Source: an uncultured Clostridium sp. (lineage in GTDB: Bacteria; Bacillota; Clostridia; TANB77; CAG-508). From it: a DNA stretch of 64,000 nucleotides. The notes beneath the pieces were generated by a model, which saw only the letters and a list, made by a program, of their open reading frames with translations, made no database searches and was not told the origin of the DNA. Positions 1-64,000 of this stretch are shown here, one piece after another. Position numbers and translations under genes: made by a program. The stretch is taken from positions 21,326 through 85,325 of the forward strand of contig URYN01000008.1 of assembly GCA_900552135.1 (NCBI GenBank), in the 5' to 3' direction. Every line of letters starts with the position of its first letter. Position 1 is the first letter of the stretch.

Positions 1-409
1 AGAGAAAAAATTACCAATATTTGATGAAATAATAAAATGGCTAGATGTATATTTTTCTGGAAAAAAACCAACTTTTATTCCAAAATACAAAGTAAATAAT
101 AGCACTCCTTTTAGAGATAGAGTAAACAATATAATGAACAAGATTGAATATGGAAAAACGATAACTTATAATGACATTGCAAAAGAAATAGCTAAGGAAC
201 TAAGGATAACAAGAATGTCTGCACAGGCTGTAGGAGGAGCTGTTGGAGCAAATCCGATTTGCATTATTATCCCATGCCATAGAGTAGTTGCTACAAATGG
301 ATCCCTTACCGGATATGGTGGAGGAATAAAAAATAAGATAAAATTGTTAGAACTAGAAGGTTTAGATATGAGTAAGTTTATTATTCCTACAAAAGGGACA
401 GCATTATAA
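1..409 (+). CDS. ogt: Methylated-DNA-protein-cysteine S-methyltransferase (Ogt/MGMT), 5' end cut by window edge
   Basis: Frame-2 reading frame open from nt 2; C-terminal DNA-binding/active-site domain with IPCHRVV (PCHRV) motif. Confidence 0.8.
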   Translation, partial: EKKLPIFDEIIKWLDVYFSGKKPTFIPKYKVNNSTPFRDRVNNIMNKIEYGKTITYNDIAKEIAKELRITRMSAQAVGGAVGANPICIIIPCHRVVATNGSLTGYGGGIKNKIKLLELEGLDMSKFIIPTKGTAL

Positions 410-477
410 AAGCGTGAAGGAAATCTAAACATATAACAACCATAAAACAATAATATACTTTATAGATAGGAGTTTAC

Positions 478-1026
478 ATGGACAATAGAAAAAGATGCAA
501 GTGGTGCAATATGAAGAATCCACTATACATAAAATATCATGATGAGGAATGGTGTAGACCAAACTTTGATGAAAAATATTTATACGAGATGCTTACATTA
601 GAATCTTTTCAGGCTGGGCTTTCTTGGGAGTGTGTACTAAATAAAAGACAAGCTTTTGAGATGGCATATGATAACTTTAATATAGATAAAGTATGCCAAT
701 ATGATGATGAAAAGGTTCTAGAACTTCAACAAAACAAAGACATAATCAGAAATAAACTAAAGATAAAAGCAAGTATAAACAATTCTAAAATATTTAAGGA
801 TATTCAAAAAGAATTTGGCTCATTCGACAATTACTTAAAGACTTTTACAGATGGAAAAACATACTATGAAATAGATCAGACAACATCTCCACTCTCTGAT
901 GCTATTTCAAAAGACCTACAAAAAAGAGGAATGAAATTTGTAGGTTCAACAATAATATATTCGTATTTACAGGCAATAGGAGTAATTATATCACATGACA
1001 AAGATTGCTTCCTTTTCGCCCAATAG
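478..1026 (+). CDS. tag: DNA-3-methyladenine glycosylase I
   Basis: Cys-rich N-terminus (CKWCN), YHDEEWCRP and FQAGLSWECVL motifs typical of the Tag family; RBS-like AGGAG upstream. Confidence 0.8.
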   Translation: MDNRKRCKWCNMKNPLYIKYHDEEWCRPNFDEKYLYEMLTLESFQAGLSWECVLNKRQAFEMAYDNFNIDKVCQYDDEKVLELQQNKDIIRNKLKIKASINNSKIFKDIQKEFGSFDNYLKTFTDGKTYYEIDQTTSPLSDAISKDLQKRGMKFVGSTIIYSYLQAIGVIISHDKDCFLFAQ

Positions 1027-1046
1027 GGACGCCCCTTTTTGGGCGA
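1016..1046 (+). repeat. 31-nt GC-rich palindromic hairpin element, copy 1 (TCGCCCAATAGGGACGCCCCTTTTTGGGCGA) followed by T-run; acts as terminator of tag
   Basis: 8-bp stem TCGCCCAA/TTGGGCGA, 15-nt loop, then GCTCTTTTTTAT; same element recurs at 1134, 6996, 7464. Confidence 0.8.
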
Positions 1047-1133
1047 GCTCTTTTTTATATTGGTTTCTGATTGTTTGAATGTAAAAAAACTTAATTAATT
1101 ATTTTATTATTGATAATATAATTTCTAATTTTT

Positions 1134-1164
1134 TCGCCCAAAAAGGGGCGTCCCTATTGGGCGA
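1134..1164 (-). repeat. 31-nt GC-rich palindromic hairpin element, copy 2 (inverted relative to copy 1)
   Basis: Exact reverse complement of copy 1 (TCGCCCAAAAAGGGGCGTCCCTATTGGGCGA) 87 nt downstream across AT-rich spacer. Confidence 0.8.
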
Positions 1165-1250
1165 TTAGTATTATAATATATTGAAAAATATTTAAATATT
1201 TGATAATATGTGGTTATAAAAATTCTAATGAAGAAAGAGAGAGGTTTATT

Positions 1251-2201
1251 ATGGATGAAAAAAATAATAAGATTGAAAATTTAAATGGCTTTAAGGACTT
1301 AAGAATAGTTGATAATTTTTATCAAACTTCAAGTTTCTTTCCAATGCCAACCACAGAAATTGGAACATTAAGTGAAAGTGGAAAGACAAATTTGGGTTCA
1401 TATTCACTTTGCTTTCCTTATTACATTGCAGGAAAAGACTATTATGCAATGGTTCTTTGTTGTAGAAATAGTTCAAACACAGCAAAAAACATATTAAGAA
1501 CAGGAAAGTGCTCAATAAATTTTATAACAGATAATAGAAAATATTTTAAAGAAGCGGTTAGATTAGGCTATCCAGGAGAAACAACTGATGAAAAAATGAA
1601 AGATACAATATTCACACTTGTAGACGGAAAAAGAGCAAGAGAAAATTCTGAAGAAGAATTTCCAAAGATTGTACAAGAAGCTTTTCAAGTATTTGAATGT
1701 ACTTGGGTAAGAGAATTAGACAATGCTCGAGACGATAAAGTTCAAGAAGAATACCTTCCACCATACCATCAATTTAACGGAATCACAAGTAAATTTGGTG
1801 CTCATTTTATATTAAAAATAGATCATATTCTTATGAAACCAAAGTACTACGATGCTATAATAAATGGCGTTAATGCTTGGAACTTCCCAAGCGTTCCAGT
1901 TGATTATGGCTACCGTGACAATAAGAACTTTTGGTATACAAAATTTAAAAGACCAATTGCTGAACCAATTCCTGCAAGCAAAGGAATCAGTTTAGATACA
2001 GTAAAATATGCAGCATCAAGAATAGACCCGGATGTTAAATTTACTGATGAAGCGTGTGCAAAACTTGTAAAAGTACCAAGAGTATTTTTAAGTACAGTAT
2101 TAAAAGGATGCGTATCATGGGCAAAAGAAAACAATGTAAAATTAATCACAGAAAAGGAAATGGAAATAATTCAAGACAAGCGTAACAAAGAAAAGAAATA
2201 A
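1251..2201 (+). CDS. Hypothetical protein, N-terminal flavin-reductase-like (FMN-binding split-barrel) domain plus unknown C-terminal domain
   Basis: ORF 1200-2201; start moved to ATG 1251 after RBS AGAGAGAGG; weak family resemblance only. Confidence 0.4.
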   Translation: MDEKNNKIENLNGFKDLRIVDNFYQTSSFFPMPTTEIGTLSESGKTNLGSYSLCFPYYIAGKDYYAMVLCCRNSSNTAKNILRTGKCSINFITDNRKYFKEAVRLGYPGETTDEKMKDTIFTLVDGKRARENSEEEFPKIVQEAFQVFECTWVRELDNARDDKVQEEYLPPYHQFNGITSKFGAHFILKIDHILMKPKYYDAIINGVNAWNFPSVPVDYGYRDNKNFWYTKFKRPIAEPIPASKGISLDTVKYAASRIDPDVKFTDEACAKLVKVPRVFLSTVLKGCVSWAKENNVKLITEKEMEIIQDKRNKEKK

Positions 2202-2223
2202 TATATTTATCAAGGAGACTAAT

Positions 2224-2931
2224 GTGGAAAGAATAGACAAAATAATATCTTCACAGACAAATTATTCTAGAAAAGATGTCAAAAAGCTCATATCACAAAA
2301 GAAGATAAGAGTAAATGATGAGATTGTAAAAAGACCGGAACAGAAAGTGAATGAACAACAAGATGCAATATATATAGATGGAAATAAATTAGATATGAAG
2401 AAACACATATATTTAGTATTAAACAAGCCACAGGGGTATATATCAGCAACTGAAGATAGAACGGCAAAAACCGTATTGGACTTAGTACCAGAGCAATATA
2501 TAAGAAAAGGTTTGTTTCCAGCAGGAAGATTAGACAAAGACACAACTGGAATGATGATTATAACAGATGATGGAGAATTTGCACATAACATATTAGCTCC
2601 AAGAAAACACATAGAAAAAACATACAGAGTACAAATAGATATAGACATAACAGAAGAGATGAAAGAAAAGTTCAAACAAGGAATCGTTCTAAAAGACCAT
2701 GTATGTTGCCCTGCAACGATTGTAGTAGAAAACAAAAATACAGCATTAATAACAATAACAGAAGGAAAATATCATCAAATTAAAAGAATGTTTGGATGCT
2801 TTGGAGCAAAAGTAGTAAGATTGCATAGAATCTCAATGGGAGGCTTACAACTACCAAGTGATTTAATAGAAGGAAAGTGTAGAGAGCTAACAGCAGAAGA
2901 ACTAGAAAAAGTATGTAGAAGAGACAAGTAA
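2224..2931 (+). CDS. rsuA: rRNA pseudouridine synthase, RsuA/RluB family (S4 domain + catalytic RLDKDTTG motif)
   Basis: GTG start after AGGAG; GRLDKDTTGMMIITDDGE catalytic-Asp motif. Confidence 0.75.
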   Translation: MERIDKIISSQTNYSRKDVKKLISQKKIRVNDEIVKRPEQKVNEQQDAIYIDGNKLDMKKHIYLVLNKPQGYISATEDRTAKTVLDLVPEQYIRKGLFPAGRLDKDTTGMMIITDDGEFAHNILAPRKHIEKTYRVQIDIDITEEMKEKFKQGIVLKDHVCCPATIVVENKNTALITITEGKYHQIKRMFGCFGAKVVRLHRISMGGLQLPSDLIEGKCRELTAEELEKVCRRDK

Positions 2932-3044
2932 GAGACATAAAGATTGATGAAAATTTACACATTGAAATAAATCCAAGGCCGCAATATATAGGAGAACTCC
3001 TAAAAGAGGCTGTGAAAGCAGAAATGGAGAGATAGATAGCAAAA

Positions 3045-3686
3045 ATGAATATATTAAAACCTCAAAAGATGTTGTCTGATAATTTAAGAACTATTGAAGA
3101 TTTACAAAACGAATTAATGGAAAATGATGAATTAGAAAATGTTAAAGTAAAAGATTATTCAAATAACAATTTAGAAGTCTTTGATGTTACATGCAATAAG
3201 GCAGTGTTTAATAATGCCTCTATAATAAATAGTAGGTTCGAGAAAACATTTTTAACAGATGTAGAATTTACAAACTGTAATTTTTCAAACACTACATTTG
3301 ACAATTGTAGCTTCATAAGATGTGAATTTAATAATTGTAAGTTAACAGGATGTAACTTTATAGAAAATGTTTTATTTGATATAGGATTTATAGATTCGAA
3401 CATGAGCTATGCCAATATATCACTGAGCAATTTAAGAGGAATAATTTTTAATAATACATCAATCAGAAGCGGAAGTTTGCAGGAAAATAAAGTAAAGAAT
3501 ATAAATTTTAAAGAAGCGGACCTAAGAGGAATACAATTTTTTAAAACAAGCTTAAATGGAATTGACTTATCAAATAGTAATATAGATCAAATTGCAGTTT
3601 CACTTGAAGATATAAAAGGTGCAAAAATAAACCAAATGCAAGCAATAGATTTAATATCTTTATTGGGAGTAAAGGTAGTTGAATAA
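3045..3686 (+). CDS. Pentapeptide-repeat protein
   Basis: Long run of A(D/N)LxX-type pentapeptide repeats (CNFSNTTFDNCSFIRCEFNNCKLTGCNF...). Confidence 0.75.
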   Translation: MNILKPQKMLSDNLRTIEDLQNELMENDELENVKVKDYSNNNLEVFDVTCNKAVFNNASIINSRFEKTFLTDVEFTNCNFSNTTFDNCSFIRCEFNNCKLTGCNFIENVLFDIGFIDSNMSYANISLSNLRGIIFNNTSIRSGSLQENKVKNINFKEADLRGIQFFKTSLNGIDLSNSNIDQIAVSLEDIKGAKINQMQAIDLISLLGVKVVE

Positions 3687-3784
3687 TAAATGCATAATTG
3701 TTTGAAAAGAATTAAATATTTGCAACTAGCATTTTCTTCGGTGAAAATTTTTTGAAAAAATCTGTAAAATAATTAAAAATTTTA

Positions 3785-3814
3785 ATTGACTTTTTTTCTT
3801 TCTAAGTGGTATAA
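3785..3814 (+). promoter_or_regulatory. Sigma-A-like promoter (TTGACT-18-TGgTATAAT, extended -10) for the MATE fusion gene
   Basis: Seen directly in sequence upstream of RBS AAGGGGGAGG. Confidence 0.4.
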
Positions 3815-3911
3815 TAGGCAAGCTAACAAAAAAGAGAGTAAGGGTTGTGAGAAGAATTTAGTGTTCCTCTCCAACCTGATATTTATGTCTTTTTATCAAA
3901 AAGGGGGAGGA

Positions 3912-5930
3912 ATGAAAGAAAAAATGGAGCAAGAAAATATACTTGGAAAAGAAAAAATAGGTAAATTAATATTAAAATTTTCTATTCCTTGCATTGTTTC
4001 AATGTTGGTAAACTCATTATATAACATAGTAGACCAAATATTCATTGGACAAGGAGTAGGACCGCTAGGGAATGGTGCTACAAATGTAGTATTCCCACTA
4101 GTAATGATAGGCTTAGCATTTTCTTTAATGTTTGGAGATGGTGCATCAGCATATTTAAGCTTAAAACTTGGAGAAAAGAAGAAAAAAGAAGCAGAAATAG
4201 GAATTGGTAACGGAATATTATTATCTGCAATTGTATCAATATTTTTCTGTATAATCACATTAATCTTTTTACCACAATTTTTAACAATATTTGGCTGTAC
4301 TGAAAAATTAAGAGAATTCGCAATGATTTATGGTAAGATTATTGCAATTGGTCTTCCATTCTCTATGATTGGAACTACTTTGAATTCAATTATTAGAGCA
4401 GATGGAAATCCTAAATTTGCTATGATGAGCATGGTAGCAGGCGCAATTTTAAATACAATATTAGATCCAATATTCATATTTAAATTCGACATGGGAGTAG
4501 CTGGTGCAGCTATTGCTACTGTAATAAGCCAAGTGCTTACATTTGTATTAAACGTTGCATATATTAAGAAATTTAAATCTATACAATTATCAAAAGAAAG
4601 CTTTAAATTAAAAGCTGGAGTATGCAAGAAAGTTTCAATGCTTGGAATAAGTAGTTTTATTACTCAAATGAGTATTGTATGTGTTATGACTGCCGAAAAT
4701 AATTTACTTGGAAAATATGGTGCAAATAGCGAATACGGAGCCGAAACTCCAATTACGGTTCTTGGAATTGTAATGAAGATAAATCAAATATTAAATAGCA
4801 TAATAATAGGTATTGCTGCAGGAAGTCAACCTATAATTGGATATAATTATGGTGCTAAGAAATATGACAGAGTAAAGAAAACACTGAAGATTGTTCTAAG
4901 TTCAAGTTTAGTAATAAGTACAATAGCATTCATATTGTTCCAAACAATACCAGATAAATTAATCTTAATATTTGGTAATGGTGATGTAAAATACATGGAG
5001 TTTGCATGTTTAGCATTTAGAACATATTTATTACTTTGCATCTGTAATGGTGTTCAAATACCATCAGGAATTTTCTTTCAAGCAATCGGAAAAAGCACAA
5101 AGAGTGCTATATTATCACTTTCAAGACAAATTGTTATATTAATTCCTGCTATGATAATATTGAGTGGAATCTATGGAATAATGGGTGTATTAAGTGCTGG
5201 ACCGGTAGCTGATGGATTAGCGTTTGTATTGGCTGTTATACTTCTAATAAAAGAAACAAGAGGCATGAAGGCTGATGGAGTAGAAACAGAAAAAGCAGAA
5301 AGAAAAGAAATACCAGAAACTGCAGTAGCTAACAACGGAATTGTAATCACAATTGCAAGAGAATATGGTTCTGGCGGAAGATATATTGGAAAATTAGTTG
5401 CAGAAAGATTAGGAATTAAACTATACGATAAAAACATAATAGAAAAAATGTCAGAAGAAACAGGATTGGCAAAAGAATATATAAAAGACAACGAACAAAA
5501 AAGAACTGTTTTCGACAATTTCAATAATGGCTATTATGCTGGTCTGAATAACTCTGACGAACTATTTATACAAGAATCAAACTTAATAAAAGATTTAGCT
5601 GATAGGGAATCTTGTGTGATAGTTGGAAGATGTGCAGACTTCATATTAAAAGACAAAAAGAATGTTTTGAAAATATTTGTAAGTAGTAGTATGGAAAATA
5701 AAGTAAAAAGAGCAACAGAATTTTATCATATAGATAAGAAAAATGCAGAAAAAGAGATTACAAGAATAAATAAACTAAGAGCAAATCACTATGAATACTA
5801 TACAGAAAGAGGCTGGGAGACATCATCAAATTATGATATTTGCGTAAACAGCGATTCTATTGGAATCGACAATGTTGTAGACTTAATATGCAGTATAGTA
5901 GAGAAAAGTAAAGAATTTGCGGTTAAATAA
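3912..5930 (+). CDS. MATE-family efflux transporter fused to C-terminal cytidylate-kinase-like (Cytidylate_kin2) domain
   Basis: ORF 3786-5930; start at ATG 3912 after AAGGGGGAGG; ~12 TM MATE core then TIAREYGSGGRYIGKLVAERLGIKLYDK P-loop-like kinase-like domain in one continuous frame. Confidence 0.75.
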   Translation: MKEKMEQENILGKEKIGKLILKFSIPCIVSMLVNSLYNIVDQIFIGQGVGPLGNGATNVVFPLVMIGLAFSLMFGDGASAYLSLKLGEKKKKEAEIGIGNGILLSAIVSIFFCIITLIFLPQFLTIFGCTEKLREFAMIYGKIIAIGLPFSMIGTTLNSIIRADGNPKFAMMSMVAGAILNTILDPIFIFKFDMGVAGAAIATVISQVLTFVLNVAYIKKFKSIQLSKESFKLKAGVCKKVSMLGISSFITQMSIVCVMTAENNLLGKYGANSEYGAETPITVLGIVMKINQILNSIIIGIAAGSQPIIGYNYGAKKYDRVKKTLKIVLSSSLVISTIAFILFQTIPDKLILIFGNGDVKYMEFACLAFRTYLLLCICNGVQIPSGIFFQAIGKSTKSAILSLSRQIVILIPAMIILSGIYGIMGVLSAGPVADGLAFVLAVILLIKETRGMKADGVETEKAERKEIPETAVANNGIVITIAREYGSGGRYIGKLVAERLGIKLYDKNIIEKMSEETGLAKEYIKDNEQKRTVFDNFNNGYYAGLNNSDELFIQESNLIKDLADRESCVIVGRCADFILKDKKNVLKIFVSSSMENKVKRATEFYHIDKKNAEKEITRINKLRANHYEYYTERGWETSSNYDICVNSDSIGIDNVVDLICSIVEKSKEFAVK

Positions 5931-5975
5931 GGTTTAAAATATAAGCTTTTGGATAACATATTATGGGTGATTAGT

Positions 5976-6974
5976 ATGTTTAAGCCAAAGGCTTTATATT
6001 GTGAAAATAATATTGAAAATTATGTGCTTGGAAGAGAGCTATTAGAAAAATATGCTGATGTTCCAAGAGTGATAATTGACAATCATAATAATATTGAAGA
6101 AATGAGAAAGAAGCAAAATAAAGATTTTGCGGATATGAAACGAAATTTGATAATAGGAGTGAGGAAGACGCATAAGTTTGTTCCAAATCACAAGACATCA
6201 GATTTTCTAGTTCCATATACATCCTCTGGTTGTACAGCAATGTGTATGTACTGTTACCTTGTCTGCAATTACAACAAGTGTGCGTATTTGAGGCTATTTG
6301 TGAATAGAGAAGAGATGCTAGATAAAATTATAAGAACAGCACAAAATGCAGAAAAAGATTTAACCTTTGAAATTGGAAGTAATAGTGATTTAGTTTTAGA
6401 AAATACCATTACAAACAATTTAGTTTGGACGATTGAAAACTTTGCAAATACTTCGAAGGGACATTTAACTTTTCCTACCAAGTTTGATATGGTAGATGAT
6501 ATTCTGACTTTAAAACATAATGGAAAAGTTACTGTTAGAATGAGTGTGAATCCCGAAGAAATTATTAATAAGGTTGAATTTGGTACGTCAAGACTAAAAA
6601 ATAGAGTCCAGGCTATTAATAAATTAGCCGATGCCGACTATCCTATTGGAATTTTGATAGCACCAGTAATTTTAGTAGAAAATTGGAAAGAACTATACTC
6701 GAATTTGATAAAATATCTGTATGAAAATTTGAGCGAAAAGGCTAAGAAACATGCCTTTTTCGAAATTATTTTTATGACATACAGTTTTGTTCATAGAGCA
6801 ATAAATACAGAGGTATTTCCAAATGCCATAGATTTATATAATCCAGAATTGATGAGAGGCCGTGGAAGAGGAAAATATATGTATAAAGACTATATTCGTG
6901 AAGAAGGAGAAAAATTCTTACGAGAAGAAATGCAGAAATATTTTCCGCATAATCAGATTGAATATGTGGTATAA
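5976..6974 (+). CDS. splB: Spore photoproduct lyase (radical SAM)
   Basis: Radical-SAM cysteine cluster SGCTAMCMYCYL; overall SplB-like length; start ATG 5976 after GGTGA. Confidence 0.75.
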   Translation: MFKPKALYCENNIENYVLGRELLEKYADVPRVIIDNHNNIEEMRKKQNKDFADMKRNLIIGVRKTHKFVPNHKTSDFLVPYTSSGCTAMCMYCYLVCNYNKCAYLRLFVNREEMLDKIIRTAQNAEKDLTFEIGSNSDLVLENTITNNLVWTIENFANTSKGHLTFPTKFDMVDDILTLKHNGKVTVRMSVNPEEIINKVEFGTSRLKNRVQAINKLADADYPIGILIAPVILVENWKELYSNLIKYLYENLSEKAKKHAFFEIIFMTYSFVHRAINTEVFPNAIDLYNPELMRGRGRGKYMYKDYIREEGEKFLREEMQKYFPHNQIEYVV

Positions 6975-6995
6975 AGTTCAATTTTTGAACAGCCT

Positions 6996-7026
6996 TCGCC
7001 CATTGGGGACGTCCCTTTTTGGGCGA
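6996..7026 (+). repeat. 31-nt GC-rich palindromic hairpin element, copy 3 (TCGCCCATTGGGGACGTCCCTTTTTGGGCGA)
   Basis: Immediately after splB stop; near-identical to copies 1, 2 and 4. Confidence 0.8.
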
Positions 7027-7050
7027 AAAAGAGTACAAAATTTCCTTCGT

Positions 7051-7164
7051 CCACAAATTGTACAAATTGGAAATAGTACAATTTTTCCCCCGGAACTAAA
7101 TTGTACTGTCCTCGAATTGCAAATTGTAAAAAGTCCAAAATCTCCCCCGGAACCAAATTGTACT
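7051..7164 (+). repeat. Cluster of GTACAATTT/AAATTGTAC hairpin and 24-nt direct repeats (TTTCCCCCGGAACTAAATTGTACT at 7084-7107 and TCTCCCCCGGAACCAAATTGTACT at 7141-7164)
   Basis: Palindrome TTGTACAA 7057-7064; hairpin GTACAATTT-N13-AAATTGTAC 7076-7106; related element at 62837-62899. Confidence 0.7.
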
Positions 7165-7172
7165 AAAAGAGC

Positions 7173-7201
7173 TTGACATAAATATATTTAATTTGTATAA
7201 T
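7173..7201 (+). promoter_or_regulatory. Sigma-A consensus promoter (TTGACA-17-TATAAT) driving the SAM riboswitch/metK leader
   Basis: Perfect -35 and -10 hexamers with 17-nt spacer. Confidence 0.55.
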
Positions 7202-7218
7202 AGGTTTTGTAATATATA

Positions 7219-7326
7219 TATTATCAAGAGTGGACGAGAGAATCGGCTTTATGACTCCACAGCAACCTATTGGGTTAGGTGCTAATACCGACAAAGTTAC
7301 GGAAAGTACTTTGAATGATGATTTCT
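7219..7326 (+). ncRNA. SAM-I (S-box) riboswitch aptamer upstream of metK
   Basis: UUAUCAAGAG...GCAACC...GGUGCUAAUACC...GAAUGAUGA blocks match S-box P1/P2/P3 consensus in order; followed by intrinsic terminator; gene context (metK) is the canonical target. Confidence 0.65.
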
Positions 7327-7336
7327 AAGAATCGTT

Positions 7337-7370
7337 AAACTTTGTACCTGCGCAAGTACAAAGTTTTTTA
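7337..7370 (+). terminator. Riboswitch expression-platform intrinsic terminator (AAACTTTGTAC-loop-GTACAAAGTTTTTTT)
   Basis: 11-bp perfect stem plus U-run. Confidence 0.7.
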
Positions 7371-7463
7371 GCTTTTATAGAAATTAAAATTTATTTTAAT
7401 TAAATCAACTTGAGGGGAAAGAGACATTTGATAAGAAATGTATCTAATTGGGTTTTCAGTATA

Positions 7464-7494
7464 TCGCCCCAAAAGGGGCGTCCCCAATGGGCGA
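7464..7494 (-). repeat. 31-nt GC-rich palindromic hairpin element, copy 4, lying between riboswitch terminator and metK RBS
   Basis: TCGCCCCAAAAGGGGCGTCCCCAATGGGCGA; reverse complement matches copy 3 at 28/31. Confidence 0.8.
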
Positions 7495-7511
7495 TTTTGA
7501 AGGAGGAGAAT

Positions 7512-8654
7512 ATGAAAAGATTATTTACATCAGAGAGTGTTACAGGAGGACATCCGGATAAGCTATGTGATTATATATCGGATAGTATTCTGGATAGTTA
7601 TTTGGCAAAAGATAAGAATGCTAGAGTTGCTTGCGAAACCGTTGCGGGCAAAGGAGAAATTTATATAACTGGAGAAATTACATCGACTGCAAATGTTGAT
7701 ATTGAGCAGGTTGTGAGAGACACCATAAAAGAGGTTGGTTATGCAGATAGTGGGTACGATATTGATTACAGAACTTGCAAAATATACATAAGCTTATCTA
7801 AACAATCTCCTGATATTGCACAAGGAGTTGATAAATCGCTTGAAGATAAAGAAGGACAAGATGTTGAATCTGAAGGAGCCGGTGATCAAGGCTTAATGTT
7901 TGGTTATGCTTGTGATGAAACAGAGGAGTTAATGCCTCTTCCAATTTTGCTTGCACACAAGCTTTCTAAGAGATTGACTGAAGTTAGAAAAGAAAAAATA
8001 ATAGATTATTTAAGACCAGATGGTAAGACACAGGTTACAGTTGAATATGATGGAGACAAGCCTGTAAGAGTGGATACTATTGTTGTTTCTACACAACATC
8101 TACCTGATGTTGATATGGATATTTTAAAAAATGACATAATTAAAAAAGTTATAAAACCAACAGTTCCAGCCAATTTATTAGATGAAAACACAAAATATTT
8201 TATTAATCCAACAGGAAGATTTGTAATAGGTGGACCTCTTGGGGACAGTGGTCTTACAGGTAGAAAAATAATAGTTGATACTTATGGCGGAGCTGCAAGA
8301 CATGGTGGAGGAGCTTTTTCAGGAAAAGATCCTACAAAGGTTGACCGTTCGGCTTCTTATATGGCAAGACATATTGCAAAAAATATTGTTGCAAATGGTT
8401 ATGCAAAGAGATGCGAAATACAAATAGCATACAGCATTGGTGTGGCAAAACCAGTATCAATATATGTAAATACTTATGGAACCAATACAATTCCAGAAGA
8501 AGAGATTATAGAAAAAATAAATAATACATTTGATTTAACACCAAGAGGAATAATAAATTATCTTGATTTACAAAGGCCAATTTATAGACAAACAACAAAC
8601 TACGGTCATTTTGGAAAAAAAGACCTACCTTGGGAGAAAATTATAAAATTTTAA
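7512..8654 (+). CDS. metK: S-adenosylmethionine synthetase
   Basis: [21 protein letters not shown]-terminus, [16 protein letters not shown] and other MetK signature blocks; RBS GGAGGAG. Confidence 0.95.
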
Positions 8655-8683
8655 TTGACTGTACCAGTAATAAACAAAAAGAA

Positions 8684-8712
8684 TTGACATAATATTAAAA
8701 AAGATGTATACT
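8684..8712 (+). promoter_or_regulatory. Sigma-A-like promoter TTGACA-17-TATACT for Spo0A_C gene
   Basis: Read directly. Confidence 0.5.
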
Positions 8713-8756
8713 AGAAATATCAGGGATAACCTGAAAACAAAAAAGGAGATGCAAAC

Positions 8757-9218
8757 ATGATTTCAAAAGATGAGAAAAAATTCTTGGAAGAAACTAGGGA
8801 CGATCTTAAGCGGATTCTTAGACGCATCGAATGCACTCTAGCAGTTGATGCCACTAGCAGCTATGACGCAATGGAGGACCAAAGCAAAAGCGAAGAATAT
8901 ATTGTTACGCAATACCTAATGAAACTTGGAGTACCTACATCTGTAACAGGATTTGGGTATATAAAGAGTGGAGTTCTCTATCTCCTCAAAGAAGAGAACA
9001 GGAGAGTACTTGTAACAAGGGAACTCTATCCGAAAATTGCAGAAGAATACAATTCATCAGTATCAAAAGTGGAACGTGCAATTCGCACAGCAATTGGAAA
9101 GGCAGAGAGGAGATGTACTAAAGAGTTACAAATAATCTTGTATGATCGTGAAGAGCTTAGGCTTACTAACATGGAATTCATAACACTGGTTACAGAAAAG
9201 ATTAGATTGGGATTATAA
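8757..9218 (+). CDS. Spo0A C-terminal (DNA-binding) domain-only protein, no receiver domain
   Basis: ELYPKIAEEYNSSVSKVERAIRTAI and NMEFITLVTEKIRL match the Spo0A_C effector domain recognition helix region; 153 aa, too short for a receiver domain. Confidence 0.7.
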   Translation: MISKDEKKFLEETRDDLKRILRRIECTLAVDATSSYDAMEDQSKSEEYIVTQYLMKLGVPTSVTGFGYIKSGVLYLLKEENRRVLVTRELYPKIAEEYNSSVSKVERAIRTAIGKAERRCTKELQIILYDREELRLTNMEFITLVTEKIRLGL

Positions 9219-9227
9219 CAGCATCTC

Positions 9228-9268
9228 GGGGGAAGGACACTCGCAGTTGAGTGTCTTTCCCCATTTTG
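9228..9268 (+). terminator. Intrinsic terminator (GGGGGAAGGACACTC-loop-GAGTGTCTTTCCCC + ATTTTG)
   Basis: 14-bp stem with one G-U pair. Confidence 0.65.
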
Positions 9269-9387
9269 ACGATAATTATTTCAAAATTCAACCATTGAAT
9301 ATAAAACATTTTATACTAGCAGGTCAGTCTTATATAATTTTACGATTTTTATGATACAATGTAAAAAAATTGCAAAAGGAGCAACAC

Positions 9388-10383
9388 ATGAAAAAGAAAA
9401 ACATTATAAAAAAGATATTAATTACACTACTAATTATAGTTATAATTATCGTATTAGCAACCATAGGAATAGGGAACTATTTTGTTAATTATGCAATATT
9501 AAGAACAGGAAATGGTGGAGATAGAGAAGTAAAAAATACAGAAGTAGTAGAAGTTGCAAGTATCGATAACGAAATAGAAAAAATCATAGAAAAAAATAGA
9601 AAACAGGAAAAGCAACATGCAAGTGAGTGGTCAGATACTGTAAAAAACGAAAAAGTTGAAGTTACTGCAAAAGATGGAATAACTTTAAAAGGAACGGAGT
9701 ATATAAACGACGAGCAAACTAATAATTGGGTAATTGTTTTGCATGGCTATCGCTCAAGTCCAGAATCTGTAATTTCAGTAGGAATGCATTTCTCAGAAAA
9801 AGGATATAATGTGCTAATTCCATATATGAGGGCAACTGGTGAGAGTGAAGGCGAATATATAGGAATGGGCTGGTTAGATAAAGATGATTTAAAATGCTGG
9901 ATAGACTTAATCATAAAACAAAATAATAATGCAAATATTGTATTACATGGCTCGTCAATGGGAGCTGCAACAGTGCTTATGGCATCAGGTGACGAACTTT
10001 CAAGCAATGTAAAAGCAATAATAGAAGATAGTGGATATACATCAGTATGGGATATATTCGCCTCAGAAGCTAAAGCTAGATTTAATTTGCCAGAATTTCC
10101 GGTATTAAATATGTTTGAAGTAGTTGCAAATTTCAGGGCAAAATACGATATTAAAGAAGCATCAGCATTAGAGCAAGTGAAAAAAGCAACTGTTCCAATA
10201 TTATTTATTCATGGAGATAATGATGACTTTGTTCCGGAGTATATGTGTGAAAAATTATATGAAGCAGCTAATTGCAAGAAAGACAAACTGATAATACATG
10301 GTGCTGGGCATACTGAATCAAGATATAGAGAGCCAGATACATATTATAATAAGATATTTGAATTCTTAAGTGATATAAGATAA
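9388..10383 (+). CDS. Membrane-anchored alpha/beta hydrolase (S9/BAAT-like)
   Basis: N-terminal TM helix; HGYRSS...LHGSSMGAAT nucleophile elbow; FIHGDNDDFV; start ATG 9388 after AAAGGAG. Confidence 0.7.
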   Translation: MKKKNIIKKILITLLIIVIIIVLATIGIGNYFVNYAILRTGNGGDREVKNTEVVEVASIDNEIEKIIEKNRKQEKQHASEWSDTVKNEKVEVTAKDGITLKGTEYINDEQTNNWVIVLHGYRSSPESVISVGMHFSEKGYNVLIPYMRATGESEGEYIGMGWLDKDDLKCWIDLIIKQNNNANIVLHGSSMGAATVLMASGDELSSNVKAIIEDSGYTSVWDIFASEAKARFNLPEFPVLNMFEVVANFRAKYDIKEASALEQVKKATVPILFIHGDNDDFVPEYMCEKLYEAANCKKDKLIIHGAGHTESRYREPDTYYNKIFEFLSDIR

Positions 10384-10390
10384 ATATTAA

Positions 10391-10423
10391 AAGCAGATAA
10401 TTGATTGAAAATTATCTGCTTTT
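10391..10423 (+). repeat. Hairpin/terminator AAGCAGATAATTGATTGAAAATTATCTGCTTTT (CAGATAATTGATTG family, copy A)
   Basis: 12-bp stem + T-run; 14-nt core identical to copy at 19463. Confidence 0.7.
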
Positions 10424-10482
10424 GTGATATAAAAATGATGAAAAGGTATTGTGAGCTAAAGAATGAAGAGAGGCATATAAAT

Positions 10483-11067
10483 ATGAAAATAGAACAACAA
10501 AATCATATAAAAGAATTTTTAAATGAAGAATTTGGAGCAGATAAAGGACAAGAATTATTTAATAAGCAAGAAATGATACTTGCTGAAATTATTAAAAATA
10601 TAAAAGACAAATCAGAAAATCAGAGAGAAACTCTTATTCAAACAATTATGCCTAGAATAGCATTATATAAAGCTATGTTACAAGATGGATTGCCATCAGA
10701 AGATGTATATAAGCATATGCAAAAATACATGATGGATATAGTTGCAAAACAAAAGCATTTATCTATGGTAAAAATGGAAAAGATACCATGTTTCTATTTC
10801 CTTTATAGTAATATATTTCTTAAAGTTGTGCACAAAACTGACTTGTGGGAGAGTACACAAAAACATGGCAAGGATTACTTTGATGTAACAATGAAGAAGT
10901 GCCTTTGGCATACGGCTTGCGTAGAAAATGATTGTGCAGAATTATGCCATCTTTTCTGCGACGTAGATAATGTGACTTATGGAGAACTTAAAAAGTTAGG
11001 ATTTTCACGAACAAAAACTTTAGGCTATGGCGGAGATTGTTGTGATTTTCATTTCTACAGAAAATAA
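10483..11067 (+). CDS. Hypothetical protein, L-2-amino-thiazoline-4-carboxylic acid hydrolase-like (ATC_hydrolase family), Cys-rich C-terminus
   Basis: Family resemblance from memory only; start ATG 10483. Confidence 0.4.
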   Translation: MKIEQQNHIKEFLNEEFGADKGQELFNKQEMILAEIIKNIKDKSENQRETLIQTIMPRIALYKAMLQDGLPSEDVYKHMQKYMMDIVAKQKHLSMVKMEKIPCFYFLYSNIFLKVVHKTDLWESTQKHGKDYFDVTMKKCLWHTACVENDCAELCHLFCDVDNVTYGELKKLGFSRTKTLGYGGDCCDFHFYRK

Positions 11068-11089
11068 ATTTGAAAGGAAACAAAAGAAT

Positions 11090-12409
11090 ATGAAAGAGAA
11101 AGGTGTATTACTTCCAATATTTTCACTTCCAAGTAAATATGGAATTGGAGATTTTGGATACGAAGCATATGAATTTATAGATATATTAAGTAAAAATAAC
11201 ATAAGATATTGGGAGATTTTGCCGATAAATGAGTGCAATACCCATCCATATTCACCTGTAAGCTATTACGCTCTTGAGGAGGAATACATTTCGCTTGATA
11301 AACTAGCTGAACAAGGACTAATAAAAGAAGCTGAGACCCGTCCAAATAAAGACAGAGCAATATATGATGACTTTAAGGAAAAATATTATAAAGAGGCTTT
11401 TGAAAATTTTAAACCTGACAACAAATTCAAAAAGTTTATTAAAATAGATGAAATAGATAAATATGCAGAGTTTGCACATATAAAAAAAGGTAAAAGTAAA
11501 GAATACTATTTATTTTTACAATATATTCTGTATACTCAATGGATGGAATTAAAACAATATGCAAACGAAAAGAATGTTCAAATTATTGGAGATATGCCAG
11601 TGTATCCTGTTTTTGATTCTGTTGAAACACGATATTATCCTGAATATTTTGAAATGAAAGATGGCAAATTCACTTTTGAAGCTGGAACACCACCAGATTA
11701 TTTCAATCAAAATGGACAAAAGTGGAATAGCCCAGTATATAACGTTGAAAACATCAAGAAAGATAAATACAAATATTTGACAAAGAGATTCAAATATCAA
11801 TTGAATTTGTTTGATAAGCTAAGAATAGATTATTTTAGAGGATATGATTCTTTTTTCAAAATTCCAATTGGAAAAACTGGGAGAGAGGGCTCATACTCTG
11901 ATGGTGTAAGCTATGGATTTTTTGATGAACTTTTCAAAGATAAAACAGTAAATCCAGAAAAATTGATAGTTGAAGATTTAGGCGAAATTAGAGAAGGAAC
12001 CATTGCACTACGTAAAAAATATGGATTTACAAGACAAAAAATATTGCAATTTTCAATCGATTTGGATAACTTATATGACAGAGATAATGAAGAGGAAAAT
12101 GTTCTTATTTTCCCAGGAAATCATGACTGCAACACAATTTATGGTTGGTATAAGACATTAAGTGACGACCATAAATGGAAATTGAAAGAATTCTTAAAGA
12201 AAAATGAATGCTATGAAATAAACGTAAACATTGGAATTATGCAATATCTATCAAGATGCAAAGCTAAAATGCCAATTATTATGGTTCAAGATATATTAGG
12301 ATTAGATGAAAATTCAAGAATAAATATTCCGGGCATAGAAAGTGATAAAAATTGGTCTTGGAAATTAATTGATTTTAAAGATTTAGAAGAAAGAATTAAG
12401 GATTATTAA
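11090..12409 (+). CDS. malQ: 4-alpha-glucanotransferase (amylomaltase, GH77)
   Basis: GVLLPIFSLPSKYGIGDFG...WEILPIN N-terminal GH77 signature; start ATG 11090 (upstream ORF extension overlaps previous gene). Confidence 0.8.
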   Translation: MKEKGVLLPIFSLPSKYGIGDFGYEAYEFIDILSKNNIRYWEILPINECNTHPYSPVSYYALEEEYISLDKLAEQGLIKEAETRPNKDRAIYDDFKEKYYKEAFENFKPDNKFKKFIKIDEIDKYAEFAHIKKGKSKEYYLFLQYILYTQWMELKQYANEKNVQIIGDMPVYPVFDSVETRYYPEYFEMKDGKFTFEAGTPPDYFNQNGQKWNSPVYNVENIKKDKYKYLTKRFKYQLNLFDKLRIDYFRGYDSFFKIPIGKTGREGSYSDGVSYGFFDELFKDKTVNPEKLIVEDLGEIREGTIALRKKYGFTRQKILQFSIDLDNLYDRDNEEENVLIFPGNHDCNTIYGWYKTLSDDHKWKLKEFLKKNECYEINVNIGIMQYLSRCKAKMPIIMVQDILGLDENSRINIPGIESDKNWSWKLIDFKDLEERIKDY

Positions 12410-12568
12410 AATAATAAGATGATATTAGTACAATATAATAGATAGTAAATTTTGTGAGGAAACAATTATATGGATATATGGGAGGAATTGATAATTATCT
12501 ATTTTTATGATATAAGATAATAGAAAGTAAATTTCGATACATTAAAAATAGAGAAAAGGGGAAAGGCA

Positions 12569-13459
12569 ATGAGTTTAGTTTTAAAAAATGTATCCAAGTC
12601 ATTTGCTGGTAAAAAGGCAGTAGACAATATTTCCTTTAGTTTAACAAAACCAGGTGTATATGGCTTGCTTGGAACTAATGGAGCAGGAAAGACTACAACA
12701 ATCAGAATGCTACTTGGAATTATAAAAAAGGATAGTGGAGAAATTACATGGAAAGGAAAGCCTGTAGATAGAAAATCTGTTAGATTTGGATATTTACCAG
12801 AAGAGAGGGGAGTATATCCCAAAACAAAAATATTTGACCAATTAATGTATTTCGCAGAATTAAAAGGAATGCAAAAAGATGAAGCGACCAGTTCAATAAA
12901 CAAATGGGCTAAAGAACTAAAGGTGGAAGAATATTTGCAGATGCCAGCCGAAAAATTATCAAAAGGAAATCAGCAGAAAATACAATTCATGACTGCAATT
13001 ATACACGATCCAGAGTTAGTGGTATTAGATGAGCCATTTAGTGGACTAGATCCGGTTAATACAGAAATACTAAAAAATATTATTATTAATTTAATAAAGA
13101 ATGGAAAATACATAATAATGTCAGCACACCAAATGGCGACGATTGAAAAATTTTGCAGTGATATTTTAATATTGAATAAAGGCAAAACTGTATTGCAAGG
13201 CAATCTGAAAGAAATAAAAGAAAAATATCCCGCAAATAGAGTAGAAATAGATGTAAAACAAGATATTAAAAAATACATTGAAGATTTTAATTTAGAGATA
13301 GAAACTGAAACAAACAATAACTATATTATAAAAATATCAGATGAAGAAAAAGCACATAAATTATTAAATAAACTTGTTGCAGATGGAATTAATATTGACA
13401 AATTTGAAATTAAGAAACCTACACTAAACGATATTTTTATAGAAAAGGTAGGCGAATAA
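12569..13459 (+). CDS. ABC transporter ATP-binding protein (ABC-2 type)
   Basis: Walker A GTNGAGKTT, signature LSKGNQQK, Walker B VVLDEPFSGLD. Confidence 0.85.
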   Translation: MSLVLKNVSKSFAGKKAVDNISFSLTKPGVYGLLGTNGAGKTTTIRMLLGIIKKDSGEITWKGKPVDRKSVRFGYLPEERGVYPKTKIFDQLMYFAELKGMQKDEATSSINKWAKELKVEEYLQMPAEKLSKGNQQKIQFMTAIIHDPELVVLDEPFSGLDPVNTEILKNIIINLIKNGKYIIMSAHQMATIEKFCSDILILNKGKTVLQGNLKEIKEKYPANRVEIDVKQDIKKYIEDFNLEIETETNNNYIIKISDEEKAHKLLNKLVADGINIDKFEIKKPTLNDIFIEKVGE

Positions 13460-13461
13460 TA

Positions 13462-14694
13462 ATGAGAGATATTTTTACAGTAATGAAATTTACCATGAAA
13501 GATATGGTTAAAAGAAAATCGTTTATAATATCAACATTAATAATTTTGATTTTTATAGTAGTTGGTTTTAATGTACCAAATTTAATTAAAAGCTTTAATG
13601 GAGATAATTCTGGAAATAAATTATTAATAATAGACAGTAAAAATGTATTTGAGGGAACATTAGAAAACTTAAAACAGATGGATTTAGGTTATGAGTTTGA
13701 AATAACAAATGAAGATTTGAAATTTGAAGATGTAAAGAAAAAAATAGAAAATGAAGAAATAAAAGAAGCGATAATTATAAATCAAGAAAATGAAAAAATA
13801 AAAGTATTATATATTGTAGAAAATAAAACAACGATGAGCGAAGTGCCAGAAGGATGTATGAATGCTCTAACATCATTATACTCCAATTTAAAAATATCTA
13901 AATTAGGACTAACAGAACAACAATTGCAATCGATTACTCCAAACTTTGAGTTTGACATAGAACAAACAGAGGAAAAGAGTGCGAGTGGAAATATTTTGGT
14001 AATGATGCTAATGTCGATAGTATTATTCTATGCGATATACTTTTGTGCATATCAAGTATCAAGCTCGATAACAACAGAGAAAACTTCAAAAATAATTGAA
14101 ACACTTGTAACATCTACAAGCCCTAAAACAATAGTGCTTGGAAAGACAATAGGAATCGGACTAGTTGGCTTAGCACAGATGATATTAATAGTTGCAACAG
14201 CTTTAATAAGTGCTAAAACATTTTTAGAACCAGGAGTGCTAGATTCTGTTTTGGATATGTCTAATGTTACACCATATTTAGGAATAATGACTGCAATTTA
14301 TTTTGTACTAGGCTATTTGGATTATGCTTTATTATATGCACTAACTGGCTCTACAGTAAGCAAACCAGAAGATATACAATCTGCTAATTCGCCTGTTGCA
14401 TTACTAGCAGTAATCGGATTTTATTTATCATATTTCACTATGATGAATCCTACAAGCAAGCTTAATCTGTTTGCATCATTATTTCCAATATCATCACCAT
14501 TTTGTATGCCATTTAGAATTATGATGGGACTCGCAAATTCTACAGACGTAATAATTTCAATTGCAATTTTAGTTGTTACAATAATTGTTATTGCTAATGT
14601 TGCTATAAAAATATACTCAAATGCAATACTGAACTATGGTACAAAGATGAACATTAAAGATATTATAAAAATGTATAAAGAAAAACAAAGCTAA
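13462..14694 (+). CDS. ABC-2 family transporter permease
   Basis: Translationally coupled to ATPase (3-nt gap); N-terminal TM, large extracytoplasmic loop, 5 C-terminal TMs. Confidence 0.7.
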   Translation: MRDIFTVMKFTMKDMVKRKSFIISTLIILIFIVVGFNVPNLIKSFNGDNSGNKLLIIDSKNVFEGTLENLKQMDLGYEFEITNEDLKFEDVKKKIENEEIKEAIIINQENEKIKVLYIVENKTTMSEVPEGCMNALTSLYSNLKISKLGLTEQQLQSITPNFEFDIEQTEEKSASGNILVMMLMSIVLFYAIYFCAYQVSSSITTEKTSKIIETLVTSTSPKTIVLGKTIGIGLVGLAQMILIVATALISAKTFLEPGVLDSVLDMSNVTPYLGIMTAIYFVLGYLDYALLYALTGSTVSKPEDIQSANSPVALLAVIGFYLSYFTMMNPTSKLNLFASLFPISSPFCMPFRIMMGLANSTDVIISIAILVVTIIVIANVAIKIYSNAILNYGTKMNIKDIIKMYKEKQS

Positions 14695-14834
14695 TCTTTA
14701 TTAAAAAAATATAAAAAAGACTTACGAAAAAATTAAATGTGTGCTATAATTGCAAATGAAAAAAATTACTAATATTTTAAAATTATGCAAGTACGAAGGA
14801 ATACATTGCTAAATAACTATAAAGGAGTATAAAG

Positions 14835-15143
14835 ATGGAAATAAACGAAGAAAAAAGAATTAAATTTATGGAATATGCAGGAAAAAGAGTAAATAATGTA
14901 TTACATGACATACAAATATTAGAGCCTATGGCAAGAAGCAACTCTTATGATTTCACAAGAGAAGATGTGGAAAAAATGTTTACAGCTATACAAAATACTT
15001 TAGATACAGTAAAAGAAGAATACAATAAAAAGTTTGAACAAAAAGCAAAATCGGAGAAAAAACTTTTCTCTTTTGATGATGTTATAGTGCCTTCGCAAGA
15101 AAATGAAAGTAATGTAGAAGAAGTTGCTACAGAAAATAATTAA
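14835..15143 (+). CDS. Hypothetical small acidic protein
   Basis: ORF with RBS AAAGGAG; no family recognised. Confidence 0.4.
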   Translation: MEINEEKRIKFMEYAGKRVNNVLHDIQILEPMARSNSYDFTREDVEKMFTAIQNTLDTVKEEYNKKFEQKAKSEKKLFSFDDVIVPSQENESNVEEVATENN

Positions 15144-15173
15144 ATAAAATTGGTTAATACAATATATTATTTT

Positions 15174-15208
15174 AGAGAACTGCTTGAAATATAGTAGTTC
15201 TCTTTAGT
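15174..15208 (+). repeat. Terminator-like hairpin with TATAAT directly downstream (module copy 1)
   Basis: 19 nt identical to 18005-18023 (CTTGAAATATAGTAGTTCT). Confidence 0.65.
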
Positions 15209-15238
15209 ATAATTAAAATATCAAAAATAATTAAAAAA

Positions 15239-15616
15239 TTGAACAAAGAAAGAAATGGAGAAAATTCTTATTCTGCGATATTTGCTGGTCAAGATGTAAA
15301 ATTTGATGGAGAAAAATTTATAGGAGCTGATTTAACGGCAGTATTTGGCGGAGTAAAATGCGATTTAAGAAACGCAATTATAGAATCAGATGTTGTAATT
15401 AATACAAGCAGTACATTTGGAGGAATAGAAATTTGCGTGCCAGCAAACGTAAAGGTAAAAATTAAATCTGTTCCTATATTCGGCGGAGTTGACAATAAAG
15501 CAAACACCCAAGCAGACGAAAATAGTCATACAATCTATATAAACAGTACAACTGTATTTGGAGGTGTTGAAATAAAAAGTGGGGAAAGAGGCAACTTCAA
15601 TGAAGCTAGTAAATAA
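15239..15616 (+). CDS. Hypothetical protein with LiaF-C/DUF4097-like beta-repeat (VFGGV...) domain, TTG start, no TM segment
   Basis: Repeated (V/I)FGG(V/I) strands; may be an N-terminally truncated gene. Confidence 0.3.
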   Translation: MNKERNGENSYSAIFAGQDVKFDGEKFIGADLTAVFGGVKCDLRNAIIESDVVINTSSTFGGIEICVPANVKVKIKSVPIFGGVDNKANTQADENSHTIYINSTTVFGGVEIKSGERGNFNEASK

Positions 15617-16277
15617 TCAATTTAAAACAAGTGATAACAATATAATTAATTATTATGAGATAAAGAATAGTAACCATACGTTGTTACTTATTCATGCTCA
15701 AGGTACAAATGCAATGAGCTATTTAAAGGTAGCCAAAAAACTTTCAAAAAAATTTCATGTAATTTTAGTAGATTGTTATGGCCATGGAAAAAGCTCGCAC
15801 AATAAAGAAAAAGATTTTGTATATTACTATTTTATGAATCAATATTGTTGGAACTTCTTCCCAGAGGATTCGAGAGAAAAAATCAAAAATAAATTAGGAG
15901 AGTTCGCACTAAGATATAGAAAAGCACATCCAGACAAAACTCTAAAAGTTCCATTTTGGCCTAAGAAATTTCTAGAAGCATTTAAAGGACTAAATGAATA
16001 TGATGCATATTTTGGAGAAGCTTTTTATGACAATTCATTTAATAGTGGTATAGATTATAATGAATTACTTTCAAATATAAAATGCAATACTTTATTTATG
16101 AAAGCTAAAACTGTAATTGGAGAAGATGGACTCGTTCAAGGTGCCTTAACAGATGAAGATTTACAACAAGTAACTACTTTAATTAAAAATATAAAAGTAG
16201 AATATTTTGATTGTGGACATGGAATACATAGCGAAAAACCAAAAGAATTTATTAAAGCAATTACTAGTAAATCTTAA
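15600..16277 (+). CDS. Alpha/beta-hydrolase-fold protein apparently lacking the GxSxG nucleophile
   Basis: LLLIHAQGTNAMSY...VDCYGHGKSS N-terminal a/b hydrolase blocks but no nucleophile elbow found in the remainder. Confidence 0.45.
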   Translation: MKLVNNQFKTSDNNIINYYEIKNSNHTLLLIHAQGTNAMSYLKVAKKLSKKFHVILVDCYGHGKSSHNKEKDFVYYYFMNQYCWNFFPEDSREKIKNKLGEFALRYRKAHPDKTLKVPFWPKKFLEAFKGLNEYDAYFGEAFYDNSFNSGIDYNELLSNIKCNTLFMKAKTVIGEDGLVQGALTDEDLQQVTTLIKNIKVEYFDCGHGIHSEKPKEFIKAITSKS

Positions 16278-16289
16278 TATTATGATGTC

Positions 16290-16547
16290 TTGAAAAAATT
16301 AGGATACGAAATACTTCCTAAAGGCGAATATGAAAACTGTGTTAATAAAAAGAATTTATGTGCATTTATTTACAGATTTATGTTTTCTAATTTTATAGGA
16401 AAAATAGGAATATCAGACCATGCAATGAGTGCAAAAGAAGAATTTATACTTTTGGAAAGTGAATTTGAAAAACTAAAGGAAAAATCAGGTATTGAAACTA
16501 AAGTATATGACGAGCTAAAATTAGAATTGTTAAATTATAAAGAGTAA
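16290..16547 (+). CDS. Hypothetical small protein (TTG start)
   Basis: ORF only. Confidence 0.25.
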   Translation: MKKLGYEILPKGEYENCVNKKNLCAFIYRFMFSNFIGKIGISDHAMSAKEEFILLESEFEKLKEKSGIETKVYDELKLELLNYKE

Positions 16548-16660
16548 TTTTTTGTGATTTGCTAAAGAAATAATAATTTGCTACTGAGAGTATTTCAAAG
16601 TAATATACATATTTACAAAAGAAGTCATTTATGTTACAATGCAAACTGGAGGTAGAAAAA

Positions 16661-17002
16661 ATGGAACATATATTAAAATTGCAGCCTAAATATTTCGAGT
16701 ATATTAAAAATGGTACAAAAAGAATAGAATTGAGATTGTATGATGAAAAAAGACAAAAAATTGCTATTGGAGACACCATAATTTTTCAAAAAGAACCAGA
16801 GCTAGAAGATACTATGAGAGTTAAAGTTATAGGCTTGGTAAGATATAATACATTTGAAGAATTATTTAAAGATTTTGATATAGAAATGATGGCTGATAAA
16901 TCAATGACAAAACAAGAATTACTAAGTGTTCTAGAAGAATTTTATACACCAGAGAAACAAAAACAATATGGTGTTGTTGGAATACGAATTGAAAAAATAT
17001 AA
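16661..17002 (+). CDS. ASCH domain protein
   Basis: KYFEYIKNGTKRIELRLYDEKR...GDTIIF typical ASCH beta-barrel start; ATG 16661 after GGAGGT. Confidence 0.6.
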   Translation: MEHILKLQPKYFEYIKNGTKRIELRLYDEKRQKIAIGDTIIFQKEPELEDTMRVKVIGLVRYNTFEELFKDFDIEMMADKSMTKQELLSVLEEFYTPEKQKQYGVVGIRIEKI

Positions 17003-17006
17003 TTAA

Positions 17007-17052
17007 AACACACTCAAAAATTCATTTGAATCTAAGAGTGTGTTTTGTTTTG
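17007..17052. terminator. Bidirectional intrinsic terminator between convergent ASCH genes (AACACACTC...GAGTGTGTT + T-run)
   Basis: 9-bp stem, T-rich 3' side. Confidence 0.6.
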
Positions 17053-17069
17053 CCTGGACTGATTGAAAA

Positions 17070-25821: not shown

Positions 25822-27630
25822 ATGGTAAAAAAGATACATTATTGTTGGTTTGGAGGAAAAAAATTACCAAAATCAGTAGAAGATTGCATAAAAACTTGGA
25901 AAAAGTTTTTGCCAGATTACGAAATAAAACAATGGGATGAGAGTAATTTTGATGTTAACAGCTTTCCATTTGTAAAAGAAGCTTATGAGAGTAAAAAATG
26001 GGCATTTGTTAGTGATTATGTAAGAATATATGCATTATATAATGAAGGTGGATTGTATCTTGATACTGATGTAAAAATATTAAAAGATCCAACTGATGTT
26101 TTAAATAAAGAAGTTGTACTTGGATATGAAGATAGTGGATATGTCGGAACAGCAATGATTTATGCACAAAATCCACAAAATAAGTATATAAAAGAAATAC
26201 TTGATTACTATGGTAAAATAAAACACTTTGAACCCGAAATTATGTATAATTTTGCAAACCCGGTAATAATTACAAAGATTTTGAAACAATATGAGAGCAA
26301 AGTAAATGAACAGGGAGTTCGAATATTTGATGAAAATATTTATGTATATCCAAGGGATTATTTCTATCCAATAAACTACAATTATTCTGAAAAGGTGTAT
26401 ACTAAAAATACGTGTATGGTTCACTTATTTAAAGCAACTTGGACCGATAGAGGAGAAAAAAGAACAATAGGAATATACAGAACTTTTGGACCAGCACTCG
26501 GTAAAACTTTAAATTCTATTATTGATGGGATATTTAATTTTAAAACAAGTATAATTGTTACATTAAAGAAAATTTATAGCTGGACTAGAATGAAGGCTTC
26601 TATATATATTACAAGAAGTAGAAGAGTAAAGAGGATAACAAATGAGATAAACCAAATTCAAAAAGATTTTATTACAATTTGTCATCCAGAAATGCCTGTA
26701 GAAAAAAATGAAATACAAAATCTTATTGAAGGCAGTATACTAGAACTTAGAGAGCAGTATACAAAAAAAGAAGCTGAAATGATTGCAAGTGCAATAGCTA
26801 ATTCTAGTAAGAAACAGATATTGTTTAACCAATATGCTGATGGTTGGGATATGCTTATATCAAGCATAAAAAAACAAAAATCGAGTATGAAAGTAAAAAT
26901 GATAATTCATAATGGGCAAGAAGATTTAACAGATGCAATAATATGGAACAATTTTGACAATATTTTAGGAATGTATGATAAAGGTTTGATTGATGAATTA
27001 GTATTTCTAAAAAAGTCTGTATATGAGTTCTATAAAGAAAAAGGATATAGAGCAAAATTATTATCTAAGTATGTAGAGATTGAAAATAGAGAAAGCTACA
27101 ACGAAGATAATAAAGCAGAAAAGAATGAAAACTTGCCAATAAAAATTGGAATGTATGAAGCATATGATAGAATTAGTAGAAATATATATAATCAACTTTG
27201 TGCAGTAAGCATGATTGAAAATGCAAAGTTAGATTGTTCTCCAGTAAATTACAAAATATCTAAAATTGCAAGGTTCTTTAATATAAATTTAACTGTTGCA
27301 AGTAAATTAATGACAAAGCAGGAACTATATAAAAAATTAGCCAACAATGATATAAATTTATGTGTAAGTACAGTTGATGAAAACAGCATGATTCCGTATG
27401 AAAGCCTTGAACTTGGAACACTATGCTTAGTTGGAAACAGTTTTAAAGCCTTTGAAGGAAGCCTTTTACAAGATTATTTAGTAGTAAAAAATGCAGATGA
27501 TATATTAGAGATAAAAGAAAAGATTTTAAATGCTTTAGAAAATAGAGGAAAAATCTTAGAAGAGTACAAATTATGGAGAGAAAAGAATAAACAAGATGCT
27601 TTAAGAAATCTAAAAGAAGTATTGGAATAG
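25822..27630 (+). CDS. Two-domain glycosyltransferase: N-terminal GT32-like DXD sugar-transferase fused to C-terminal GT-B (GT4-like) domain
   Basis: IHYCWFGG...YVSDYVRIYALYNEGGLYLDTDV (GT32 Gly_transf_sug); C-terminal half with ESLELGTLCLV-type GT-B features. Confidence 0.6.
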   Translation: MVKKIHYCWFGGKKLPKSVEDCIKTWKKFLPDYEIKQWDESNFDVNSFPFVKEAYESKKWAFVSDYVRIYALYNEGGLYLDTDVKILKDPTDVLNKEVVLGYEDSGYVGTAMIYAQNPQNKYIKEILDYYGKIKHFEPEIMYNFANPVIITKILKQYESKVNEQGVRIFDENIYVYPRDYFYPINYNYSEKVYTKNTCMVHLFKATWTDRGEKRTIGIYRTFGPALGKTLNSIIDGIFNFKTSIIVTLKKIYSWTRMKASIYITRSRRVKRITNEINQIQKDFITICHPEMPVEKNEIQNLIEGSILELREQYTKKEAEMIASAIANSSKKQILFNQYADGWDMLISSIKKQKSSMKVKMIIHNGQEDLTDAIIWNNFDNILGMYDKGLIDELVFLKKSVYEFYKEKGYRAKLLSKYVEIENRESYNEDNKAEKNENLPIKIGMYEAYDRISRNIYNQLCAVSMIENAKLDCSPVNYKISKIARFFNINLTVASKLMTKQELYKKLANNDINLCVSTVDENSMIPYESLELGTLCLVGNSFKAFEGSLLQDYLVVKNADDILEIKEKILNALENRGKILEEYKLWREKNKQDALRNLKEVLE

Positions 27631-27706
27631 TTTTTTTAAAAAGAATGTTACAAAATAACAATTTTCCTAAATAGATTTACACTTTAAGAAAGGGATAAGA
27701 TTATTT

Positions 27707-28651
27707 ATGATAAAGGTAAGTGTTATAGTTCCAATTTATAATGTGGAAAAGCAACTGGCAAAATGTTTAGATTCATTACTAAATCAAACTTTGAAGGATA
27801 TACAAATAATACTTGTAAATGATGGCTCAGAGGATTCGAGTGCAGAAATTGCAAAAAAATATGTTGTAAAAGATCCAGATAGAGTCTTGTATTTTGAAAA
27901 AGCAAATGGTGGATTATCAGATGCAAGGAATTATGGATTGAAATATGCAACTGGAGAGTACATATCATTTGTAGATTCAGATGATTATATAACAGAAAAT
28001 TTATACACTGATTTGCTACCTTATATGGAACAAAAATATGACATGATTAAATTTAAAATTGCAAAAGTTGATGAACAAGGTAATGTGCTTGAGAAAAATT
28101 ATACACCATTGTTTGAAGAAAAAAGTGGTGAAGAGGCATTCGACATTTTATATAAAGCAGATGTAATGACAGAAGTTGCATGGGGGTATTTGTATAAAAG
28201 AGATTTCTTTAGAAGAAATAAATTTGAGTTTACTAAAAGAAAATATCATGAAGATTTTGGATTAATTCCTCTTATACTATTGAAGGCTGATAAAGTTGCA
28301 AGTGTAGATGTATTTGGTTATAACTATGTGCAAACTCAAAAAAGCATCACGAGAGGAAATTCAGAAATTACATATAAAAGAGCTTTAGATTTATTGTATT
28401 TCTATGATGAAATGGTAAAAAAAATTAAAGAATATAAGATTTCAGAAAAATCTAAGGAGAATATAAAAATATATTATACTAATTGTATAATATTAGAAGT
28501 GAATAATCTAAAGGGAAAAGAGCAAAAACAATTCATAAAAGAAATAAGAAAGAGAAAACTTGCAAATAACATAAAGGCAAGAGATGTAAAACAATTTATA
28601 AAGAAAATACTTTTGAAAATAAATATAAAACTATATTTAAAATTGAGATAG
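27707..28651 (+). CDS. Glycosyltransferase family 2 (tandem paralog 1)
   Basis: KVSVIVPIYNVEKQLAKCLDSLLNQTLKDIQIILVNDGSEDSS...VDSDDY. Confidence 0.85.
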   Translation: MIKVSVIVPIYNVEKQLAKCLDSLLNQTLKDIQIILVNDGSEDSSAEIAKKYVVKDPDRVLYFEKANGGLSDARNYGLKYATGEYISFVDSDDYITENLYTDLLPYMEQKYDMIKFKIAKVDEQGNVLEKNYTPLFEEKSGEEAFDILYKADVMTEVAWGYLYKRDFFRRNKFEFTKRKYHEDFGLIPLILLKADKVASVDVFGYNYVQTQKSITRGNSEITYKRALDLLYFYDEMVKKIKEYKISEKSKENIKIYYTNCIILEVNNLKGKEQKQFIKEIRKRKLANNIKARDVKQFIKKILLKINIKLYLKLR

Positions 28652-28670
28652 ATTTAGGAAAGGGATAAAA

Positions 28671-29627
28671 ATGCCAAAAGTAAGTGTAATTGTTCCAATT
28701 TATAATGTAGAAAAATATCTAGAAAAGTGCATTAATTCACTGCTTAGTCAAACTTTAGAAGATATTCAAATAATTCTTGTAAATGATGGCTCTAAAGATA
28801 ATTCTGGAAACATAGCAAAAGAATACGAAAAAAATAACAAAAACAGAGTAATCTATGTAGAAAAAGAAAATGGTGGACTATCAGATGCAAGAAACTATGG
28901 ACTAAAATATGCAACTGGTGATTTTATTGCCTTTTTAGATTCAGATGATTACATAGAAAAAAATGCTTATGAAGAAATGTATAATAAGGCAATAGAAGAA
29001 AATGCAGATTATGTTGAATGTGATTTTATATGGGAATTTCCTAATAAAATTAGGGTGGACAAGCAGTATCCATACAAAAATAAAAAAGAGATGCTTAGTT
29101 TTGTTAGAGTGGTTGCCTGGAATAAGCTGATTAAAAGACAATTAATCACAGATAATAACTTAGAGTTTCCAAAAGGATTAAGATATGAAGATGTAGAATT
29201 TACTTATAAGCTTATTCCTTTTGTAAATAAATTTGCTTATGTTGACAAGCCATTCATTCATTATGTACAAAGAGAAGGCTCTATTGCAAATGTTCAAAAT
29301 GAAAGAACGGCAGAGATATTTACTATATTGGACAATGTTATCGAATTTTATAAAAAGAACAATATTTATGAAAAGTATAGAGATGAGCTCGAATATAATT
29401 ATGCAAGATATTTACTTTGCAGTTCTTTGAAAAGAATGTGCAAAATAAAGGATAAGTCAATTAGAGAAAAATTACTAACAGAGAACTGGGAAAGATTGAA
29501 TTCGAATTTTCCAAACTGGAAAAAGAATGTAATTTTAAAAACTGTAAATACTGGTAAAAATAAATATATGAGAACAATTAATAAAACAACATATAAGATA
29601 TTTACATCAATATTTGTTTTAATATAA
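28671..29627 (+). CDS. Glycosyltransferase family 2 (tandem paralog 2)
   Basis: KVSVIVPIYNVEKYLEKCINSLLSQTLEDIQIILVNDGSKDNS...LDSDDY; upstream AGGAAAGGGATAA shared with paralog 1. Confidence 0.85.
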   Translation: MPKVSVIVPIYNVEKYLEKCINSLLSQTLEDIQIILVNDGSKDNSGNIAKEYEKNNKNRVIYVEKENGGLSDARNYGLKYATGDFIAFLDSDDYIEKNAYEEMYNKAIEENADYVECDFIWEFPNKIRVDKQYPYKNKKEMLSFVRVVAWNKLIKRQLITDNNLEFPKGLRYEDVEFTYKLIPFVNKFAYVDKPFIHYVQREGSIANVQNERTAEIFTILDNVIEFYKKNNIYEKYRDELEYNYARYLLCSSLKRMCKIKDKSIREKLLTENWERLNSNFPNWKKNVILKTVNTGKNKYMRTINKTTYKIFTSIFVLI

Positions 29628-29647
29628 CACAAAAAGGAGATATTATA

Positions 29648-30598
29648 ATGGAAAAGATTGCGGTATTAATACCATGCTATAACGAAGAACTAACAATAGA
29701 AAAAGTAATAAAAGACTTCAAAAAGGAATTACCTGAAGCAGATATTTATGTTTATAACAATAATTCTAAAGACAAAACAAAAGAAATTGCATTAAAGAAC
29801 GGTGCAATAGTTGTAGACGAATATAAGCAAGGAAAGGGCAATGTAGTAAGAAGTCAATTCAGAGATATTGAGGCTGACATTTATGTAATGGTTGATGGAG
29901 ACGATACTTATCCTGCAGAATTTGTTCATAAATTAATAGAACCTGTGAGAAATGGCGAAGCAGATATGGCAATTGGAGATAGGCTTTCAAATGGAACATA
30001 TCAAAAAGAAAACAAGAGACCATTCCATGAACTAGGAAACAATATAGTAAAAAAGTCTATAAACGTATTATTTAAGACGGATTTAAAAGATATAATGACA
30101 GGCTACAGAGTATTTAATAAAAGATTTGTAAAGAATATGCCAGTTCTTAGTCCTAAATTTGAAATAGAAACAGAAATGTCTTTGTATGCTTTAGATAAAA
30201 AATATATCATAAAAGAAATTCCAATAATCTACAGAGATAGACCAGAAGGAAGTTCTTCAAAATTAAATACTATAAGTGATGGAATAAAAGTTGTTAAAAC
30301 AATTGCAAGAATGTTTAAAGATTATAAACCATTTAGATTCTTTGGAGTAATTGCGTTAATATTCTTTATACTTGGATTAGTTGCAGGAATACCAGTACTT
30401 GCAGAATTCTTCAAGACACATTATATTACAAAAGTTCCTTCTGCAATACTTGCAACAGGATGTATGGGATTAGCTGCAGTTGCTTTCCAATGTGCAATAA
30501 TATTAGATACAATAACAAGACAACACAGAGAAAATTATGAGCTTAATCTTTTAAGATATGAGCAAATAGAAAATATAAGAAAGAGAATGGAAAAATAA
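29648..30598 (+). CDS. Polyprenyl-phosphate glycosyltransferase, GtrB/CsbB-like GT2 with C-terminal TM helices
   Basis: IPCYNEE...VMVDGDDTYP...TGYRVFNKRF plus two C-terminal TM segments. Confidence 0.75.
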   Translation: MEKIAVLIPCYNEELTIEKVIKDFKKELPEADIYVYNNNSKDKTKEIALKNGAIVVDEYKQGKGNVVRSQFRDIEADIYVMVDGDDTYPAEFVHKLIEPVRNGEADMAIGDRLSNGTYQKENKRPFHELGNNIVKKSINVLFKTDLKDIMTGYRVFNKRFVKNMPVLSPKFEIETEMSLYALDKKYIIKEIPIIYRDRPEGSSSKLNTISDGIKVVKTIARMFKDYKPFRFFGVIALIFFILGLVAGIPVLAEFFKTHYITKVPSAILATGCMGLAAVAFQCAIILDTITRQHRENYELNLLRYEQIENIRKRMEK

Positions 30599-30600
30599 GA

Positions 30601-32115
30601 ATGGAGAAAGTAAAAAAATTTTTGAAAAATTATTATAAAGATATAATTGTATTACTTATAGTTGCTGTGTCTATAATTGGTTTTTCTAGAATGAGTGGAA
30701 TAAACAAGGCAACACAATTAATAGTAGCAATGCTAATGATTATTTTTTCAGGAATAATTATTATCGTTTCAAAAGAAAAGAAACTAAAAGAGGAAATAGT
30801 GTTTGCCGGGCTTGTATTTGTACTAGGACTAGGTTTTGCTATTTCTATACCTATTGGAGGGATTCCAGATGAAAGAAATCATTTCCTTAGAACCTATGAA
30901 ATAACACAAGGAAAAATAATATCTAATCAAGAGAGCAGTGGATATTTTCCAAAAGAGATTGATGAATATTTTTATAATTGGCAAAAACTTGAATCATATA
31001 AGTATGATGAATATATGAAAAATGTTTTTACACCAAATTCTGGAGAGTTAAACGAAGACAGTTTTCCTAATACTTCACTATATTCGCCAATATGCTACAT
31101 TCCACAATGTATAGGCATATTTATTGGAAGAATATTTAATTTACCAATATTAGTTACCGCATACCTTGCTAGAATAAGTAATCTAATTTGCTTTGCAATA
31201 ATAGTATTTTTTGCAATTAAATTAATTCCTTTTTATAAGAAAGAACTTGCTTTTGTTGGATTACTTCCAATTACATTGCAGGAAGCAGCCTCGTTATCTG
31301 CAGATTCTTTGACAATTGCAATTTCAATTTTCTTTATTTCATATATAATGAATTTGGTATTTTCAAAAGAGGAAAAAATAAAAACAAAAGACTTTATAAT
31401 ACTATTATCAACCTTGATTATAATATCATTAAGTAAAATTGTATATGTACCATTAATTCTTCTTCTTGCATTAATACCAAATGAAAGATTTAAAAACAAG
31501 AAAGATAAATGGACTAAAATTGGAATTCTTGTTGTTATAACGCTTGTGATAAACTTTATATGGTTAGGAATATCATCTAGCCATTTGAGCGAGATAAGAG
31601 AAGGTGTTAATGAAAAAGAACAAGTAAAGTATGTACTTACAAATCCAATTCAATATTGTAAAACTTTTTGTAAGACAATATTTGTAAATTTCGATTTTTA
31701 TATCGATGGAATAGTTGGTCAAATGCTAGAAAGTTATGATGTTAATCTAGCAAAAGGATACACATTTGTTTCCCTTGTTCTAATTGCTGGTTTATGTGTT
31801 ACGGAGAATAGCATTTATAAACTAAACATTAAACAGAAAATAATTATATTAATTACATTTTTAGCAATTATTGCGCTTATATTTACAGCTTTATATGTTC
31901 AATGGACACCTTTATACAACCCCATAATTGAGGGAATTCAAGGTAGATATTTCATTCCGATTCTGATGCTGTTGTTAATATTAGTATGTGACTTATTTAA
32001 CAGAAACAGTTATGGAATAGATAAAAAAACAGGTAACTTTTATTTATGGTATTATTTTGTAATAGTAAATGTATATGCAATAAGCAAAATAATAAGCGCT
32101 CACATTTTAAAATAA
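30601..32115 (+). CDS. Polytopic membrane protein, DUF2142/GtrC-like putative GT-C glycosyltransferase
   Basis: GGIPDERNHF motif in first periplasmic loop; >10 TM helices; translationally coupled to GtrB-like gene. Confidence 0.55.
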   Translation: MEKVKKFLKNYYKDIIVLLIVAVSIIGFSRMSGINKATQLIVAMLMIIFSGIIIIVSKEKKLKEEIVFAGLVFVLGLGFAISIPIGGIPDERNHFLRTYEITQGKIISNQESSGYFPKEIDEYFYNWQKLESYKYDEYMKNVFTPNSGELNEDSFPNTSLYSPICYIPQCIGIFIGRIFNLPILVTAYLARISNLICFAIIVFFAIKLIPFYKKELAFVGLLPITLQEAASLSADSLTIAISIFFISYIMNLVFSKEEKIKTKDFIILLSTLIIISLSKIVYVPLILLLALIPNERFKNKKDKWTKIGILVVITLVINFIWLGISSSHLSEIREGVNEKEQVKYVLTNPIQYCKTFCKTIFVNFDFYIDGIVGQMLESYDVNLAKGYTFVSLVLIAGLCVTENSIYKLNIKQKIIILITFLAIIALIFTALYVQWTPLYNPIIEGIQGRYFIPILMLLLILVCDLFNRNSYGIDKKTGNFYLWYYFVIVNVYAISKIISAHILK

Positions 32116-32250
32116 AAAGACTCGAAAAACTTTTAGAAAATCTAAAAAAACTATTCTCTATTTCTTAATTTTGTGTTAAAATAAAATAGACAAAATAAGA
32201 TAAAAATTTTGTTTATATGACAAAAATTAAGAACAGGAGAAGATGAAAGT

Positions 32251-35025
32251 ATGAAGAGAAAAATTTTAAATATTATAAAAATAGTAGTATTGCTTAGCGT
32301 TTTTTTGGGAACTCTTAACATCGGCAATACTACTTTTGCGACTGATGCAAATCAAACTCTTGAAGATGGAGTATATACCATAAAATCTGCTCTAAACGAG
32401 AAGTTTATGTTTGATATTTACAACAGTTTAAAAACAAACGATGCTAAGGTGGAATTATGGACAGGTGGAGGAACAAATAACCAAAAATTTACCATTAAGT
32501 ATATTGGAAATGGATGTTATACAATATCACCTGTACATTCTGGAAAATTTATTGATGTTGCACATAACTCAAAAGAGCCTGGAACCCAAGTTCTACAATA
32601 TGAATATCATGGTGGAGATAACCAAAAGTGGATTATAAAAGATGCTGGAAATGGTTATTTTAACATAATTTCTAAGAGCAATGGATTATATTTAGATATA
32701 CCTCATTCTGACGCTCATGATGGTTCATTAGTGCAGGTATGGACTAGTAATGGATGTAATAATCAAAAATTTAAATTTGTAAAAGAGGGAGAAGAAACAC
32801 CCACAGGAACTAAAACAATAAATGATGGAATTTATCAAATACAAACTGCTGAAGATACATCAAAGGTTGTTGATATAGGTGGAAGCTCTACTCAAGATGG
32901 CACAAATATTGGGGTATGGGAAAACTCATCTACAGCCAACCAGAAATTTAACATAAAATATAGAAATGACGGTTATTATACAATATCTGCAATGCATTCT
33001 GGAAAATATATTGATGTTGCAGGAAGCTCAAAACAAAATGGTGCAACTGTTGACCAATGGGAGTACCATGGTGGAAATAACCAACAGTGGGTAATTAGAG
33101 ACGCTGGAAACGGATATTATTACATAATTTCAAAATGTAATGGCTTGTATTTAACAGTTGATAACGGAAGGATAGTAACGTCAAAATTAAATAATTCTTC
33201 AAGCCAAAAGTTTAAGCTTACTGTTCCAACTGCAATGAAAGGTACAAAAACATTAGAAGATGGAACTTATACTATTGCTTCGGTAGCAAATACAAGGCTT
33301 GTAATAGATATTCCTCATAGCTCTAAAGATAATGGTGAAAAGATTGAACTATGGAGAAATGGCAAAACTGCAAATCAAAAATTTAATATAAAATATGTTG
33401 GTGATGGATATTACACAATAACTGCAACACATGCAAATACATCAATAGAACTTGCCAATGGAACTACAATAATTGGAACTAAGATTACTCAATATGCTAA
33501 CAATGGCTCTGATGCACAAAAATGGATTATAAAAGAAGCCGGAAATGGAGAATATTACATAATTTCTAAAAATAGTGAATTATATATGACTGTTGAGAAT
33601 GAAGAAGTTAAAGAAGGTGCTAATTTAACAATTCAAAATTATTCAGGAAGAGTTGCACAAAAATTTACAATAACTGATTCTAAGGTTGTTGTTGACATAG
33701 ACGATAACAAATATCCTGGATATAAAGCAGCACTTGAAAAATTATTAGCAGCACATCCAAACTGGAATGTAAAATTCCTATATACAGGATTGAAATTTGA
33801 TAATGCAGTTGCTGGTGAAGCAGAAGTACATGGAAGAAACTTAGTGGAAACATCAAATAGTGGAGAATGGGTATGTTCGACTTGTGGAACACAACTATAT
33901 GATAGTGGCTGGTACTGTGCTTCTGAAAAAGCTATAGCATATTACATGGATCCAAGAAACTTTTTAGATGAAGTAAATATATTCCAATTCCAAGATGTAA
34001 ATGAATATATGGACGAGGCTTGTACATTAGACGGAATAAAGGCTAAAGTAAAAGATACATATTTACAAAATTATGCCGAAGATATAGAAAAGGCATGTAG
34101 AAACACAAATGTAAATCCATACTACATAATTGCAAGATTAATTCAAGAACAGGGGAAAAATGGAACGCAAATCGGAAGAGGCATGGACGGTGGAGATGGA
34201 AAAACATATTACAACCCATTCAACATCAGTGCAAACGGAACTGGTTGGAATCAAATTTATGCAAATGCCTTAGCTAGAGCAAAAAGAGAAGGTTGGGACA
34301 CAATGCAGAAAGCCTTAGAAGGTGGAATTGGTTTCTGCAAAGAAAACTGGCTAGAGAATTACCAAAATACACTATACCAAAACAGATTTGATATAGATTC
34401 AACAAATGGAACGGCTTTATATACTCACCAATATATGCAAAACTTAATGGGAGCATATAGTGAAGCACAAACATTACAAAGCATGTACAAAAATACTAGT
34501 AAGCTAGATTCAAGCTTTACTTTCATAATTCCATTATATGAGCAAATGGATAAAACGGTTACACCATTACCATCTGCTAGCTCTGAAACATATCCTATGA
34601 ATGTTGAAACAACAGGAACAAATGTACTTTTCAGATCTGGACCAAGTACTTCTTCAAGTGTAATTAGAACAATTTCAAACAAAGGAACAGTATTTTTATC
34701 AATAGAAAGAGGAATTAATTCGGACTGGCAAAAGGTAGTTGCATCAGATGGTACTATAGGATATATATCAGGAAAATATCTAAAACAAATTGAAGATGTT
34801 AAAACCTGCAATTATAAGGCTAATGTAAAAACTAATGATGGATATGGTTGTAATGTGAGGTTAGGACCAAGTACAGATGTTTCTAAGCTTACAGCACTAG
34901 CTGAAAATGCAGAGGTAACAGTAATAGATAATTCAACTTATAAAAATATAAATGGCTATGATTGGTATAGAATTATAATTTCAGATGGAAGGCAAGCATT
35001 TATACCAAGTATATATTTAAAGTAA
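32251..35025 (+). CDS. Secreted cell-wall hydrolase: signal peptide, 3 ricin-B (beta-trefoil) lectin domains, GH73-like glucosaminidase domain, 2 C-terminal SH3b domains
   Basis: NQKF/NQKW QxW repeats; ARLIQEQG...YYNPFNISA glucosaminidase-like block; bacterial SH3 repeats at C-terminus. Confidence 0.65.
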   Translation: MKRKILNIIKIVVLLSVFLGTLNIGNTTFATDANQTLEDGVYTIKSALNEKFMFDIYNSLKTNDAKVELWTGGGTNNQKFTIKYIGNGCYTISPVHSGKFIDVAHNSKEPGTQVLQYEYHGGDNQKWIIKDAGNGYFNIISKSNGLYLDIPHSDAHDGSLVQVWTSNGCNNQKFKFVKEGEETPTGTKTINDGIYQIQTAEDTSKVVDIGGSSTQDGTNIGVWENSSTANQKFNIKYRNDGYYTISAMHSGKYIDVAGSSKQNGATVDQWEYHGGNNQQWVIRDAGNGYYYIISKCNGLYLTVDNGRIVTSKLNNSSSQKFKLTVPTAMKGTKTLEDGTYTIASVANTRLVIDIPHSSKDNGEKIELWRNGKTANQKFNIKYVGDGYYTITATHANTSIELANGTTIIGTKITQYANNGSDAQKWIIKEAGNGEYYIISKNSELYMTVENEEVKEGANLTIQNYSGRVAQKFTITDSKVVVDIDDNKYPGYKAALEKLLAAHPNWNVKFLYTGLKFDNAVAGEAEVHGRNLVETSNSGEWVCSTCGTQLYDSGWYCASEKAIAYYMDPRNFLDEVNIFQFQDVNEYMDEACTLDGIKAKVKDTYLQNYAEDIEKACRNTNVNPYYIIARLIQEQGKNGTQIGRGMDGGDGKTYYNPFNISANGTGWNQIYANALARAKREGWDTMQKALEGGIGFCKENWLENYQNTLYQNRFDIDSTNGTALYTHQYMQNLMGAYSEAQTLQSMYKNTSKLDSSFTFIIPLYEQMDKTVTPLPSASSETYPMNVETTGTNVLFRSGPSTSSSVIRTISNKGTVFLSIERGINSDWQKVVASDGTIGYISGKYLKQIEDVKTCNYKANVKTNDGYGCNVRLGPSTDVSKLTALAENAEVTVIDNSTYKNINGYDWYRIIISDGRQAFIPSIYLK

Positions 35026-35135
35026 ATATATGAGCTAATGAAAAACAATTATTACAACATACAAAAGTATAAAAAAGGCTGAATATAATTAATTTATTTC
35101 CAGCCTGATTTATACTCTGAGGAAGGAGAAATAAT

Positions 35136-36011
35136 ATGAAGATGATAAACGAAAAAAGTAAAATAAAAACATTTATATCATTAATAGTTCTATTTGCGAT
35201 AATGCTAATGATGAATAATGTTTATGCTGGAATGGCGGATTTTGACGACAAGACGGCAGATGCTCAAGCAAACGAGCAACTTGCAAATCAAGAAAAAGCA
35301 GAAAGTGAAAATGCGGGAAAATCAAGTAATAATTATCTTGCAGCACTTGAAATTGATGGATACAAATTATCGCCTGAATTTGATAAACAAACTCAAGAAT
35401 ATACATTAAATTCTGAGGTTAAAGAAGACAGCATAACAATAAAAGCAACAGCTGACGATGAAAAAGCAACTGTTACTGGTACAGGGAATATAAAACTTCA
35501 AACAGGAGAAAATAATTTAAGAATAGATGTAAAGGCAGAGAGCGGAACTGTAAGAACATATTTTGTAAAAGTTACAAGAAAAATTGAAGATGAAACATTA
35601 AGACTTTCTTCCATAAAATTAAGTGCGGTTGATCAAAATGGTAATAAAGATGTGCTAGAATTATCACCGGCATTCTCAGAAAATGTGTTTAGCTACACAA
35701 CAAGAGTTTATAATGGAGCATCAAAAGTTGATGTAAATGCATTTTCTTCAAATGAAGATGCAAAAGTAACAGTAGAAGGAAATAATGATTTGAAAGATGG
35801 CAATAATTCAATTATTATAACTGTATCCAAAGAAGGATCAACAGGAACAGTATCATACAAAATAGACGTCATTAGAGAAAATAATATTGTAACTAATTCT
35901 ACAGTTGCTACAGCAGAACAAAATAATAAACTTGCAATTTTAGCTATAATAATTGTAGTAATTATACTTTTTGTACTATTAAGAAGAAAAAAGAAGAAAA
36001 GCAGACATTAA
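35136..36011 (+). CDS. Surface protein with 2 cadherin-like beta-sandwich domains and C-terminal TM anchor
   Basis: Signal peptide; LSSIKLSAV...LSPAFSENVFSYT pattern; C-terminal hydrophobic stretch + RRKKKK. Confidence 0.5.
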   Translation: MKMINEKSKIKTFISLIVLFAIMLMMNNVYAGMADFDDKTADAQANEQLANQEKAESENAGKSSNNYLAALEIDGYKLSPEFDKQTQEYTLNSEVKEDSITIKATADDEKATVTGTGNIKLQTGENNLRIDVKAESGTVRTYFVKVTRKIEDETLRLSSIKLSAVDQNGNKDVLELSPAFSENVFSYTTRVYNGASKVDVNAFSSNEDAKVTVEGNNDLKDGNNSIIITVSKEGSTGTVSYKIDVIRENNIVTNSTVATAEQNNKLAILAIIIVVIILFVLLRRKKKKSRH

Positions 36012-36096
36012 AATTAAAAAATATAATATAAAATTTTGACAAGACAGATATTATATAATATAATGATAGCGAAAATAAAAAGAAAGGCAAAATGAG

Positions 36097-36840
36097 ATGT
36101 CAAAGGAAGAGCAAGAAAATAGGATTATTGTTGATCATGTATACAAAACTTTCAATATATACATGGACAAGGCAAATAGTTTAAAAGAAAAAGTATTATT
36201 TTGGAATAGAAATAAAAAAGAAAAAAGAGAAGTATTAAAAGACATAAATCTTACAATTAAAAATGGAGAGGCTGTTGCATTAATTGGTGTTAATGGAAGT
36301 GGAAAATCTACATTGCTTAAATTAATGACTAAGATAATTTATCCTAATAAAGGTAAAATTGAAACTTACGGAAAACTAACTTCTTTATTGGAACTTGGCG
36401 CAGGATTTCACCCTGATTTCTCAGGAAGAGAAAACATATATTTTAATGCTTCAATATTTGGTCTAACAAGAAAGCAAATAGATGAAAGATTAAATGATAT
36501 TATAGAGTTTTCAGAATTAGGATCTTATATAGATAACCCTGTAAGAACTTATTCATCAGGAATGTATATGAGACTTGCGTTTGCTGTTGCTATTAATGTT
36601 GATGCGGACATACTATTAGTCGATGAAATATTAGCTGTTGGAGATCAACATTTCCAAGAAAAATGTATTGCAAAAATGAAGGAATTAAAGGCACAAGGAA
36701 AAACTATGGTATTCGTAACACACAGCATGGGAACAGTAAAAGAATTCTGTACAAGAGCCGTATGGTTGAGTGACGGAGTTGTAAAGATGGACGGAAAGCC
36801 AGATGATGTAATAGAAGAATATTTGAAGGAGACTTTGTAA
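36097..36840 (+). CDS. tagH: Polysaccharide/teichoic-acid export ABC transporter ATP-binding protein
   Basis: LIGVNGSGKSTLLKLM...SSGMYMRLAFAVA...LLVDEILAVGD. Confidence 0.85.
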   Translation: MSKEEQENRIIVDHVYKTFNIYMDKANSLKEKVLFWNRNKKEKREVLKDINLTIKNGEAVALIGVNGSGKSTLLKLMTKIIYPNKGKIETYGKLTSLLELGAGFHPDFSGRENIYFNASIFGLTRKQIDERLNDIIEFSELGSYIDNPVRTYSSGMYMRLAFAVAINVDADILLVDEILAVGDQHFQEKCIAKMKELKAQGKTMVFVTHSMGTVKEFCTRAVWLSDGVVKMDGKPDDVIEEYLKETL

Positions 36841-37614
36841 ATGAACATAATAAAGGATTTGTACGCATATAGAGAACTATTAAAAACAAACATAACAAAA
36901 GATGTAGGTGGAAAATATAAACACTCATTTTTAGGCGTGTTATGGTCTTTTTTAAATCCACTACTTCAAATTGCTGTATATGCATTAGTTTTCCAAGTAA
37001 TATTAAAAAGCGATATAGAGAACTATGCTGTTTACTTGTGTTGTGGTTTAATTCCGTGGCAATATTTTTCTAATGTTGTTATAAGAGGAGCAGCTGTAAT
37101 GGTTGATAACGGCAATATTATAAAAAAAGTATATTTTCCGCGAGAAATTCTGCCAATATCACTTGTTGCAAGTGAAGGAGTAAACTTTTTAATTGCAACA
37201 ATAATTATACTAGGATTTGTTATTTTTGGGGGAATCGGATTATCATGGAATATATTATGGTATTTCTTAATACTTGCAATACAATTCATTGTATCTATAG
37301 GAATATCACTTCTTGTAAGTAGTTTAACAGTATACTTTAGAGATTTATTACACTTGCTAGGTGTATTTATGCAATTGTTGTTTTACGCAACACCAATTGT
37401 GTATTCGATGAATGCTGTACCAGCAAATTTTAGATGGCTATTAAGATTAAATCCAATGTCGTACTTAATAGATGGTTATAGGTCGATATTCTATAGTAAA
37501 ACAATGCCAGATTTTAGAGGATTGCTAATTGCATTTATAATGGGAATAGTTCTTTGCATAGTTGGATATTTTGTATTCAAAAAATTAGAGAAGAGATTTG
37601 CAGAGGAATTATAA
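36841..37614 (+). CDS. tagG: Polysaccharide/teichoic-acid export ABC-2 permease
   Basis: ATG abuts tagH stop; 6 TM ABC-2 permease with Wzm/TagG-like N-terminus (LGVLWSFLNPLLQI). Confidence 0.8.
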   Translation: MNIIKDLYAYRELLKTNITKDVGGKYKHSFLGVLWSFLNPLLQIAVYALVFQVILKSDIENYAVYLCCGLIPWQYFSNVVIRGAAVMVDNGNIIKKVYFPREILPISLVASEGVNFLIATIIILGFVIFGGIGLSWNILWYFLILAIQFIVSIGISLLVSSLTVYFRDLLHLLGVFMQLLFYATPIVYSMNAVPANFRWLLRLNPMSYLIDGYRSIFYSKTMPDFRGLLIAFIMGIVLCIVGYFVFKKLEKRFAEEL

Positions 37615-37625
37615 TTTATTATACC

Positions 37626-37667
37626 AAAACCATAAATGTTAGAAATAATGTTTATGGTTTTTTGTTG
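37626..37667 (+). terminator. Intrinsic terminator (AAAACCATAAACAT stem + T-run)
   Basis: 13-bp stem, TTTTTTG tail. Confidence 0.65.
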
Positions 37668-37750
37668 CTTTTTGTCGTACTTCTATTGCTTTTTTAGACT
37701 TTAATATATATAATAATCTTGAAAAATAGAATCATAAAAGGAAAATATTT

Positions 37751-39283
37751 ATGGAAGAAAATAAGAAAAAGGAAAATATTGAAAAGAAAAAAACATCTGA
37801 TATAAAGAGCTTATTTACAATAGAAAATTTGTTGTGTTTTTTTATAATAATATGTCCAATATTAGATGTTGCAAGCTTTCTTTTTAGAAATTATTTTAAA
37901 ACCAATATTTCAATATCTACATTTATAAGACCAATTATTCCTATTATAGGAATTTGCTATATATTTTTTAAAGACAAGCTGAAACCTCAATTATTTATAG
38001 CTTGTGCTTGCTATGCGGTTTATGCAATTTGCCATCTCTATATTTTTTACAAGCAAAGAGCAGGCTGTGCGTATGGTACAATTATTCAAGAAATTCAATA
38101 TTTAACAAATTATACTTTCATGATAATGAATTTGTTTATTTACACATACATATTTGCTCACAAGAATAGAGAAAAAGAACTAAAAGAAAAAAAACCAAAA
38201 AAAACAATTAATAAGCTAAAAATGTCAGTGCTAATTTCACTTACCATTTATATAGCACTTATGTATATTTCATTAATTACAGGAACATCTTCATATACAT
38301 ATAATGAGGTACAGATTGGATATAAGGGATGGTTTGAATCCGGAAATAGTATTGGAACAATAATGTTGCTTGAGATATTTATTGTACTTCCTAATCTAAG
38401 TAAAAATAATAGAACAGAAATTAGAATTTGGTCGTTTATGCTAATAGTACTTGCAGGAGCATATCTTTGCACTTTGTTGGGCACAAGAACAGGATTGTTT
38501 GGATTTATAATTGTAATTCTGGCATATTGTGTTATTGGCATAATTAACAGTTTAATAAAAAATAACAGAATAAATAAAAAAGCATTACCGGCATTTTTGA
38601 TTACTCTTGTTGTTATTGGAGTTGCAGTTATAGGGTTTGGTTCAAAAACTATTGAAAGAAGAAAAGATTTACAAGACAGAGAATCACAAATTTTAGATAC
38701 AATGACAGGAAAGACGGCTCATGTAACAGGAGATATTGTTGAAATCGTTAGAAAAATAAAGAATAATGAAATAGATGAAAGCTACATGCAAGATAGTATG
38801 CAACAAGCTTATTTGAATTTATATAATATTGCAAACGAGAAGCAGATTACAAATACAAATATGCGTGCATTACAATTTATATATCATAGTGAATTGATAA
38901 AAAATCAAAACAGTATTCCAATGCTTCTTTTTGGAAATGGATACATTCTTCATTTTTATGAAATGATTTTTGAAATGGAAGTTCCAGCATTCTTATATAA
39001 TTTTGGAGTTATAGGATTTTTCTTATATTTTATGCCATTCTTGATGATTGCAATTTATGGAACATATATAATGGTAAAAAAAATAAAGAATATAAATATT
39101 GAATTTTCTATGAGTGTTTTAGGACTATGGTTTGCAATATTTATATCATTCTTATCTGGATACACATTCTTTAATTCATCTAGCATGATGATTATAATAG
39201 TTCTTGCAACTTTTATAGTAAGTGGTTGTAAAGATTTCGATGATGATGAAATGAAAATATATAATGGAAAGGTAAAAGAATGA
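37751..39283 (+). CDS. O-antigen ligase/polymerase-like (Wzy_C family) polytopic membrane protein
   Basis: Many TM helices; LGTRTGLFGFIIVIL Wzy_C-like motif; large periplasmic loop. Confidence 0.55.
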   Translation: MEENKKKENIEKKKTSDIKSLFTIENLLCFFIIICPILDVASFLFRNYFKTNISISTFIRPIIPIIGICYIFFKDKLKPQLFIACACYAVYAICHLYIFYKQRAGCAYGTIIQEIQYLTNYTFMIMNLFIYTYIFAHKNREKELKEKKPKKTINKLKMSVLISLTIYIALMYISLITGTSSYTYNEVQIGYKGWFESGNSIGTIMLLEIFIVLPNLSKNNRTEIRIWSFMLIVLAGAYLCTLLGTRTGLFGFIIVILAYCVIGIINSLIKNNRINKKALPAFLITLVVIGVAVIGFGSKTIERRKDLQDRESQILDTMTGKTAHVTGDIVEIVRKIKNNEIDESYMQDSMQQAYLNLYNIANEKQITNTNMRALQFIYHSELIKNQNSIPMLLFGNGYILHFYEMIFEMEVPAFLYNFGVIGFFLYFMPFLMIAIYGTYIMVKKIKNINIEFSMSVLGLWFAIFISFLSGYTFFNSSSMMIIIVLATFIVSGCKDFDDDEMKIYNGKVKE

Positions 39284-40533
39284 AAAAAATTATTTTTGGA
39301 ATAACAGGTCTTACCCTAGGTGGAGCAGAGAGAGTGCTTGTAGATATTGCAAACAAACTTGTATTAAAATATGATGTAACAATTTTTACGATTTATGCAG
39401 GAGGAGAGCTTGAAAAAGAGCTTGACCAAAGAGTTCATATTATAAGTTTATTTGATTTTAAGTACAACTCTATGGGAAAATTTAAGAAAAGGATTATTCC
39501 GATTAGAGTGTTGTTAGAAAAGAAAAAGATATTTAAAAAGTATGTGGAAAGTGGCGGATATTCTACTCAGATTGCCTTTTTAGAGGGTCCAATCACAAGG
39601 ATATTTAGTGTGAAAGATAAAAAGTCTACTAAGATTGCTTGGATACACAATGATATTTCAAAGGTGTTTGGAAAAGGACCAAAGTCCAGATTAAAAAGAC
39701 TTATAGACAGAAATATATACGAAAAGTTTGATACACTTGTTTTTGTTAGTATGGATAACCTAGATAAATTTAATAAAATTTATGATGATATGGATTTACC
39801 TCATGAGAAAGTAATTAATAATTACATTGATAGTGAAAGAATTCTTAAGCTTGCTGAAGAAGAAATGAGTGAGGAAGATGAAAAACTTTTAAAAGTTGAC
39901 AAAGTAAATAATGTCAATGAAGCCAATAAAAACAATCAAGTTGATAGAACTAGTAATTTTGATAAGAGTGATAACGCTAATTTTATTGCTGGACCAACTA
40001 TTCTGCAAGTTTCTAGACTTGTTAGCCAGAAAGCTATAGATAGACTTATAAAGGTTCACTCAAAGCTGATAAAGCAAGGCTATAACCACAGAATCTTTGT
40101 GGTAGGAGACGGACCTCTTAAAGAAAAATTAGAAAAGCAAATTCAGGAAGAAAATGTTGAGAGTTCTTTTAAATTATTAGGAGCAAGAGAAAATCCATAT
40201 CCTTTAGTGAAAGAGGCAGATTTCTTTTGCTTGCTTTCAAATTTTGAAGGATACCCAATGGTAGTTGAAGAAGCAAAAATACTAAATAAATTCATTCTTG
40301 CTACCAATACGGCTACAAGAGAAGCTTTAATTGATTATGCAAGCAAGAGTTACATTGTTTCTAATAACGAAGAAGGCGTGGAAGAAGCCTTGAAGTTTGC
40401 AATAAAAAATTACAGACAAAAAAATAAGCAAAATAATCAATATGAATATGAAAATAATAGAATTATTGATAAAATAGAAAATATGATTGAAGAAAATAAA
40501 AAACACCCAGATAGAACAGGAAAGATAATATAA
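39280..40533 (+). CDS. Glycosyltransferase family 4
   Basis: GGAERV N-terminus; EGYPMVVEEAKILNKFILATN C-terminal GT4 motif; 4-nt overlap with upstream gene. Confidence 0.75.
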   Translation: MKKIIFGITGLTLGGAERVLVDIANKLVLKYDVTIFTIYAGGELEKELDQRVHIISLFDFKYNSMGKFKKRIIPIRVLLEKKKIFKKYVESGGYSTQIAFLEGPITRIFSVKDKKSTKIAWIHNDISKVFGKGPKSRLKRLIDRNIYEKFDTLVFVSMDNLDKFNKIYDDMDLPHEKVINNYIDSERILKLAEEEMSEEDEKLLKVDKVNNVNEANKNNQVDRTSNFDKSDNANFIAGPTILQVSRLVSQKAIDRLIKVHSKLIKQGYNHRIFVVGDGPLKEKLEKQIQEENVESSFKLLGARENPYPLVKEADFFCLLSNFEGYPMVVEEAKILNKFILATNTATREALIDYASKSYIVSNNEEGVEEALKFAIKNYRQKNKQNNQYEYENNRIIDKIENMIEENKKHPDRTGKII

Positions 40534-40585
40534 AAAATCTAGAGAAAGGACGAATCAATTAAAATAGATTAACAATTCTATATAA

Positions 40586-41509
40586 TTGATTGAAAGAAAA
40601 ATGAAAATTTCAATACTTACAGCTACATATAACAGAGCCTATCTTTTAGATAAGTTATATGCAAGTATTTTAATAAATAGTAATAATTGCCCAGATGTTC
40701 AAGTAGAATGGCTGGTTATGGACGATGGATCAAAAGACAATACTAAAAGATTAATGGAAGAATATTGCAAGGAAAAATTAATAGAAGTTAAATATTTTTA
40801 TCAAGAAAACCAAGGAAAAATGGTGGCGATAAATAATCTGATGAAAGAGGTAACTGGAGATTTAATAGTAGAGTGTGATTCAGACGACTTCTTTACAAAG
40901 GACGCTTTTAAAATTATTATGCAAGCATTGCAAGAATGCAGAGATATGGCAGACACCTATGCTTTAGTATTTCTGAAATATACCAAAGATGGACAAAACA
41001 TGGGAAATAATTTTATAGAAAATAATTACCAGAGTACGATGTTTGATTTGTATTTTAAAGATGGAATCACAGGGGAAAAAGCCCTAGTATACAATACATC
41101 AATAAGAAAAAATTTTGAATATAAATTAGAACATAATGAGAAATTTGTTACAGAAGCAAGATTGCATCATGAGATGGATTTACACCACCAAGTAAGATGT
41201 TTTAATAAGCCAATAATGATATGTGAATATCAAAAAGAAGGTTATACTAAAAACATAAGCAAATTATTCAAAGAAAGTCCTTTTGGATATTACAATTATT
41301 TCAAAGAAATATTTAACCAAGACATGCACGGAGTAACTTTCAAAAAGAGATTGTATGTGTATAAGCATTACATACTATTTAGTGTATTAACTAAGGAAAA
41401 AAATCCAATAAAAAATGTTCATGGATTACTTAACAAAATAATGGTTGGAATATTGTATATTCCAGGAAAAATTGCAACAAAGATGAGAATGAAAAAACAA
41501 AATGAATAA
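40586..41509 (+). CDS. Glycosyltransferase family 2
   Basis: ISILTATYNRAYLL...VMDDGSKDNT...CDSDD. Confidence 0.75.
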   Translation: MIERKMKISILTATYNRAYLLDKLYASILINSNNCPDVQVEWLVMDDGSKDNTKRLMEEYCKEKLIEVKYFYQENQGKMVAINNLMKEVTGDLIVECDSDDFFTKDAFKIIMQALQECRDMADTYALVFLKYTKDGQNMGNNFIENNYQSTMFDLYFKDGITGEKALVYNTSIRKNFEYKLEHNEKFVTEARLHHEMDLHHQVRCFNKPIMICEYQKEGYTKNISKLFKESPFGYYNYFKEIFNQDMHGVTFKKRLYVYKHYILFSVLTKEKNPIKNVHGLLNKIMVGILYIPGKIATKMRMKKQNE

Positions 41510-41683
41510 ACAGAGATTAGAGCAGAATAACTAAAATAAAAGTTGAAAAATAATTGTGATATGATATAATTCTAATGTCAGAATAAATCCTAATAAAATG
41601 GAAAAAAATTTAAAACGGCGAAAATTACAAAATTAAGAGTATACTATACGTCGAAAACTTAAAATTGAAAGGAAATTAAAAGT

Positions 41684-42817
41684 ATGTGGGGAGATATAGC
41701 TATAGCATTTTTACTTGCTTTTATAACAGCTTTTGTAATAACACCATACACGATTAGACTTGCAAAAAAGGTTGGAGCGGTGGATTATCCAAATGATAGA
41801 AGAATAAATAAAAAACCAATGCCAAGATTAGGAGGCCTTGCAGTAATAGCTGGTTTCATGATATCAGCAATCTATTTAATAATTACAATGTGCATAGAAA
41901 AAAAGGTGAATTTTGCCGAAGAGGGATTAAATAGAAAATTGATTGGTTGCTTGCTAGGAGCAATAATATTAGGAATTACATGCTATATAGATGATGTGAA
42001 AGACATAAAACCGCTTGTAAAACTTGCAGGACAAGTTATCGCAGCGATTGTAGTAGTAAGCAGTGGAGTCTTAATAGATAATTTTACTATTCCATTTAAG
42101 GAAAACAACGTGATGTTAAACGAAGTCTTTAGCTTTGTACTTACTGTAGGTTGGATAGTAGGAATAACAAATGCAATAAATTTAATTGATGGATTAGATG
42201 GATTATCATCTGGAATAACATTAATTTCATGTATATCTTTGCTAATAATATTTGCACTAAATGAATCTCCACTTATTGCAATCATATTAATAACAGCATT
42301 AGCAGGAGCCATAGTTGGATTTTTACCATATAACTTTAATCCAGCTAAAACTTTTATTGGAGATGTTGGTTCAAATTTTATGGGATTTGCTATTGCGGTA
42401 ATTTCGATACTTGGAGTCGCCAAAACATATACAGCAATAGTAATTATTGCACCAATAATAGTACTTGCTCTGCCTATTTTCGATACACTTTGGGCGATTG
42501 TAAGAAGAATTGTAAAAACTAAATCCATAAAGGGTGTATTTAAGGCAGATAAAGGACATTTGCACCATAGATTAATGGCGAAGGGCTATACCCAGAAACA
42601 GGCTGTTTTAATACTATATGGAATAACAGCCACACTCGGAATGGTTGCAATTATTTTGCTAGATAGTGGAATTTGGAAAGCATTGTCGTTTGCACTTCTT
42701 GTAGTAGTTTTCGTAGCACTAGGATATAAAGACATATTACATTTAAGAGAAGATGAATATGCAAATTCAAACGAGAAAGTTAGCACTGAAAAAGAGAACA
42801 ACAAGGAAAATAGTTAA
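41684..42817 (+). CDS. tagO: Undecaprenyl-phosphate N-acetylhexosamine-1-phosphate transferase (TagO/WecA family)
   Basis: PMPRLGGLAV, NAINLIDGLDGL, DVGSNFMGF motifs of the MraY/WecA superfamily. Confidence 0.85.
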   Translation: MWGDIAIAFLLAFITAFVITPYTIRLAKKVGAVDYPNDRRINKKPMPRLGGLAVIAGFMISAIYLIITMCIEKKVNFAEEGLNRKLIGCLLGAIILGITCYIDDVKDIKPLVKLAGQVIAAIVVVSSGVLIDNFTIPFKENNVMLNEVFSFVLTVGWIVGITNAINLIDGLDGLSSGITLISCISLLIIFALNESPLIAIILITALAGAIVGFLPYNFNPAKTFIGDVGSNFMGFAIAVISILGVAKTYTAIVIIAPIIVLALPIFDTLWAIVRRIVKTKSIKGVFKADKGHLHHRLMAKGYTQKQAVLILYGITATLGMVAIILLDSGIWKALSFALLVVVFVALGYKDILHLREDEYANSNEKVSTEKENNKENS

Positions 42818-42843
42818 TAATATGTTTGAGAAAGGAAAATAAA

Positions 42844-43791
42844 ATGAAAAAAATAACAATATTAGTACCAGCTTACAATGAAGAAGAATCTCTACCATAT
42901 TTATATGACAGAGTTAAGAAAATAATGGACGAAATGATAAACTATGAATTTGAGTTACTATTTGTAAATGATGGTAGCAAAGACAATACACTAAATGAAA
43001 TAAAAAAATTAAGAGAAACAGATAGTAGAGTTTGCTATGTTGATTTCTCAAGAAATTTTGGAAAAGAAATCGGAATGATAGCTGGGCTTGACTATGCAAC
43101 AGGAGATTGCGTAATAATAATGGATGCAGACCTTCAAGATCCACCAGAACTTATTCCTCAAATGGTTGAATTGTGGGAACAGGGATATGATGATGTATAT
43201 GCACAAAGAAAATCTAGAGCTGGAGAAACATGGCTTAAAAAATTTACATCAAAAATGTATTACAGAGTATTGCAAAGTTTAACAAAAGTACAAATTCAGA
43301 AAGATACCGGAGATTTTAGATTACTAGATAGAAGATGTGTAAATGCTTTAAAGAAGATGCGTGAAACAGGAAGATGCTCTAAGAGTATGTTTAGCTGGAT
43401 TGGATACAACAAAAAGGCAATATTATATGATAGAGATCCTCGTATTGCCGGAAAAACAAAATGGAACTATATGAAACTTATAGATTTAGCAATAGATGGA
43501 ATAACATCTTTTACAACTTCACCACTTAGAATATCAACATTTTTAAGCATTCCAACATTTTTAGCATTATTTGTATATTTTATATATGTAATTGTGAAAG
43601 CATGTGTTACACACACTGCAATACAAGCATTCCAAGCAATTATATTGCTAATATTATTCTTCTCTGGAGTACAAATAATATTGATTGGAATTATGGGAGA
43701 GTATTTAGGAAGAATATTCAATGAATCAAAACACAGACCATTATATTTAGTAAATGAATATAATGGAGAAAAAGAAACAAATGACAAGTAA
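42844..43791 (+). CDS. Polyprenyl-phosphate glycosyltransferase, CsbB/YkcC/GtrB-like GT2
   Basis: ILVPAYNEE...IMDADLQDPPE...TGDFRLLDRR; 2 C-terminal TM helices; ATG 42844 after GAAAGGA. Confidence 0.8.
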   Translation: MKKITILVPAYNEEESLPYLYDRVKKIMDEMINYEFELLFVNDGSKDNTLNEIKKLRETDSRVCYVDFSRNFGKEIGMIAGLDYATGDCVIIMDADLQDPPELIPQMVELWEQGYDDVYAQRKSRAGETWLKKFTSKMYYRVLQSLTKVQIQKDTGDFRLLDRRCVNALKKMRETGRCSKSMFSWIGYNKKAILYDRDPRIAGKTKWNYMKLIDLAIDGITSFTTSPLRISTFLSIPTFLALFVYFIYVIVKACVTHTAIQAFQAIILLILFFSGVQIILIGIMGEYLGRIFNESKHRPLYLVNEYNGEKETNDK

Positions 43792-43899
43792 ATGATATAT
43801 CAAATAATGGGTGTTAATTAGAATAAGATGAAAATAAAACATAGATAATGGAAAAATATATTGAAAAATAAACTCACAGATAAATATATGGGGGAAAAT

Positions 43900-45576
43900 A
43901 TGAAAATTGAAACAGTAGTAGCAATATTCTTAATAAGTGTAATTGCAATTATAAAATTGTTAGAAAAGTATTTGATAGAACATAATATTCAAAAAGAAAA
44001 AATTATGAATATTAATCAAATAAAGGAAAATTTTATAAACGAATATTATAAATGGATTTTTGCACTTATTATAATTGTTACTGCATTTTCTAAGTTTTAT
44101 AAATTTGGTGAAATTCCAGAATATGTTGGAGTTGACGAGGCTGCTGCAGCTTATGACTCATACTGTTTAGCAAATTATGGGGTAGACAGATATTTGCTTA
44201 AATATCCATTATATCTAATTAATTTTGGAGGCGGACAAAGTGCTTTATATGCATACTCCACAATTCCATTTATAAAACTATTTGGAGCAAATATTATTAC
44301 ATATAGATTACCTGAATTATTGTTTTTTATAATGGGAATGATTATTTCTTGTGTATTGGTATATAAAGTTAAAGACAAAAAATCAGCACTTCTATATTCA
44401 TTCCTTATAATGACATGTCCTTGGTATATAGAGGCATCTAGACAAGGCCTTGATTGCAACTTGCTAGCACCAATGTTTATGCTTGATTTATTGTTATTAT
44501 TCTCTGCCCAAAAGGATTGGCACTTTGCTGTTGCAGGAATATCAATAGGAATAACTTTATATACTTATGCTTTATCGTGGCTGTTGATTCCAGTATTTTT
44601 AGTATTATACATAGCTTATTCACTATATATGAAAAAGATAAATTTCAAACAAATAATAATACTTGGAATACCGATTTTTATACTTGCGATACCGTTAATC
44701 TATTTAATTTTATTGAATAATGGATATGTATCAAAAACTGATTTTGGAATATCCACAATTCCAAAACTTCCATATTACAGAGTGGGAGAAATAAGTTTTT
44801 CAAATATTTTTGAATGTGGATTAACAGGAATCCAATCTGTCTTTCTAAATAAATATAGCCTATTTTTTGTTGAAGTTCCGTTCCTAATAATTGGAATAAT
44901 AGATGGAATATCGGACTTTGTGTTGAGCATAAAGACAAAGAAATTTAATTTTAACGGATTTATCACTGCAACATTTGTGTTATTATTTATAACAAATTTA
45001 ATGGTAAATGTGCCATCTATAAACAAAATAAATATAGTGTATTTTCCAATGTTGTATGTTATAACGATTGGAATTATAAAAATTTCGGACAAATCATACA
45101 TAATTCCTGTAATAACAATTGTTATAATCAGTACTTTATTTATCAATTTTGAAATAGAATATTTTGATACAAATAAAAGAGATATTAGAAATGAAACAAA
45201 TCCTTATGAAGATAGAGAAATATTAAAGATTACAGAACAAATACAAGGCAATTCAGAAAATGAAGATGCGCATAAATATTTCATAACAGAAAAAGTAGTT
45301 CAACCTTACATTTATTCTTTAATGATAACTAAAACATCTCCGTATGAATTACAAGCAACAAGAAATAAATCAGACAACCCTGTATATATTACTGCATTTT
45401 CAAACTACAGTTTTGGAAGAAATGAACTTGATGATGCGACAATAAATGAAATATGCAAAGATAAAAAATTTATTGTAATAATACACAAGAAATATCAAAA
45501 CAACATAGAAAAGTTTGAACAGATTGGTAAAAATATTACTGAATATGATGATTATAAAATAATAAAAAATTATTAG
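43900..45576 (+). CDS. GT-C family (ArnT/PMT/YkcB-like) polytopic glycosyltransferase
   Basis: Partner position after CsbB-like gene; >10 TM helices with DE-containing first loop ([11 protein letters not shown]). Confidence 0.55.
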
Positions 45577-45589
45577 AAAGGCTTGCAAA

Positions 45590-46600
45590 ATGAAGGAAAA
45601 CTTAATAATAAATCCGGAAATTACAGACAATAGCGAGGAAAAGTTAGAAACGACATTAAGACCTCAAATGCTTGATGAATATATAGGACAAACAAAAGTA
45701 AAGGAAAGCATGAAGGTCTATATTGAAGCTGCTAAAAAGAGGGGAGAAGCCCTGGACCATGTTTTACTATATGGCCCTCCAGGACTTGGTAAAACAACAC
45801 TTGCTGGAATTATAGCAAATGAAATGAGCTCAAAACTAAAAATTACATCTGGTCCTGCTATAACAAAACCAGGAGATTTAGCTGCACTTCTTACAAACTT
45901 AACACCAAACGAAGTGTTATTCATAGATGAGATTCATCGTTTAAATAAAAATGTAGAAGAAATATTATATCCAGCACTAGAAGATTATGTACTTGATATA
46001 ATAATAGGAAAAGGCCCTACTGCAAAATCAATAAGGCTTAATTTACCACCATTCACATTGATTGGGGCAACAACAAAAGCAGGTTCACTTACTACACCTT
46101 TAAGAGATAGATTTGGAATAGTGCATAGATTAGAATTATATAATGAGGAAGATTTAATAAAAATAATAAAAAGATCTGCAAAAATATTGGATATAGAAAT
46201 AGACGAAGAGGCAAGTAAAGAAATTGCAAGAAGATCAAGAGGAACCCCAAGAATTGCAAATAGACTGTTAAAAAGAGTTAGAGATTACGCAATGGTGATT
46301 GGAAATGGAATGATAGATTTAAAAATAGCGAAAACAGCACTTAACAAACTTGAAATAGATGAACTTGGACTCGATGAAATAGACAGAAAAATATTGGAAA
46401 CTATGATTATAAAATATCAAGGAAAACCAATCGGAATAGAGGCTTTAGCAACAACTGTAGGGGAAGACATAGATACACTAGAAGATGTATATGAGCCTTA
46501 TTTAATACAAATAGGATTTATATCAAGAACACAAAGAGGAAGAATACCACTTCCAGCTGCATACAAACACATAGGGGCAGAATATCAGATTCAATTTTAA
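45590..46600 (+). CDS. ruvB: Holliday junction branch-migration ATPase
   Basis: [47 protein letters not shown]. Confidence 0.95.
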
Positions 46601-46615
46601 AAACAGGAGAGAAAA

Positions 46616-47971
46616 ATGAATTTTAAGAGGACTATAAAAAAATATGCAATTCAAGCAACAAAATATATATTAATTTTTATAATTTTAATTTGTATATATA
46701 TAATAACTTTAATTGGAACTAGTCTTACTCCTTCGAGTTGTATGAAAGAAAATGTAATAAAAAGCTCTGAAATACTCAAAGATGAAGGCGAAAAAAAATA
46801 CATTAATGTAGGATATAAAGACGCATCTGTATTTTTATTTACAGATGCACTTATGATTAATACGGCTTATTCCATAGATTCAAAAACTCCATTAGAAAGT
46901 GCTTTACTAGATAGAAAAAATTATATACCTGGGCAAACTTTATTAGAACATGAAGATCAACAGTATAATTTAGGTGCGTCTAAAAATTATACTGATGAGT
47001 ATGGAAATATATTTCAAACTGCTGAATTATATGGACTAATGCATGGAGAAAATATAACAGATTCATACGAATATGCAAGATATTGGCATGGTTACTTGAT
47101 AATATTAAGACCATTATTAGTTATTACCAATTATAATGGAATACGAATAATATTTTTATGCCTAATGATTGCTTTAGTTGGTTGGTTGATGTACTTAATA
47201 ATAAAGAAATTGAATATAAAGATTGCAATAATATTTTTATTAGGACTTATTTCTGCCAATATATTTGTAACAACACAGTCTTTTAATGAGATAGTAGTAT
47301 TTTTCATAGCTATAATATCATCAATATACTTATTACTGAAAAAAGACATAGAAAAAAATATAGGAATAGACTTCTTTATAATTGGCTCGGTGACGGTATT
47401 TATGGATTTGCTTACAGCTCCACTTGTTACTCTAGGCATGCCACTTGTAATATACTTTTTGTTGTCAGAGAGTAAGAAGAGGTCTGTAAAAGAAAACATA
47501 CTTACATTTATAAAGCTTTGTACCTGTTGGGCAATTGGCTATGGAATAACATGGGTTACAAAGTGGATAATAACATCAATAATATGTAACAGACCGATAA
47601 TTCAAAATGCCATTACACAAGCAAAATATAGAACTAAAAATTCAAAAATATCTTATGCAAATGTAGTAAAAAGAAATTTAACATTTTTATCTGATTTTAT
47701 AATTTTGATTTCTATGGCAATAATTGCAGTGTATACAATTATAAAACTAATAATAAATAGAAATGAAAAAATCAACTTAAAAGGAAATGCAAAGATGACT
47801 TTACCGTATCTATTTATTGGAATACTTCCATTTGCCTGGTATTTTGTACTTAAACAACATTCAATGATTCATTCATTTTTTACATATAGAATATTGTGCA
47901 TAACCGTAATATGTACATTTCTAATTGCAGAAAAAATAACAGAAAAAGAAATAATTAATAAAAATAATTAA
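46616..47971 (+). CDS. Hypothetical polytopic membrane protein
   Basis: ORF with ~10 predicted TM helices; no family recognised. Confidence 0.4.
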   Translation: MNFKRTIKKYAIQATKYILIFIILICIYIITLIGTSLTPSSCMKENVIKSSEILKDEGEKKYINVGYKDASVFLFTDALMINTAYSIDSKTPLESALLDRKNYIPGQTLLEHEDQQYNLGASKNYTDEYGNIFQTAELYGLMHGENITDSYEYARYWHGYLIILRPLLVITNYNGIRIIFLCLMIALVGWLMYLIIKKLNIKIAIIFLLGLISANIFVTTQSFNEIVVFFIAIISSIYLLLKKDIEKNIGIDFFIIGSVTVFMDLLTAPLVTLGMPLVIYFLLSESKKRSVKENILTFIKLCTCWAIGYGITWVTKWIITSIICNRPIIQNAITQAKYRTKNSKISYANVVKRNLTFLSDFIILISMAIIAVYTIIKLIINRNEKINLKGNAKMTLPYLFIGILPFAWYFVLKQHSMIHSFFTYRILCITVICTFLIAEKITEKEIINKNN

Positions 47972-47989
47972 AAGCTGAGGGAATACAAA

Positions 47990-49111
47990 ATGGAGAAAGA
48001 AAAAGAACGTAAGACTGGAATAGACTGTCTAAGAATAGTTGCAATGATAATGATATTATTTATTCATTTTTACGGAAGAGAAGCACTTCAACCAGAATTT
48101 AACTTAAGTGATGGTAACTATTATTTTATAATATTTTTAAAAGGAATGTGCTGTGTTGCAGTAAACTGCTTCTTCCTTATAACTGGATATTTTACAATAA
48201 ATAAAAGCATTAAATTTTCGAAAACATTAAAAATATGGGGAACCACACTATTCTATACACTTTCTTTTTTTCTAGTATTCATGTTTATAAGACAGGGGCA
48301 AGTTACAGGAACCGAAGTGTTACAATCATTCTTCCCAGTTGTAACTGAAAGCTACTGGTTTATTACAACATATATTGCGGTGAGCTTTCTATCTCCAATT
48401 ATATGCATAACAATTCCGAAACTTATGAAAAAACAATATAAATACCTTCTTACGACTTTAATAATAATACTAGTTATCATTGGTCAAGTTTATCCATACA
48501 CAGGAGTATTTAACAGCACAACGGGTTTAAATCTTGCAACAATGTTGTTAATGTATTTGATAGGTGGATATATAAGACTCCATTTAAACATTAAAAAAGA
48601 AAATAGCAATAAATATTTATTAGGATATATAATAATGAGCTTAATGATATTTTTAAATGCATTTATAATGGATATACTAGGAGCGTGTTTCGGAGGAATA
48701 TTCAAGTTATGGGCAAGGAAAGAATTTGCGTATAATTCAATATTTGTGGTAGCATCATCAGTATTATTGTTCCTGTATTTTGCAAGCATTGAAATTAAAG
48801 GAAAATTTGCAAAGAGGATAATTTCAACAGTACAACCCTTGATATTTGCAGTGTATATTATGCATGAAGACATATTCGTAAGATCGAAAACCCTAGGAGC
48901 TTTAAAATATCAAAATTCTGTATGGTTTATACCTGATTTATTTATAAAAATAACTTTACTATTTTTAGTATGTTGTTTCATAGAATACATAAGACAATTT
49001 ATAGGAAGACAATTCGCTAAATTAGAACTATTCAAAAGAATAATAAACAAAGTGCAAAAATTAGATGAAATACAGGTAAAAAGTTTATCAGAACAATGTG
49101 ATAAACAATAA
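47990..49111 (+). CDS. Acyltransferase family 3 (membrane O-acyltransferase)
   Basis: TGIDCLRIVAMIMILFIHF N-terminal Acyl_transf_3 signature; 10 TM. Confidence 0.7.
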   Translation: MEKEKERKTGIDCLRIVAMIMILFIHFYGREALQPEFNLSDGNYYFIIFLKGMCCVAVNCFFLITGYFTINKSIKFSKTLKIWGTTLFYTLSFFLVFMFIRQGQVTGTEVLQSFFPVVTESYWFITTYIAVSFLSPIICITIPKLMKKQYKYLLTTLIIILVIIGQVYPYTGVFNSTTGLNLATMLLMYLIGGYIRLHLNIKKENSNKYLLGYIIMSLMIFLNAFIMDILGACFGGIFKLWARKEFAYNSIFVVASSVLLFLYFASIEIKGKFAKRIISTVQPLIFAVYIMHEDIFVRSKTLGALKYQNSVWFIPDLFIKITLLFLVCCFIEYIRQFIGRQFAKLELFKRIINKVQKLDEIQVKSLSEQCDKQ

Positions 49112-49210
49112 TAAAAATTATTATTATATTATAATGGAAGCGTACATTGAAATTTTAAGAATAAAGAGAATGATATTATAGTTTAAATGAACTGAAAGGA
49201 GTAACTAACA

Positions 49211-49780
49211 ATGAAATTACTAATGCATACCTGCTGTGCACCATGTAGCGTGTACTGTATAGACAAACTAAGAGAAGAAGGAATAGAACCAACAGTATAC
49301 TGGTATAATCCAAATATCCACCCATACACGGAATACAAAGCACGTAGAGAATGCTTAAAAGAATATACAAAATCAATAAATGTACAAGCCATATTCGAAG
49401 AAGAATATGGCTTAGATGAGTTTTGCAAGGAAGCCGTAAAAAATTTAAACGCAAGATGTGTTAATTATTGCTATCCAGTTAGACTTAGAAAAACATTTGA
49501 ATATGCAAAAGAACATGGCTATGATACTGTTACTACCACATTGCTATACAGCATATATCAGAAACATGACTTTATAAAAAAATTAATGGAGCAGTACAGT
49601 GAAGAGTATGGAATAGATTTCTTGTACAGAGATTTTAGAGTAGGATTTTGGGAAGGACACCAAAAAGCTCATGACTTAGGTCTATATATGCAAAAATACT
49701 GTGGCTGTGTGTTTAGTGAGGAGGACAGATATGCTAAGCAAATCAAACGTGATAAAGAAAATATATTGACATCAAAATAA
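49211..49780 (+). CDS. queH: Epoxyqueuosine reductase QueH (DUF208)
   Basis: LLMHTCCAPCS N-terminal motif and CGC near C-terminus. Confidence 0.75.
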   Translation: MKLLMHTCCAPCSVYCIDKLREEGIEPTVYWYNPNIHPYTEYKARRECLKEYTKSINVQAIFEEEYGLDEFCKEAVKNLNARCVNYCYPVRLRKTFEYAKEHGYDTVTTTLLYSIYQKHDFIKKLMEQYSEEYGIDFLYRDFRVGFWEGHQKAHDLGLYMQKYCGCVFSEEDRYAKQIKRDKENILTSK

Positions 49781-49888
49781 ATCTGATATAAAATTTGATT
49801 AATAGTTTATAAGGAGCAATAAATATAGGTTAATAATAAAAAAATACGCGGCAAGAACTAAATAAAAAAGGAAAGGCGGTATTTTTTT

Positions 49889-50896
49889 ATGAATGATTTA
49901 GAATTAAATTTTTCGGAAATTATTAACATGATTGAAACAAGAAGACAAAATGCTTACAAAAAAGTAAATGAAGAGCTAATCTCCTTATATTGGGACTTCG
50001 GAAAATATATAAGTGAGAAAGTAAATGATTCTAACTGGGGAGATAAAATTGTAGACAAGTTAGTAGAATTTATGAAAAGAGAATATCCTACAATGAGAGG
50101 ATTTACTAGACGTGGAATATATAGAATGAAACAATTCTATGAAACATACAAAGATAATGAATTTGTGTCAACACTGTTGACACAAATTAGTTGGAGCAAT
50201 AATGTAAAGATTTTGAGTTCTACTAAATCTATTGAAGAGAAAGAATTTTATATAAAAATGTGCATTAAGTATAATTATACTGCTAGAGAATTAGATAGAC
50301 AAATTTCAAGTGGATATTTTTATAGATATATGTTATCAGACGGAAAGGCAAATCAAAGTTTATCAAAAGCTGTAGGAGAAGAAGACTATCCTAATACCAG
50401 AATATTAGACACTTATAGTTTAGAATTTTTGGATTTACCGAATCAGTATTCGGAAAGAGATTTGAAGAAATCAATTATTTCTAATATGAAGGATTTTATT
50501 TTAGAAATTGGAAAAGATTTTACTTATGTTGGCGAAGAATATAGAGTACAAGTTGGAAATGCAGATTTTTATATTGACTTATTATTTTACAATAGGGCCT
50601 TAAGTTGTTTAGTTGTTTTTGAACTTAAAACAGATGATTTTAAACCAGAATACATTTCAAAAATGGACTTTTATTTGGAAGCATTAGATAGACAAGAGAA
50701 AAAAGAAAACGAAAATCCGAGTGTGGGTGTAATTTTGTGTGCAAGTAAAAATGAACAAGTAGTTGAATATGCAATGAGCAGAAGTATGTCACCAACTATG
50801 GTATCTCAATATACATTGAATTTGATAGATAAGAAATTGTTGGAAAACAAATTGAAGGAAATTACGAATATAGTCGAGGAAAATAATAATAAATAA
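49889..50896 (+). CDS. YhcG-like protein: DUF1016 N-terminal domain + PDDEXK nuclease-fold C-terminal domain
   Basis: GNADFYIDLLFYNRALSCLVVFELK (D...EXK) block. Confidence 0.6.
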   Translation: MNDLELNFSEIINMIETRRQNAYKKVNEELISLYWDFGKYISEKVNDSNWGDKIVDKLVEFMKREYPTMRGFTRRGIYRMKQFYETYKDNEFVSTLLTQISWSNNVKILSSTKSIEEKEFYIKMCIKYNYTARELDRQISSGYFYRYMLSDGKANQSLSKAVGEEDYPNTRILDTYSLEFLDLPNQYSERDLKKSIISNMKDFILEIGKDFTYVGEEYRVQVGNADFYIDLLFYNRALSCLVVFELKTDDFKPEYISKMDFYLEALDRQEKKENENPSVGVILCASKNEQVVEYAMSRSMSPTMVSQYTLNLIDKKLLENKLKEITNIVEENNNK

Positions 50897-51090
50897 TTTT
50901 ATAGTCTTAACGACTTATCGAATGAGAAGATTAAGAGAAAAGAAAATGTATTCGAATTACTATAAATTCCCTAATAGTCACACACAAATTTACATAATTG
51001 ACTTTCGCACAGAAATTTGGTAAAATAAAAGTGTTGGCAGTGGCCAAAGCAAATCGCATATCCAAAATAACTATTTGGGAGGTTGCAACA

Positions 51091-51669
51091 ATGCAAAACA
51101 AGTTTACAAGAAGCTACTATGTTGGTTTGTGGAGTGAAATATTATCCACATATCAATGGTGGGGACGGGATCTCGTAACACTGCTGGAAAGCATTAAAGA
51201 AACAGACCCCGTTGTTGTAGAAACTTTCTGGAAGATGTACAACAAAACTGATGGAAAGTACAGTATTAAAACTTTGAGAGGTTACAAGTTCTATGAAATT
51301 CTTTCTCGGTTTATGGGAAGTGATGAGAAACTTGAGGTAAGTACTCGAGTAAAATCACTGAAAAAAGAAAACGAACTTCTTCAGACGAAATTGTTGGAGT
51401 GTTATAGAAGAAGGGATATTTTGATTGCAATCCTGTGTTTCACGCAGGAATTTGCAAACAAGAGGGCGGACAACGTCAGTATGTCCAGATACGGAAATGT
51501 TTTGACGGCTCGCTCGGACTCAGTGGACTTCTATGCTGAGCAAGACAGAAAACGGAAGGTGACCTATATAAGGATTACAATCCCTTGTGAACTGTGTATG
51601 GAGTACTGGCTCTGTGGAATTGAAAATGTTCCCGGAATCGAGTACATCATGAAAAAAACTGCAAAATAA
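51091..51669 (+). CDS. Hypothetical protein encoded in a GC-rich (~40%) patch, likely horizontally acquired
   Basis: ATG 51091 after GGGAGG; local GC markedly above flanks; no family recognised. Confidence 0.45.
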   Translation: MQNKFTRSYYVGLWSEILSTYQWWGRDLVTLLESIKETDPVVVETFWKMYNKTDGKYSIKTLRGYKFYEILSRFMGSDEKLEVSTRVKSLKKENELLQTKLLECYRRRDILIAILCFTQEFANKRADNVSMSRYGNVLTARSDSVDFYAEQDRKRKVTYIRITIPCELCMEYWLCGIENVPGIEYIMKKTAK

Positions 51670-51675
51670 TAAGTC

Positions 51676-51720
51676 TGGGACCCGGTACTTTTTAAGTGCC
51701 GGGGTTCCGGGCTTTTTTAT
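51676..51720 (+). terminator. GC-rich intrinsic terminator (GGGACCCGG...CCGGGGTTCC/GGGC + TTTTTTAT)
   Basis: Read directly. Confidence 0.5.
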
Positions 51721-51966
51721 ATTGAAAAAATCATTAATATTTATTTGAAAAATTTGCATAAATTTGAATTTGAAAATCAAAAAAGAAAAAAATTATATAA
51801 CTCACGATAAATCGTCAAGTGAAAAGTTAAATGCAATTCTGTAAAGTAAATGCAATTTACAATAAACTTAAAAAATTTTATTATATTGTTGAAAATTAAT
51901 CAAAAAAGTTATAGAATGTGATATAGCTATAGGTTGTTTATAACAAAACAAATGAAAGGGAAAAAT

Positions 51967-52672
51967 AATGAAAAATAAAGCAGTATTTATAGTTGTCATA
52001 GTTGCAATACTAATTATTATTACAACAATTAGTATTAATAACAATGAATAAAGATACTGGCTCTTCAAACACTACATTGAATGTAAAAGATGGAACAACA
52101 GTTATTTCGGATTCGGCAATTATAAATAAGAGCAAAATTACCAAAATTATAATGCCACCAACATTAAAAAAGATTGGAAATAGTGCTATATGTGGCTGTT
52201 CTAACTTAATTAGTGTAGAATTAAATGAGGGCTTAGAGGATATTGGAAATAATGCATTTTCTGCTTGCTCTTCATTAACTTCCATCACATTGCCTAGTAC
52301 ACTAAAATATATTAGATATCGTGCATTCTATAATTGTAGAAACATTGAATTTGGAAATCTCGTAACATTGAATTTGGAAATCTCGTAATTACGGAAGGTG
52401 TAAAAACGATAGGATCGTATTCATTCTATTATTGTTTGGGTATTAAAAGTTTAAAAACGCCTACTACACTATTTATGATTGCACAAAACACATTTAATAA
52501 TTGCTATAATTTGGAAAATGTAGAATTAGGAGAAGGCCTTAGAATAATAACAGAATATCAAACACCAGATAATGTATTAGAAAGTCCTCATAGTTATTAC
52601 AATTATATGAAAGAAAATTACACAAAAAGAATAGATGGTGCAATGATGTTAAAATTAATACGAAAGGAATAA
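51967..52672 (+). pseudogene. BspA-type leucine-rich-repeat surface protein gene, decayed: signal peptide split off by frameshift near 52044 and body broken by 23-bp tandem duplication
   Basis: MKNKAVFIVVIVAILIIITT signal ORF 51967-52050 in another frame; LRR units (IGNSAFSACSSLTSITLPSTLKYI); removing one 23-bp unit restores a single frame through 52672. Confidence 0.6.
52343..52388 (+). repeat. Perfect 23-bp tandem duplication (ACATTGAATTTGGAAATCTCGTA x2)
   Basis: Read directly; causes frameshift and TAA at 52386-88. Confidence 0.9.
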
Positions 52673-52680
52673 ATTGTAAT

Positions 52681-53880
52681 ATGAGAGATATTTTAAAAGA
52701 TTATAGAGCTGATGAAAATAATCCAAAATGGAAGAACATCGTTTCAAGGCAGAAATCTCTGTACAAAAGAGACGAAGACCTACGTTCTGAATTCGAAAGA
52801 GACTATACGAGAGTAATACATAGTAACAGTTATAGAAGAATGAAACATAAAACTCAGGTCATATTTTCGCCTGAAAATGACCATATATGTACAAGAACGG
52901 AACATGTTACTCATGTTGAATCAATCAGTTATACCATTGCCAAATATTTAGGACTAAACACAGAACTTACAAAGGCCATTGCGACTGCACACGATATTGG
53001 GCATAGTCCATTTGGGCATCAAGGCGAAAGAATACTGTCAGCAATATCACAAAGAGACTTGTCAAAGAAGTTTTGGCATGAGAAAAATGGTGTAGACTGC
53101 GTAGATAAAATAGAAGTTTTAGAAGATACTCATGGAGATTTTCAAAACCTTAATTTGACATATGCAACAAGAGATGGAATTATTTCTCATTGCGGAGAAA
53201 TCGACGAAAATTATTTAAGACCCAGAGAAGAATTCATCGATTTGAATGAATACAAAGAGCCAAACCAATATGCTCCTTACACATGGGAAGGCTGTGTTGT
53301 AAAGATTGCAGATAAGATTTCTTATTTAGGAAGAGATATTGAAGATGCTATAACACTTGGAATTTTAGACGATCATCTGGAAGAATTACATCAAATCTTG
53401 GAAGAGGCTCCAACACAAGTAATAAACAATACTGTTATAATAAACACATTAATAAGAGATTTATGTGAGAATTCTTCTTATGAAAAAGGCTTGTGCTTTT
53501 CAAAAGAAATATTTGATTGGATAAATAAGCTTAAGAAATTTAATTATAAATATATTTATATGTCACCAAAAGTGCGTAAAGCAATTCCATATTTTGAATT
53601 AATAATAAATACAATATATGAAACACTTATCGAGGCTTTTGATGGAAAAAATACTGACAACAATTTGGAAAAAATGAGTAAACAATATCCTGAACTTATT
53701 GCAAGCTTTAGAGAGTGGATGGCTAGATATTGGAATTTAGAAAGGCCAGTGAATTACAAAAATGATGTAATATTTAATATGGAAAATAAATCAGACTTTA
53801 GTAATGCAATAATTTATTATATATCTGGAATGACAGATAATTTCGCTATAGAAACATATAACAAAATAATTAGATTTTAA
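52681..53880 (+). CDS. dGTP triphosphohydrolase-like HD-domain protein
   Basis: YRRMKHKTQVF...RTEHVTHVESI...HDIGHSPFGH; family pattern of Dgt-like dNTPases. Confidence 0.75.
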   Translation: MRDILKDYRADENNPKWKNIVSRQKSLYKRDEDLRSEFERDYTRVIHSNSYRRMKHKTQVIFSPENDHICTRTEHVTHVESISYTIAKYLGLNTELTKAIATAHDIGHSPFGHQGERILSAISQRDLSKKFWHEKNGVDCVDKIEVLEDTHGDFQNLNLTYATRDGIISHCGEIDENYLRPREEFIDLNEYKEPNQYAPYTWEGCVVKIADKISYLGRDIEDAITLGILDDHLEELHQILEEAPTQVINNTVIINTLIRDLCENSSYEKGLCFSKEIFDWINKLKKFNYKYIYMSPKVRKAIPYFELIINTIYETLIEAFDGKNTDNNLEKMSKQYPELIASFREWMARYWNLERPVNYKNDVIFNMENKSDFSNAIIYYISGMTDNFAIETYNKIIRF

Positions 53881-53993
53881 TTTTTTAAAACTTGACTTTC
53901 ATACTGTAAAAAAATAAAATATATATGAATTATATTGGAATAATAAATCAATAAAATGTATCTATGAGAATTAACTAAGGAGCTATGAAATAA

Positions 53994-55616
53994 ATGAAAA
54001 AAATAATGGAAATTATTGCTGAAAGAAATTATAGTGAAGAAACGAAAAAATATATATTGTTATTTATTGACTCTTTTTCAGGAGTTTATGGAAAGTTCAT
54101 TTCTAAAGAAGAGTTGGTAAGAAGAATTACAAAAAACTTAACTTCTGATATTAATTTTACAAAAAATATAGATGACATGAATATTGGTTTATATAACCAA
54201 GCTACAAGACAAATTAGTATAAGGAAAACTGAGGTTGACTTTGAACACATCATAATACATGAAATGATTCATTGTATAACAAATTATTCTAATGAAGAAC
54301 AAATTGTAGATGGCTTTGACAGAACCATAGAGGACTTTGATAACAGAGGTTTTATATCTGAGGGCAAAGGCCTTAATGAGGGAATGGTTGATTACATGAC
54401 TAAACAAATTTGTGATAAATATAATTACAGCTTCAAAAGTGGATATAAAAGATTAAATGAAATTATAAAACACTTACTTCCGTTCACAGGGGAAAGTCTT
54501 ATAAAAGAATTTTTAAGTGAAAATTGTGATGTTCGAGGAATTTTAGAAGATATTGGCATCGAAGCTGAAACTTTTATTTCTGATGTTGATATGGTTGAAG
54601 CTAAGGAAAGAGCAAGACGAACAGTTTTTGATGAAGATAATTCAAAACTTGAAAATATGGTTTCTGCAATGAGAAAGATTGCGATGATATATCCTAGAGC
54701 CCAAACTGTTACAGAGCTAATTAGAAAGTACAATTTTTTTAAATCTTTATGCAAAGAATTTTTTGATCAAAATGAATTTGATATATTTAGTTTATTAATT
54801 GAAGATATTAGAGATTTGAAGCAAAAAGGTGTTGATTTATCTGAAGCAAGATTTATGACAAGGGATGAAGCTGTTAAAAGAGCTTTTAAAGCTGATAGTG
54901 CAATAACAAGAATTATGAGTATGAGTAGAGATGAAGTTGCATTAAATTTGGAAGATTTGTTATATGAAGATGATGACACTACAAATGTATTAGCACCAAG
55001 AATACATGAATATTTATTTTATGGAGAAAAATGCGGAAAAGAGATTTCGAACAGACTATATAGTTTAATTTCTGTTAAGAATTATTTAAGGGAGCACCCT
55101 GAAATTGATTACAGAGAATTGTCTTTTGCGGTATATGATTATTTAAATATTTTTGTGGCCTACGATAAAGATGAAAAAAAAGTTAATATATATGATTTAG
55201 GAGAAGATGAAATTCTTTCAGAAACACCAGAAGGGCTTGAAGATGATACAGAAATGGTTAAAGTATATGGAAGTGTAGTTAAAGATGCAGAATATAAATT
55301 ATATGTAGCAAAAAGCCAAAGAAGGCATTTTGAGAAAGATGGAATGCCTCAAGTATTAATAGAAATTGCTGAAAAGGATTGTGTAAGAAAGCAAAGAAAT
55401 TTAGACGAGATGAAAGAAGAAATAGAAGAAAGTAAAGAACGCAGAATGACTAATATTTTACAGAATAAGCAGGCTACTCAATCAGCTGAATTAGCTGAAG
55501 CAAAAGACGTAAAAGCAACATCAGCTTCAAATGAATTAAATGCAGTAAATAACACAGGCTATACAGGTAATAATAAGTCTTCTGATGAATCTAAGAAAGA
55601 GGGACAAGATAGATAA
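53994..55616 (+). CDS. Hypothetical 540-aa protein with N-terminal HExxH (IIIHEMIHCI) putative zinc-metallopeptidase motif and acidic C-terminal region
   Basis: Own promoter-like TTGACT-17-TAAAAT at 53891-53919; no family recognised beyond motif. Confidence 0.45.
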   Translation: MKKIMEIIAERNYSEETKKYILLFIDSFSGVYGKFISKEELVRRITKNLTSDINFTKNIDDMNIGLYNQATRQISIRKTEVDFEHIIIHEMIHCITNYSNEEQIVDGFDRTIEDFDNRGFISEGKGLNEGMVDYMTKQICDKYNYSFKSGYKRLNEIIKHLLPFTGESLIKEFLSENCDVRGILEDIGIEAETFISDVDMVEAKERARRTVFDEDNSKLENMVSAMRKIAMIYPRAQTVTELIRKYNFFKSLCKEFFDQNEFDIFSLLIEDIRDLKQKGVDLSEARFMTRDEAVKRAFKADSAITRIMSMSRDEVALNLEDLLYEDDDTTNVLAPRIHEYLFYGEKCGKEISNRLYSLISVKNYLREHPEIDYRELSFAVYDYLNIFVAYDKDEKKVNIYDLGEDEILSETPEGLEDDTEMVKVYGSVVKDAEYKLYVAKSQRRHFEKDGMPQVLIEIAEKDCVRKQRNLDEMKEEIEESKERRMTNILQNKQATQSAELAEAKDVKATSASNELNAVNNTGYTGNNKSSDESKKEGQDR

Positions 55617-55639
55617 AGACAAAGGAAGGAAAATTAAAA

Positions 55640-58411
55640 ATGTCAAGTAATAGATTATTAATAATAGATGGTAACAGTATAATGAATAGAGCTTTTTATG
55701 GAATAATGAGCTCTAAATCATTGATGTCTGCAGATGGAATGTATACAAATGCGATATACGGATTTTTGTCAATTTTATTTAAGGAACTTGAAGATTTAAA
55801 TCCAGATTATATTGCAGTTGCTTTTGATTTAAAAGCTCCAACCCACAGACACAAGATGTTTTCTGAATATAAAGGTACAAGACATGCAATGCCAGAAGAA
55901 CTAGCACAGCAAATGCCTGTTATAAAAGAAATACTAAGAAACATGAACATAACTATAATCGAGAAAGAAGGATACGAGGCTGATGATGTTTTAGGAACTA
56001 TATCAAAACAGGCAGAAAAAGCCGGACACGAGGTTACTATTCTTTCAGGAGATAGGGATACTTTTCAACTTGCAAGTAAACATATTACTATAAGAATTCC
56101 AAGAACAAAGATGGGAAAGACTGAAACAGAGGATTATGATGAAAACAAGGTTAAAGAAGAGTACGGAGTTACACCCGTACAGTTAATTCAGGTAAAGGGA
56201 TTGATGGGTGATACCTCTGATAATATTCCTGGTGTTCCTGGAGTAGGAGAGAAAACTGCACTAAAACTTGTAAAGGAATACAAGAATATAGACAATATAT
56301 ATAAGGAGTTAGAAGCGGGAACTTCAGATATAAAAGGAACATTAAAAACGAAATTAGAGAATAATAAAGATTCTGCATTAATGTCTAGAACCCTTGGAAC
56401 AATATTACTTGATGCCCCTCTTGGCATTGAAATAGAAGATTTAAGAAAACAAGAGTGGAACATGGAAGCTGTAACTAATAAATTTAAAGAATTACAGTTT
56501 AATAGATTTATAGAAAGATTTAATTTAAACGGCTTAGGAACAGCTAAAAAAGAAACAAAATTAGAAGATTTATTCAAGGTAAAAGAGCTTAATATAGAGG
56601 ATAAAAAGGAAATATCAGAAGAAATAAAAAGTATTGAAGAAAAAAATAAATTTATCTATTACTTTGAAAAAGTCGAAGCCGAAGGATATGAAAATAAAAT
56701 AATAAAACTCGAAATAAAATCAATTTGTTTTGTAGGAAAAGATGATAACACAATTGTCTATTTACCGTTCGACATTTCTAGAATAGAAGAATATAGAGAA
56801 TTATTAAACATTTTTGAAAATCCAAATATAGAGAAGATTGGATATAAAACAAAGCATGATTTTGTAATTCTTAAGGAATTAGGAATTGAATATAATAATA
56901 TAAAATATGATGCTGAAATTGCTGGATATAATATAAATCCAACAGATAAAAATACTATAGAAGAAATGAGCAATAAGTATTTAGAGATAGATATAGATGA
57001 GTACCTTCAAAATGAGTTCAAAGATTTACAAGAAAATAAGAATAAGCAAATTAATTTATTTGATGCTATGCAGGATGATTCTGAGCAAGCAAAAGAATTA
57101 GCAAGAAAGAATAAATTGACAAACTCATTCTATTGCTACATTATTTCTAAACTTGAACCTGTTACATTAGAAAAACTAAAAGCTGAACATACACTCGAAC
57201 TATTTAATAATATTGAAATGCCACTTGTGCCAGTACTTGCAGAAATGCAATACAATGGAATGTTAGTTGATAAACAAGAGCTTGTAAATTTGGGAGTAGT
57301 TTTAAAACAACAACTTGAAGATATAACAAAAGACATATACGAATTAAGTGGAGAAGAATTCAATATAAATTCACATCAACAACTAGGCAAGATATTATTT
57401 GAAAAATTACAACTGCCAGTATATAAAAAGACCAAGAATGGTTATACCACAGATGTAGATGTTCTAGAAAAACTTAAGGATAAGCATCCAATAATAGAAA
57501 AAATATTGGAATACAGAACCTTAATGAAACTTAACTCTACTTATGTTGAAGGATTAATGCCTTATATAAATGAAAATACAAATAGAATTCACTCGAGTTT
57601 TCATCAAACTATAACTGCAACAGGAAGAATAAGCAGTACAGAGCCAAATCTTCAAAACATTCCAACTAGGGCAGAATTAGGAAAGCAAATAAGAAAAGCA
57701 TTTAAACCTGCACCAGGAAATGTATATATAGATGCAGATTATTCGCAAGTTGAACTAAGAGTTCTAGCACATATATCTGGTGATGAAAACATGATTTATG
57801 CATTCAATCATAATGAAGATATTCACAGACAAGTAGCTTCAAAAATTTTAAATATTCCGATGGAAGAAGTTACAAAAGAGCAACGTTCATCTGCAAAAGC
57901 TGTAAATTTCGGGATAGTTTATGGAATAAGTGATTATGGATTAGCAAACCAAATTGGTGTAAGCAACAAACAAGCTAAAGAGTATATAAGCCAATATCTA
58001 GAAAAATATAATGGCATAAAACAATTCATGGACGAGATAGTTGAAAGAGCTAAGAACAATGGGTATGTCGAAACATTATTCGGAAGAAGAAGATATATTC
58101 CAGAAATAAAATCAAGCAACTACATGGTTAGACAATTTGGAGCAAGAGTTGCCATGAATACACCTATTCAAGGTACTGCGGCAGACATAATGAAAATTGC
58201 AATGATAAATGTTTATAATGAATTGAAACAGAGCAAAATTAGTGCTAGAATAGTATTGCAAATACACGACGAATTGCTTCTTGAAGTTTCAGAAAACGAC
58301 AAAGAAGAAGCTAAGAAAATATTGAAAAATTGCATGGAACGTGCAAAAAAACTTGTAGTACCATTACAAGTTGAATTATCAGAAGGTGATAGCTGGTATG
58401 AGGTTAAATAA
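55640..58411 (+). CDS. polA: DNA polymerase I
   Basis: 5'-nuclease N-terminus (LLIIDGNS...), polymerase motifs DYSQVELR, KAVNFGIVYG, QIHDELLLEV. Confidence 0.95.
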   Translation: MSSNRLLIIDGNSIMNRAFYGIMSSKSLMSADGMYTNAIYGFLSILFKELEDLNPDYIAVAFDLKAPTHRHKMFSEYKGTRHAMPEELAQQMPVIKEILRNMNITIIEKEGYEADDVLGTISKQAEKAGHEVTILSGDRDTFQLASKHITIRIPRTKMGKTETEDYDENKVKEEYGVTPVQLIQVKGLMGDTSDNIPGVPGVGEKTALKLVKEYKNIDNIYKELEAGTSDIKGTLKTKLENNKDSALMSRTLGTILLDAPLGIEIEDLRKQEWNMEAVTNKFKELQFNRFIERFNLNGLGTAKKETKLEDLFKVKELNIEDKKEISEEIKSIEEKNKFIYYFEKVEAEGYENKIIKLEIKSICFVGKDDNTIVYLPFDISRIEEYRELLNIFENPNIEKIGYKTKHDFVILKELGIEYNNIKYDAEIAGYNINPTDKNTIEEMSNKYLEIDIDEYLQNEFKDLQENKNKQINLFDAMQDDSEQAKELARKNKLTNSFYCYIISKLEPVTLEKLKAEHTLELFNNIEMPLVPVLAEMQYNGMLVDKQELVNLGVVLKQQLEDITKDIYELSGEEFNINSHQQLGKILFEKLQLPVYKKTKNGYTTDVDVLEKLKDKHPIIEKILEYRTLMKLNSTYVEGLMPYINENTNRIHSSFHQTITATGRISSTEPNLQNIPTRAELGKQIRKAFKPAPGNVYIDADYSQVELRVLAHISGDENMIYAFNHNEDIHRQVASKILNIPMEEVTKEQRSSAKAVNFGIVYGISDYGLANQIGVSNKQAKEYISQYLEKYNGIKQFMDEIVERAKNNGYVETLFGRRRYIPEIKSSNYMVRQFGARVAMNTPIQGTAADIMKIAMINVYNELKQSKISARIVLQIHDELLLEVSENDKEEAKKILKNCMERAKKLVVPLQVELSEGDSWYEVK

Positions 58412-58447
58412 TATAAAATATAATAAATCAAAGGAGATAAAGTTATA

Positions 58448-64000: not shown

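Follow-up and report, generated by a model that had tools for sequence, protein, structure and literature searches.

The GC-rich hairpins described here form a REP-like family which, in related genomes, is very probably the DNA partner of an HUH-Y1 enzyme of the RAYT/TIRYT type that appears to be single-copy and vertically inherited. Because dispersed copies also flank an apparently single-copy RAYT gene in these related genomes, we regard the system as a low-GC Gram-positive counterpart of proteobacterial REP/RAYT. The window, that is, the whole 64-kb stretch of DNA that was analysed, contains four copies of TCGCCCAWTRGGGACGYCCCTTTTKGGGCGA:

1016..1046, + strand: REP-like hairpin copy 1, TCGCCCAATAGGGACGCCCCTTTTTGGGCGA, the left member of an inverted doublet
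1134..1164, - strand: REP-like hairpin copy 2, the exact reverse complement of copy 1
6996..7026, + strand: REP-like hairpin copy 3, with the loop variant ATTG..GACGT
7464..7494, - strand: REP-like hairpin copy 4, in the metK leader with its head toward metK

The preliminary description had placed the copies at these same coordinates and on these strands. The expectation by chance for the four-copy count is 0, and matches were obtained in 0 of 100 dinucleotide-preserving shuffles. The consensus first proposed is matched exactly by three of the four copies and with one mismatch by the fourth, and the conserved unit extends about 2 nt beyond those 31 nt on either side (TT...AA). As reverse complements, copies 1 and 2 agree at 100% of positions; compared with these two, copies 3 and 4 show 3 differences in 31 positions. 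Both pairs (1/2 and 3/4) have +/- polarity. All four had been thought strictly intergenic, which is wrong for copy 1: it covers the final 11 nt of tag (ORF 478-1026) and supplies the codons F-A-Q and the TAG stop. Copy 2 lies 87 nt downstream of copy 1 and 86 nt upstream of the ATG of the next gene (1251). Copy 3 starts 21 nt past the stop of the spore photoproduct lyase gene (6974) with its head toward that ORF, and copy 4 is located between the SAM-riboswitch terminator and the metK ribosome-binding site GGAGGAG, 6 nt before the latter.

In all window copies the fold consists of an outer stem, TCGCCCA(A)/(T)TGGGCGA (7-9 bp), and an inner 4-bp GGGG/CCCC stem, with folding energies of -17 to -20 kcal/mol (z = -2.1 to -4.8). 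The element is 31-35 nt long and has an asymmetric 17-nt loop, inside which sits the conserved motif GGGACG. An 8-9 bp GC stem had been described earlier; the outer stem contains A-T pairs and so is not pure GC. At position 7, copy 4 has a C in the window and an A, which restores the pair, in two other strains. In single-stranded DNA, the doublet 1016-1164 could fold as one 31-bp hairpin (-47.8 kcal/mol, z = -12).

Besides these copies, the window holds members of a second hairpin family, and the stretch upstream of metK holds regulatory features that are outside the repeat family and are given as context:

62837..62867, + strand: second-family hairpin, gtacaatttGGGGACGGAGGAAaaattgtac, with the same architecture and loop motif and another stem
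7074..7106, - strand: degenerate second-family relative between copies 3 and 4, with stem GTACAATTT and loop AGTTCCGGGGGAA on the - strand
7132..7163, - strand: second degenerate GTACAATT-type unit, within a 57-nt tandem duplication
7173-7201, + strand: perfect sigma-70 promoter (context)
7218-7324, + strand: SAM-I riboswitch (context)
7337-7366, + strand: terminator of the SAM-I riboswitch (context)

The second-family hairpin begins 6 nt past the stop of ORF 61940-62830 and is followed at about 62871-62900 by a degenerate partial copy. The 57-nt tandem duplication is present in the window and in locus L192, and the unit is single in L193 and L194. Promoter, riboswitch and terminator (7173..7366) are all bounded by copies 3 and 4. 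The inverted pair 6996-7026 / 7464-7494 surrounds the perfect promoter and the SAM riboswitch in a 437-nt segment, as would be expected if it formed the arms of an invertible promoter switch conferring phase variation on metK. However, the enclosed segment has the same orientation in all four contigs of the species, there is no recombinase gene nearby, metK is a housekeeping gene, and the +/- polarity is general to the family at many unrelated intergenic regions. We therefore consider a promoter switch extremely improbable and read the pair as two members of the dispersed REP-like family.

The preliminary description had proposed a search for the consensus beyond the window. A genome scan recovered the element from at least 15 species-level genomes, each with tens of copies; these genomes have low G+C and nearly all are labelled uncultured Clostridia. 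Among the matches listed, the fetched loci from 15 assemblies contain 161 copies, and the counts per genome are lower bounds, reaching at least 27, at least 25 and at least 24 in single MAGs. The element was not found on viral contigs. Among the matches listed, 53 of the 161 copies are identical to the consensus, and a crude calling of ORFs places 154 of the 161 outside long ones. The flanks show no conservation past about 3 nt on either side, only an AT-rich composition. The copies follow gene boundaries in an oriented manner. Their gene contexts were tandem in 106 cases, convergent in 17 and divergent in 4, and singletons account for 115 of the 161 copies; those co-oriented with the genes lie a median of 5 nt past the upstream stop, and those in the opposite orientation a median of 17 nt ahead of the downstream start (all among the matches listed). 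Adjacent pairs less than 200 nt apart were +/- in 18 of 20 cases and -/+ in 0 of 20 (among the matches listed), with spacers of unrelated AT-rich DNA of 17-156 nt.

In related genomes the element is physically associated with a RAYT gene. At loci L048 and L077, the gene for a 241-aa HUH/Y1 protein lies between + ... - copies of the element, and a RAYT gene with inverted element copies on both sides was seen at L048, L077, L106-L111 and L195-L197. There is no RAYT gene within the 64-kb window, and none was linked to the window's own species. The 241-aa protein matches Pfam Y1_Tnp (E = 4e-14) and scores 74.3 bits against the NCBIfam REP-associated tyrosine transposase model, just below its cut-off of 80. 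The top PDB match of the family profile is 4er8 (E. coli TnpA-REP). An AlphaFold2 model (pLDDT 87) likewise has 4er8_A as its best fold match (E = 4.5e-6, TM 0.73), ranking above the IS608 and ISDra2 TnpA proteins. The HUH motif H59-x-H61 and the class-2 'Y---NP' motif (Y119-IHN-NP) are invariant in the family, and YIHNNP and YKYSS are conserved in the homologues, which are 241-260 aa long. In the model, residues 192-240 form four C-terminal helices, an HTH-like domain whose matches to HTH_23, HTH_11 and Sigma70_r4 were all sub-threshold. The genes lie in the order RNase J - RAYT - gltX at 100, 92, 55 and 45% identity, with DUF951 following gltX at 55% and 45%. The family is essentially absent from plasmids, and no tnpB accompanies the RAYT gene. 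We assign the enzyme to the RAYT/TIRYT-type HUH-Y1 proteins, TnpA-Y1 class 2, and probably to subclass 2.1.

The fixed +/- polarity of doublets, the folding of the 1016-1164 doublet into one long hairpin and the position of the RAYT gene itself between a +/- pair could also be explained if the elements were MITEs derived from a classical DDE insertion sequence, the inverted copies of a doublet being the terminal inverted repeats of one mobile unit. Against this, doublet interiors of 17 to 156 nt are unrelated in sequence, singletons are the majority (115 of 161 copies among the matches listed), no direct repeat surrounds the copies, whose flanks are merely AT-rich, and the sole associated enzyme is an HUH/Y1 protein and not a DDE transposase. 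A MITE origin is thus highly improbable. The family had first been called REP/MITE-like; the REP part is upheld by the dispersed copies and by the inverted flanks of the RAYT gene, while the MITE part falls, with neither a target-site duplication nor a DDE-type terminal inverted repeat. A look for target-site duplications had been suggested, and the flank profile is free of any duplication.

The stem of the dispersed hairpin changes along with the RAYT lineage. At 54-65% identity of the RAYT homologues, the TCGCCCA stem is retained in the flanking hairpins, and next to a 45%-identity homologue the flanking stem is TCAACCA/TGGTTGA, a compensated change. Around metagenomic homologues at 27-50% identity there are many other stems with the common loop GGGGACG(G/T), and these contigs carry extra dispersed copies of that lineage's own hairpin. 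The motif of the flanking repeats is GGGGACGC/GGGGACGG, with GGGGACAC and GGGTCAGG in some homologues. A covariation count made on alignment A6 is circular, pairing having been the criterion by which the rows were chosen; in a non-circular fold test, only 13 of 26 RAYT-flanking inverted repeats reached z < -2.

A comparison of orthologous regions, which had also been proposed, revealed sites with and without a copy. Between species, presence or absence of the element at orthologous sites is clean, and exact in-situ orientation flips were observed between genomes with 95-97% identical flanks. In the window species, the four copies are all fixed with hardly any variation and thus give no sign of ongoing mobility.

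Since such hairpins lie at gene ends, they could be mainly Rho-independent terminators or mRNA 3'-end stabilisers that are similar through selection, the transposase-like neighbour being incidental. Copies do lie at a median of 5-9 nt past stop codons, T-runs occur on both sides in 15 of 17 convergent-pair copies, and copy 1 has TTTTTT four nt past the stem and was listed by a terminator scan. In tandem contexts, however, a T-run follows only 28 of 71 co-oriented copies (39%) and 8 of 35 opposite-oriented copies (23%). In the window only copy 1 clearly qualifies; neither copy 3 nor copy 4 resembles a terminator, and the latter lies within the metK leader, past the real riboswitch terminator. 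At one orthologous site, the element is directly 3' of a native terminator hairpin that is complete with a T-run, and this terminator remains in the species without the element. Moreover, independent terminators would not share one 31-nt sequence in 15 species, nor a common loop motif with lineage-specific stems beside RAYT genes. The earlier reading of an element family rather than independent terminators is supported by the occurrence of the element in at least 15 species-level genomes, and just a minority of copies resemble intrinsic terminators. We consider this explanation very unlikely, and given that a T-run follows only 39% of co-oriented tandem-context copies, terminator function is at most a side role of a REP-like element.

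The very high conservation across species (53 of 161 copies identical to the consensus among the matches listed), the fixation of the copies in the window species and the C-terminal helical, HTH-like domain of the RAYT family would also fit sites bound by a regulator or nucleoid protein of the host, or DNA-uptake sequences, kept by selection for binding and not spread by transposition. Yet tag, spore photoproduct lyase, metK, tRNA synthetases and the other neighbouring genes have no common function, close relatives show gains, losses and flips of copies, and the stem sequence follows the RAYT lineage. Uptake sequences are known in numbers far above tens of copies per genome, which counts against that version. 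Selection for binding is accordingly a very unlikely explanation compared with a REP-like family partnered by a RAYT enzyme.

We infer that the RAYT protein may catalyse mobilisation of the element. Where DNA is single-stranded, as at the replication fork, each copy would fold into a stem-loop, and recognition by the enzyme would involve both the stem and the asymmetric, conserved motif of the loop, GGGGACG(N)..TTTT. By cutting and rejoining DNA it could seed new copies at gene boundaries and occasionally remove or invert existing ones. Settled GC-rich hairpins would then be transcribed within mRNA 3' ends or leaders, where they may affect the RNA, some of them probably acting as terminators or as barriers to exonucleases.

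The closest published kinds are TIRYT/TIRtron and REP/RAYT. The classical REP/REPIN-RAYT systems, or REPtrons, are reportedly those of Enterobacteria and Pseudomonas, as told by Nunvar 2010, Bertels & Rainey 2011 and Ton-Hoang 2012, with 4er8 as the structure. Like a classical REP, the Clostridia element is a short GC-rich extragenic palindrome that is dispersed and often forms inverted pairs. As in REPtrons, an HUH/Y1 gene, here apparently single-copy and vertically inherited (in the same slot at 100-45% identity), lies between inverted copies, and by profile and fold the protein is closest to E. coli TnpA-REP. In contrast to classical REPs, the element has no 5' GT[AG]G foot: the sequence preceding the stem is just T/A-rich, and the motif lies inside the loop. 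Its count per genome, as a lower bound, is in the tens and not in the hundreds, and its host is a low-GC Gram-positive clade. The REPIN of Bertels & Rainey has two inverted REPs that replicate as one unit around a short conserved spacer; the doublets here have unrelated spacers of 17 to 156 nt and so do not form a conserved REPIN unit.

With IS200/IS605 elements (IS608, ISDra2), the system shares the HUH/Y1 fold and, by analogy, may share the recognition of subterminal DNA hairpins on single-stranded DNA. The Clostridia RAYT gene, however, appears neither multicopy nor IS-like and keeps one syntenic slot. We rejected membership in IS200/IS605, as the NCBIfam IS200 score reaches only 25.5 bits where the cut-off is 55, the hairpins on the two sides are inverted rather than direct and tnpB is missing. 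MITE membership was rejected on the flank profile without duplication and the unrelated doublet interiors.

CGTC-tagged REPs have a stem of 8-9 bp, a loop of 4-5 nt and, at one end of the stem, CGTC as an unpaired tag; they have no associated transposase (Di Nocera 2013). The Clostridia element has CGTC on its reverse strand (GGGGCGTCCC), but its motif lies within the 17-nt loop and a RAYT is associated. In TIRtrons, a RAYT-like gene (TIRYT) is accompanied by inverted repeats without GTAG that share GGGGWSAS, and some TIRs are self-complementary and form moderately abundant dispersed families, also as dimers (Di Nocera 2013). Here, too, a RAYT-like Y1 gene lies between inverted repeats that lack GTAG and carry a G-rich motif, although this motif agrees with GGGGWSAS at only 7 of 8 positions. 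The probable equivalent of TIRYTs in Quentin et al. 2018 (PMC6006769) is TnpA-Y1 subclass 2.1, which is characterised by a long protein, a C-terminal HTH-type domain (Bac_DnaA_C, HTH_23 or HTH_28), 'Y---NP' and a Ser motif after the Tyr. The Clostridia protein resembles these in its length (about 240-260 aa) and in its C-terminal helical, HTH-like extension. For subclass 2.1, REP-like sequences were not found (PMC6006769), whereas most Clostridia flanking repeats form true hairpins that carry the motif in their loop, have compensated stems and also occur as dispersed copies. Clostridia are named by Quentin et al. only for the IS200-type subclass 1.1 (PMC6006769); Firmicutes are not mentioned in Di Nocera 2013 or PMC6006769, and neither includes such a member from Clostridia or these repeats. 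The fixed slot RNase J - RAYT - gltX and the rule of orientation at gene boundaries do not appear in Di Nocera 2013 or PMC6006769.

All four copies of the 31-nt hairpin (the element) were recovered at exactly the positions given in the preliminary description, whose identification of the neighbouring genes as tag, spore photoproduct lyase and metK also held. The features of this region are as follows.

478-1026: tag
1016-1046, + strand: element copy 1
1134-1164, - strand: element copy 2
5949-6974: spore photoproduct lyase gene
6996-7026, + strand: element copy 3
7218-7324: SAM-I riboswitch
7337-7366: terminator of the SAM-I riboswitch
7464-7494, - strand: element copy 4
7512-8654: metK

None of 100 dinucleotide-preserving shuffles of the window matched the element. 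Copy 2 is the perfect reverse complement of copy 1, and copies 3 and 4 each depart from these two at three positions. In each copy a 7-9 bp outer stem, TCGCCCA(A)/(T)TGGGCGA, encloses an asymmetric interior of 13-17 nt with a 4-bp GGGG/CCCC mini-stem, and the folding energies range from -17 to -20 kcal/mol. Both pairs in the window have +/- polarity, and copies 1 and 2 are able to pair into a single 31-bp hairpin in single-stranded DNA. The copies had been described as strictly intergenic, which does not apply to copy 1, as it supplies the final three codons of tag together with its TAG stop. Copy 4 lies within the metK leader, 3' of the riboswitch terminator and 6 nt ahead of the ribosome-binding site. 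An unfiltered search of the window with a covariance model (R1), under which copy 4 scored below threshold, matched copies 1-3 and, marginally, 62839-62865, and revealed no further members. Searching Rfam at a relaxed threshold with 1013-1168 returned plant miRNA-precursor models alone, all far under their cut-offs; because two close inverted copies (a doublet) can form a 31-bp long hairpin, these matches are regarded as an artefact.

The preliminary description had named a search for the consensus outside the window, and this revealed that the element is dispersed, with tens of copies per genome in at least 15 assemblies. Scanning one genome per species for the exact pattern gave at least 105 loci; 6 of the 105 listed were GC-rich chance matches with unrelated loops. 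The remaining loci are from at least 15 assemblies of 26-34% G+C, nearly all labelled uncultured Clostridia and including Clostridium sp. CAG:245, CAG:780, HGM13641, HGM13643, UMGS1435 and Hadza and Brazilian MAGs. When mismatches were allowed, at least 161 copies were found, with at least 27, at least 25 and at least 24 copies in three of the genomes. The consensus is (T)TTCGCCCA[A/T][T/G/A][A/G]GGGACG[C/T]CC[C/T]TTTTTGGGCGAA(A), outward of which there is no conservation. The species of the window is distinct from all carriers in the scan, with about 72-74% nucleotide identity across shared genes.

At two loci from other assemblies, L048 (HGM13641) and L077, an ORF of 241 aa lies between two copies ~890 nt apart, the first + and the second -. 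The protein matched Pfam Y1_Tnp (E = 4e-14), and its top NCBIfam model was the REP-associated tyrosine transposase (RAYT) at 74.3 bits (cut-off 80), with IS200 at just 25.5 bits. A single-sequence search against PDB sequences gave no match. Using a profile built from 29 homologues, the best solved-structure match was E. coli TnpA-REP (4er8). For the AlphaFold2 model (pLDDT 87), too, the best-scoring fold was that of 4er8_A, a RAYT in complex with a REP hairpin (E = 4.5e-6, TM 0.73), which ranked over all IS608 and ISDra2 transposases. Conserved in the family are the HUH motif and the class-2 'Y---NP' motif (YIHNNP) followed by YKYSS; the C-terminal 50 residues comprise four helices, for which all HTH matches were sub-threshold. 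These several lines of evidence, from sequence comparison and a predicted fold, place the 241-aa protein in the REP-associated tyrosine transposase group.

The RAYT gene occupies a slot between RNase J on one side and a glutamyl-tRNA-synthetase-type gene on the other, and homologues at 55% and 45% identity are found in the same slot. The protein database contains more than 1,100 members of this family. Across L106-L111, L112-L133 and L195-L197 the arrangement around the RAYT gene is conserved: in most of these loci the upstream hairpin is about 100-125 nt before the RAYT start codon, the distance being just 33 nt in L109-L111, and the downstream hairpin lies 0-9 nt past the stop codon or overlaps it. 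The element pattern had no match in viral contigs, and a tblastn search of RAYT against plasmids gave 18 weak matches only, the family being nearly absent there; neither result indicates a phage or plasmid origin. The Clostridia-type element was also seen in assemblies of about 28-31% G+C that are labelled Bacteroidaceae (CAVFFR; L059, L077 and L089) and Melainabacteria (CAKUZI; L062). L077 carries the RNase J - RAYT - gltX locus as in HGM13641, with 92% protein identity. Either the taxonomy given for these assemblies is wrong or their bins are contaminated, one of which is probable.

The hairpins were found to change with the lineage of the enzyme. The hairpins on either side of RAYT homologues at 54-65% identity keep the TCGCCCA stem, one of them with the loop GGGGACGGGGTA. 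The 45% homologue is flanked by TTCAACCAAAGGGGACGGGCCTTTTTGGTTGAA, in which GCCC is replaced by AACC and GGGC by GGTT with the loop unchanged. We examined 45 RAYT-homologue loci, 42 of them metagenomic (27-50% identity). Most have flanking inverted repeats with the same loop motif and other stems, such as tgtcaagGGGACGGTTCTcttgaca, tgccaaaaGGGACGGGGAAttttggca and agcaagtGGGGACGGTtcttgct, and further copies of the flanking repeat are often present elsewhere on the same contig. The flanking repeats were picked purely as upstream/downstream inverted matches, folding not being demanded; 13 of 26 fold as DNA hairpins at z < -2, which is a lower bound because the local alignment clipped some repeats. 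A pair count on one alignment (A6) showed double changes at all 8 of 8 stem positions. This covariation is formally strong but circular, since the rows were selected for pairing, and was set aside.

By crude ORF calling, the neighbouring genes are tandem for 106 copies, convergent for 17 and divergent for 4. Seven copies are within called ORFs, at least four of these at doubtful ORF starts or contig ends. Singletons co-oriented with the gene lie a median of 5 nt past the upstream stop, and opposite-oriented ones a median of 17 nt ahead of the downstream start. The TCGCCCAATAGGGACG side, or 'head', of a copy is thus turned towards the closest ORF. Outside the window there are at least six loci where the upstream gene takes its stop from the TAG within the element. 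Among 20 adjacent pairs less than 200 nt apart, 18 are +/- and none is -/+; the spacers are AT-rich, 17-156 nt long and mutually unrelated in sequence. In tandem contexts, 39% of co-oriented copies and 23% of opposite-oriented ones have a T-run after the hairpin. The defining T-tract is missing in most copies, and in the window copy 1 alone clearly qualifies. In convergent contexts, 15 of the 17 copies have T-runs on both sides. From these counts, some copies probably act as transcription terminators, especially where the neighbouring genes converge. REPs of E. coli protect mRNA ends against exonucleases, and by analogy it is plausible that the copies described here do so too.

Comparison of orthologous sites between species, keeping only alignment-checked cases, revealed both presence/absence and flip variants. 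A copy is present in L095 and absent from L068, present in L061 and L088 and absent from L040, present in L020 and L036 and absent from L068, and present in L038 and L054 and absent from L069. At one such site the element is directly 3' of a native terminator hairpin and T-run, and the terminator is kept in the element-free species. The empty sites are too diverged for a target-site duplication or fixed target sequence to be derived. Flips were observed between L029 652-682 and L062 938-968 (flanks 95-97% identical), between L020 492-522 and L036 1641-1671, and between L006 5758-5788 and L082, L083 and L086. In all three comparisons the 17-nt interior is exactly reverse-complemented, the stems are the same and the flanks are mostly 89-97% identical. 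The flips are recent, occurred in situ and involved either the loop of the hairpin or the entire element; they could have arisen by template switching, by inversion across the stem arms, or by an excision with subsequent re-insertion. Some automatic 'absent' calls were false, as at L083 3648-3681, where there is a diverged copy with an indel, and several automatic 'flip' calls were doublet-versus-singleton mismatches. L016 was discarded as an empty-site comparison for metK, its locus being non-syntenic with dinB upstream and the riboswitch missing.

Within the species of the window, copies 1-4 are fixed. The segment 1001-1260 is identical in five other contigs, and copies 3 and 4 are kept in three others, where one SNP restores a stem pair. 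The idea that 6996-7494 is an invertible promoter was rejected, because all four of four contigs of the species have the same orientation. In strains of this species, a 57-nt unit with a GTACAATT-type hairpin (window 7063-7164) is a tandem duplicate in the window and L192 and single in L193 and L194; compared with the latter two, this is the sole sizeable strain difference 5' of the metK promoter in the window. The metK leader (window about 7409) has an 18-nt tandem duplication, TTGAGGGGAAAGATACCT, in L193 and L194 and none in the window or L192.

The window also contains members of a second hairpin family built on the same plan:

7074-7106 and 7132-7163: degenerate relatives, between copies 3 and 4
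62837-62867: intact hairpin, gtacaatttGGGGACGGAGGAAaaattgtac, 6 nt past a stop codon
about 62871-62900: degenerate copy

This family has the loop motif GGGGACGG in common with the first and differs in its stem, GTACAATTT, which suggests either two cognate enzymes or a single enzyme that reads the loop. Related Clostridia MAGs (L075 and L096, four copies together; L011) carry TGTTTTTGGGGACACTTCTCAAAAACA and TTTGATTAGGGACGTTCCTTAATCAAA, further hairpin types sharing this loop motif, so that one genome holds several stem families. Among other repeats of the window, a 55-nt segment with the hairpin AACTACTTGAAATATAGTAGTT occurs twice, 2.8 kb apart (15165-15219 and 17987-18041), and longer repeats comprise two 294-nt units at 27707-28964 (75% alike) and three 216-nt units at 32479-33588 (66-74% alike). 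Just 5' of the window start, same-species loci (L198-L202, 606-1130) encode a toxin of the ToxN type (type III toxin-antitoxin family). Its gene is immediately followed by that of a methyltransferase, the 3' end of which is in the window at 134-409. A 714-aa ORF (3786-5930) is an unusual fusion of a MatE/polysaccharide-synthesis-type membrane domain and a C-terminal cytidylate-kinase-like domain, and a 153-aa ORF 3' of metK (8757-9218) matches only the C-terminal DNA-binding domain of Spo0A, without the receiver domain.

Collectively, the dispersed family and the RAYT gene flanked by inverted copies in related genomes support the REP-like reading first proposed. The hairpins are very probably REP/TIR repeats associated with a RAYT/TIRYT enzyme, a link seen in related genomes rather than in the species of the window. 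The association, and the co-variation of hairpin and enzyme, suggest that RAYT would mobilise them. The locus is a clear low-GC Gram-positive example of the REP/RAYT type. It combines a compact 31-nt element, a conserved loop motif, lineage-specific stems, a single RAYT slot and natural flip and presence/absence variants, and with these properties together the rule by which this enzyme subclass recognises its sites can be tested directly. The repeats account for GC-rich islands in the AT-rich intergenic DNA of common gut MAGs, and can provide the stop codons of genes such as tag. They are present in mRNA leaders and trailers, for example the metK leader, where they may influence expression. 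They are also a likely cause of contig breaks, as a number of loci stop at a copy or inside one.

Work on REP/RAYT systems has been almost confined to Proteobacteria. Classical REPs are marked by GT[AG]G at the 5' foot, and the RAYTs that go with them fall into subclasses 2.2, 2.4, 2.5, 2.7 and 2.8 (PMC6006769). Di Nocera et al. described RAYT-like 'TIRYT' genes with flanking inverted repeats that share GGGGWSAS, are at times self-complementary and at times form moderately abundant families in dimer arrangement (PMC3733652). Quentin et al. treated TIRYT as equivalent to the TnpA-Y1 subclass 2.1, long proteins with a C-terminal HTH, for which REP-like sequences were not found (PMC6006769). In the literature searched, the term was met only in these two surveys. 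Neither mentions Firmicutes, a Clostridia member of this kind or REP/TIR families there (PMC3733652, PMC6006769); Quentin et al. name Clostridia solely for the IS200-type subclass 1.1 (PMC6006769), and Bertels et al. mention no more than the presence of their RAYT Group 1 in Clostridia as well. We tentatively consider, as a rather doubtful extension, that the GGGGACG-loop hairpins are the missing REP partners of the large subclass 2.1 across many phyla. In this reading the enzyme may recognise the loop motif and not a tag at the 5' foot, with the stem drifting through compensated changes; the system may have been domesticated at a fixed locus beside RNase J in this Clostridia clade; and copies may flip in situ and retain a set polarity at ORF boundaries, a pattern that would suggest host-level setting of mRNA ends rather than pure selfish spread. 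Comparison with both surveys indicates that the element fits the TIRtron/TIRYT kind (RAYT-like genes with flanking inverted repeats lacking GTAG). To this kind it adds a Gram-positive gut clade as host, and it makes the description more precise: the repeat is a hairpin that carries the motif in its loop, stem changes are compensated, the gene keeps one slot and the copies follow a polarity rule.

Follow-up and report, generated by a model that had tools for sequence, protein, structure and literature searches.

Known REP and RAYT systems

REP/RAYT systems are known mainly from Proteobacteria, with some examples in Cyanobacteria and Bacteroidetes. To our knowledge, there is no agreed DNA partner for the largest RAYT group (Group 1), which is present in Clostridia too. 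In canonical REPs the foot is an unpaired GT[AG]G (or CGTC), the stem is GC-rich and the loop is short (PMC3733652, PMC6006769), and the surveys that describe them make no mention of Firmicutes (PMC3733652, PMC6006769). A related arrangement is the TIRtron, in which inverted repeats with the motif GGGGWSAS stand on either side of a RAYT-like 'TIRYT' gene (Di Nocera et al. 2013, PMC3733652); among these repeats are self-complementary ones that make up families of moderate abundance (PMC3733652). TIRYTs have been equated with TnpAY1 subclass 2.1, which comprises proteins of ~238 aa with a proximal SS motif and a C-terminal HTH and corresponds to Bertels Group 1 (Quentin et al. 2018, PMC6006769). 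For this subclass, REP-like sequences were found by neither automatic nor manual search (PMC6006769). Group 1 RAYTs are present in Clostridia, and their flanking 16-mers recur ~12 times per replicon (Bertels et al. 2017, PMC5581495).

The stretch of DNA analysed here (the window, 64 kb) carries short hairpins at two intergenic loci near its opposite ends. They are most readily interpreted as mobile DNA, small and non-autonomous, and not as regulatory operators. With a probability of roughly 0.7, they are copies of a 31-nt REP-like repeat, non-autonomous and extragenic, that belongs to an uncultured human-gut lineage of Clostridia and its sister species and has a RAYT-like transposase as its cognate enzyme. 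A literature search found no published description of this 31-nt repeat, and the literature searched describes no such repeat family from Firmicutes.

Repeat units in the window

The arms GTACAATTT and AAATTGTAC, separated by exactly 13 nt, occur at 7076-7106 (locus 1) and 62837-62867 (locus 2), with no match in 100 dinucleotide-preserving shuffles; the pair of shared-arm hairpins recorded in the initial annotation is therefore genuine. They belong to a family of 31-nt units with five clear copies in the window, three at locus 1 on the plus strand and two inverted at locus 2. When 31-mers are scanned with up to 10 mismatches to the family master (unit D), the window yields six sites, and each of 10 shuffles yields none. 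Locus 2 corresponds to locus 1 read as its reverse complement (33 nt, 85% complementary), and since the GC skew is positive throughout the window, the loci are oppositely oriented within a single replichore. The cores had been described as variable, but those in the window (TTCCTTCGTCCAC, TTCCCCCGGAACT, CTCCCCCGGAACC and TTCCTCCGTCCCC, written on one strand) are related and fall into two subtypes, TTTTTYCTCCGTCCCC and TTTTTCCCCCGGAACC.

Locus 1 begins with a unit that had gone unrecorded. This unit A (7033..7063, +, GTACAAAATTTCCTTCGTCCACAAATTGTAC) is decayed, with four mismatches to the master. It is followed by a linker (7064..7075, +, AAATTGGAAATA) that resembles a degenerate reiteration of the right arm, and then by unit B (7076..7106, +, GTACAATTTTTCCCCCGGAACTAAATTGTAC), which has the 'B' core subtype and perfect 9-bp arms. 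Unit C (7133..7163, +, GTCCAAAATCTCCCCCGGAACCAAATTGTAC) completes the array. Units B and C fall within a 45-nt direct repeat with a period of 57 nt (7063-7107 versus 7120-7164, 84% identical), of which the 22/24 repeat noted earlier at 7141-7164 is a real part. The spacing does not indicate a CRISPR array, in which unique spacers of ~25–40 nt would alternate regularly with repeats, and this reading was rejected: start-to-start distances are 43 and 57 nt, the 'spacers' of 12 and 26 nt are repeat-derived, and units also occur dispersed singly.

At locus 2, unit D (62837..62867, −, GTACAATTTTTCCTCCGTCCCCAAATTGTAC) is the family master on the minus strand and begins 6 nt past the stop codon of the aldose 1-epimerase gene (61958..62830, +). 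The degenerate repeat reported after it is likewise real and constitutes a second unit, E (62869..62899, −, beginning GTACAATCTTTTCCCGTCCTCAAATT). A possible relic, unit F (62936..62966, −), differs from the master at 10 positions and lies across both the Shine-Dalgarno sequence and the ATG of a 66-aa membrane ORF (62961-63161) downstream of the locus; the match is weak and may have arisen by chance. Overall, the intact units in the window are D (master type) and B (second subtype), while A, C and E are decayed.

The surroundings of the two loci differ. Locus 1 lies between the spore photoproduct lyase gene (splB, 5976..6974, +) and a sigma-70-like promoter (7173-7201, +) that agrees with the consensus at 12/12 positions. 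This promoter, together with a SAM-I riboswitch (7218-7324, +, Rfam 70.5 bits) and its terminator (7337-7366, +), controls metK (7512-8654). At locus 2 a promoter scan detected none before the next ORF, so that the statement that both hairpins stand ahead of a promoter holds for the first locus only. No terminator was found at either locus in a terminator scan, and an Rfam scan of the whole window returned the SAM riboswitch alone, the repeats having no match.

A second family of hairpins, TCGCCC...GGGCGA, occurs nearby. Its members are also 31 nt long and have the core GGGGACG; one of them (6996..7026, TCGCCCATTGGGGACGTCCCTTTTTGGGCGA) abuts unit A, and further copies in the window lie at 1016-1046, 1134-1164 and 7464-7494, the last within the metK leader. 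The initial annotation had suggested a link between the two kinds of element. They do co-cluster physically, at three independent loci, but the TCGCCC...GGGCGA family is separate from the GTACAATTT...AAATTGTAC family.

Distribution and strain variation

The species-genome scan used a degenerate pattern and one genome for each of 185,579 species. It gave 68 matches, which are unrelated singletons except in one MAG, CAKOSX01, from an uncultured member of the Clostridia in the Hadza gut, where the identical unit GTACAATTTTTTCTCCGTCCCCAAATTGTAC occurs at three unrelated intergenic loci. Where they overlap, the DNA of CAKOSX01, of the sister species, and that of the window are ~75% identical; the window's own species gave no match among the 185,579 genomes. 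Copy number looks modest, with three exact copies in CAKOSX01, the one MAG in which they could be counted. In metagenomes there are ~22 true matches on contigs of 28–34% GC, representing at least 10 distinct loci, and the subtypes CTCCGTCCCC and CCCCGGAACC share identical arms. A search with an HMM of the unit (nhmmer) gave ~60 significant matches in 483 kb of contigs; many are the same loci in different strains, and they are often clustered, two to five per cluster. The 31-nt unit is thus present at ~20 different intergenic sites in contigs of the window lineage and the sister species, often in tandem.

Placement is strictly intergenic. All of the ~30 copies checked, at ~18 representative loci, are located between ORFs; they may point either way relative to the flanking genes, and several begin 6–10 nt past a stop codon. 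Full units are often trailed by a reiteration of their 3' part alone (CAAATTGTAC or CGTCCCCAAATTGTAC), and the base following a unit is usually C. Of the two suggestions in the initial annotation, that of a small mobile element family is supported by the identical units at many unrelated intergenic sites in two species, by the differences in copy number between strains, and by the inverted copies on either side of a RAYT-like HUH transposase gene (see below).

Copy number also varies between strains. The two loci were compared on contigs that come from many human-gut metagenomes, are 95–99% identical to the window and encode the identical MetK, epimerase or 66-aa protein. At locus 1, two strains (L001 and L002) are short by exactly 57 bp and retain unit A and one B/C hybrid; the corresponding excess in the window can be placed at 7107..7163 (+), that is, linker plus unit C, but its boundary is ambiguous inside the repeat and the strain alignment puts the gap ~20 bases further left. 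At locus 2, unit D is present in 19 of 19 sequences (the window and 18 strain contigs), while unit E is found in the window and seven contigs, is absent from nine, and is replaced by other degenerate versions in two. Elsewhere, a 59-nt block bounded by CGTCCYC has been gained or lost in mid-unit within one species, and a 10-nt arm reiteration is polymorphic within one species. No clean pair of empty and filled sites was found among these polymorphisms. All are indels that fall inside units already in place or between them, with short repeats at the boundaries, and could come from recombination or slippage without a transposase. An empty site was also sought at the L008 locus of the sister species, aligned to 21050-21540 of the window, but synteny breaks there and the comparison is uninformative.

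Such short units with terminal inverted repeats might be thought to be remnants of a conventional element: a DDE-type IS or MITE whose terminal inverted repeats have fused, or an integrase with its att/recombination sites. A ParE/antitoxin cassette that lies between direct repeats of unit doublets would suit this explanation, as would the 7–9-nt direct repeats bounding some of the indels. However, no target-site duplication flanks any of the ~11 independent insertions inspected, no DDE transposase or integrase adjoins any of the copies examined, viral contigs and plasmids contain no unit matches, and the only type of transposase found beside the units is HUH/Y1 (see below). MITEs proper, which are 70–300 bp long with the terminal inverted repeats of a DDE IS and with duplications, were rejected on the same grounds, 31 nt being far below their size. 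An origin from a conventional element is hardly credible.

A RAYT-like gene between inverted units

A RAYT-like transposase gene, which is not in the 64-kb window, occurs elsewhere among the units and is bracketed by them in seven lineages. Contig L093 has five units in 15 kb together with a gene (1078-1815, −) for a protein of 245 aa that matches Pfam Y1_Tnp (E = 8e-9). Its sole NCBIfam match, over the full length of the profile (positions 2-146 of 146), is NF047646, REP-associated tyrosine transposase, at 72 bits, which is below the curated cut-off of 80. The protein has the HuH motif GNHAHF and the Y-x3-NP motif YIYNNP. Across 31 homologs, N-H-[AV]-H (NHAH/NHVH) and Y-I-H/Y-N-N-P are invariant or nearly so; the homologs are 238–257 aa long, and YKYSSY is conserved. 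A profile built from the 31 matches PDB 4ER8 (E. coli TnpA-REP) at 5e-6, versus 0.3 for IS200-type TnpAs. The AlphaFold model of an ortholog, P0048, agrees with this (pLDDT 89), the top Foldseek match being 4ER8 (E = 6.5e-8, TM 0.72), with IS608 at 4e-5. A C-terminal tail of ~100 aa is helical in the model and gives weak HTH matches in many members. A 229-aa ORF on contig L119, considered as a transposase because of its length, was rejected as a cytidylate-kinase-like gene.

P0048 (on contigs L126, L127, L139 and L140) is 68% identical to the L093 protein, with ~79% identity at the DNA level, and its gene is likewise bracketed. In both lineages (L093/L125 and L126/L127/L139/L140), two G-strand units precede the gene by 240–300 nt, and a single C-strand unit overlaps the transposase stop codon (TGAACAATTTTTCCCCCGTCCCCAAATTGTAC). 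Both lineages also have the same gene neighbourhood (GT8, two acyltransferases, the RAYT-like gene and an HTH gene). Shared neighbourhood and identical bracketing fit a vertically inherited gene at a single locus and not an insertion sequence.

P0048, as carried on L126 and L139, is probably the ortholog present in the window's own genome, judging indirectly from sequence comparison. The two transposase loci differ by ~21–25% in DNA, which matches the divergence of the window lineage from that of CAKOSX01. In addition, the B subtype is present on L139, as is a TCGCCC unit that matches the one at 1016-1046 exactly, and the TCGCCC...GGGCGA family is seen only in contigs of the window lineage. 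Among the seven homolog loci searched, no second transposase was found for that family. The B core subtype itself (units B and C) was never seen adjoining a transposase gene, and a single inverted doublet of units occurs, at 13401-13465 of L139. In both lineages the gene is without a canonical start codon at its conserved N-terminus, so that its activity is uncertain.

Folding and covariation of the hairpins

For an intact unit, whether in single-stranded DNA or in RNA, the predicted fold is a 9-bp A/T-rich stem (7/9 pairs A-T) presenting a 13-nt loop, the sequence of which is TTYCTCCGTCCCC or, on the opposite strand, GGGGACGGAGRAA. As single-stranded DNA the master has a folding energy of −4.4 to −4.7 kcal/mol on either strand (z about −5.6). 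Unit B, which has an extra inner TTCC/GGAA stem, is more stable (−7.2 kcal/mol, z −5.7), while unit A, with a weak hairpin of −1.3 kcal/mol, and unit C, at 0 kcal/mol, have lost the fold.

Related hairpins recur beside five distant homologs of the transposase (L128, L131/L134, L136, L137 and L138; 35–45% identity). All five have a C-strand hairpin at or just past the stop codon, and a G-strand hairpin upstream is clear in four, being degenerate at L137. The 31-nt register is unchanged from that of the window family, and the core (TTTYCTCCGTCCCC) is kept on both sides in four of the five, at L137 downstream only. The stems, on the other hand, have been replaced by ATGATTTT/AAAATCAT, GATGATTTT/AAAATCATC, GATGATTTT/AAAATGAGC and GTGAGAA/TTCTCAC. 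When 29 distinct units are aligned without gaps, 90% of the stem cells pair, versus 74% in shuffles (none of 500 reached the observed value) and 26–42% when the partners are slid, although the percentage paired is inflated because units were pre-filtered for at least 6/9 pairs. Seven of the nine stem pairs have changes on both sides, and the compensating swaps between lineages are independent of the filter. The best-conserved part of the unit is therefore its non-palindromic core, while the arms change with compensation from one lineage to another.

This pattern speaks against the other suggestion of the initial annotation, that the hairpins are operator sites. A dimeric protein (either some unrelated regulator or the RAYT-like protein by way of its HTH tail) would bind the arms GTACAATTT/AAATTGTAC and co-regulate neighbouring genes. 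The arms do form a perfect inverted repeat at a fixed 13-bp spacing, a consensus promoter lies ~10–140 bp downstream of locus 1, and the associated protein family has an HTH-like tail at its C-terminus. An operator for a transcription factor would have conserved half-sites, a sequence-free spacer and a set position relative to the promoter, whereas here unrelated loci share an identical core, and across lineages this core is better conserved than the compensating arms. Units occur in both orientations, mostly a few bases past stop codons and between functionally unrelated genes; no promoter was detected at locus 2; and the tandem arrays decay and vary in number between strains while the neighbouring genes are retained. 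Given the conserved non-palindromic core, the placement past stop codons and the free orientation, the operator reading fails, and we regard it as very improbable. In annotating the window, the hairpins should accordingly not be taken for operators, whether of metK or of the small membrane ORF. Of the two alternatives offered earlier, that of a mobile element stands.

The position of many copies 6–10 nt past a stop codon means that they are probably transcribed, and raises the question of whether they are mainly RNA elements, that is, 3'-end hairpins that terminate or stabilise transcripts, or loops that mimic Shine-Dalgarno (GGAGG) or anti-Shine-Dalgarno (CCUCC) sequences and so modulate translation of the adjacent gene. 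The loop has GGAGGAAAAA on the G strand and CCUCC on the C strand; one copy, on L100, is directly 5' of a real ribosome-binding site, and the relic-like match at locus 2 covers the translation start of the 66-aa ORF. REPs affect mRNA stability in other bacteria (PMC3733652). Against this, either strand may face the upstream gene, so that no single RNA function fits all copies, and the hairpin, at −4.4 kcal/mol, is weak and lacks a U-tract, with no terminator detected at either locus. Copies also decay and vary in number between strains, and an RNA function would not explain why inverted copies surround the transposase gene in seven lineages. A primary role in RNA is improbable; effects at the RNA level, suggested by the GGAGG/CCUCC loops and the copies near ribosome-binding sites, are more likely to be secondary, by exaptation.

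Proposed mechanism and significance

As mobile DNA, the hairpins would be moved by the RAYT-like protein, an HUH/Y1 transposase that ends in a helix-turn-helix tail and would be encoded by a vertically inherited gene present in single copy. On the model of E. coli TnpA-REP and IS608 TnpA, it would attach to the hairpin in single-stranded DNA, with the stem presenting the loop, and cut and rejoin the strand beside it. Binding, cutting and rejoining of this kind could seed new copies in intergenic DNA, and local arrays would then grow, shrink and decay through recombination or slippage between units.

A more far-reaching proposal, which we put forward tentatively and consider rather unlikely as a whole, is that these hairpins are the missing 'REP' partners of Group 1 / subclass 2.1 / TIRYT enzymes, of all RAYT groups the one least understood. 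The enzyme would read the 13-nt loop GGGGACGGAG, carried on a freely covarying stem, and not a GTAG foot, and the same enzyme or a paralog might also serve the TCGCCC...GGGCGA family (31 nt, GGGGACG core). If true, this would extend REP-RAYT biology to abundant Firmicutes of the human gut. The 31-nt hairpin family offers a concrete substrate for biochemical testing, and its members can be used as a marker for strain typing, and for assembly breaks, in a very common gut bacterium.

Comparison with known systems

The IS200/IS605 elements (IS608, ISDra2) have the same HUH/Y1 catalytic fold, and their sub-terminal hairpins, recognised on single-stranded DNA, are the likely analog of the units described here. 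They differ in several respects. The tyrosine motif is Y-x3-NP here and not Y-x3-Q, tnpB is absent, and the gene remains at one syntenic chromosomal site, the hairpin having been multiplied and not the gene.

The likeness to canonical REP/REPIN-RAYT systems (E. coli REP/BIME with TnpA-REP, and the REPINs of Pseudomonas) is closer. REPs are dispersed, extragenic, imperfect palindromes of 20–40 nt, and the present unit, which is 31 nt long and known from ~20 independent loci that are all intergenic, with none within an ORF, is of this kind, occurring in both orientations and mostly downstream of genes. Its clustering with a second repeat family is BIME-like. The transposase homolog is syntenic between species, looks single-copy and lies between inverted copies; it has the HuH and the Y-x3-NP tyrosine of RAYTs, and 4ER8 is its best match in both sequence and fold, which is nearer to TnpA-REP than to the TnpA of IS200/IS608. 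The unit departs from canonical REPs at its ends and in its loop. It has no unpaired 5' GT[AG]G/CGTC foot, but begins with GTAC, which is base-paired as part of the stem and for which sister lineages have GATG, AATG or GTGA; and in place of a GC-rich basal stem with a 2–5-nt loop (or bulge) there is an A/T-rich stem with a loop of 13 nt, so that the loop is the conserved candidate for recognition. CGTC is present, but inside the loop and not at the end. REPs tagged with CGTC were for this reason considered and rejected, since their tag is an unpaired end, and they have no associated transposase. Units here are mostly single or in direct tandem and not in inverted doublets like REPINs, and their copy number appears to be in the tens and not the hundreds.

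TIRtrons provide the nearest parallel. The arrangement typical of REPtrons and TIRtrons, a RAYT-like gene between inverted copies of a dispersed repeat, is found outside the window, with the downstream copy over the 3' end of the gene. The HUH/Y1 protein is RAYT-like, ~240–250 aa long here, and has an HTH-like tail at its C-terminus. The repeats are self-complementary and moderately abundant, dispersed as singles, dimers and clusters, and have a GGGG-A-C-x-G motif: the core GGGGACGG agrees with GGGGWSAS at 7/8 positions, with G against A in the consensus, as judged from the published consensus only. The Y motif is YIHNNP here, against YIELNP or Y[IV]HLNP in TIRtrons and subclass 2.1, and the HuH is often NHAH. 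Length, YKYSSY and the tail liken the protein to subclass 2.1, but the Y motif falls outside the signature of that subclass, and the protein is at most a candidate member. Another difference from subclass 2.1 is that a defined 31-nt hairpin, with a conserved loop and a covarying stem, accompanies the gene in seven lineages. Based on this bracketing, the conserved core and the compensating stems beside distant homologs, the family is REP-like and, compared by published description, closest to the "TIRtron/TIRYT" systems of Group 1/subclass 2.1 RAYTs.

A second hairpin family

Besides the 31-nt GTACAA repeat, a REP-like intergenic hairpin (here the unit), there is a second family of 31-nt hairpins, of the form TCGCCC...GGGCGA with a core of GGGGACG or GGGGCG. 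Copies lie at 1016-1046, 1134-1164, 6996-7026 and 7464-7494 of the window, and one copy is located between the terminator of the SAM riboswitch and the ribosome-binding site of metK. The family adjoins GTACAA clusters at three independent loci (in the window and in the contigs L091 and L106), and is found only in contigs of the window lineage. No transposase gene was found adjoining its copies. The metK leader also carries, in two strains (L001, ∼2718-2735, and L002), an 18-bp tandem duplication, TTGAGGGGAAAGATACCT, that aligns to window position ∼7409 and is absent from the window itself and from strain contig L003. On the other side of splB, the upstream ORF (3786-5930) encodes a fusion of a MatE/polysaccharide-biosynthesis transporter domain with a cytidylate-kinase-like domain at the C-terminus (Pfam PF01554 and PF13189).

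The genome scan returned further repeat families among its chance matches (contigs L004, L038, L049; L023, L031, L033, L034, L046, L052, L059, L061, L065). One of them, present in three Syntrophales/deltaproteobacterial MAGs, is a palindrome that is both long and perfect (GGAAATGGGGACAGGTACAATTTTTCC...GGAAAAATTGTACCTGTCCCCATTTCC); another consists of reiterated GTACAAATTGTACAAAA motifs in MAGs of Nitrospirales and Acidobacteriota.

Partial, relic-like and flanking units

In several contigs the 3' part of the unit alone (10-16 nt) is reiterated immediately behind a full unit (L008, 5151-5161; L093, 5971-5991; L101, 12326-12336; L118, 5155-5171; L123, 211-227; L128, ∼2282-2294). Such reiteration is seen too in a RAYT lineage with a different arm, and one 10-nt example is polymorphic within a species, as judged from L017 and L101. 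These partial copies may reflect slippage, or may be the footprint of cleavage and rejoining. At the 66-aa ORF, a match to the unit with 10 mismatches (window 62936-62966) overlaps both the Shine-Dalgarno sequence and the start codon, reading GACGGAGGAAAAAATG in the ORF against GACGGAGGAAAAATTG in the unit; the match may be due to chance, or the ribosome-binding site may have come from a unit that has since decayed. In L106 (10757-11597), direct repeats of a unit doublet flank a ParE toxin/antitoxin gene pair, as might result from an insertion or duplication of this cassette between clusters of the repeat.

Start of the RAYT-like gene

In both lineages the RAYT-like gene has no canonical start codon at the site where 29 homologs begin with MPRIAR (L093, 1767-1830, minus strand; L126, 3960-4030). 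What both conserve there is AAAGGA, a two-codon mini-ORF (ATG NNN TAA), a single base, and then ATA GCA AGR. The 16 codons preceding the first ATG differ between the lineages by 6 synonymous and 4 non-synonymous changes, and on this comparison they therefore appear to be translated. The arrangement may represent an AUA start or re-initiation, either of which would possibly act as a throttle on expression of the transposase.

Follow-up and report, generated by a model that had tools for sequence, protein, structure and literature searches.

The closest described systems to the repeat reported here are the REP/BIME elements, which are known from Enterobacteria, Pseudomonas, Stenotrophomonas and other bacteria (PMC3733652; PMC12306157). 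These elements are imperfect palindromes of 20-40 bp that fold into a stable stem-loop and occur as many dispersed extragenic copies, mostly 3' of ORFs in the gaps between co-oriented or convergent genes, where they are often close to stop codons and frequently arranged as inverted dimers. Many REP copies are located within 15-20 nt of stop codons, and in E. coli such copies have been reported to stall ribosomes and to lower translation (PMC3733652; PMC12306157). A survey of REPs reports no family from Firmicutes (PMC3733652). The REPIN/RAYT systems are characterized by inverted doublets of a short palindrome, which have a single relative orientation and a conserved spacing and move as a unit, and by RAYT (TnpA-REP) transposases, tyrosine enzymes of the IS200/IS605 type whose genes are flanked by the repeats. 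Small repeats beside coding regions also include the gene-adjacent MITEs, such as Correia/NEMIS in Neisseria, bcr1 in Bacillus cereus, RUP/BOX in pneumococcus and EFAR in enterococci, which are 100-200 bp long and carry terminal inverted repeats and target duplications. These non-coding repeats are co-transcribed with the neighboring genes, and their stable RNA folds can alter mRNA stability (PMC3733652).

The metK leader analyzed in this study has the promoter-aptamer-terminator order of the Firmicutes metK S-box leaders and is homologous to the leaders of three outgroup lineages (L007, L008 and L010), from which it differs by an additional 94-nt hypervariable spacer and a repeat hairpin in front of the Shine-Dalgarno (SD) sequence. 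Short, mobile-looking GC-rich hairpins in AT-rich intergenic DNA are also known from organelles, namely the GC clusters of yeast mitochondria and the PstI palindromes of Neurospora. The organellar GC clusters are often located at gene borders and have been proposed to serve as RNA processing or stability signals; their sequences and hosts are unrelated to those of the repeat studied here, and the parallel may be drawn only as an analogy.

Here we report that the hairpin at positions 7464-7494 of the window, by which we mean the whole 64-kb stretch of DNA analyzed, belongs to a dispersed family of REP-like palindromic repeats that is apparently clade-restricted, and that members of this family are located within a few nucleotides of ORF ends with a fixed polarity. 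The forward form of the repeat in the mRNA is designated A, and its reverse complement B. The metK leader and the four repeat copies of the window comprise the following features:

1016-1046, minus strand: repeat copy 1, B form in the mRNA, providing the stop codon (TAG) for the Tag-like ORF 478..1026
1134-1164, plus strand: repeat copy 2, A form, 5' of the next gene; separated by 87 nt from copy 1, to which it is 100% complementary
6996-7026, minus strand: repeat copy 3, in the B form on the splB transcript and 21 nt 3' of the stop codon of that gene (6972-6974)
7173-7201, plus strand: metK promoter, TTGACA-17 nt-TATAAT, 12 of 12 consensus matches
7218-7324, plus strand: SAM-I (S-box) aptamer, RF00162, 70.5 bits
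7337-7369, plus strand: intrinsic terminator of the riboswitch, with an 11-bp stem (7337-7366) and a T6 run to 7369
7370-7463, plus strand: hypervariable leader spacer of 94 nt, from the T run of the terminator to the repeat hairpin
7464-7494, plus strand: repeat copy 4, 31 nt, forward (A) form in the mRNA, TCGCCCCAAAAGGGGCGTCCCCAATGGGCGA
7465-7480, plus strand: gene-distal sub-hairpin of copy 4, CGCCCC-AAAA-GGGGCG
7499-7514, plus strand: SD sequence GAAGGAGGAG and metK start, with the core GGAGG at 7502-7506 and the ATG at 7512-7514
7512-8654, plus strand: metK, S-adenosylmethionine synthetase of 380 aa (PF00438, PF02772, PF02773)

The metK leader is an ordinary S-box leader with one repeat copy. 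The RF00162 match is full length (model positions 1-108), its score is well above the gathering score of 44.4 (E = 1.9e-14), and the combination of this aptamer with a terminator platform and metK downstream assigns the leader to the SAM-I class. A 380-aa product identical to that of the window metK is encoded on public contigs. Between the terminator and the ATG there are 142 nt, which include a small predicted hairpin in the spacer (ACATTT-GATAAG-AAATGT, 7424-7441), and copy 4 itself is directly followed by UUUU, then by GAAGGAGGAG and the metK ATG. A previous sequence-only reading of this leader had placed the promoter, aptamer, terminator, hairpin and RBS at the same coordinates or within a few bases of them. 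It had also described the SAM-I riboswitch-metK leader as interrupted by a hairpin located between the terminator and the RBS, approximately 10 nt before the latter; the location of the hairpin just before the metK RBS is confirmed, but the aptamer and terminator are intact, with the element 94 nt 3' of the T run, and the distance from the end of copy 4 is 4 nt to GAAGGAGGAG and 7 nt to the GGAGG core.

The 31-nt consensus core of the repeat is TCGCCCAAAAAGGGGCGTCCCTATTGGGCGA, which extends to (A)nTT-TCGCCCAAAAAGGGGCGTCCCTATTGGGCGA-AA(T)n. Its copies fold at -15.3 to -18.9 kcal/mol (z-scores -1.8 to -4.2), copy 4 having a minimum free energy (MFE) of -15.3 kcal/mol. Four copies are present in the window, as compared to 0 expected from 100 shuffles, and copies 3 and 4 are inverted partners that are 94% complementary and 437 nt apart. 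An exact-pattern scan of metagenome contigs revealed at least 119 stretches with the repeat, and a tolerant re-scan of these stretches yielded at least 182 matches at no fewer than 87 distinct sites; 73 of the 182 matches have exactly the consensus sequence. Only contigs with a perfect copy contributed sites, which represent a sample and not a whole genome. All labeled records with the repeat are human-gut assemblies, nearly all loci have a GC content of about 30%, and the sites are extragenic except for 10 of the 87, which are inside a called ORF.

The family appears to be clade-restricted. No copy was detected by pattern search, fuzzy matching or nhmmer (best E = 0.7) in 1.26 Mb from 80 more distant Clostridia loci, which represent the best MetK loci listed from species-representative genomes (at most 80% amino acid identity) and belong to Clostridia MAGs from human, rabbit and ruminant guts. 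The Rfam search of the region matched only the SAM family, and no family matched the repeat either at the gathering threshold or at E <= 10. The literature search found neither the repeat sequence as a string nor a REP family in Clostridia. A phage origin was considered and rejected, as viral contigs contained no match.

Alignments of the metK leaders of related genomes were used to trace the history of this copy. The promoter is conserved among the strains and the sister lineages L156 and L213, and the aptamer is nearly invariant across the lineages compared. Copy 4 is present in all 13 same-species contigs that reach the site (L001-L003 and L203-L212, MetK 98-100% identical) and at the same place in three sister lineages, L156, L101 and L213, of which the former two have 85-87% nucleotide identity to the window. 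The copy is thus fixed in all strains and sister lineages and is not a recent insertion. The outgroup L008 has an aptamer and a terminator that are homologous to those of the window (82% identity over 172 nt) but no element, and the distance from the T run to the ATG is 43 nt, as compared to 142 nt in the window. The S-box metK leaders of L007 and L010 also lack the element, and the three closest representatives listed (L004-L006) lack an S-box entirely; the best MetK match listed among the species-representative genomes has 80% identity. Close relatives therefore carry the hairpin as a repeat copy, and the segment is not shared by all relatives as part of a conserved expression platform. Since it is a dispersed repeat that is missing from the homologous outgroup leaders, the hairpin is not a part of the riboswitch platform, in agreement with the previous reading, which had placed a repeat copy outside it.

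The element entered the metK 5' UTR 3' of the intact aptamer and terminator before the sampled lineages diverged, and it is a lineage-specific addition that is old and fixed. A flank-pair search of all sampled repeat loci yielded length variants of 28-40 nt and no empty orthologous site; boundaries of the insertion and a mobility of the repeat are accordingly putative. The surroundings of the metK copy have changed considerably: strains differ in the spacer by a tandem duplication of 18 nt, by many substitutions in a mosaic pattern and by an indel of about 80 nt, and L156 has lost the U run and has a 13-nt insertion between the copy and the SD sequence. The metK copy of L213, the lineage sampled most widely, is degenerate (TCGCCCAAAAAGGTGGCGTCCATAATTGGCGG), which argues that the element is dispensable at metK in at least this one lineage. 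Orthologous repeat copies diverge by 2.8-3.0% and their flanks, a mixture of coding and non-coding DNA, by 5.5%. The CCCC run of copy 4 is limited to the strain group of the window, the other strains and lineages having CCCT, and copies 3 and 4 share the rare CCCCAAT variant in this strain group.

The position of the family members was analyzed relative to long ORFs, called heuristically, around one representative per site. All 35 sites near a stop codon only are in the B form (35 B : 0 A, p = 6e-11), their median distance from the stop being 6 nt, and nine of the ten sites near a start codon only are in the A form (9 A : 1 B), with the element ending 0-4 nt before the SD sequence. Tight junctions between a stop codon and the next SD sequence are mixed (5 A : 7 B). 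The B form after a stop codon accounts for 50 of the 81 ORF-end adjacencies, and in nine stop-proximal cases, including the Tag-like gene 478..1026, the ORF terminates at a TAG contained in the element. In intergenic regions of at least 150 nt, 27 of 34 copies are located within 25 nt of an ORF end (8.1 expected). The TATT side of the repeat is directed towards the nearest ORF and the A5/T5 side towards the intergenic space, so that the mRNA carries the B form after stop codons and the A form before SD sequences; copy 4 at metK belongs to the start-proximal A-form class. Adjacent pairs are ordered B then A in 28 of 28 cases (approximately 15 distinct loci), including both pairs of the window, their gaps ranging from 9 to 559 nt with unrelated spacers. 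Orientation does not track the replication strand, since it flips within one intergenic region; it also flips between convergent genes.

At two orthologous sites the orientation is opposite, namely at the end of the Tag gene in the window as compared to L141, and in L172 as compared to L102 and L144. The distal flank differs as well at both sites, which a deletion between the 8-nt arms common to both copies of a B..A pair explains better than flipping in place does. This rule of position and orientation was absent from the sequence-only reading and is a more informative feature than those it had listed.

The repeat shares with the REPs a small size and stable fold, dispersed extragenic copies, and a location downstream of ORFs, close to stop codons, with inverted dimers. 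It does not belong to the GTAG/CGTC-tagged superfamilies (Di Nocera et al. 2013): its ends are TT-TCGCCC and GGGCGA-AA, without a terminal GTAG or CGTC tag, and CGTC is found in the apical loop only. Further differences from REPs are the host, an uncultured AT-rich gut Clostridia lineage, the distinct class of SD-abutting copies, a polarity that is strictly ORF-facing (35:0, 9:1 and 28/28), and a two-tier, bulged hairpin with a built-in competing sub-hairpin. We did not find SD-abutting copies and such an absolute ORF-facing polarity described for REPs. The inverted doublets with a single relative orientation resemble REPINs, but the spacers of the repeat pairs are variable, unrelated and may include a promoter and a riboswitch, so a pair is not a mobile unit with conserved spacing. 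A motif scan, which is a weak test, found no RAYT-like gene in the six-frame ORFs of about 1 Mb of sampled DNA. The arms of the pairs generally lack co-variation, and on this basis and that of the unrelated spacers a long-range duplex between them was also rejected. In contrast to the MITEs, the repeat consists of one 31-nt hairpin without a visible duplication, its flanks are inverted (TT...AA) and not direct repeats, and no empty allele was found among the sampled loci. The best reading is therefore a REP-like family with features that we did not find described in REPs.

Computed folding of the repeat provides a possible rationale for its polarity. The repeat consists of three GC blocks, and the 5' CGCCC has two possible pairing partners, the middle and the terminal GGGCG. 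In the A form, the 5' hairpin has a predicted energy of -9.1 kcal/mol (-12.3 kcal/mol in the metK copy) and a computed refolding barrier of 11.4 kcal/mol, as compared to an intermediate of -5.0 kcal/mol and a barrier of 7.6 kcal/mol in the B form. Family members begin about 6 nt after the stop codon or end 0-7 nt before the SD sequence, and the gene-proximal arm would thus lie within the footprint of a terminating ribosome or an SD-bound 30S subunit. When this arm is blocked, the observed orientation keeps a residual hairpin of -9.1 kcal/mol before a start and -8.9 kcal/mol after a stop, and the opposite orientation keeps only -5.0 and -6.4 kcal/mol, a modest advantage of 2.5-4.1 kcal/mol.

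The best overall explanation, to which we give somewhat more credence than doubt, is a REP-like repeat that would act as a two-state hairpin at the edge of the ribosome; we infer its functional steps from folding energies and geometry. The element would be an asymmetric two-state RNA hairpin, in which the sub-hairpin formed by the gene-distal two-thirds would stay folded when a ribosome, either a 30S subunit on the SD sequence or a ribosome terminating at the stop codon, occludes the gene-proximal arm. A stable gene-distal stem would thereby exist whatever the ribosome does, and it may shield or demarcate the ends of mRNAs. An element in the A orientation is predicted neither to terminate transcription nor to block initiation. 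At metK it would leave the SD sequence accessible and, since the 5' sub-hairpin is the first to form, would terminate poorly. It would also position a stable fold at the 5' edge of the ribosome site. Once the SAM riboswitch has been read through and the leader cleaved, this fold could hinder 5'-to-3' decay or act as an insulator, and it would add no second, SAM-independent checkpoint. Overall, the element probably alters metK regulation only slightly. It is a resident repeat that probably has little influence on SAM control, and the S-box switch itself is intact.

Several other explanations were weighed against the two-state hairpin. The most serious of them, although unlikely in our view, is that the repeat is neutral selfish or mobile non-autonomous DNA with no role at metK, and that its location at gene ends and its polarity result from the target choice of a transposase or recombinase combined with the purging of harmful insertions. 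Such an origin would account for the near identity of copies at unrelated sites (73 of 182 matches being exactly consensus), the preference of the flanks for the palindrome (A)nTT|AA(T)n, the elements inside ORF 3' ends that supply the stop codon in nine cases, and the decay of the L213 copy. The 35:0 ratio is also more absolute than weak selection usually yields, and an insertion mechanism, rather than selection for an RNA function, could be its cause. Against selfish DNA, the sampled loci revealed neither a visible target-site duplication nor an empty site, a crude motif scan of the approximately 1 Mb of sampled DNA revealed no IS200/RAYT-like ORF, the orientation does not follow the replication strand as it would with IS200/IS605-type insertion, and orthologous copies persist across lineages that are about 15% apart in nucleotides. 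The inverted pair 6996-7026 / 7464-7494, which brackets the metK promoter and riboswitch, could alternatively act at the DNA level, by forming a cassette that inverts or recombines, or by offering oriented binding sites to a protein that serves as a polar roadblock or insulator. In favor of such a role, each of the 28 adjacent pairs frames an intergenic region with its two copies inverted and the same sides pointing inward, an ORF-facing polarity is most natural for an asymmetric double-stranded DNA site, and the CCCCAAT variant shared by copies 3 and 4 suggests gene conversion between the arms. Although these arms flank the metK promoter as in an inverton, the segment between them has the same orientation in 15 of 15 spanning contigs, and its inversion would remove the promoter from metK. 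The arms of other pairs show no co-variation, most copies of the family are singletons after stop codons, and we know of no candidate protein that binds the repeat; we consider a DNA-level role very improbable.

The remaining alternatives assign a direct regulatory function to the hairpin in the leader, and both were raised by the sequence-only reading. A second intrinsic terminator or roadblock, providing SAM-independent attenuation before metK, could be formed by the GC-rich hairpin (-15.3 to -17 kcal/mol) and the UUUUG directly 3' of it, and TTTT is found within 10 nt 3' of 15 of the 35 stop-proximal copies, as compared to a background of 20%. However, the tail of copy 4 has 4 U only and the consensus terminator scan makes no call; the U tail is lost in L156 through the 13-nt insertion, and the hairpin is degenerate in L213. 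The 5' hairpin of -12.3 kcal/mol withholds the pairing partner of the last arm behind the barrier of 11.4 kcal/mol, and most start-proximal family members are followed by an SD sequence without a U tract. MetK, the SAM synthetase, is a core housekeeping enzyme, and an efficient second terminator right before its gene would therefore be costly. The evidence for the proposed terminator is thus weak, and we regard it as quite improbable. The least probable alternative is a translational switch in which the element sequesters the RBS. In its favor is an alternative fold of the window copy, 1.4 kcal/mol above the MFE, where the 5' sub-hairpin forms and the UCCCC thus freed pairs with GGAGGA of the SD sequence. 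In ensemble predictions, the GGAGG core is nevertheless mostly unpaired with the element present (probability 0.44-0.77, rising only to 0.81-0.86 upon its deletion, so that the element hardly affects SD accessibility), and the predicted pairing partners of this core are in the coding region and not in the element. The CCCC run is specific for the strain group, the others having CCCT, and the predicted unpaired probability of the SD sequence in L204 and L156 is 0.65-0.94. The suggestion of RBS sequestration is thus not supported by the predicted folds.

An extension of the two-state hairpin reading is that the repeat is not junk but a functional polar 'ORF-boundary' module that marks and insulates both ends of an ORF, which we put forward as a speculative and rather doubtful possibility. 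If true, transcripts leaving an ORF would be stopped or protected, and transcription and 30S binding into an ORF would be allowed. A scan that found a GC-containing terminator at only 7% of the element-free ORFs is too crude and loose to bear on a replacement of native terminators by the element. Under the module hypothesis, this gut Clostridia lineage would have swapped scarce GC-rich terminators and 5' stabilizers for one copy-and-paste element, the orientation of which encodes direction. Few REP-like families show a pattern of position and orientation this clean, and the pattern makes the question of REP function and orientation testable by flipping the element.

The repeat also affects gene annotation, as it makes gene callers over-extend ORFs, and it may be used as a marker of real gene ends in the annotation of AT-rich gut Clostridia. 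ORFs 7410..8654 and 6862..7176 run through repeat elements and represent read-through artefacts. The previous reading had already explained both spurious ORFs by the elements, but its assignment of the peptide GRPQW holds only for one of them: GRPQW is present in ORF 7410 and in the minus-strand ORF 6772..7065, and ORF 6862 instead reads RPLGTSLFGR. Among the best 120 protein matches listed, all with at least 95% identity, the MetK homologues are nearly all 380 aa long and start with MKRLFTS. A few MetK database entries, of 388 and 424 aa, resemble over-extended calls like ORF 7410.

In the three closest species-representative relatives among the matches listed (regions inspected, L004:1-1268, L005:9350-10000 and L006:5500-6158), no SAM riboswitch was found upstream of metK, and in two of the three metK lies close behind an upstream ORF, separated from it by a spacer of only ~35-65 nt. 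Regulation of metK by an S-box has therefore been either acquired or lost within this group. The MetK proteins of these relatives are 77-80% identical to that of the window. Within the SAM aptamer itself, two independent Logan assemblies (the same-species contig L003:1 and the further public locus L214:1) break at the identical base, corresponding to approximately position 7242 of the window and located 270-271 nt upstream of metK.

The segment of the metK leader between the riboswitch terminator and copy 4 of the main 31-nt repeat (7370-7463) is a hotspot of strain variation, where the variants include a tandem duplication of TTGAGGGGAAAGAnAC (18 nt) and an indel of ~80 nt. A block of substitutions in the leader stretches from the terminator loop as far as copy 4, and the small hairpin ACATTT-GATAAG-AAATGT at 7424-7441 is partially conserved. 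Only in the strain group of the window, the rare CCCCAAT variant of copy 3 (6996-7026) is also found in its inverted partner, copy 4 (7464-7494), which reads CCCTATT or CCCTAAT in other strains; this sharing by both arms suggests gene conversion between copies 3 and 4. The stop codon of splB is separated from copy 3 by an additional 21 nt (6975-6995) containing a small AT-rich palindrome, GTTCAATTTTTGAAC. Neither L213 nor L156, both sister lineages, has this 21-nt segment, and their repeat begins 0-2 nt past the splB stop.

The interval from splB to the metK promoter holds three copies of a second 31-nt palindromic repeat family, which is distinct from the main element and has the consensus GTACA(A/T)TTT, followed by ~13 nt (often CCTCCGTCCCC) and AAATTGTAC. 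Its copies are as follows.

Second-family repeat copies
7033-7063, window
7076-7106, window
7133-7163, window
62837-62867, window
L103:162 and L149:4999, public loci outside the window

These repeats combine a GC-rich centre with AT-rich arms, and have a CGTCC(C/A) core in common with the main element. The same-species strains L001 and L002 lack a 57-nt unit that bears one second-family copy.

Classical GC-containing terminators seem to be scarce in this 29%-GC organism, as only ~7% of the repeat-free ORFs in the whole window and L084-L202 passed a crude, loose scan for a hairpin with at least three GC pairs and a T run no more than 100 nt from the stop. An Rfam scan of the 64-kb window reported no tRNA and no rRNA.

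The Tag-like (DNA-3-methyladenine glycosylase I) ORF in the 478-1046 region encodes a C-terminus ...CFLFAQ, and its TAG stop lies within copy 1 of the main element. At the orthologous site in L141:1251-1841, the element is reversed relative to the window and the ORF continues through it, ending in ...CFLFAPKGASLLGD. Among the matches listed, a few public MetK entries of the window species exceed the usual 380 aa (P0052, 424 aa; P0054, 388 aa; P0022 and P0066, 383 aa each). For the 424-aa and 388-aa entries, the probable cause is that gene callers, meeting no stop in the repeat, ran the reading frame across it to a start farther upstream; ORF 7410..8654 in the window is the same kind of extension.

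Follow-up and report, generated by a model that had tools for sequence, protein, structure and literature searches.

The 64 000-nucleotide stretch analysed here (the window) contains an open reading frame at 8757..9218 on the forward strand, with an ATG start and a TAA stop, encoding a 153-aa protein that consists of the Spo0A effector domain with a short N-terminal extension and has no receiver domain. The explanation that was found best, and that is held to be rather probable, is that the product is a functional small transcription factor which binds 0A-like sites independently of phosphorylation and which would sooner be a competitor or repressor than an activator. Sporulation governs the persistence and the between-host passage of many gut Firmicutes, and Spo0A is its switch. 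The source DNA, of roughly 29% G+C, is from a human-gut bacterium. Receiver-less Spo0A_C proteins as a kind are already known and are common in gut Firmicutes and phages; the observations that are new here are the alignment of the N-terminal helix with receiver helix alpha-5 and a dN 8–15 times that of adjacent genes.

The domain content of the protein was assessed by profile, sequence and structure searches. The Spo0A_C model of Pfam (PF08769) matched residues 50–149 (8904..9203, + strand) with an E value of 2.7e-22 and 79.2 bits (cutoff 25), and the match ran from end to end of the profile (positions 1–104 of 104). The first-pass annotation had recognized a Spo0A effector domain and had named a search with this model as one way to check it, and the assignment was borne out. 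No Response_reg (PF00072) match was found in the Pfam search of the 153-aa protein, and because there is no receiver, canonical phosphorylation of the protein is impossible. The spore_0_A equivalog model TIGR02875 scored 74.9 bits, below its cutoff of 200, and the match was confined to the C-terminal half (profile positions 128–258 of 262). These data indicate that the protein is a member of the Spo0A effector-domain family and is not Spo0A itself; its identity to the corresponding domains of full-length Spo0As is 31–43%.

By sequence, the PDB yielded matches to 1fc3 and 1lq1 only, both of them Spo0A effector domains, at E values of about 1e-12. The AlphaFold2 model has seven helices and a mean pLDDT of 82.5, and in a Foldseek search with this model the significant PDB matches were again only chains of 1lq1 and 1fc3, with target-normalized TM scores of 0.75–0.86 and rmsd values of 2.0–3.6 Å (the superposition quoted here has a TM of 0.84 and an rmsd of about 2 Å). 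The predicted fold is thus all-helical and contains a helix-turn-helix, in line with the effector fold of 1FC3 and 1LQ1. The two motifs that had been picked out earlier were located at residues 103–113 (SKVERAIRTAI) and at residues 138–151 (NMEFITLVTEKIRL).

The anatomy of the protein was then compared with that of full-length Spo0A. An amphipathic N-terminal helix is predicted by AlphaFold2 over residues 4–31 (8766..8849, + strand), with pLDDT values of 83–86 over residues 1–20 and 68 over residues 21–30. Local alignments with full-length Spo0As start at residue 14 of the 153-aa protein, and by BLASTP RDDLKRILRRIE (residues 14–25) aligns with residues 109–120 of full-length Spo0As, for example RAELKEIFNRIE, which are the end of their Pfam Response_reg match. 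From these alignments the N-terminal helix is taken to be the positional counterpart of receiver helix alpha-5, and the protein would correspond to a Spo0A that lacks about 100 N-terminal residues, with alpha-5, the hinge and the effector domain kept. A set of 44 full-length Spo0A representatives was used to pick out positions with a conservation of at least 80%; at 21 of these the 153-aa protein is identical and at eight it differs, seven of the changes being conservative. The conserved positions that were kept include G58, P60, G65, Y68, T87, Y91, P92, A95, V105 and E106, followed by R107, I109, R110, A112, I113, T137, N138, E140, F141 and I142.

Alignment to 1lq1 and 1fc3 places the recognition helix at residues 102–119 (9060..9113, + strand), within which VERAIRTAI is invariant among the alleles. 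In the same alignment S103, E106, R107 and R110 correspond to S210, E213, R214 and R217 of Bacillus subtilis Spo0A; all four are invariant among the alleles compared and at least 90% conserved family-wide, while in one strain variant R107, a key position for contact with DNA, is changed to cysteine (R107C). The B. subtilis residues are presumably those that the mutational and structural literature implicates in DNA binding, the numbering having been counted back from the C-terminus of the B. subtilis Spo0A sequence. Departures from Spo0A were H218 to T111 (invariant in the allele group), the lysine of HIKGY to T64 and P247 to L136, and these changes may mean that DNA specificity has shifted. 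The allele group is fixed both for RTAI, where Spo0A has RHAI, and for SVTGF, where Spo0A has HIKGY, which favours a regulator that lies outside the Spo0A regulon, recognizing another motif and controlling non-sporulation genes, perhaps coupled to methionine/SAM status by co-transcription with the neighbouring metK, in a possibly non-sporulating host. The four DNA-binding counterparts are nevertheless all kept, and such a departure from the regulon is considered unlikely.

Residues 114–136 (9096..9164, + strand) form a hypervariable patch which is the counterpart of the sigma-A-activating region of Spo0A and the loop that follows it. Relative to the Spo0A consensus this patch shows W224 to E, G227 to C and P247 to L, and its loop is shorter by four residues. 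The conserved sigma-A-activating region of Spo0A-type activators, which we take to be about residues 227–240 of B. subtilis Spo0A, was not found in residues 114–136.

The gene is furnished with its own expression signals. A sigma-A-type promoter lies at 8684..8712 on the + strand (TTGACA at 8684–8689, a 17-nt spacer and TATACT at 8707–8712), and although it had been described as perfect, the promoter is real but matches the consensus at 11/12 positions, the −35 element being perfect and the −10 element having one mismatch. It is the best promoter match of the region and is kept in all alleles, also in strains whose upstream DNA has been replaced. With the spacer set at 17 nt, six sites in the window match at 11/12 or better against 2.0 expected, and 0/100 shuffles reached six. 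The 5′ end of the mRNA is predicted at about 8719, directly before a palindrome, TCAGG-N5-CCTGA (8720..8734, + strand), which forms a 5-bp stem in the MFE fold (leader z −2.45), is unique in the window and has an invariant stem and a variable loop among the alleles. This element is possibly a 5′ stabilizer or an operator. A Shine–Dalgarno sequence read as AGGAG (8744..8748, + strand) is positioned 8 nt 5′ of the ATG and is invariant among the alleles.

Downstream, an intrinsic terminator at 9229..9269 (+ strand) comprises a 14-bp G+C-rich stem (9229–9242 paired with 9249–9262), a 6-nt loop and then ATTTTGA; the hairpin at 9229–9262 has a dG of −27 kcal/mol and a z of −5.8. Stem changes among the alleles are compensatory (ACACTC/GAGTGT, CCACTC/GAGTGG and TCACTC/GAGTGA, that is A-T, C-G and T-A), which supports a working terminator, and the strong terminator claimed by the first-pass annotation was confirmed. 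Upstream of the gene, at 7173..8654 on the + strand, there is a 12/12 promoter (7173–7201), a SAM riboswitch (7218–7324) and metK (7512–8654). In the stretch that separates the metK stop (8654) from the promoter of the Spo0A_C gene no terminator was found (fold dG −4.4, z +0.66), so that read-through from metK is possible. The description of the gene as an independent unit consequently stands as far as its own promoter and terminator are concerned, but may not hold with respect to metK.

To assess the intactness of the gene, two full-length Spo0A proteins were run as tblastn queries over all 64 kb of the window, and the sole match was at 8796..9215. There is therefore no remnant of a receiver and no second spo0A in the 64 kb, in agreement with the earlier statement that the product has no phosphoacceptor receiver domain. 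In human-gut metagenomes and MAGs, 262 contigs were counted that encode exactly this 153-aa protein. Diverged alleles, of 55–99% identity, encode proteins of 151–154 aa save one form of 142 aa; several shorter allele proteins (89–144 aa) are taken as cut at contig ends. The absence of the N-terminal roughly 100 residues of Spo0A, the fast evolution described below and the R107C variant are all features that would be expected if a disrupted spo0A had left behind a decaying fragment or a pseudogene, or if the gene were an annotation artefact. That origin is contradicted by the data and is regarded as extremely improbable: metK ends 102 nt 5′ of the start of the gene and no receiver remnant lies upstream, the promoter, Shine–Dalgarno sequence, start codon and terminator are conserved, the terminator shows covariation, and the 151–154-aa reading frame is intact in the diverged alleles. 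In addition, dN/dS is below 1 in 14 of 15 pairs, the recognition helix is invariant, and proteins built in this way are found in numerous unrelated lineages. These data do not describe the fragment of a disrupted spo0A that had been named beforehand as one of the findings that would overturn the assignment.

The divergence of the Spo0A_C gene was compared with that of its flanking genes in the same genome pairs, using six alleles (15 pairs). Protein identity was 96–99% for the flanking genes (those encoding SPL, MetK, an ABC ATPase and a Zn-ribbon membrane protein) against 62–78% for the Spo0A_C gene, or 86–88% in its closest allele pairs. The values of dN were 0.004–0.018 for the flanking genes and 0.13–0.27 for the Spo0A_C gene, about 8–15 times those of the adjacent genes and 8.5–15 times that of the Zn-ribbon gene. 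Synonymous divergence was raised too, with dS of 0.05–0.31 for the flanking genes against 0.22–0.72 (2.4–4.4 times the Zn-ribbon gene). The dN/dS ratio was 0.03–0.19 for the flanking genes and 0.26–0.62 for the Spo0A_C gene in 14 of the 15 pairs; the closest allele pair gave an omega of 1.19. Spo0A is described as highly conserved, and the gene differs from it in evolving fast.

The divergence takes the form of an island of roughly 500 bp, which has the start codon as its 5′ edge and tapers off within the last helix and the terminator. An apparently higher conservation of the promoter and 5′ UTR relative to the coding sequence was considered and rejected; the flanking DNA is 92–95% identical and the leader is at this background, which means that it is the coding sequence that is abnormally diverged. 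The most variable parts are residues 114–136 and the linker at residues 29–48. Residues 114–136 gave dN of 0.29–0.97, omega up to about 1–1.5 (on small counts) and up to six residue types per site among 13 alleles. Constraint is clearer in the N-terminal helix (omega 0.20–0.36) and in the helix-turn-helix core (omega 0.19–0.50), and VERAIRTAI of the recognition helix is invariant. The cause of the divergence is possibly diversifying selection on a contact surface, the import of alleles by recombination or weak constraint. The dN of 8–15 times that of the neighbours, the omega of about 1.2 in the closest pair and the R107C variant are compatible with weak constraint, and should the gene be no more than a remnant under weak constraint, it would be an ordinary finding. 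That the gene evolves so much faster than its neighbours is also a hint that the locus is subject to conflict or to an exchange of alleles.

The frequency of the architecture was investigated in cellular and viral sequence collections. At E ≤ 1e-3, an exhaustive search with HMMER found 4446 matches among 1.84 billion cluster representatives. Among the best 150 of these 4446, classed by size, with stand-alone status read from length, 73 were stand-alone proteins of no more than 200 aa, about 34 were of full Spo0A length and 30 exceeded 300 aa. Many of the stand-alone relatives (for example P0052, P0070, P0071, P0091 and P0095) consist of an N-terminal helix plus Spo0A_C in about 150–165 aa. In IMG/VR at least 210 viral contigs encode relatives; among the best 80 of these loci 63 are stand-alone proteins of no more than 200 aa, mostly bare domains of 116–126 aa, and identity to the 153-aa protein does not exceed 40% in any of the 80. 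BFVD holds six viral Spo0A_C examples, and two PHROG families of unknown function match. Homologues of spo0A in gut phages have been described as cut to the effector domain and as possibly acting without host signals (Schwartz et al. 2023, mBio, PMC10294663), and PF08769 is enriched in mobile elements of Firmicutes (PMC6907783). The architecture without a receiver is thus a common one and not out of the ordinary. A literature search found no experiment on any stand-alone Spo0A_C protein.

Not all apparent cases of mobile carriage could be accepted. The GenBank phage matches with the widest query coverage (H1 and H4) proved to be bacterial contigs with full-length spo0A, which in the H1 record adjoins recN and a peptidase-like gene. 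The plasmid matches were likewise rejected as examples of mobile carriage, these being full-length spo0A on chromosome-like records.

The abundance of viral relatives raises the question of whether the gene is a domesticated or left-behind gene of a phage or other mobile element, with a role in a phage–host conflict over sporulation, for example by manipulating or protecting the sporulation decision or by excluding phages that carry Spo0A mimics. Such a conflict would explain the fast diversification of the surface patch. The IMG/VR, BFVD and PHROG matches and both published accounts speak for this origin, as does the divergence island with its raised dS. The gene content of the interval from metK to the ABC transporter genes differs among strains, and in some strains all DNA upstream of about 8653 has been replaced and an rve integrase adjoins the gene directly upstream, with the promoter kept; by megablast the IS/integrase region of these variant strains had no match to plasmids. 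Against a phage origin, no phage or conjugation genes were found within the window or within 10 kb past each end, all related genomes show the gene at this position and with this promoter, identity to the nearest viral relative is no higher than 40% (among the best 80 of at least 210 loci), and PADLOC returned no defence-system match. A phage or mobile-element origin is accordingly thought doubtful. Less probable again is a more specific proposal, in which a receiver-less, chromosomal and vertically inherited paralogue with an alpha-5 handle occupies Spo0A sites regardless of phosphorylation, and in which its former sigma-A surface is under diversifying selection as the contact point of a conflict over dormancy, with phage Spo0A mimics or a changing partner on the other side. 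If that were true, a lineage of commensal gut Clostridia would possess a 'gatekeeper' of the decision to sporulate that itself evolves fast.

The gene is chromosomal and vertically inherited, and its position beside the SPL and metK genes is conserved in related genomes. Gene order there is SPL, metK, in some genomes the Zn-ribbon membrane protein gene, and the Spo0A_C gene, with the same promoter and leader. In the window the neighbours are tag, rluB, a MATE transporter gene, a gene for an SPL-family radical-SAM protein, metK, a hydrolase gene, malQ and ABC transporter genes, and further content includes a large cell-wall glycopolymer cluster, ruvB and polA. The SPL-family neighbour (spore photoproduct lyase family) scored 237 bits against a curated cutoff of 400; it was rejected as proof of sporulation on account of this score and is taken as a weak hint only. 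No other sporulation genes were found in about 84 kb (the window plus 10 kb per side). This setting bears on whether the regulator has left the Spo0A regulon. The scarcity of sporulation-linked genes nearby and the missing terminator after metK favour that view. The Zn-ribbon gene, however, which has its own terminator hairpin, parts metK from the Spo0A_C gene in related genomes, so that coupling to metK is not conserved, and there is no conserved operon partner that would point to another pathway.

The reading preferred here, that of a functional receiver-less regulator, may be set out as follows. The gene would be transcribed from its own sigma-A promoter, possibly with additional read-through from the SAM-riboswitch-controlled metK, giving an mRNA that is predicted to have a short 5′ stem-loop and a strong ribosome-binding site and to end at the intrinsic terminator. 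Since the recognition-helix residues are kept and there is no receiver to inhibit it, the protein would most likely bind 0A-like sites without phosphorylation. This is plausible by analogy with isolated Spo0A DNA-binding domains, which bind genuine 0A-box targets without phosphorylation, whereas in the complete protein the receiver inhibits binding until it is phosphorylated (PMC3485338). C-terminal fragments of Spo0A likewise bind 0A boxes without phosphorylation according to Grimsley (1994) and Ireton (1993), as they are cited in PMC10294663. We infer DNA binding and its site specificity from these parallels, and the sign of regulation and the biological process from the points that follow. 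Because the counterpart of the sigma-A-activating surface is unconserved and varies among alleles, the protein would be likelier to occupy its sites as a competitor of Spo0A or as a repressor, or to work through another, fast-changing partner, than to be a constitutive activator of the Spo0A type. The conserved N-terminal helix, as a leftover of receiver alpha-5, may serve in the association of the protein with itself or with a partner. No 0A box was found in the gene's own promoter or in neighbouring promoters; TGTCGAA occurs six times in the window against 2.85 expected, which is not a significant enrichment, and all six lie inside long ORFs.

If the protein is a competitor of Spo0A, it would add an extra, phosphorylation-independent layer to the control of dormancy. 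The phage copies have been proposed to override host signals (PMC10294663), and in the present gene the features worth following are the helix derived from alpha-5, the loss of the activator surface and the locally raised rate of evolution. It is a convenient test case, being a chromosomal gene of a prevalent human-gut species, with clear expression signals, with the DNA-reading residues kept and with an unconserved activation surface.

Compared with known systems, the protein resembles Spo0A in its homologous effector domain and fold, in the counterparts of S210, E213, R214 and R217, in the C-terminal TN-EFI motif and in an N-terminal helix and linker that align with alpha-5 and the hinge. 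Besides lacking the receiver and phosphoacceptor, it differs from Spo0A in its location, as the gene lies beside metK whereas the bacterial contigs inspected show the order spoIVB-spo0A. With the truncated phage genes (PMC10294663) and the IMG/VR and BFVD copies it shares the restriction to the effector domain and the human-gut habitat, and a signal-independent action on the Spo0A regulon may be predicted for both. Unlike the phage copies, it is encoded on the chromosome among housekeeping genes, at a position that is kept in related genomes; its identity to them is at most 40% (among the best 80 of at least 210), and it has a 48-residue N-terminal extension (helix and linker) where most of them are bare domains. 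The domain content of engineered or proteolytic C-terminal fragments of Spo0A is found here in a natural protein. Those fragments keep the native sigma-A-activating surface, which the 153-aa protein, the product of a gene that has been separate for long enough to diverge to about 35–40% identity, does not have.

Candidates for a full-length Spo0A of the same genome were also examined. P0019, the closest full-length Spo0A, was rejected, as a seeded search led to 'Bacilli bacterium' MAGs of a different lineage; P0021 and P0022 were rejected, being on contigs of 37–44% G+C from other samples. In a search of genome contigs one distant locus was found, in an Acutalibacteraceae MAG, at 36% identity. 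The layout of an N-terminal helix followed by Spo0A_C is shared with other cellular stand-alone proteins in many lineages, yet the only close ones are P0052 (55% identity) and the alleles, the others being at most 45% identical. The protein has a single Spo0A_C domain, unlike a further group of relatives in which the domain is repeated in tandem, with two to six matched stretches in 27 of the 30 representatives longer than 300 aa among the best 150 of 4446.

Comparison of the window with the loci L014, L015, L017, L110 and L111 revealed a divergence island of ~500 bp that corresponds to the gene for the receiver-less Spo0A_C protein (window 8757-9218). Over the same genome pairs, this gene exceeded the adjacent Zn-ribbon gene by a factor of 8.5-15 in dN and of 2.4-4.4 in dS, and the protein identity of the flanking genes was 96-99%. 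Within the Spo0A_C protein itself the highest variability was located in residues 114-136. A strain variant of the protein, P0002 (locus L001, 6001-6462), carried the substitution R107C and was present on four contigs, one of them of 447 kb. Position 107 aligns with R214 of Spo0A, in the recognition helix, which hints that this strain may have altered DNA binding or may be able to do without it.

The DNA upstream of the Spo0A_C gene was variable between strains. The sequence upstream of the position of the metK stop codon (window ~8653) was swapped out in several strains (L004, L005, L006, L008, L012 and L021), all of which carry the Spo0A_C protein of the window or a 98%-identical version. 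The place of the SPL-family gene and metK was taken by genes for an rve integrase, for an LRR protein or for other products, and the promoter of the Spo0A_C gene was unbroken in these strains. The junction at ~8653 resembles a breakpoint from a rearrangement or an insertion at the strain level. In the related genomes, the gene between metK and the Spo0A_C gene encodes a conserved ~390-aa membrane protein, with zinc ribbons at the N-terminus and a C-terminal region rich in Y, E and T (L014, 6538-7713; L015, 3082-4269; L017, 256-1419; L110, 280-1446). The window lacks this gene; strain L012 harboured a diverged copy located further upstream. L014 also contained two neighbouring metK-like genes (4222-5364 and 5340-6377, encoding 380 and 345 aa respectively), apparently the result of either a tandem duplication or an error of assembly.

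In the window, metK is preceded by a sigma-A promoter with a perfect 12/12 match (7173-7201) and by a SAM riboswitch (7218-7324), and no terminator was found between metK and the promoter that follows. Some metK transcripts could therefore extend into the Spo0A_C gene, which would place it partly under SAM control.

Other arrangements of the Spo0A_C domain were observed outside the window. Five long relatives (P0051, P0053, P0054, P0059 and P0060) contained between two and six Spo0A_C domains in tandem, as in proteins of 849 aa (five copies) and 959 aa (six copies), and no other confident domains were detected in these five proteins; we know of no discussion of this architecture in the literature. 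A tandem pair of full-length Spo0A paralogues of 254 and 258 aa, each composed of a receiver and Spo0A_C, was located on L108 (7004-7768 and 8001-8777), which is from a different organism with 37% G+C. Full-length spo0A was also present in two GenBank records from human faeces labelled 'UNVERIFIED: Bacteriophage sp.' (L019, MT835781.1, 266 aa; L020, MT835718.1, 255 aa). These records were rejected as evidence of phage-borne spo0A; both look like fragments of bacterial chromosomes, and the ORF translations from MT835781 read as recN-, glgA- and recA-like genes near spo0A.

Elsewhere in the window, the region 22000-45600 looks like a locus for cell-wall glycopolymer synthesis, with a long series of genes for glycosyltransferases, for large membrane proteins and for an ABC exporter of the TagG/TagH type; all genes lie on the + strand. 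One product of the region, of 924 aa, has ricin-type lectin repeats and a glucosaminidase domain, together with what look like SH3-type repeats.

What the first reader, a model, noticed from the sequence alone, without database searches (positions are those of the whole stretch)
49889..55616. Candidate accessory/defence-like island between queH and polA: YhcG-type PDDEXK nuclease, orphan foreign ORF, dGTPase-like HD protein, HExxH protein
Between two core genes lie five accessory genes. These are a DUF1016+PDDEXK (YhcG-like) nuclease, the GC-rich orphan ORF, the LRR pseudogene, a Dgt-like dNTP triphosphohydrolase and a 540-aa HExxH protein. dGTPase-family enzymes have been reported as anti-phage effectors, and PDDEXK/YhcG proteins recur in defence islands. 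The mosaic composition and pseudogenisation mark this as a variable region. If a new system is hidden in this window, the dGTPase plus HExxH-protein pair or the YhcG plus orphan ORF pair are the most plausible candidates.
Basis: inference. Interest (0 to 1): 0.65.

Follow-up and report, generated by a model that had tools for sequence, protein, structure and literature searches.

The report
Variable slot beside housekeeping dGTPase
The stretch between queH and polA in this uncultured gut Clostridia genome is a strain-variable patch (a swappable YhcG nuclease gene, a foreign orphan gene, a wrecked adhesin gene) lying next to a conserved housekeeping-type dGTPase and a lineage-specific predicted zinc protease; it is not a coherent anti-phage system.

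Summary
They do not form one island or a paired system.

- **dGTPase (52681-53880):** behaves like a core gene. dN/dS is 0.05-0.07, as for PolA and RuvB. It sits directly upstream of polA in other species that lack every other 'island' gene. In more distant genomes its neighbours are housekeeping genes. It scores far below NCBI's anti-phage dGTPase cut-off (122 against 400 bits).
- **YhcG (49889-50896):** truly accessory. A near-conspecific genome carries an unrelated 163-aa gene in exactly that slot. YhcG matches only an unvalidated PADLOC candidate, PDC-S02.
- **Orphan (true start 51091):** a real, conserved gene of foreign composition with its own promoter and terminator. It stays when YhcG is swapped out. 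Distant homologues ride on mobile elements.
- **LRR 'pseudogene':** the remnant of a 1196-aa BspA-type adhesin plus a GtrII glycosyltransferase cassette, destroyed by three deletions and a 23-bp duplication.
- **540-aa HExxH protein:** belongs to an unnamed, narrow family with an HExxH…E zincin signature, a confident AlphaFold model and no fold match. It never co-occurs with the dGTPase outside this lineage.

Overall this is a variable region of low interest. The HExxH family is the only real unknown.

The parts
49211..49780 (+). queH (epoxyqueuosine reductase), the conserved left flank
   Evidence: Pfam QueH E=3.6e-56. It is 99% identical in L005 and L112, with dN/dS 0.02.
49767..50981 (.). 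Swap cassette. This segment is non-homologous to the near-conspecific L112, where an 800-bp segment with a 163-aa unknown gene takes its place. It runs from the last 14 bp of queH to 16 bp upstream of the orphan's -35 box.
   Evidence: blastn of the window against L112 shows colinear blocks ending at 49766 and resuming at 50982.
49889..50896 (+). YhcG-type protein (DUF1016_N + PD-(D/E)xK YhcG_C) with an intact motif (E189, D230, E245-x-K247). It is strain-variable.
   Evidence: Pfam 1.3e-39 and 7.5e-55. PADLOC PDC-S02 1e-123. phrog_22762 1e-80. Present in L005 at 96% aa, absent in L112, L093 and L115. dN/dS 0.17. Promoter-like TTGACA-17-TAAAAT at 49766-49794.
50982..51717 (+). Self-contained orphan module: promoter, 192-aa CDS and terminator. 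It is conserved in the window, L005 and L112.
   Evidence: 93.9% nt identity to L112 7667-8403. Extended -10 promoter TTGACT-17-(TG)TAAAAT at 50998-1026, conserved in L005.
51091..51669 (+). Orphan CDS, 192 aa, of foreign composition, belonging to an unnamed family
   Evidence: GC 0.396, GC3 0.443. 24 homologues down to 45% identity with invariant motifs FTRxxYV, LIAILCF and RITIPCEL. dN/dS 0.19-0.35. No hit in Pfam, NCBIfam, PADLOC, PHROGs or PDB.
51671..51720 (+). Intrinsic terminator of the orphan
   Evidence: The hairpin folds at -30.1 kcal/mol, z=-6.2, and is followed by U6.
51969..52672 (+). Remnant of a cell-surface cassette. It holds the signal-anchor start of a 141-aa gene fused to fragments of a BspA-type LRR_5 adhesin (residues about 491-651 and 976-1022 of the 1196-aa L005 protein).
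   Evidence: Pfam LRR_5 2.1e-21 and 5.5e-05. tblastn and blastn against L005. The downstream L005 gene lost here is a GtrII glucosyltransferase (1.1e-14). The remnant is entirely absent in L112.
52341..52386 (+). 23-bp tandem duplication (2 x 23 nt) that frameshifts the LRR remnant
   Evidence: Alignment with the intact L005 gene shows a clean 23-nt insertion. The repeat finder places the same duplication nine bases to the left, at 52332-52377 (D3).
52681..53880 (+). Housekeeping-type dGTPase-like dNTP triphosphohydrolase. Catalytic residues H75, H104-D105, H113/E116 and D211 are present.
   Evidence: Pfam HD + HD_assoc. TIGR01353 152.8 bits against a 152.35 cut-off. Anti-phage dGTPase NF041026 122.6 against 400. 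Best PDB relative is 2dqb at 1.3e-31. Directly upstream of polA in L091, L093 and L094. dN/dS 0.05-0.07.
53994..55616 (+). 540-aa predicted cytoplasmic zincin-like metalloprotease of an unnamed family. It has an N-terminal catalytic domain (H89-E90-x-x-H93, E129 in GLNEG), an all-helical middle, a small beta unit, a long coiled coil and a disordered tail.
   Evidence: 79 representative relatives in 1.84 billion proteins. H89, E90, H93 and E129 are invariant in 40 sequences. AlphaFold2 pLDDT 86.7, pTM 0.79. No fold match in PDB or BFVD. SprT-like and DUF6782 sub-threshold hits in 12 and 10 of 40 members. Promoter-like site at 53892-53920. dN/dS 0.14-0.36.
55640..58411 (+). polA (DNA polymerase I), the conserved right flank
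   Evidence: Pfam families listed. 97.6% aa identity to L112, dN/dS 0.06.

Best explanation
The queH-polA interval is a long-standing chromosomal variable region in this group of uncultured, AT-rich gut Clostridia. It is built around a housekeeping dgt-polA core and is not a defence island or a multi-gene system. It has five independent components.

1. **dgt.** This is a vertically inherited dNTP triphosphohydrolase of the Thermus TT1383 / TIGR01353 type. It hydrolyses dNTPs to nucleoside plus triphosphate and so trims the dNTP pool. Any antiviral effect would be the generic pool-limiting effect known for basal Dgt enzymes (inferred).
2. **The slot downstream of queH.** A short slot immediately after queH accepts alternative single genes. 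In this strain it holds an intact YhcG PD-(D/E)xK nuclease-fold gene. Its most likely role is a stand-alone nuclease acting on foreign or damaged DNA (inferred; the family is untested).
3. **The orphan.** A 736-bp autonomous module (promoter, 192-aa CDS, terminator) of foreign composition was acquired from a mobile element. It is now maintained by purifying selection, independently of what sits upstream.
4. **The surface cassette.** A cassette of anchored small proteins, a BspA-type LRR adhesin and a GtrII glycosyltransferase has been destroyed by three deletions and a 23-bp duplication. It is non-functional.
5. **The HExxH protein.** A fast-evolving, lineage-restricted cytoplasmic zinc metalloprotease sits directly upstream of polA, with its own promoter-like site in the 113-bp gap after dgt. 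Co-transcription with dgt or polA was not tested. The active site is gluzincin-like (HExxH plus a downstream Glu). In this lineage it lacks the small partner proteins that accompany it elsewhere.
For: **Synteny.**
- L093/L094 read RuvB-DUF2142-QueH-hydrolase-dGTPase-PolA-SLT-Glug. L091 reads His_Phos_1-dGTPase-PolA-SLT. The dgt-polA gaps there are 31 and 14 bp, with no YhcG, orphan, LRR or HExxH gene.
- L095 reads RuvB-PepF-dGTPase-enolase.
- In eight more distant genomes the sampled flanking genes include a HAD hydrolase, a guanylate-kinase-like protein, Hsp33, KsgA and a metallophosphoesterase.
- The family is very widespread: 598 of 599 pattern matches in GTDB species encode a relative.

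**Selection.** dN/dS is 0.066 and 0.050 for dGTPase, against 0.061 for PolA and 0.034-0.071 for RuvB. YhcG is 0.17, the orphan 0.19-0.35 and HExxH 0.14-0.36. None of these four genes looks like a decaying gene on this measure.

**Strain comparison.** L112 is 93-97% identical in nucleotides and has the same gene order. It replaces window 49767-50981 (YhcG) with an unrelated 163-aa gene, keeps the orphan module and lacks the LRR remnant.

**Orphan.** Its 46% homologues lie among serine recombinases, TnpV, Mob_Pre and a SocA_Panacea pair (L007). Others lie next to an rve transposase (L009), and a 97%-identical copy of its convergent 133-aa neighbour lies beside it at a second genomic site (L010).

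**Pseudogene anatomy:**

**HExxH family:**

**Defence predictors.** PADLOC models hit only YhcG (candidate PDC-S02) and the generic dGTPase model (E=4e-52). Nothing hits the orphan, the HExxH protein or their partners elsewhere.
Against: - The interval does collect genes typical of defence or mobile neighbourhoods: YhcG here and Virulence_RhuM in L115. 'Hotspot that sometimes holds defence genes' therefore remains tenable.
- The PADLOC dGTPase HMM does match (4e-52). Recent work shows that stand-alone, core-like dGTPases can protect against phages when expressed (PMC13519002). Conservation does not exclude an immune contribution.
- dGTPase is missing from the queH-polA interval in L115, so its position is not universal.
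- The queH-to-HExxH segment is far more similar between the window and L005 (dS 0.08-0.22) than RuvB is (dS 1.5). The whole block, dgt included, has therefore moved between lineages by recombination at least once.
- The functions of YhcG, the orphan and the HExxH protein are inferred, not shown.
Confidence: 0.75

Rival explanations
1. dGTPase plus the HExxH protein form a two-gene anti-phage system. A nucleotide-depleting effector would be regulated or activated by an accessory metalloprotease, by analogy with dNTPase-plus-accessory systems such as CloA-CloB.
For: - The two genes are adjacent and co-oriented, 113 bp apart.
- The pair is kept in three related lineages: the window, L005 and L112.
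- There is precedent for dNTPases with an accessory gene (PMC12265719).
- PADLOC's dGTPase HMM matches at 4e-52.
Against: - dGTPase orthologues (75-77% identical) abut polA with no HExxH gene.
- None of 80 dGTPase loci from other species has an HExxH relative within 10 kb.
- None of about 15 HExxH-family loci outside this lineage has a dGTPase.
- The HExxH gene has its own promoter-like site.
- The dGTPase has core-like dN/dS and scores 122.6 against a 400-bit cut-off for anti-phage dGTPase.
- The known accessory partner is a nucleotidyltransferase, which is absent here.
Confidence: 0.04
2. YhcG and the orphan ORF form a two-gene module, for example a nuclease effector with a regulator, immunity or sensor partner.
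For: The two genes are adjacent and co-oriented in the window and in L005. Both lie in the variable part of the interval.
Against: - L112 keeps the orphan at 93.9% nt identity but has an unrelated 163-aa gene instead of YhcG. The breakpoint lies 16 bp upstream of the orphan's own promoter.
- The orphan's distant homologues have unrelated neighbours and never a YhcG.
- The two genes differ sharply in composition, GC3 0.22 against 0.44.
- YhcG is catalogued as a single-gene candidate.
Confidence: 0.05
3. YhcG alone is a functional single-gene anti-phage or anti-mobile-element nuclease, and the slot after queH is a small defence hotspot.
For: - It has strong full-length matches to PADLOC PDC-S02 models (1e-123) and to the CRISPR-associated PD-DExK model.
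- The PD-(D/E)xK motif is intact.
- It is swapped between near-conspecific strains.
- It is under purifying selection.
- A RhuM-family gene lies in the equivalent interval of L115.
Against: - PDC-S02 is only a candidate. The one representative tested in E. coli B against T4, T5 and T7 was not among the protective systems (bioRxiv 10.1101/2024.09.26.614923).
- The alternative occupants of the slot (163-aa unknown, alpha/beta hydrolase) have no defence signature.
- YhcG relatives also occur in phage genomes (phrog_22762).
Confidence: 0.3
4. The HExxH protein is a DNA-repair protease, such as a SprT/Wss1-like DNA-protein crosslink protease, functionally linked to polA.
For: - It lies immediately upstream of polA (23-bp gap) in this lineage.
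- A 40%-identical relative in a different genus has the same position, there preceded by a DnaB_C-like helicase.
- 12 of 40 family members give sub-threshold SprT-like hits.
Against: - The window protein's own SprT-like hit is E=0.11 and covers only the HExxH helix.
- Equal numbers of members hit DUF6782. There is no DNA-binding domain and no fold match.
- Most family members are not near polA.
- The gene is absent from closer relatives that have the same polA context (L093).
Confidence: 0.1

Closest known systems
TT1383-type / TIGR01353 dGTP (dNTP) triphosphohydrolases, i.e. housekeeping Dgt-family HD enzymes (PDB 2dqb, Thermus thermophilus)
   Same: It has the HD + HD_assoc architecture at about 400 aa. 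The metal-binding and catalytic residues are all present (H75, H104-D105, H113/E116, D211). The best solved relative is 2dqb (1.3e-31), and it just reaches the TIGR01353 cut-off.
   Different: It is below every NCBIfam equivalog cut-off (best 224.7 against 393). It is therefore a divergent Clostridia subfamily whose substrate range has not been tested.
Anti-phage dGTPases (NF041026 / PADLOC 'dGTPase') and the CloA-CloB dNTPase-nucleotidyltransferase system
   Same: They share the enzyme superfamily and catalytic chemistry. PADLOC's dGTPase HMM aligns over most of the protein (4e-52).
   Different: - It scores 122.6 against the 400-bit cut-off of the anti-phage model.
- It shows only weak similarity to the solved chains deposited as 'DNTP triphosphohydrolase' (9p8s-9p8v, E about 1e-9 to 1e-11), which are probably the CloA structures.
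- There is no nucleotidyltransferase partner.
- Its context is housekeeping, and it is under core-like selection.
YhcG / DUF1016 PD-(D/E)xK proteins (PADLOC candidate PDC-S02)
   Same: It matches both Pfam domains full-length above their cut-offs and matches the PDC-S02 models. The nuclease motif is intact, and it behaves as a strain-variable single gene.
   Different: Nothing distinguishes it from the family. The family itself has no demonstrated activity or defence phenotype.
Zincin metallopeptidases of the SprT-like / DUF6782 / ImmA-IrrE (M78) kind
   Same: It has an HExxH helix followed by a helix carrying a conserved Glu (H89, E90, H93, E129). It is cytoplasmic, and some relatives give weak hits to these Pfam families.
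   Different: - No member reaches a Pfam gathering score.
- The proteins are 520-640 aa, with a large helical domain, a beta unit and a coiled coil not seen in those families.
- There is no HTH repressor partner. Instead, some relatives have a 67-88-aa beta-rich upstream protein and a 91-157-aa helical downstream protein.
- There is no Foldseek match in PDB or BFVD.
BspA-type LRR_5 surface adhesins with an adjacent GtrII glucosyltransferase
   Same: The fragments at 52044-52672 match LRR_5 and are 75-97% identical to parts of the intact 1196-aa L005 protein.
   Different: Only about 210 of 1196 codons survive, in broken frames. The gene is dead.

Membership tests
Anti-phage dGTPase (NCBIfam NF041026 / Tal-type) | Score at or above the curated model cut-off (400 bits) | tested here: not met
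   122.6 bits, matching mainly residues 23-169.
Anti-phage dGTPase (NCBIfam NF041026 / Tal-type) | Accessory distribution and location in defence or mobile neighbourhoods | tested here: not met
   It is syntenic with polA and RuvB in four other lineages. In distant genomes the neighbours are housekeeping genes. dN/dS is 0.05-0.07.
Anti-phage dGTPase (NCBIfam NF041026 / Tal-type) | Phage protection through dGTP depletion on infection | not testable with these tools
   This needs a phage challenge and dNTP measurement.
Dgt-family dNTP triphosphohydrolase (TIGR01353) | HD domain with metal ligands and the H/E catalytic dyad, plus the HD_assoc C-terminal domain | tested here: met
   Pfam HD 7.3e-12 and HD_assoc 2.6e-09. 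TIGR01353 152.8 bits against a 152.35 cut-off. H75, H104-D105, H113, E116 and D211 are invariant in 12 orthologues.
CloA-CloB (dNTPase + nucleotidyltransferase) system | Adjacent accessory nucleotidyltransferase gene | tested here: not met
   The neighbours are the LRR remnant and the HExxH protein. There is no NTase domain in the interval. The system is described in PMC12265719.
YhcG / DUF1016 (Pfam PF17761 + PF06250; PADLOC PDC-S02) | Both Pfam domains above gathering score | tested here: met
   135.9 against 32.8 bits and 185.5 against 32.5 bits. PDC-S02 at 411 bits.
YhcG / DUF1016 (Pfam PF17761 + PF06250; PADLOC PDC-S02) | PD-(D/E)xK catalytic motif | tested here: met
   D230 and E245-L-K247 are present, as is the upstream E189. 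Nuclease activity itself was not tested.
YhcG / DUF1016 (Pfam PF17761 + PF06250; PADLOC PDC-S02) | Demonstrated anti-phage function | not testable with these tools
   The only experimental report I found lists PDC-S02 among eight tested candidates but not among the four that protected.
SprT-like zincin (PF10263) | Score at or above the Pfam gathering threshold (25.6 bits) | tested here: not met
   The window protein scores 12.8 bits, E=0.11, over the HExxH helix only. Relatives reach at best E=1.4e-05.
Gluzincin-type metallopeptidase (general) | HExxH plus a downstream Glu as third zinc ligand, conserved across the family | tested here: met
   H89, E90, H93 and E129 are invariant in 40 sequences and at least 90% conserved in 67. 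Zinc binding and proteolysis were not tested.
ImmA/IrrE (M78) protease-repressor pair | Adjacent HTH (XRE-type) repressor gene and an M78 domain | tested here: not met
   There is no HTH neighbour in the window. Only 1 of 40 relatives gives a weak M78 hit (0.0022).
Genomic or defence island | Mobility hallmarks (integrase, tRNA or att repeats) and atypical composition over the whole block | tested here: not met
   Only short, probably chance repeats were found, with no RNA-family hit. No integrase or transposase family appears among the interval's proteins. Only the orphan deviates in GC.

The most novel reading that the evidence does not exclude
The 540-aa HExxH protein may represent an undescribed family of large cytoplasmic zincin-like proteases.
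- The family has about 79 representative clusters. The contigs I recovered are all AT-rich (25-29% GC) and mostly from gut metagenomes.
- Its multi-domain fold has no counterpart in PDB or BFVD.
- In some of the relatives' loci it lies in a compact 2-3-gene operon, with a 67-88-aa upstream partner (4 of 13 loci) and a 91-157-aa downstream partner (3 loci).

If true, this would be a new protease-based regulatory, toxin-antitoxin-like or conflict module. The copy here would be a 'solo' that has lost its partners.
Probability: 0.15. Interest if true: 0.55.

Novelty: new member of a known kind. Interest (0 to 1): 0.2.

Why it matters
The main value is as a caution. A dGTPase hit from a defence-system HMM, next to unknown genes and a pseudogene, looks like a defence island. 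Comparing a handful of related contigs shows instead a housekeeping dgt-polA core with an ordinary variable slot beside it.

Three things may be worth keeping:
- The position just after queH is a precise gene-swap slot. It could be mined for further single-gene candidates in this uncultured lineage.
- The unnamed orphan family is associated with mobile elements.
- The unnamed HExxH family has a confident structure model and conserved small partners, and would be a tractable target for biochemical characterisation.

Tried and rejected
- **Single-sequence AlphaFold2 of the HExxH protein.** The model was useless (pLDDT 42). I redid it with a 67-sequence alignment.
- **Profile search of PDB sequences with the HExxH family.** It returned only chance hits.
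- **Word-indexed homologue search for the HExxH protein.** It found only 3 relatives. The exhaustive search was needed.
- **IMG/VR scan for the HExxH family.** It found no relatives, so there is no evidence for a phage origin.
- **PHROGs, PADLOC, Pfam and NCBIfam on the orphan, the 163-aa alternative gene and the HExxH partner proteins.** There were no informative hits.
- **Search for a conserved upstream partner of the orphan family.** There is none. The upstream genes in L007, L009, L010 and L112 are unrelated.
- **Search for remnants of the HExxH small partners in the window.** There are none.
- **Rfam and repeat scans of 49000-56000.** I found no RNA element and no att-like flanking repeats.

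Full report
**1. What is in the sequence**

The window is AT-rich (29% GC). It matches metagenome-assembled contigs of an uncultured Clostridia bacterium; the exact 540-aa protein lies on a 136-kb contig. Between queH (49211-49780) and polA (55640-58411), all on the + strand, lie five elements:
- a YhcG-type protein at 49889-50896 (DUF1016_N 1.3e-39, YhcG_C 7.5e-55);
- a 192-aa ORF whose real start is the ATG at 51091, behind a GGGAGG site;
- broken LRR_5 fragments at 51969-52672;
- an HD + HD_assoc dGTPase-like protein at 52681-53880;
- a 540-aa protein at 53994-55616 with HEMIH at residues 89-93.

Only the orphan is compositionally foreign, with GC 0.396 and GC3 0.443 against GC3 0.18-0.28 for all its neighbours. 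There is no integrase in the interval's proteins, no RNA-family hit and no flanking repeats beyond short, probably chance ones.

**2. Comparison with related genomes**

Exact-protein look-ups returned contigs at several evolutionary distances.

- **L112** is 93-97% identical in nucleotides and has the same gene order from upstream of RuvB to Glug. It reads QueH, 163-aa unknown, orphan, dGTPase, HExxH, PolA.
  - Window 49767-50981 (YhcG) is replaced by 800 unrelated bases.
  - The orphan module 50982-51717 is kept at 93.9% identity.
  - The LRR remnant 51718-52655 is absent.
- **L005** has RuvB only 78.5% identical in nucleotides (dS 1.5). It reads QueH, YhcG, orphan, 141-aa, 68-aa, an intact 1196-aa LRR_5 protein, a 500-aa GtrII glucosyltransferase, dGTPase, HExxH.
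- **L093/L094** (dGTPase 75% identical) read RuvB, DUF2142, QueH, alpha/beta hydrolase, dGTPase, PolA, SLT, Glug. **L091** (77%) reads His_Phos_1, dGTPase, PolA, SLT. In both, dgt abuts polA and nothing else from the 'island' is present.
- **L095** (69%) reads RuvB, oligoendopeptidase F, dGTPase, enolase.
- **L115/L116**, a more distant genus with the same PolA-SLT-Glug-epimerase backbone, carries in the interval a 221-aa gene, RhuM, EcsC, His_Phos_1, a 299-aa gene, HTH_40, a DnaB_C-like helicase, an 88-aa gene and an HExxH relative. It has no dGTPase there.

The interval is therefore an old variable region. Its parts have different histories.

**3. The dGTPase is housekeeping-type**

- It has thousands of relatives. 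A pattern scan of one genome per GTDB species found relatives in 598 of 599 matches, from Clostridia to Bacteroidales, Treponema and Gastranaerophilales.
- In 80 of those loci no other 'island' gene lies within 10 kb, apart from one distant YhcG-like match (28% identity, L046). The sampled neighbours include a HAD hydrolase, a guanylate-kinase-like protein, Hsp33, KsgA and a metallophosphoesterase.
- Its dN/dS is 0.066 against L112 and 0.050 against L005. This is the same range as PolA (0.061) and RuvB (0.034-0.071).
- All catalytic residues are present. The closest solved structure is the Thermus thermophilus enzyme 2dqb.
- It just reaches the general TIGR01353 cut-off. It scores 122.6 against 400 bits for NCBI's anti-phage dGTPase model.
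- PADLOC's dGTPase HMM matches at 4e-52. That model evidently also picks up basal enzymes.
- One caveat comes from the literature. Stand-alone dGTPases, including E. coli Dgt and a Vibrio enzyme, can restrict phages (PMC9478638; PMC13519002). A core enzyme may still contribute to immunity, but this does not make it part of an island.

**4. Neither proposed pair holds**

*dGTPase plus HExxH.* The pair exists only in the window, L005 and L112. dGTPase orthologues elsewhere lack the HExxH gene, and HExxH relatives elsewhere lack a dGTPase. The known dNTPase two-gene system uses a nucleotidyltransferase partner (PMC12265719), which is absent here.

*YhcG plus orphan.* L112 swaps YhcG out but keeps the orphan. 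The breakpoint is 16 bp upstream of the orphan's own extended -10 promoter, TTGACT-17-TG-TAAAAT at 50998-51026, which is conserved in L005. The orphan ends in a strong terminator (-30.1 kcal/mol, z=-6.2). Distant orphan homologues have unrelated neighbours.

**5. YhcG**

It is intact (E189, D230, E245-x-K247), under purifying selection (dN/dS 0.17) and strain-variable. It matches the PADLOC candidate PDC-S02 (1e-123) and a PHROG of unknown function (1e-80). The only experimental mention I found lists PDC-S02 among eight candidates tested in E. coli B against T4, T5 and T7, but not among the four that protected. It is the one defence-like element here, and it remains unproven.

**6. The orphan**

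- It has 24 homologues down to 45% identity, with invariant motifs FTRxxYVxxW, LIAILCF and RITIPCEL. Its dN/dS is 0.19-0.35, so it is a real gene.
- It has no match in Pfam, NCBIfam, PADLOC, PHROGs or PDB.
- Its 46% homologues sit in a serine-recombinase / TnpV / Mob_Pre element next to a SocA_Panacea pair (L007), or beside an rve transposase (L009). With the same convergent 133-aa neighbour (97% identical protein), such a homologue also sits at a different chromosomal site (L010).
- It is best read as mobile-element cargo now fixed at this locus. Its function is unknown.

**7. The LRR remnant**

Relative to L005, three deletions removed L005 8943-10981, 11464-12464 and 12567-14669. The first junction fuses the signal-anchor start of the 141-aa gene to LRR codon about 491. 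A 23-bp tandem duplication at 52341-52386 adds a frameshift. This was a surface adhesin and glycosylation cassette, not defence.

**8. The HExxH protein**

- **Family size.** The word-indexed search found only 3 close relatives. An exhaustive HMMER search of 1.84 billion representatives found 79.
- **Active-site signature.** The conserved part is the first roughly 200 residues. H89, E90, H93 and E129 are invariant in 40 sequences, within the motifs FHEMIHCIT and GxGLxEG. This is a gluzincin-type signature.
- **Structure.** With a 67-sequence alignment AlphaFold2 gives pLDDT 86.7 and pTM 0.79. The model has an alpha/beta catalytic domain (about 1-145), a helical domain (about 150-370), a small beta unit (377-425), a long coiled coil (428-512) and a disordered tail. 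Foldseek finds nothing significant in PDB or BFVD.
- **Family assignment.** Relatives give sub-threshold SprT-like (12 of 40) and DUF6782 (10 of 40) hits. The window protein itself scores only E=0.11, so membership in those families is not established.
- **Phage origin.** No relatives were found in IMG/VR.
- **Context elsewhere.** Four of 13 loci have a homologous 67-88-aa protein immediately upstream, and three have a 91-157-aa helical protein overlapping the 3' end; a homologue of the latter lies further upstream in two more loci. Neither partner occurs in the window. A 40%-identical relative also sits directly upstream of polA in L097 and L115.
- **Selection.** dN/dS is 0.14-0.36, so the gene is functional but evolving fast.
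- **Reading.** The most likely function is a cytoplasmic zinc-dependent protease with an unknown substrate. A polA-linked repair role is possible but weakly supported.

**9. Verdict**

The interpretation as a variable region is right. The interpretation as a defence island with candidate two-gene systems is not supported. Interest is low. The HExxH family, and to a lesser degree the orphan family, are uncharacterised but unremarkable unknowns.

Noticed in passing
window 49193-54546 versus L005 6100-16576: From 18 bp upstream of queH to at least the first third of the HExxH gene, this block is 92-97% identical in nucleotides between the window and L005 (dS 0.08-0.22). The adjacent RuvB is only 78.5% identical (dS 1.5), and L005's upstream genes follow the L093 arrangement instead. 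This points to a recent recombinational transfer of the whole block, dgt included, between two lineages. The right-hand end could not be seen because the locus stops there.
   Followed up: partly
window 46616-49111: A second variable slot lies between RuvB and queH. The window and L112 carry a 451-aa multi-pass membrane protein plus an Acyl_transf_3 protein. L005 and L093 carry a single DUF2142 membrane protein there. These look like cell-envelope modification genes. Their dN/dS against L112 is high (0.34-0.46), with very low dS.
   Followed up: no
window ~51826 (start of L002, L003, L004): Three independent Logan contigs from different samples all begin at the same base, 219 bp upstream of the LRR fragment ORF. 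This is 108 bp inside the segment that L112 lacks. It suggests an assembly-graph branch caused by strain polymorphism or a repeat at that point. The cause was not identified.
   Followed up: no
L097 3854-4120, L099 1983-2198, L101 459-671, L104 7789-7992: A conserved 67-88-aa beta-rich protein (motif Y-[IV]-E-[YF]-R-N ... K-F-[FM]-E) lies immediately upstream of HExxH-family genes in four unrelated contigs. It has no database annotation. It may be a partner or substrate of the protease.
   Followed up: partly
L097 1667-3391, L115 7855-9579, L013 4749-6461 (-), L015 2799-4607 (-): A divergent 574-aa DnaB_C-like ATPase (PHROG DnaB-like helicase 6e-26, Pfam DnaB_C 3e-08) lies upstream of the HExxH relative in one genus. 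In two other genomes it lies 3.5-5 kb upstream of the dGTPase. Its role is unclear.
   Followed up: no
L009 4357-5932 and L010 8001-9577: In each of these two loci an orphan-family gene lies beside a convergent 133-aa protein (the two copies are 97% identical) with a minimal nucleotidyltransferase-like GS...DIDIA motif. The two chromosomal contexts differ, which suggests a small mobile two-gene unit.
   Followed up: partly
L115 1499-2551: In this more distant genus queH is fused to a GNAT acetyltransferase domain, giving a 350-aa protein.
   Followed up: no

Follow-up and report, generated by a model that had tools for sequence, protein, structure and literature searches.

A candidate horizontally acquired orphan gene in the strain-variable queH-dgt interval of an uncultured human-gut bacterium

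RESULTS

Features of the locus

The stretch of DNA that we analysed, called below the window, is 64,000 nt long. The subject of this study is an ORF designated gene X, situated downstream of queH and ahead of dgt, a dGTPase gene; its coordinates and those of the neighbouring features are given in Table 1. The product of gene X is a soluble, basic (pI 9.1) protein of the alpha/beta type with 192 aa, 13% of which are aromatic. A longer ORF with a TTG start (from position 50998) was present in the mechanically made list of ORFs; it was rejected as not credible because it starts within the predicted promoter.

Table 1. Gene X and the features around it (window coordinates)
Feature	Position	Strand	Description
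Indel cassette	49764..50884	+	queH 3' end, spacer and YhcG/DUF1016 PD-(D/E)xK nuclease gene; breakpoints from blastn
Predicted sigma-70/sigma-A-type promoter	50998..51026	+	-35 TTGACT (50998-51003), 17-nt spacer, extended -10 TGgTAAAAT (51018-51026)
Palindrome TTGGC-AGTG-GCCAA	51034..51047	+	~8 nt past the -10; coincides with or lies close to the predicted transcript start
RBS GGGAGG	51077..51082	+	8 nt before the ATG; relatives keep AGGAGG
Gene X	51091..51669	+	ATG 51091, TAA 51667-51669; 192 codons plus stop; unannotated family
Hypervariable patch 1	51145..51180		codons 19-30 of gene X
Hypervariable patch 2	51385..51420		codons 99-110 of gene X
Putative Rho-independent terminator	51671..51719	+	G+C-rich hairpin (51671-51714) with arms of ~20 nt and one bulge, then TTTTTT
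Decayed remnants of post-X genes	51969..52672	+	27-codon stub of a 141-aa TM protein; two BspA-type LRR_5 fragments
Right junction of the X-less allele	52639..52680	+	same-species contigs rejoin the window; strain-variable segment ends at 52638

Base composition and codon usage

A first-pass annotation of this DNA, made from the sequence, had described the ORF as GC-richer than everything around it, and the sliding-window GC and codon usage analyses bore this out. The GC content of gene X is 39.4%, compared to 29.3% in the window, 27.5% in the upstream gene and 25.4% in the 960 nt downstream. The GC-richest 579-nt stretch of the window (40.9%) falls almost wholly inside the ORF and its terminator, and the GC content of the ORF has a z score of 3.1 within the window.

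We observed that the GC excess resides at synonymous sites and that the codon usage is foreign to the host. The GC3 of gene X is 44.0%, compared to 20.9±3.4% for 50 plausible genes of the window (z 6.85), and the z scores of GC1 and GC2 against the same genes are 0.06 and 1.4, respectively. The codon-fit score (z -7.9) is the lowest among all window genes compared. GC within the usual variance among genes had been named in the first-pass annotation as an observation that would speak against a foreign gene; the GC3 and codon-fit values of gene X deviate strongly from those of the window genes compared.

For example, CTG accounts for 28% in gene X compared to 3% in the host, CGG for 21% compared to <1%, ACG for 21% compared to 6%, and CCC for two of three Pro codons compared to 2%. 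Conversely, TTA falls to 6% from 47% and ATA to 15% from 57%. The C-ending two-fold codons TAC, AAC, TTC, GAC and ATC (the last at 31%, compared to 5% in the host) are enriched, and the enrichment of the G-ending and rare codons CTG, CGG, AGG, ACG and CCC is equal to theirs; G at third positions (G3) makes up 25%, compared to 11% in the host. Translational selection would favour C-ending pyrimidine codons only. The rise of the G-ending and rare codons alongside the C-ending ones makes it unlikely that expression-driven codon selection is the cause. The typically well-expressed gene metK has host-like third positions.

Coding potential and predicted structure

A word-indexed search detected 24 homologs of gene X, all metagenomic. 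An exhaustive profile search among 1.84 billion representatives produced 29 clusters at E<1e-3, all of them from uncultured Clostridia and all with lengths of 170-200 aa. The homologs align end to end, at identities down to ~20%, with indels in multiples of three. Against the allele of the L004 sublineage (the compared contigs and loci carry L numbers), gene X has a dN/dS of 0.32 at a dS of 0.22, while the values of dN/dS for the neighbours queH, yhcG and dgt in the same comparison are 0.02, 0.17 and 0.05. Gene X is a genuine coding gene under purifying selection.

An AlphaFold (AF2) model of the protein, made with a 29-sequence alignment, reached a pLDDT of 91.4 and a pTM of 0.88; an earlier run with 13 sequences (pLDDT 54) was discarded in its favour. 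The model consists of three N-terminal helices, an alpha/beta region, a five-strand meander and a C-terminal helix. Foldseek gave no significant neighbour of the model either in PDB (best TM-score <=0.30, E >=0.04) or in BFVD (TM <=0.29). The best matches, to LolA-like, FABP-like and roadblock-like folds, likewise have an antiparallel beta-sheet packed on helices, but the similarity is not significant and no fold assignment is therefore possible.

The searches of the protein and its relatives against Pfam, NCBIfam, PHROGs and PADLOC returned noise only, as did the PDB sequence-profile searches with the family alignments; thus, the view that the protein has no recognisable family still holds. 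No match to Rfam was found at the gathering threshold in the whole window and nothing relevant at E<=10 in positions 50700-52000, where the sub-threshold matches were all weak and fell on the terminator of gene X.

Expression signals and the leader palindrome

The promoter, found by a consensus scan and therefore a pattern match only, has 10 of 12 consensus matches plus the upstream TG. It is invariant in five same-species loci, and the distant homologs have equivalent TGn -10 promoters as well as strong Shine-Dalgarno sequences.

The putative terminator combines a stable G+C-rich hairpin with a U-tract after the stop codon, as is characteristic of Rho-independent terminators. Its folding energy is -32.8 kcal/mol (z -6.5 against shuffles), and in a comparison of post-gene hairpins with T-runs it was the most stable in the window (-29 kcal/mol, compared to -18 kcal/mol for the runner-up). 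The GC-rich terminator pointed out in the first-pass annotation as distinct from the others is thus real, and larger than was noted there. It is kept in L004, where a U-to-C change turns a G·U pair into G-C. In every context seen, the gene X unit is monocistronic. Positions 50998-51719 would then form a self-contained monocistronic unit with a promoter, a short leader, a strong RBS, the ORF and a very strong intrinsic terminator, and gene X would be expressed from the predicted promoter.

The palindrome TTGGC-N4-GCCAA, also pointed out earlier, is indeed present upstream of the ORF. In this sequence, 8% of the 194-nt segments contain a palindrome with two 5-nt arms, at least three G:C pairs and a 3-8 nt loop, and 5+5 palindromes of any kind average 2.6 per 194 nt. 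In the relatives, the 3' arm is degraded to GCCCGA (L001, L003) or GACCAA (L004, L005), while the intergenic DNA of these four is otherwise ~96% identical to that of the window; its perfect form is confined to this strain. The leader of gene X folds no better than its shuffles (z -0.18).

Other subfamilies have unrelated hairpins at the same relative position, just after the -10: CCTAGTA-aat-TACTAGG in L006, L025 and L026, ACTAGCA-t-TGCTAGT in L113, TCTTTA-N8-TAAAGA in L008 and GGTT-taa-AACC in L111. A sigma-54 reading of TTGGCA was rejected, as its GG and GC elements are spaced by 13 instead of 11.

Strain variability of the queH-dgt interval

The exact gene X protein was found in ~157 collection blocks, mostly human-gut assemblies with one NCBI MAG (GCA_964329245.1), and its 90% cluster has 52 members. 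The first-pass annotation had proposed a check of the distribution among strains. This check revealed that the gene is missing in 5 of 15 accounted same-species contigs (L117 (+1), L121, L122, L123) and in L031. In the X-less allele, queH is followed by two short yhcG remnants, after which the sequence rejoins the window at position 52639, 42 nt before dgt. The flanking DNA matches the window at 98-99.5% identity, and four of the loci have an identical dGTPase protein. A tblastn search with gene X gave no match in L117, L121, L122 and L123, whose junction is identical to that of L031. Because the yhcG remnants are retained, the X-less allele may be a secondary deletion instead of an ancestral empty site.

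Other segments of the interval vary as well. The YhcG cassette, which matches Pfam YhcG_C/DUF1016_N and the PADLOC candidate PDC-S02, is present in the window, L016, L020 and L023 and cleanly absent from L015, L017, L018, L021 and L022; its deletion is bounded by two GAAAATA repeats. L019 has an insertion in the 3' end of queH, ~250 nt upstream of gene X. The inserted element carries two large serine recombinases, whose genes end ~500 nt upstream of gene X. The element has the same junction in the X-less contig L121. Since each of the two occurs with and without the other, the recombinase element and gene X are independent.

Downstream of gene X, L004 has genes for a 141-aa TM protein, a 68-aa ORF, a 1196-aa BspA-type LRR_5 protein and a 500-aa protein. 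The remnants in the window were matched to L001 and L004 by blastn, and both LRR fragments have Pfam LRR_5 matches. The neighbour dgt matches the PADLOC dGTPase model. No mobility gene delimits gene X in the window, which has no tRNA gene at all, and no direct repeats flank gene X. The queH-dgt interval is a strain-level recombination hotspot that holds gene X as a dispensable gene.

Distribution and genomic contexts of the family

The first-pass annotation had stated that homologs being core genes in relatives would speak against its reading, and this is not what we found: just one of 185,579 GTDB species representatives, a Clostridia MAG from roe-deer caecum, has a homolog (43% identity). 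In 79 loci with a 60-69% identical dGTPase, no gene X was found within 9 kb, which is a weak test as synteny is not conserved there.

The genomic contexts of the homologs are diverse. Members of the 182-aa subfamily are located 1-3 kb downstream of tRNA-Gly(UCC), with differing genes between (L025, L026). In L006, the neighbours of the member of this subfamily include two large serine recombinases, TnpV, Mob_Pre and a SocA/Panacea pair, and the homolog is preceded by a 627-aa serine recombinase and a 99-aa ORF; L006 and L025/L026 have only ~700 bp in common (promoter, leader and ORF). Still other homologs are located amid housekeeping genes, in the orders pfk-X-lexA (L112) and sua5-X (L113). 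An all-against-all comparison of neighbours across the contexts of the family revealed no conserved partner gene. When four members of the family were compared by tblastn with the phages of INPHARED and the plasmids of PLSDB, no match was obtained, and a profile scan of IMG/VR gave no homolog.

In 8 of 8 host contexts, the homologs are GC3-richer than their neighbours, with z scores from 1.0 to 8.3 and with raised G3. This family-wide excess may stem either from recurrent transfers out of a GC-richer reservoir or from a family-intrinsic constraint.

Hypervariable patches

The amino acid replacements between the window and L004 alleles are clustered in two patches (permutation p<5e-5 and p=2e-4), which together have 16 nonsynonymous changes and 1 synonymous change. 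Several patch sites have three or more alleles in the population. Patch 1 overwrites the most conserved motif of the family, W-G-x-D-L. An origin of the patches from a DGR was rejected: neither a reverse transcriptase nor a template repeat lies in the vicinity, and a 14-nt repeat (D18) does not exceed chance expectation. No catalytic motif is common to the family; the CxxC in 'IPCELC' is limited to two subfamilies.

DISCUSSION

Origin of gene X

The best explanation of these observations, with a probability that we put at roughly 80%, is that gene X is an acquired monocistronic accessory gene that encodes a real protein and resides in the queH-dgt hotspot. Horizontal transfer would have brought it into a gut Clostridia-like lineage of ~29% GC from a donor with a higher synonymous GC, the GC content of the donor being perhaps about 40%. 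The gene is now dispensable and strain-variable, residing in the hotspot between queH and dgt. No donor was identified.

The gene had initially been thought to be recently acquired from a higher-GC donor. Its acquisition is supported by the foreign codons and by the absence from strains; its recency holds only in a relative sense. The L004 sublineage has gene X at the identical site, with ~96% identical flanks and a GC3 of 45%, and its dS in the comparison of the window with L004 equals that of the flanking queH. Therefore, the acquisition predates the L004 split, that is, a divergence at dS 0.22. Judged from its codon usage, gene X would be 'recent' only in the sense that amelioration appears not to have started. 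The dS equal to that of queH, which excludes a very recent arrival, counts to some extent against a foreign gene, as do the lack of a mobility gene, tRNA gene or flanking repeat at its borders in the window, the chance that the X-less allele is a secondary deletion, and the GC3 excess in all eight contexts, which could mean a family-intrinsic bias.

Gene X has much in common with acquired single-gene islets or ORFans, for which Lawrence and Ochman are said to have provided a framework of amelioration of horizontally acquired genes with atypical codon usage. The deviation is likewise confined to synonymous sites, the occurrence is patchy and strain-variable, and the gene is located in a recombination hotspot with a promoter and a terminator of its own. 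As a rule, acquired genes have a higher AT content than the host; gene X has a higher GC content. Unlike typical islets, it has no integrase, tRNA or repeat at its borders in the window, and its family appears to have a raised GC3 in each of the hosts examined.

Alternative explanations

We consider it unlikely that gene X is a native, vertically inherited gene with a GC3 raised by translational optimisation or by a family-intrinsic nucleotide constraint. The homologs do exceed the GC3 of their neighbours in 8 of 8 contexts, C-ending two-fold codons are enriched, the promoter, RBS and terminator look made for strong expression, and the dS is that of queH. On the other hand, optimisation would not raise the G-ending and rare codons equally, with the difference in G3 that we observed, and the third positions of metK are host-like; moreover, the gene is absent from same-species strains and from all GTDB representatives but one. 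It also seems quite improbable that gene X is cargo or a remnant of an integrative element with large serine recombinases and functionally linked to it, for instance, as an accessory factor or a directionality factor. The L019 element lies in queH and not at gene X, and its junction recurs where gene X is missing; most X-positive strains have no recombinase nearby and neither do other homologs. The two contexts that suggest such a link are the one in L019, with two serine recombinase genes ending upstream of gene X, and the one in L006, with the 627-aa recombinase and the 99-aa ORF before the homolog, and the recombinases of L006 and L019 are only 23-27% identical. The GC-rich stretch might also be thought of as a structured RNA or another non-coding element with a fortuitous ORF, as GC-rich islands in AT-rich genomes are frequently RNA genes and a strong hairpin closes the region. 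This reading is already contradicted and retains hardly any probability, given the conservation at the protein level down to ~20% identity with indels in threes, the coding constraint seen in the dN/dS, the confident AF2 fold, the canonical RBS, and the lack of Rfam matches at either the gathering or the permissive threshold.

The first-pass annotation had called the palindrome operator-like, and this part of it did not survive the comparison with close relatives. If gene X encoded an autoregulated DNA-binding protein, the palindrome over the predicted transcription start could be its operator; its place directly after the -10, the palindromes at the same relative position in the leaders of distant homologs, and the basic protein (pI 9.1) would all agree with that. 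Still, we regard such an operator as very improbable, since the palindrome is at chance level and decays in close relatives amid DNA that is otherwise conserved. Pfam and NCBIfam detected neither an HTH nor any other DNA-binding domain in the protein or in 28 relatives, no significant sequence-profile or fold match in PDB, to any DNA-binding protein included, was found, and the candidate 'recognition' helix (residues 40-49, PVVVETFWKM) is hydrophobic and acidic. In addition, the palindromes of the subfamilies have no common sequence. Because the symmetry is kept while the sequence is not, a 5' stem-loop of the RNA fits better than an operator of homologous proteins. The palindrome would thus best be read as a dispensable 5'-proximal stem-loop of the mRNA or as a chance occurrence. 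The ermC and aprE leaders, which stabilise mRNA through a 5'-terminal stem-loop in Gram-positive bacteria, are similar in having a short hairpin a few nucleotides from the start, here a predicted one, and the gene X family also has hairpins of differing sequence at this position in other subfamilies. Unlike in those leaders, the stem has just 5 bp and is weakened in sister strains, and the transcription start is a prediction.

Possible function

Tentatively, and with a good chance of being wrong, we suggest that the acquired gene X may encode a non-enzymatic binding protein that acts alone in genetic conflict (phage defence, exclusion or immunity). This suggestion follows from the accessory, stand-alone character of the gene, from the absence of a catalytic motif, from the replacements concentrated in two multi-allele patches, and from the location in a hotspot, next to genes for a PADLOC candidate nuclease and for a member of the dGTPase family. 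Against it, the PADLOC-DB 2.0 search with the gene X protein and two homologs (P0019, P0037) gave 0 families at E<=0.1, no homolog was found in the phage, plasmid and IMG/VR searches, no neighbour is conserved, and distant members are located amid housekeeping genes. A further proposal, more doubtful, is that gene X is the founder of a new family of single-protein conflict genes (defence, exclusion or immunity) in gut Clostridia, repeatedly mobile, with an alpha/beta fold unlike any solved or predicted viral structure and with patches that bind a fast-evolving partner. If this were true, the repeated movement would explain the foreign composition in every host.

Some known systems offer partial parallels. 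Genes of low-GC Firmicutes that act singly in abortive infection or defence, such as the Abi genes of lactococci, are likewise monocistronic, accessory, compositionally atypical and apparently constitutive (the last is a prediction for gene X). As do residents of defence islands, gene X has as neighbours the PADLOC candidate nuclease YhcG (PDC-S02) and a gene of the dGTPase family, and its replacements are locally concentrated. In contrast to Abi and other defence genes, gene X matches no PADLOC model and has homologs elsewhere amid housekeeping genes, and a role in defence is hypothetical. The orphan proteins of the SUKH/SMI1-KNR4 and Imm families, which confer immunity in polymorphic-toxin systems, are similarly small, soluble, alpha/beta and non-enzymatic, and are strain-variable with hypervariable surface-like patches. 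Unlike them, the gene X protein belongs to no Pfam immunity family, and no toxin gene is adjacent in ~10 contexts examined.

Significance

For annotation, the value of this analysis is that gene X is established as a real gene, neither an RNA nor an artefact. What is new is the family, annotated nowhere and yet with a confident fold that has no Foldseek neighbour in PDB or BFVD; what is familiar is the class, that of horizontally acquired accessory orphan genes. If a function in conflict were true, screens for defence or immunity could include gene X at low cost, as it is a single 579-bp gene. Gene X marks the queH-dgt interval as a hotspot of strain-level recombination and, if our main reading is right, would be a clear case, in an uncultured bacterium of the human gut, of a dispensable orphan gene gained by lateral transfer.

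Strain variation upstream of and within X

Two alterations of the queH 3' end were observed among strains of the same species. In two contigs, L019 and L121, that end contained an inserted integrative element with genes for large serine recombinases of 558 and 560 aa in tandem and with DUF6870, sigma-70-like and HTH genes; the junction of the element was identical in backgrounds with and without X. The cassette that comprises the queH 3' end and a gene for a YhcG/DUF1016 PD-(D/E)xK nuclease (PADLOC candidate PDC-S02) was either present or cleanly deleted between two GAAAATA repeats; in the strains with the deletion, the end of queH was supplied by the last codons of yhcG, which produced a 186-aa QueH.

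The region immediately upstream of X varied as well. In some strains (contigs L001 and L003) a 44-bp insertion (AATTATTAGTGTCAAGAAGTTTCGGAAAATTAGTCCAAAGATAT) was situated directly upstream of the −35 box of X. In one same-species contig, L024, the entire promoter and leader of X were gone except for the 25 nt that precede the ATG, and X is apparently promoterless there; this loss could be genuine or could stem from an error of assembly.

Within X itself, we found two patches that were hypervariable within the species, with as many as three alleles per site. Compared with the sister-lineage allele (L004), the two patches together had 16 nonsynonymous differences and 1 synonymous difference. In patch 1, the family-wide W-G-x-D-L motif was replaced in about one third of the alleles.

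Coordinates of features in the window and in the compared contigs
Feature	Location	Position in window
SAM-I riboswitch		7218-7324
metK		7410-8654
Spo0A C-terminal domain gene		8757-9218
Serine-recombinase element	L019 1-9750; L121 1-4750	insertion point ~49715-49725
queH 3' end and YhcG cassette		49764-50884
YhcG gene		49889-50896
Promoter/leader loss	L024 9950-9976	counterpart 50885-51065
44-bp insertion	L001, L003	between counterparts of 50986 and 50987
X patch 1 (codons 19-30)		51145-51180
X patch 2 (codons 99-110)		51385-51420
Pseudogene debris		51969-52672
dGTPase-family HD gene		52681-53880
Gene of 540-aa protein		53994-55616
tRNA-associated regions	L006 4797-4870; L026 5971-6218; L025 3032-3279; L008 5711-5786	
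TM/coiled-coil and SocA_Panacea genes	L006 8631-9882 (minus strand)	

Genes downstream of X and elsewhere in the window

Downstream of X lay pseudogene debris: a 141-aa TM protein was reduced to a stub of 27 codons, and a surface protein of the BspA-type LRR_5 kind, which has 1196 aa in L004 and in another compared contig, L125, was left as two fragments. The matching region was different in nearly every strain examined. The first gene past the hotspot codes for an HD protein of the dGTP triphosphohydrolase family, which fell short of the NCBIfam equivalog cut-offs, narrowly passed that of the dGTP_triPase subfamily model, and matched the PADLOC dGTPase model at 4e-52. The product of the next gene had no family match in Pfam, NCBIfam or PADLOC, and its length differed from strain to strain (498 or 540 aa).

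Far from X, a stand-alone 153-aa protein consisted of the Spo0A C-terminal domain alone, without a receiver domain; its gene (GC 38%, GC3 33%) ranked second in the window for GC richness and codon atypicality. A SAM-I riboswitch (70.5 bits) preceded metK, the S-adenosylmethionine synthetase gene, which is the expected arrangement.

The X family in other hosts

Genes of the 182-aa X subfamily followed tRNA-Gly(UCC) genes at a distance of 1-3 kb, and the genes that separate the two differed; the copy in L008, a locus with a more distant homologue, had a tRNA-Thr(CGU) gene 2.2 kb upstream. The surroundings of all these copies look like tRNA-adjacent variable regions. Adjoining the homologue in L006, we observed genes for a 258-aa TM/coiled-coil protein and a SocA_Panacea-domain protein, likely a toxin-antitoxin pair, in a region that also holds two serine recombinases, TnpV and Mob_Pre.

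In each of the eight host contexts compared (L006, L026, L025, L008, L112, L113, L004 and the window), X-family genes had a higher GC3 (and G3) than the genes next to them, with z from 1.0 to 8.3. In composition, the X family looks foreign everywhere.
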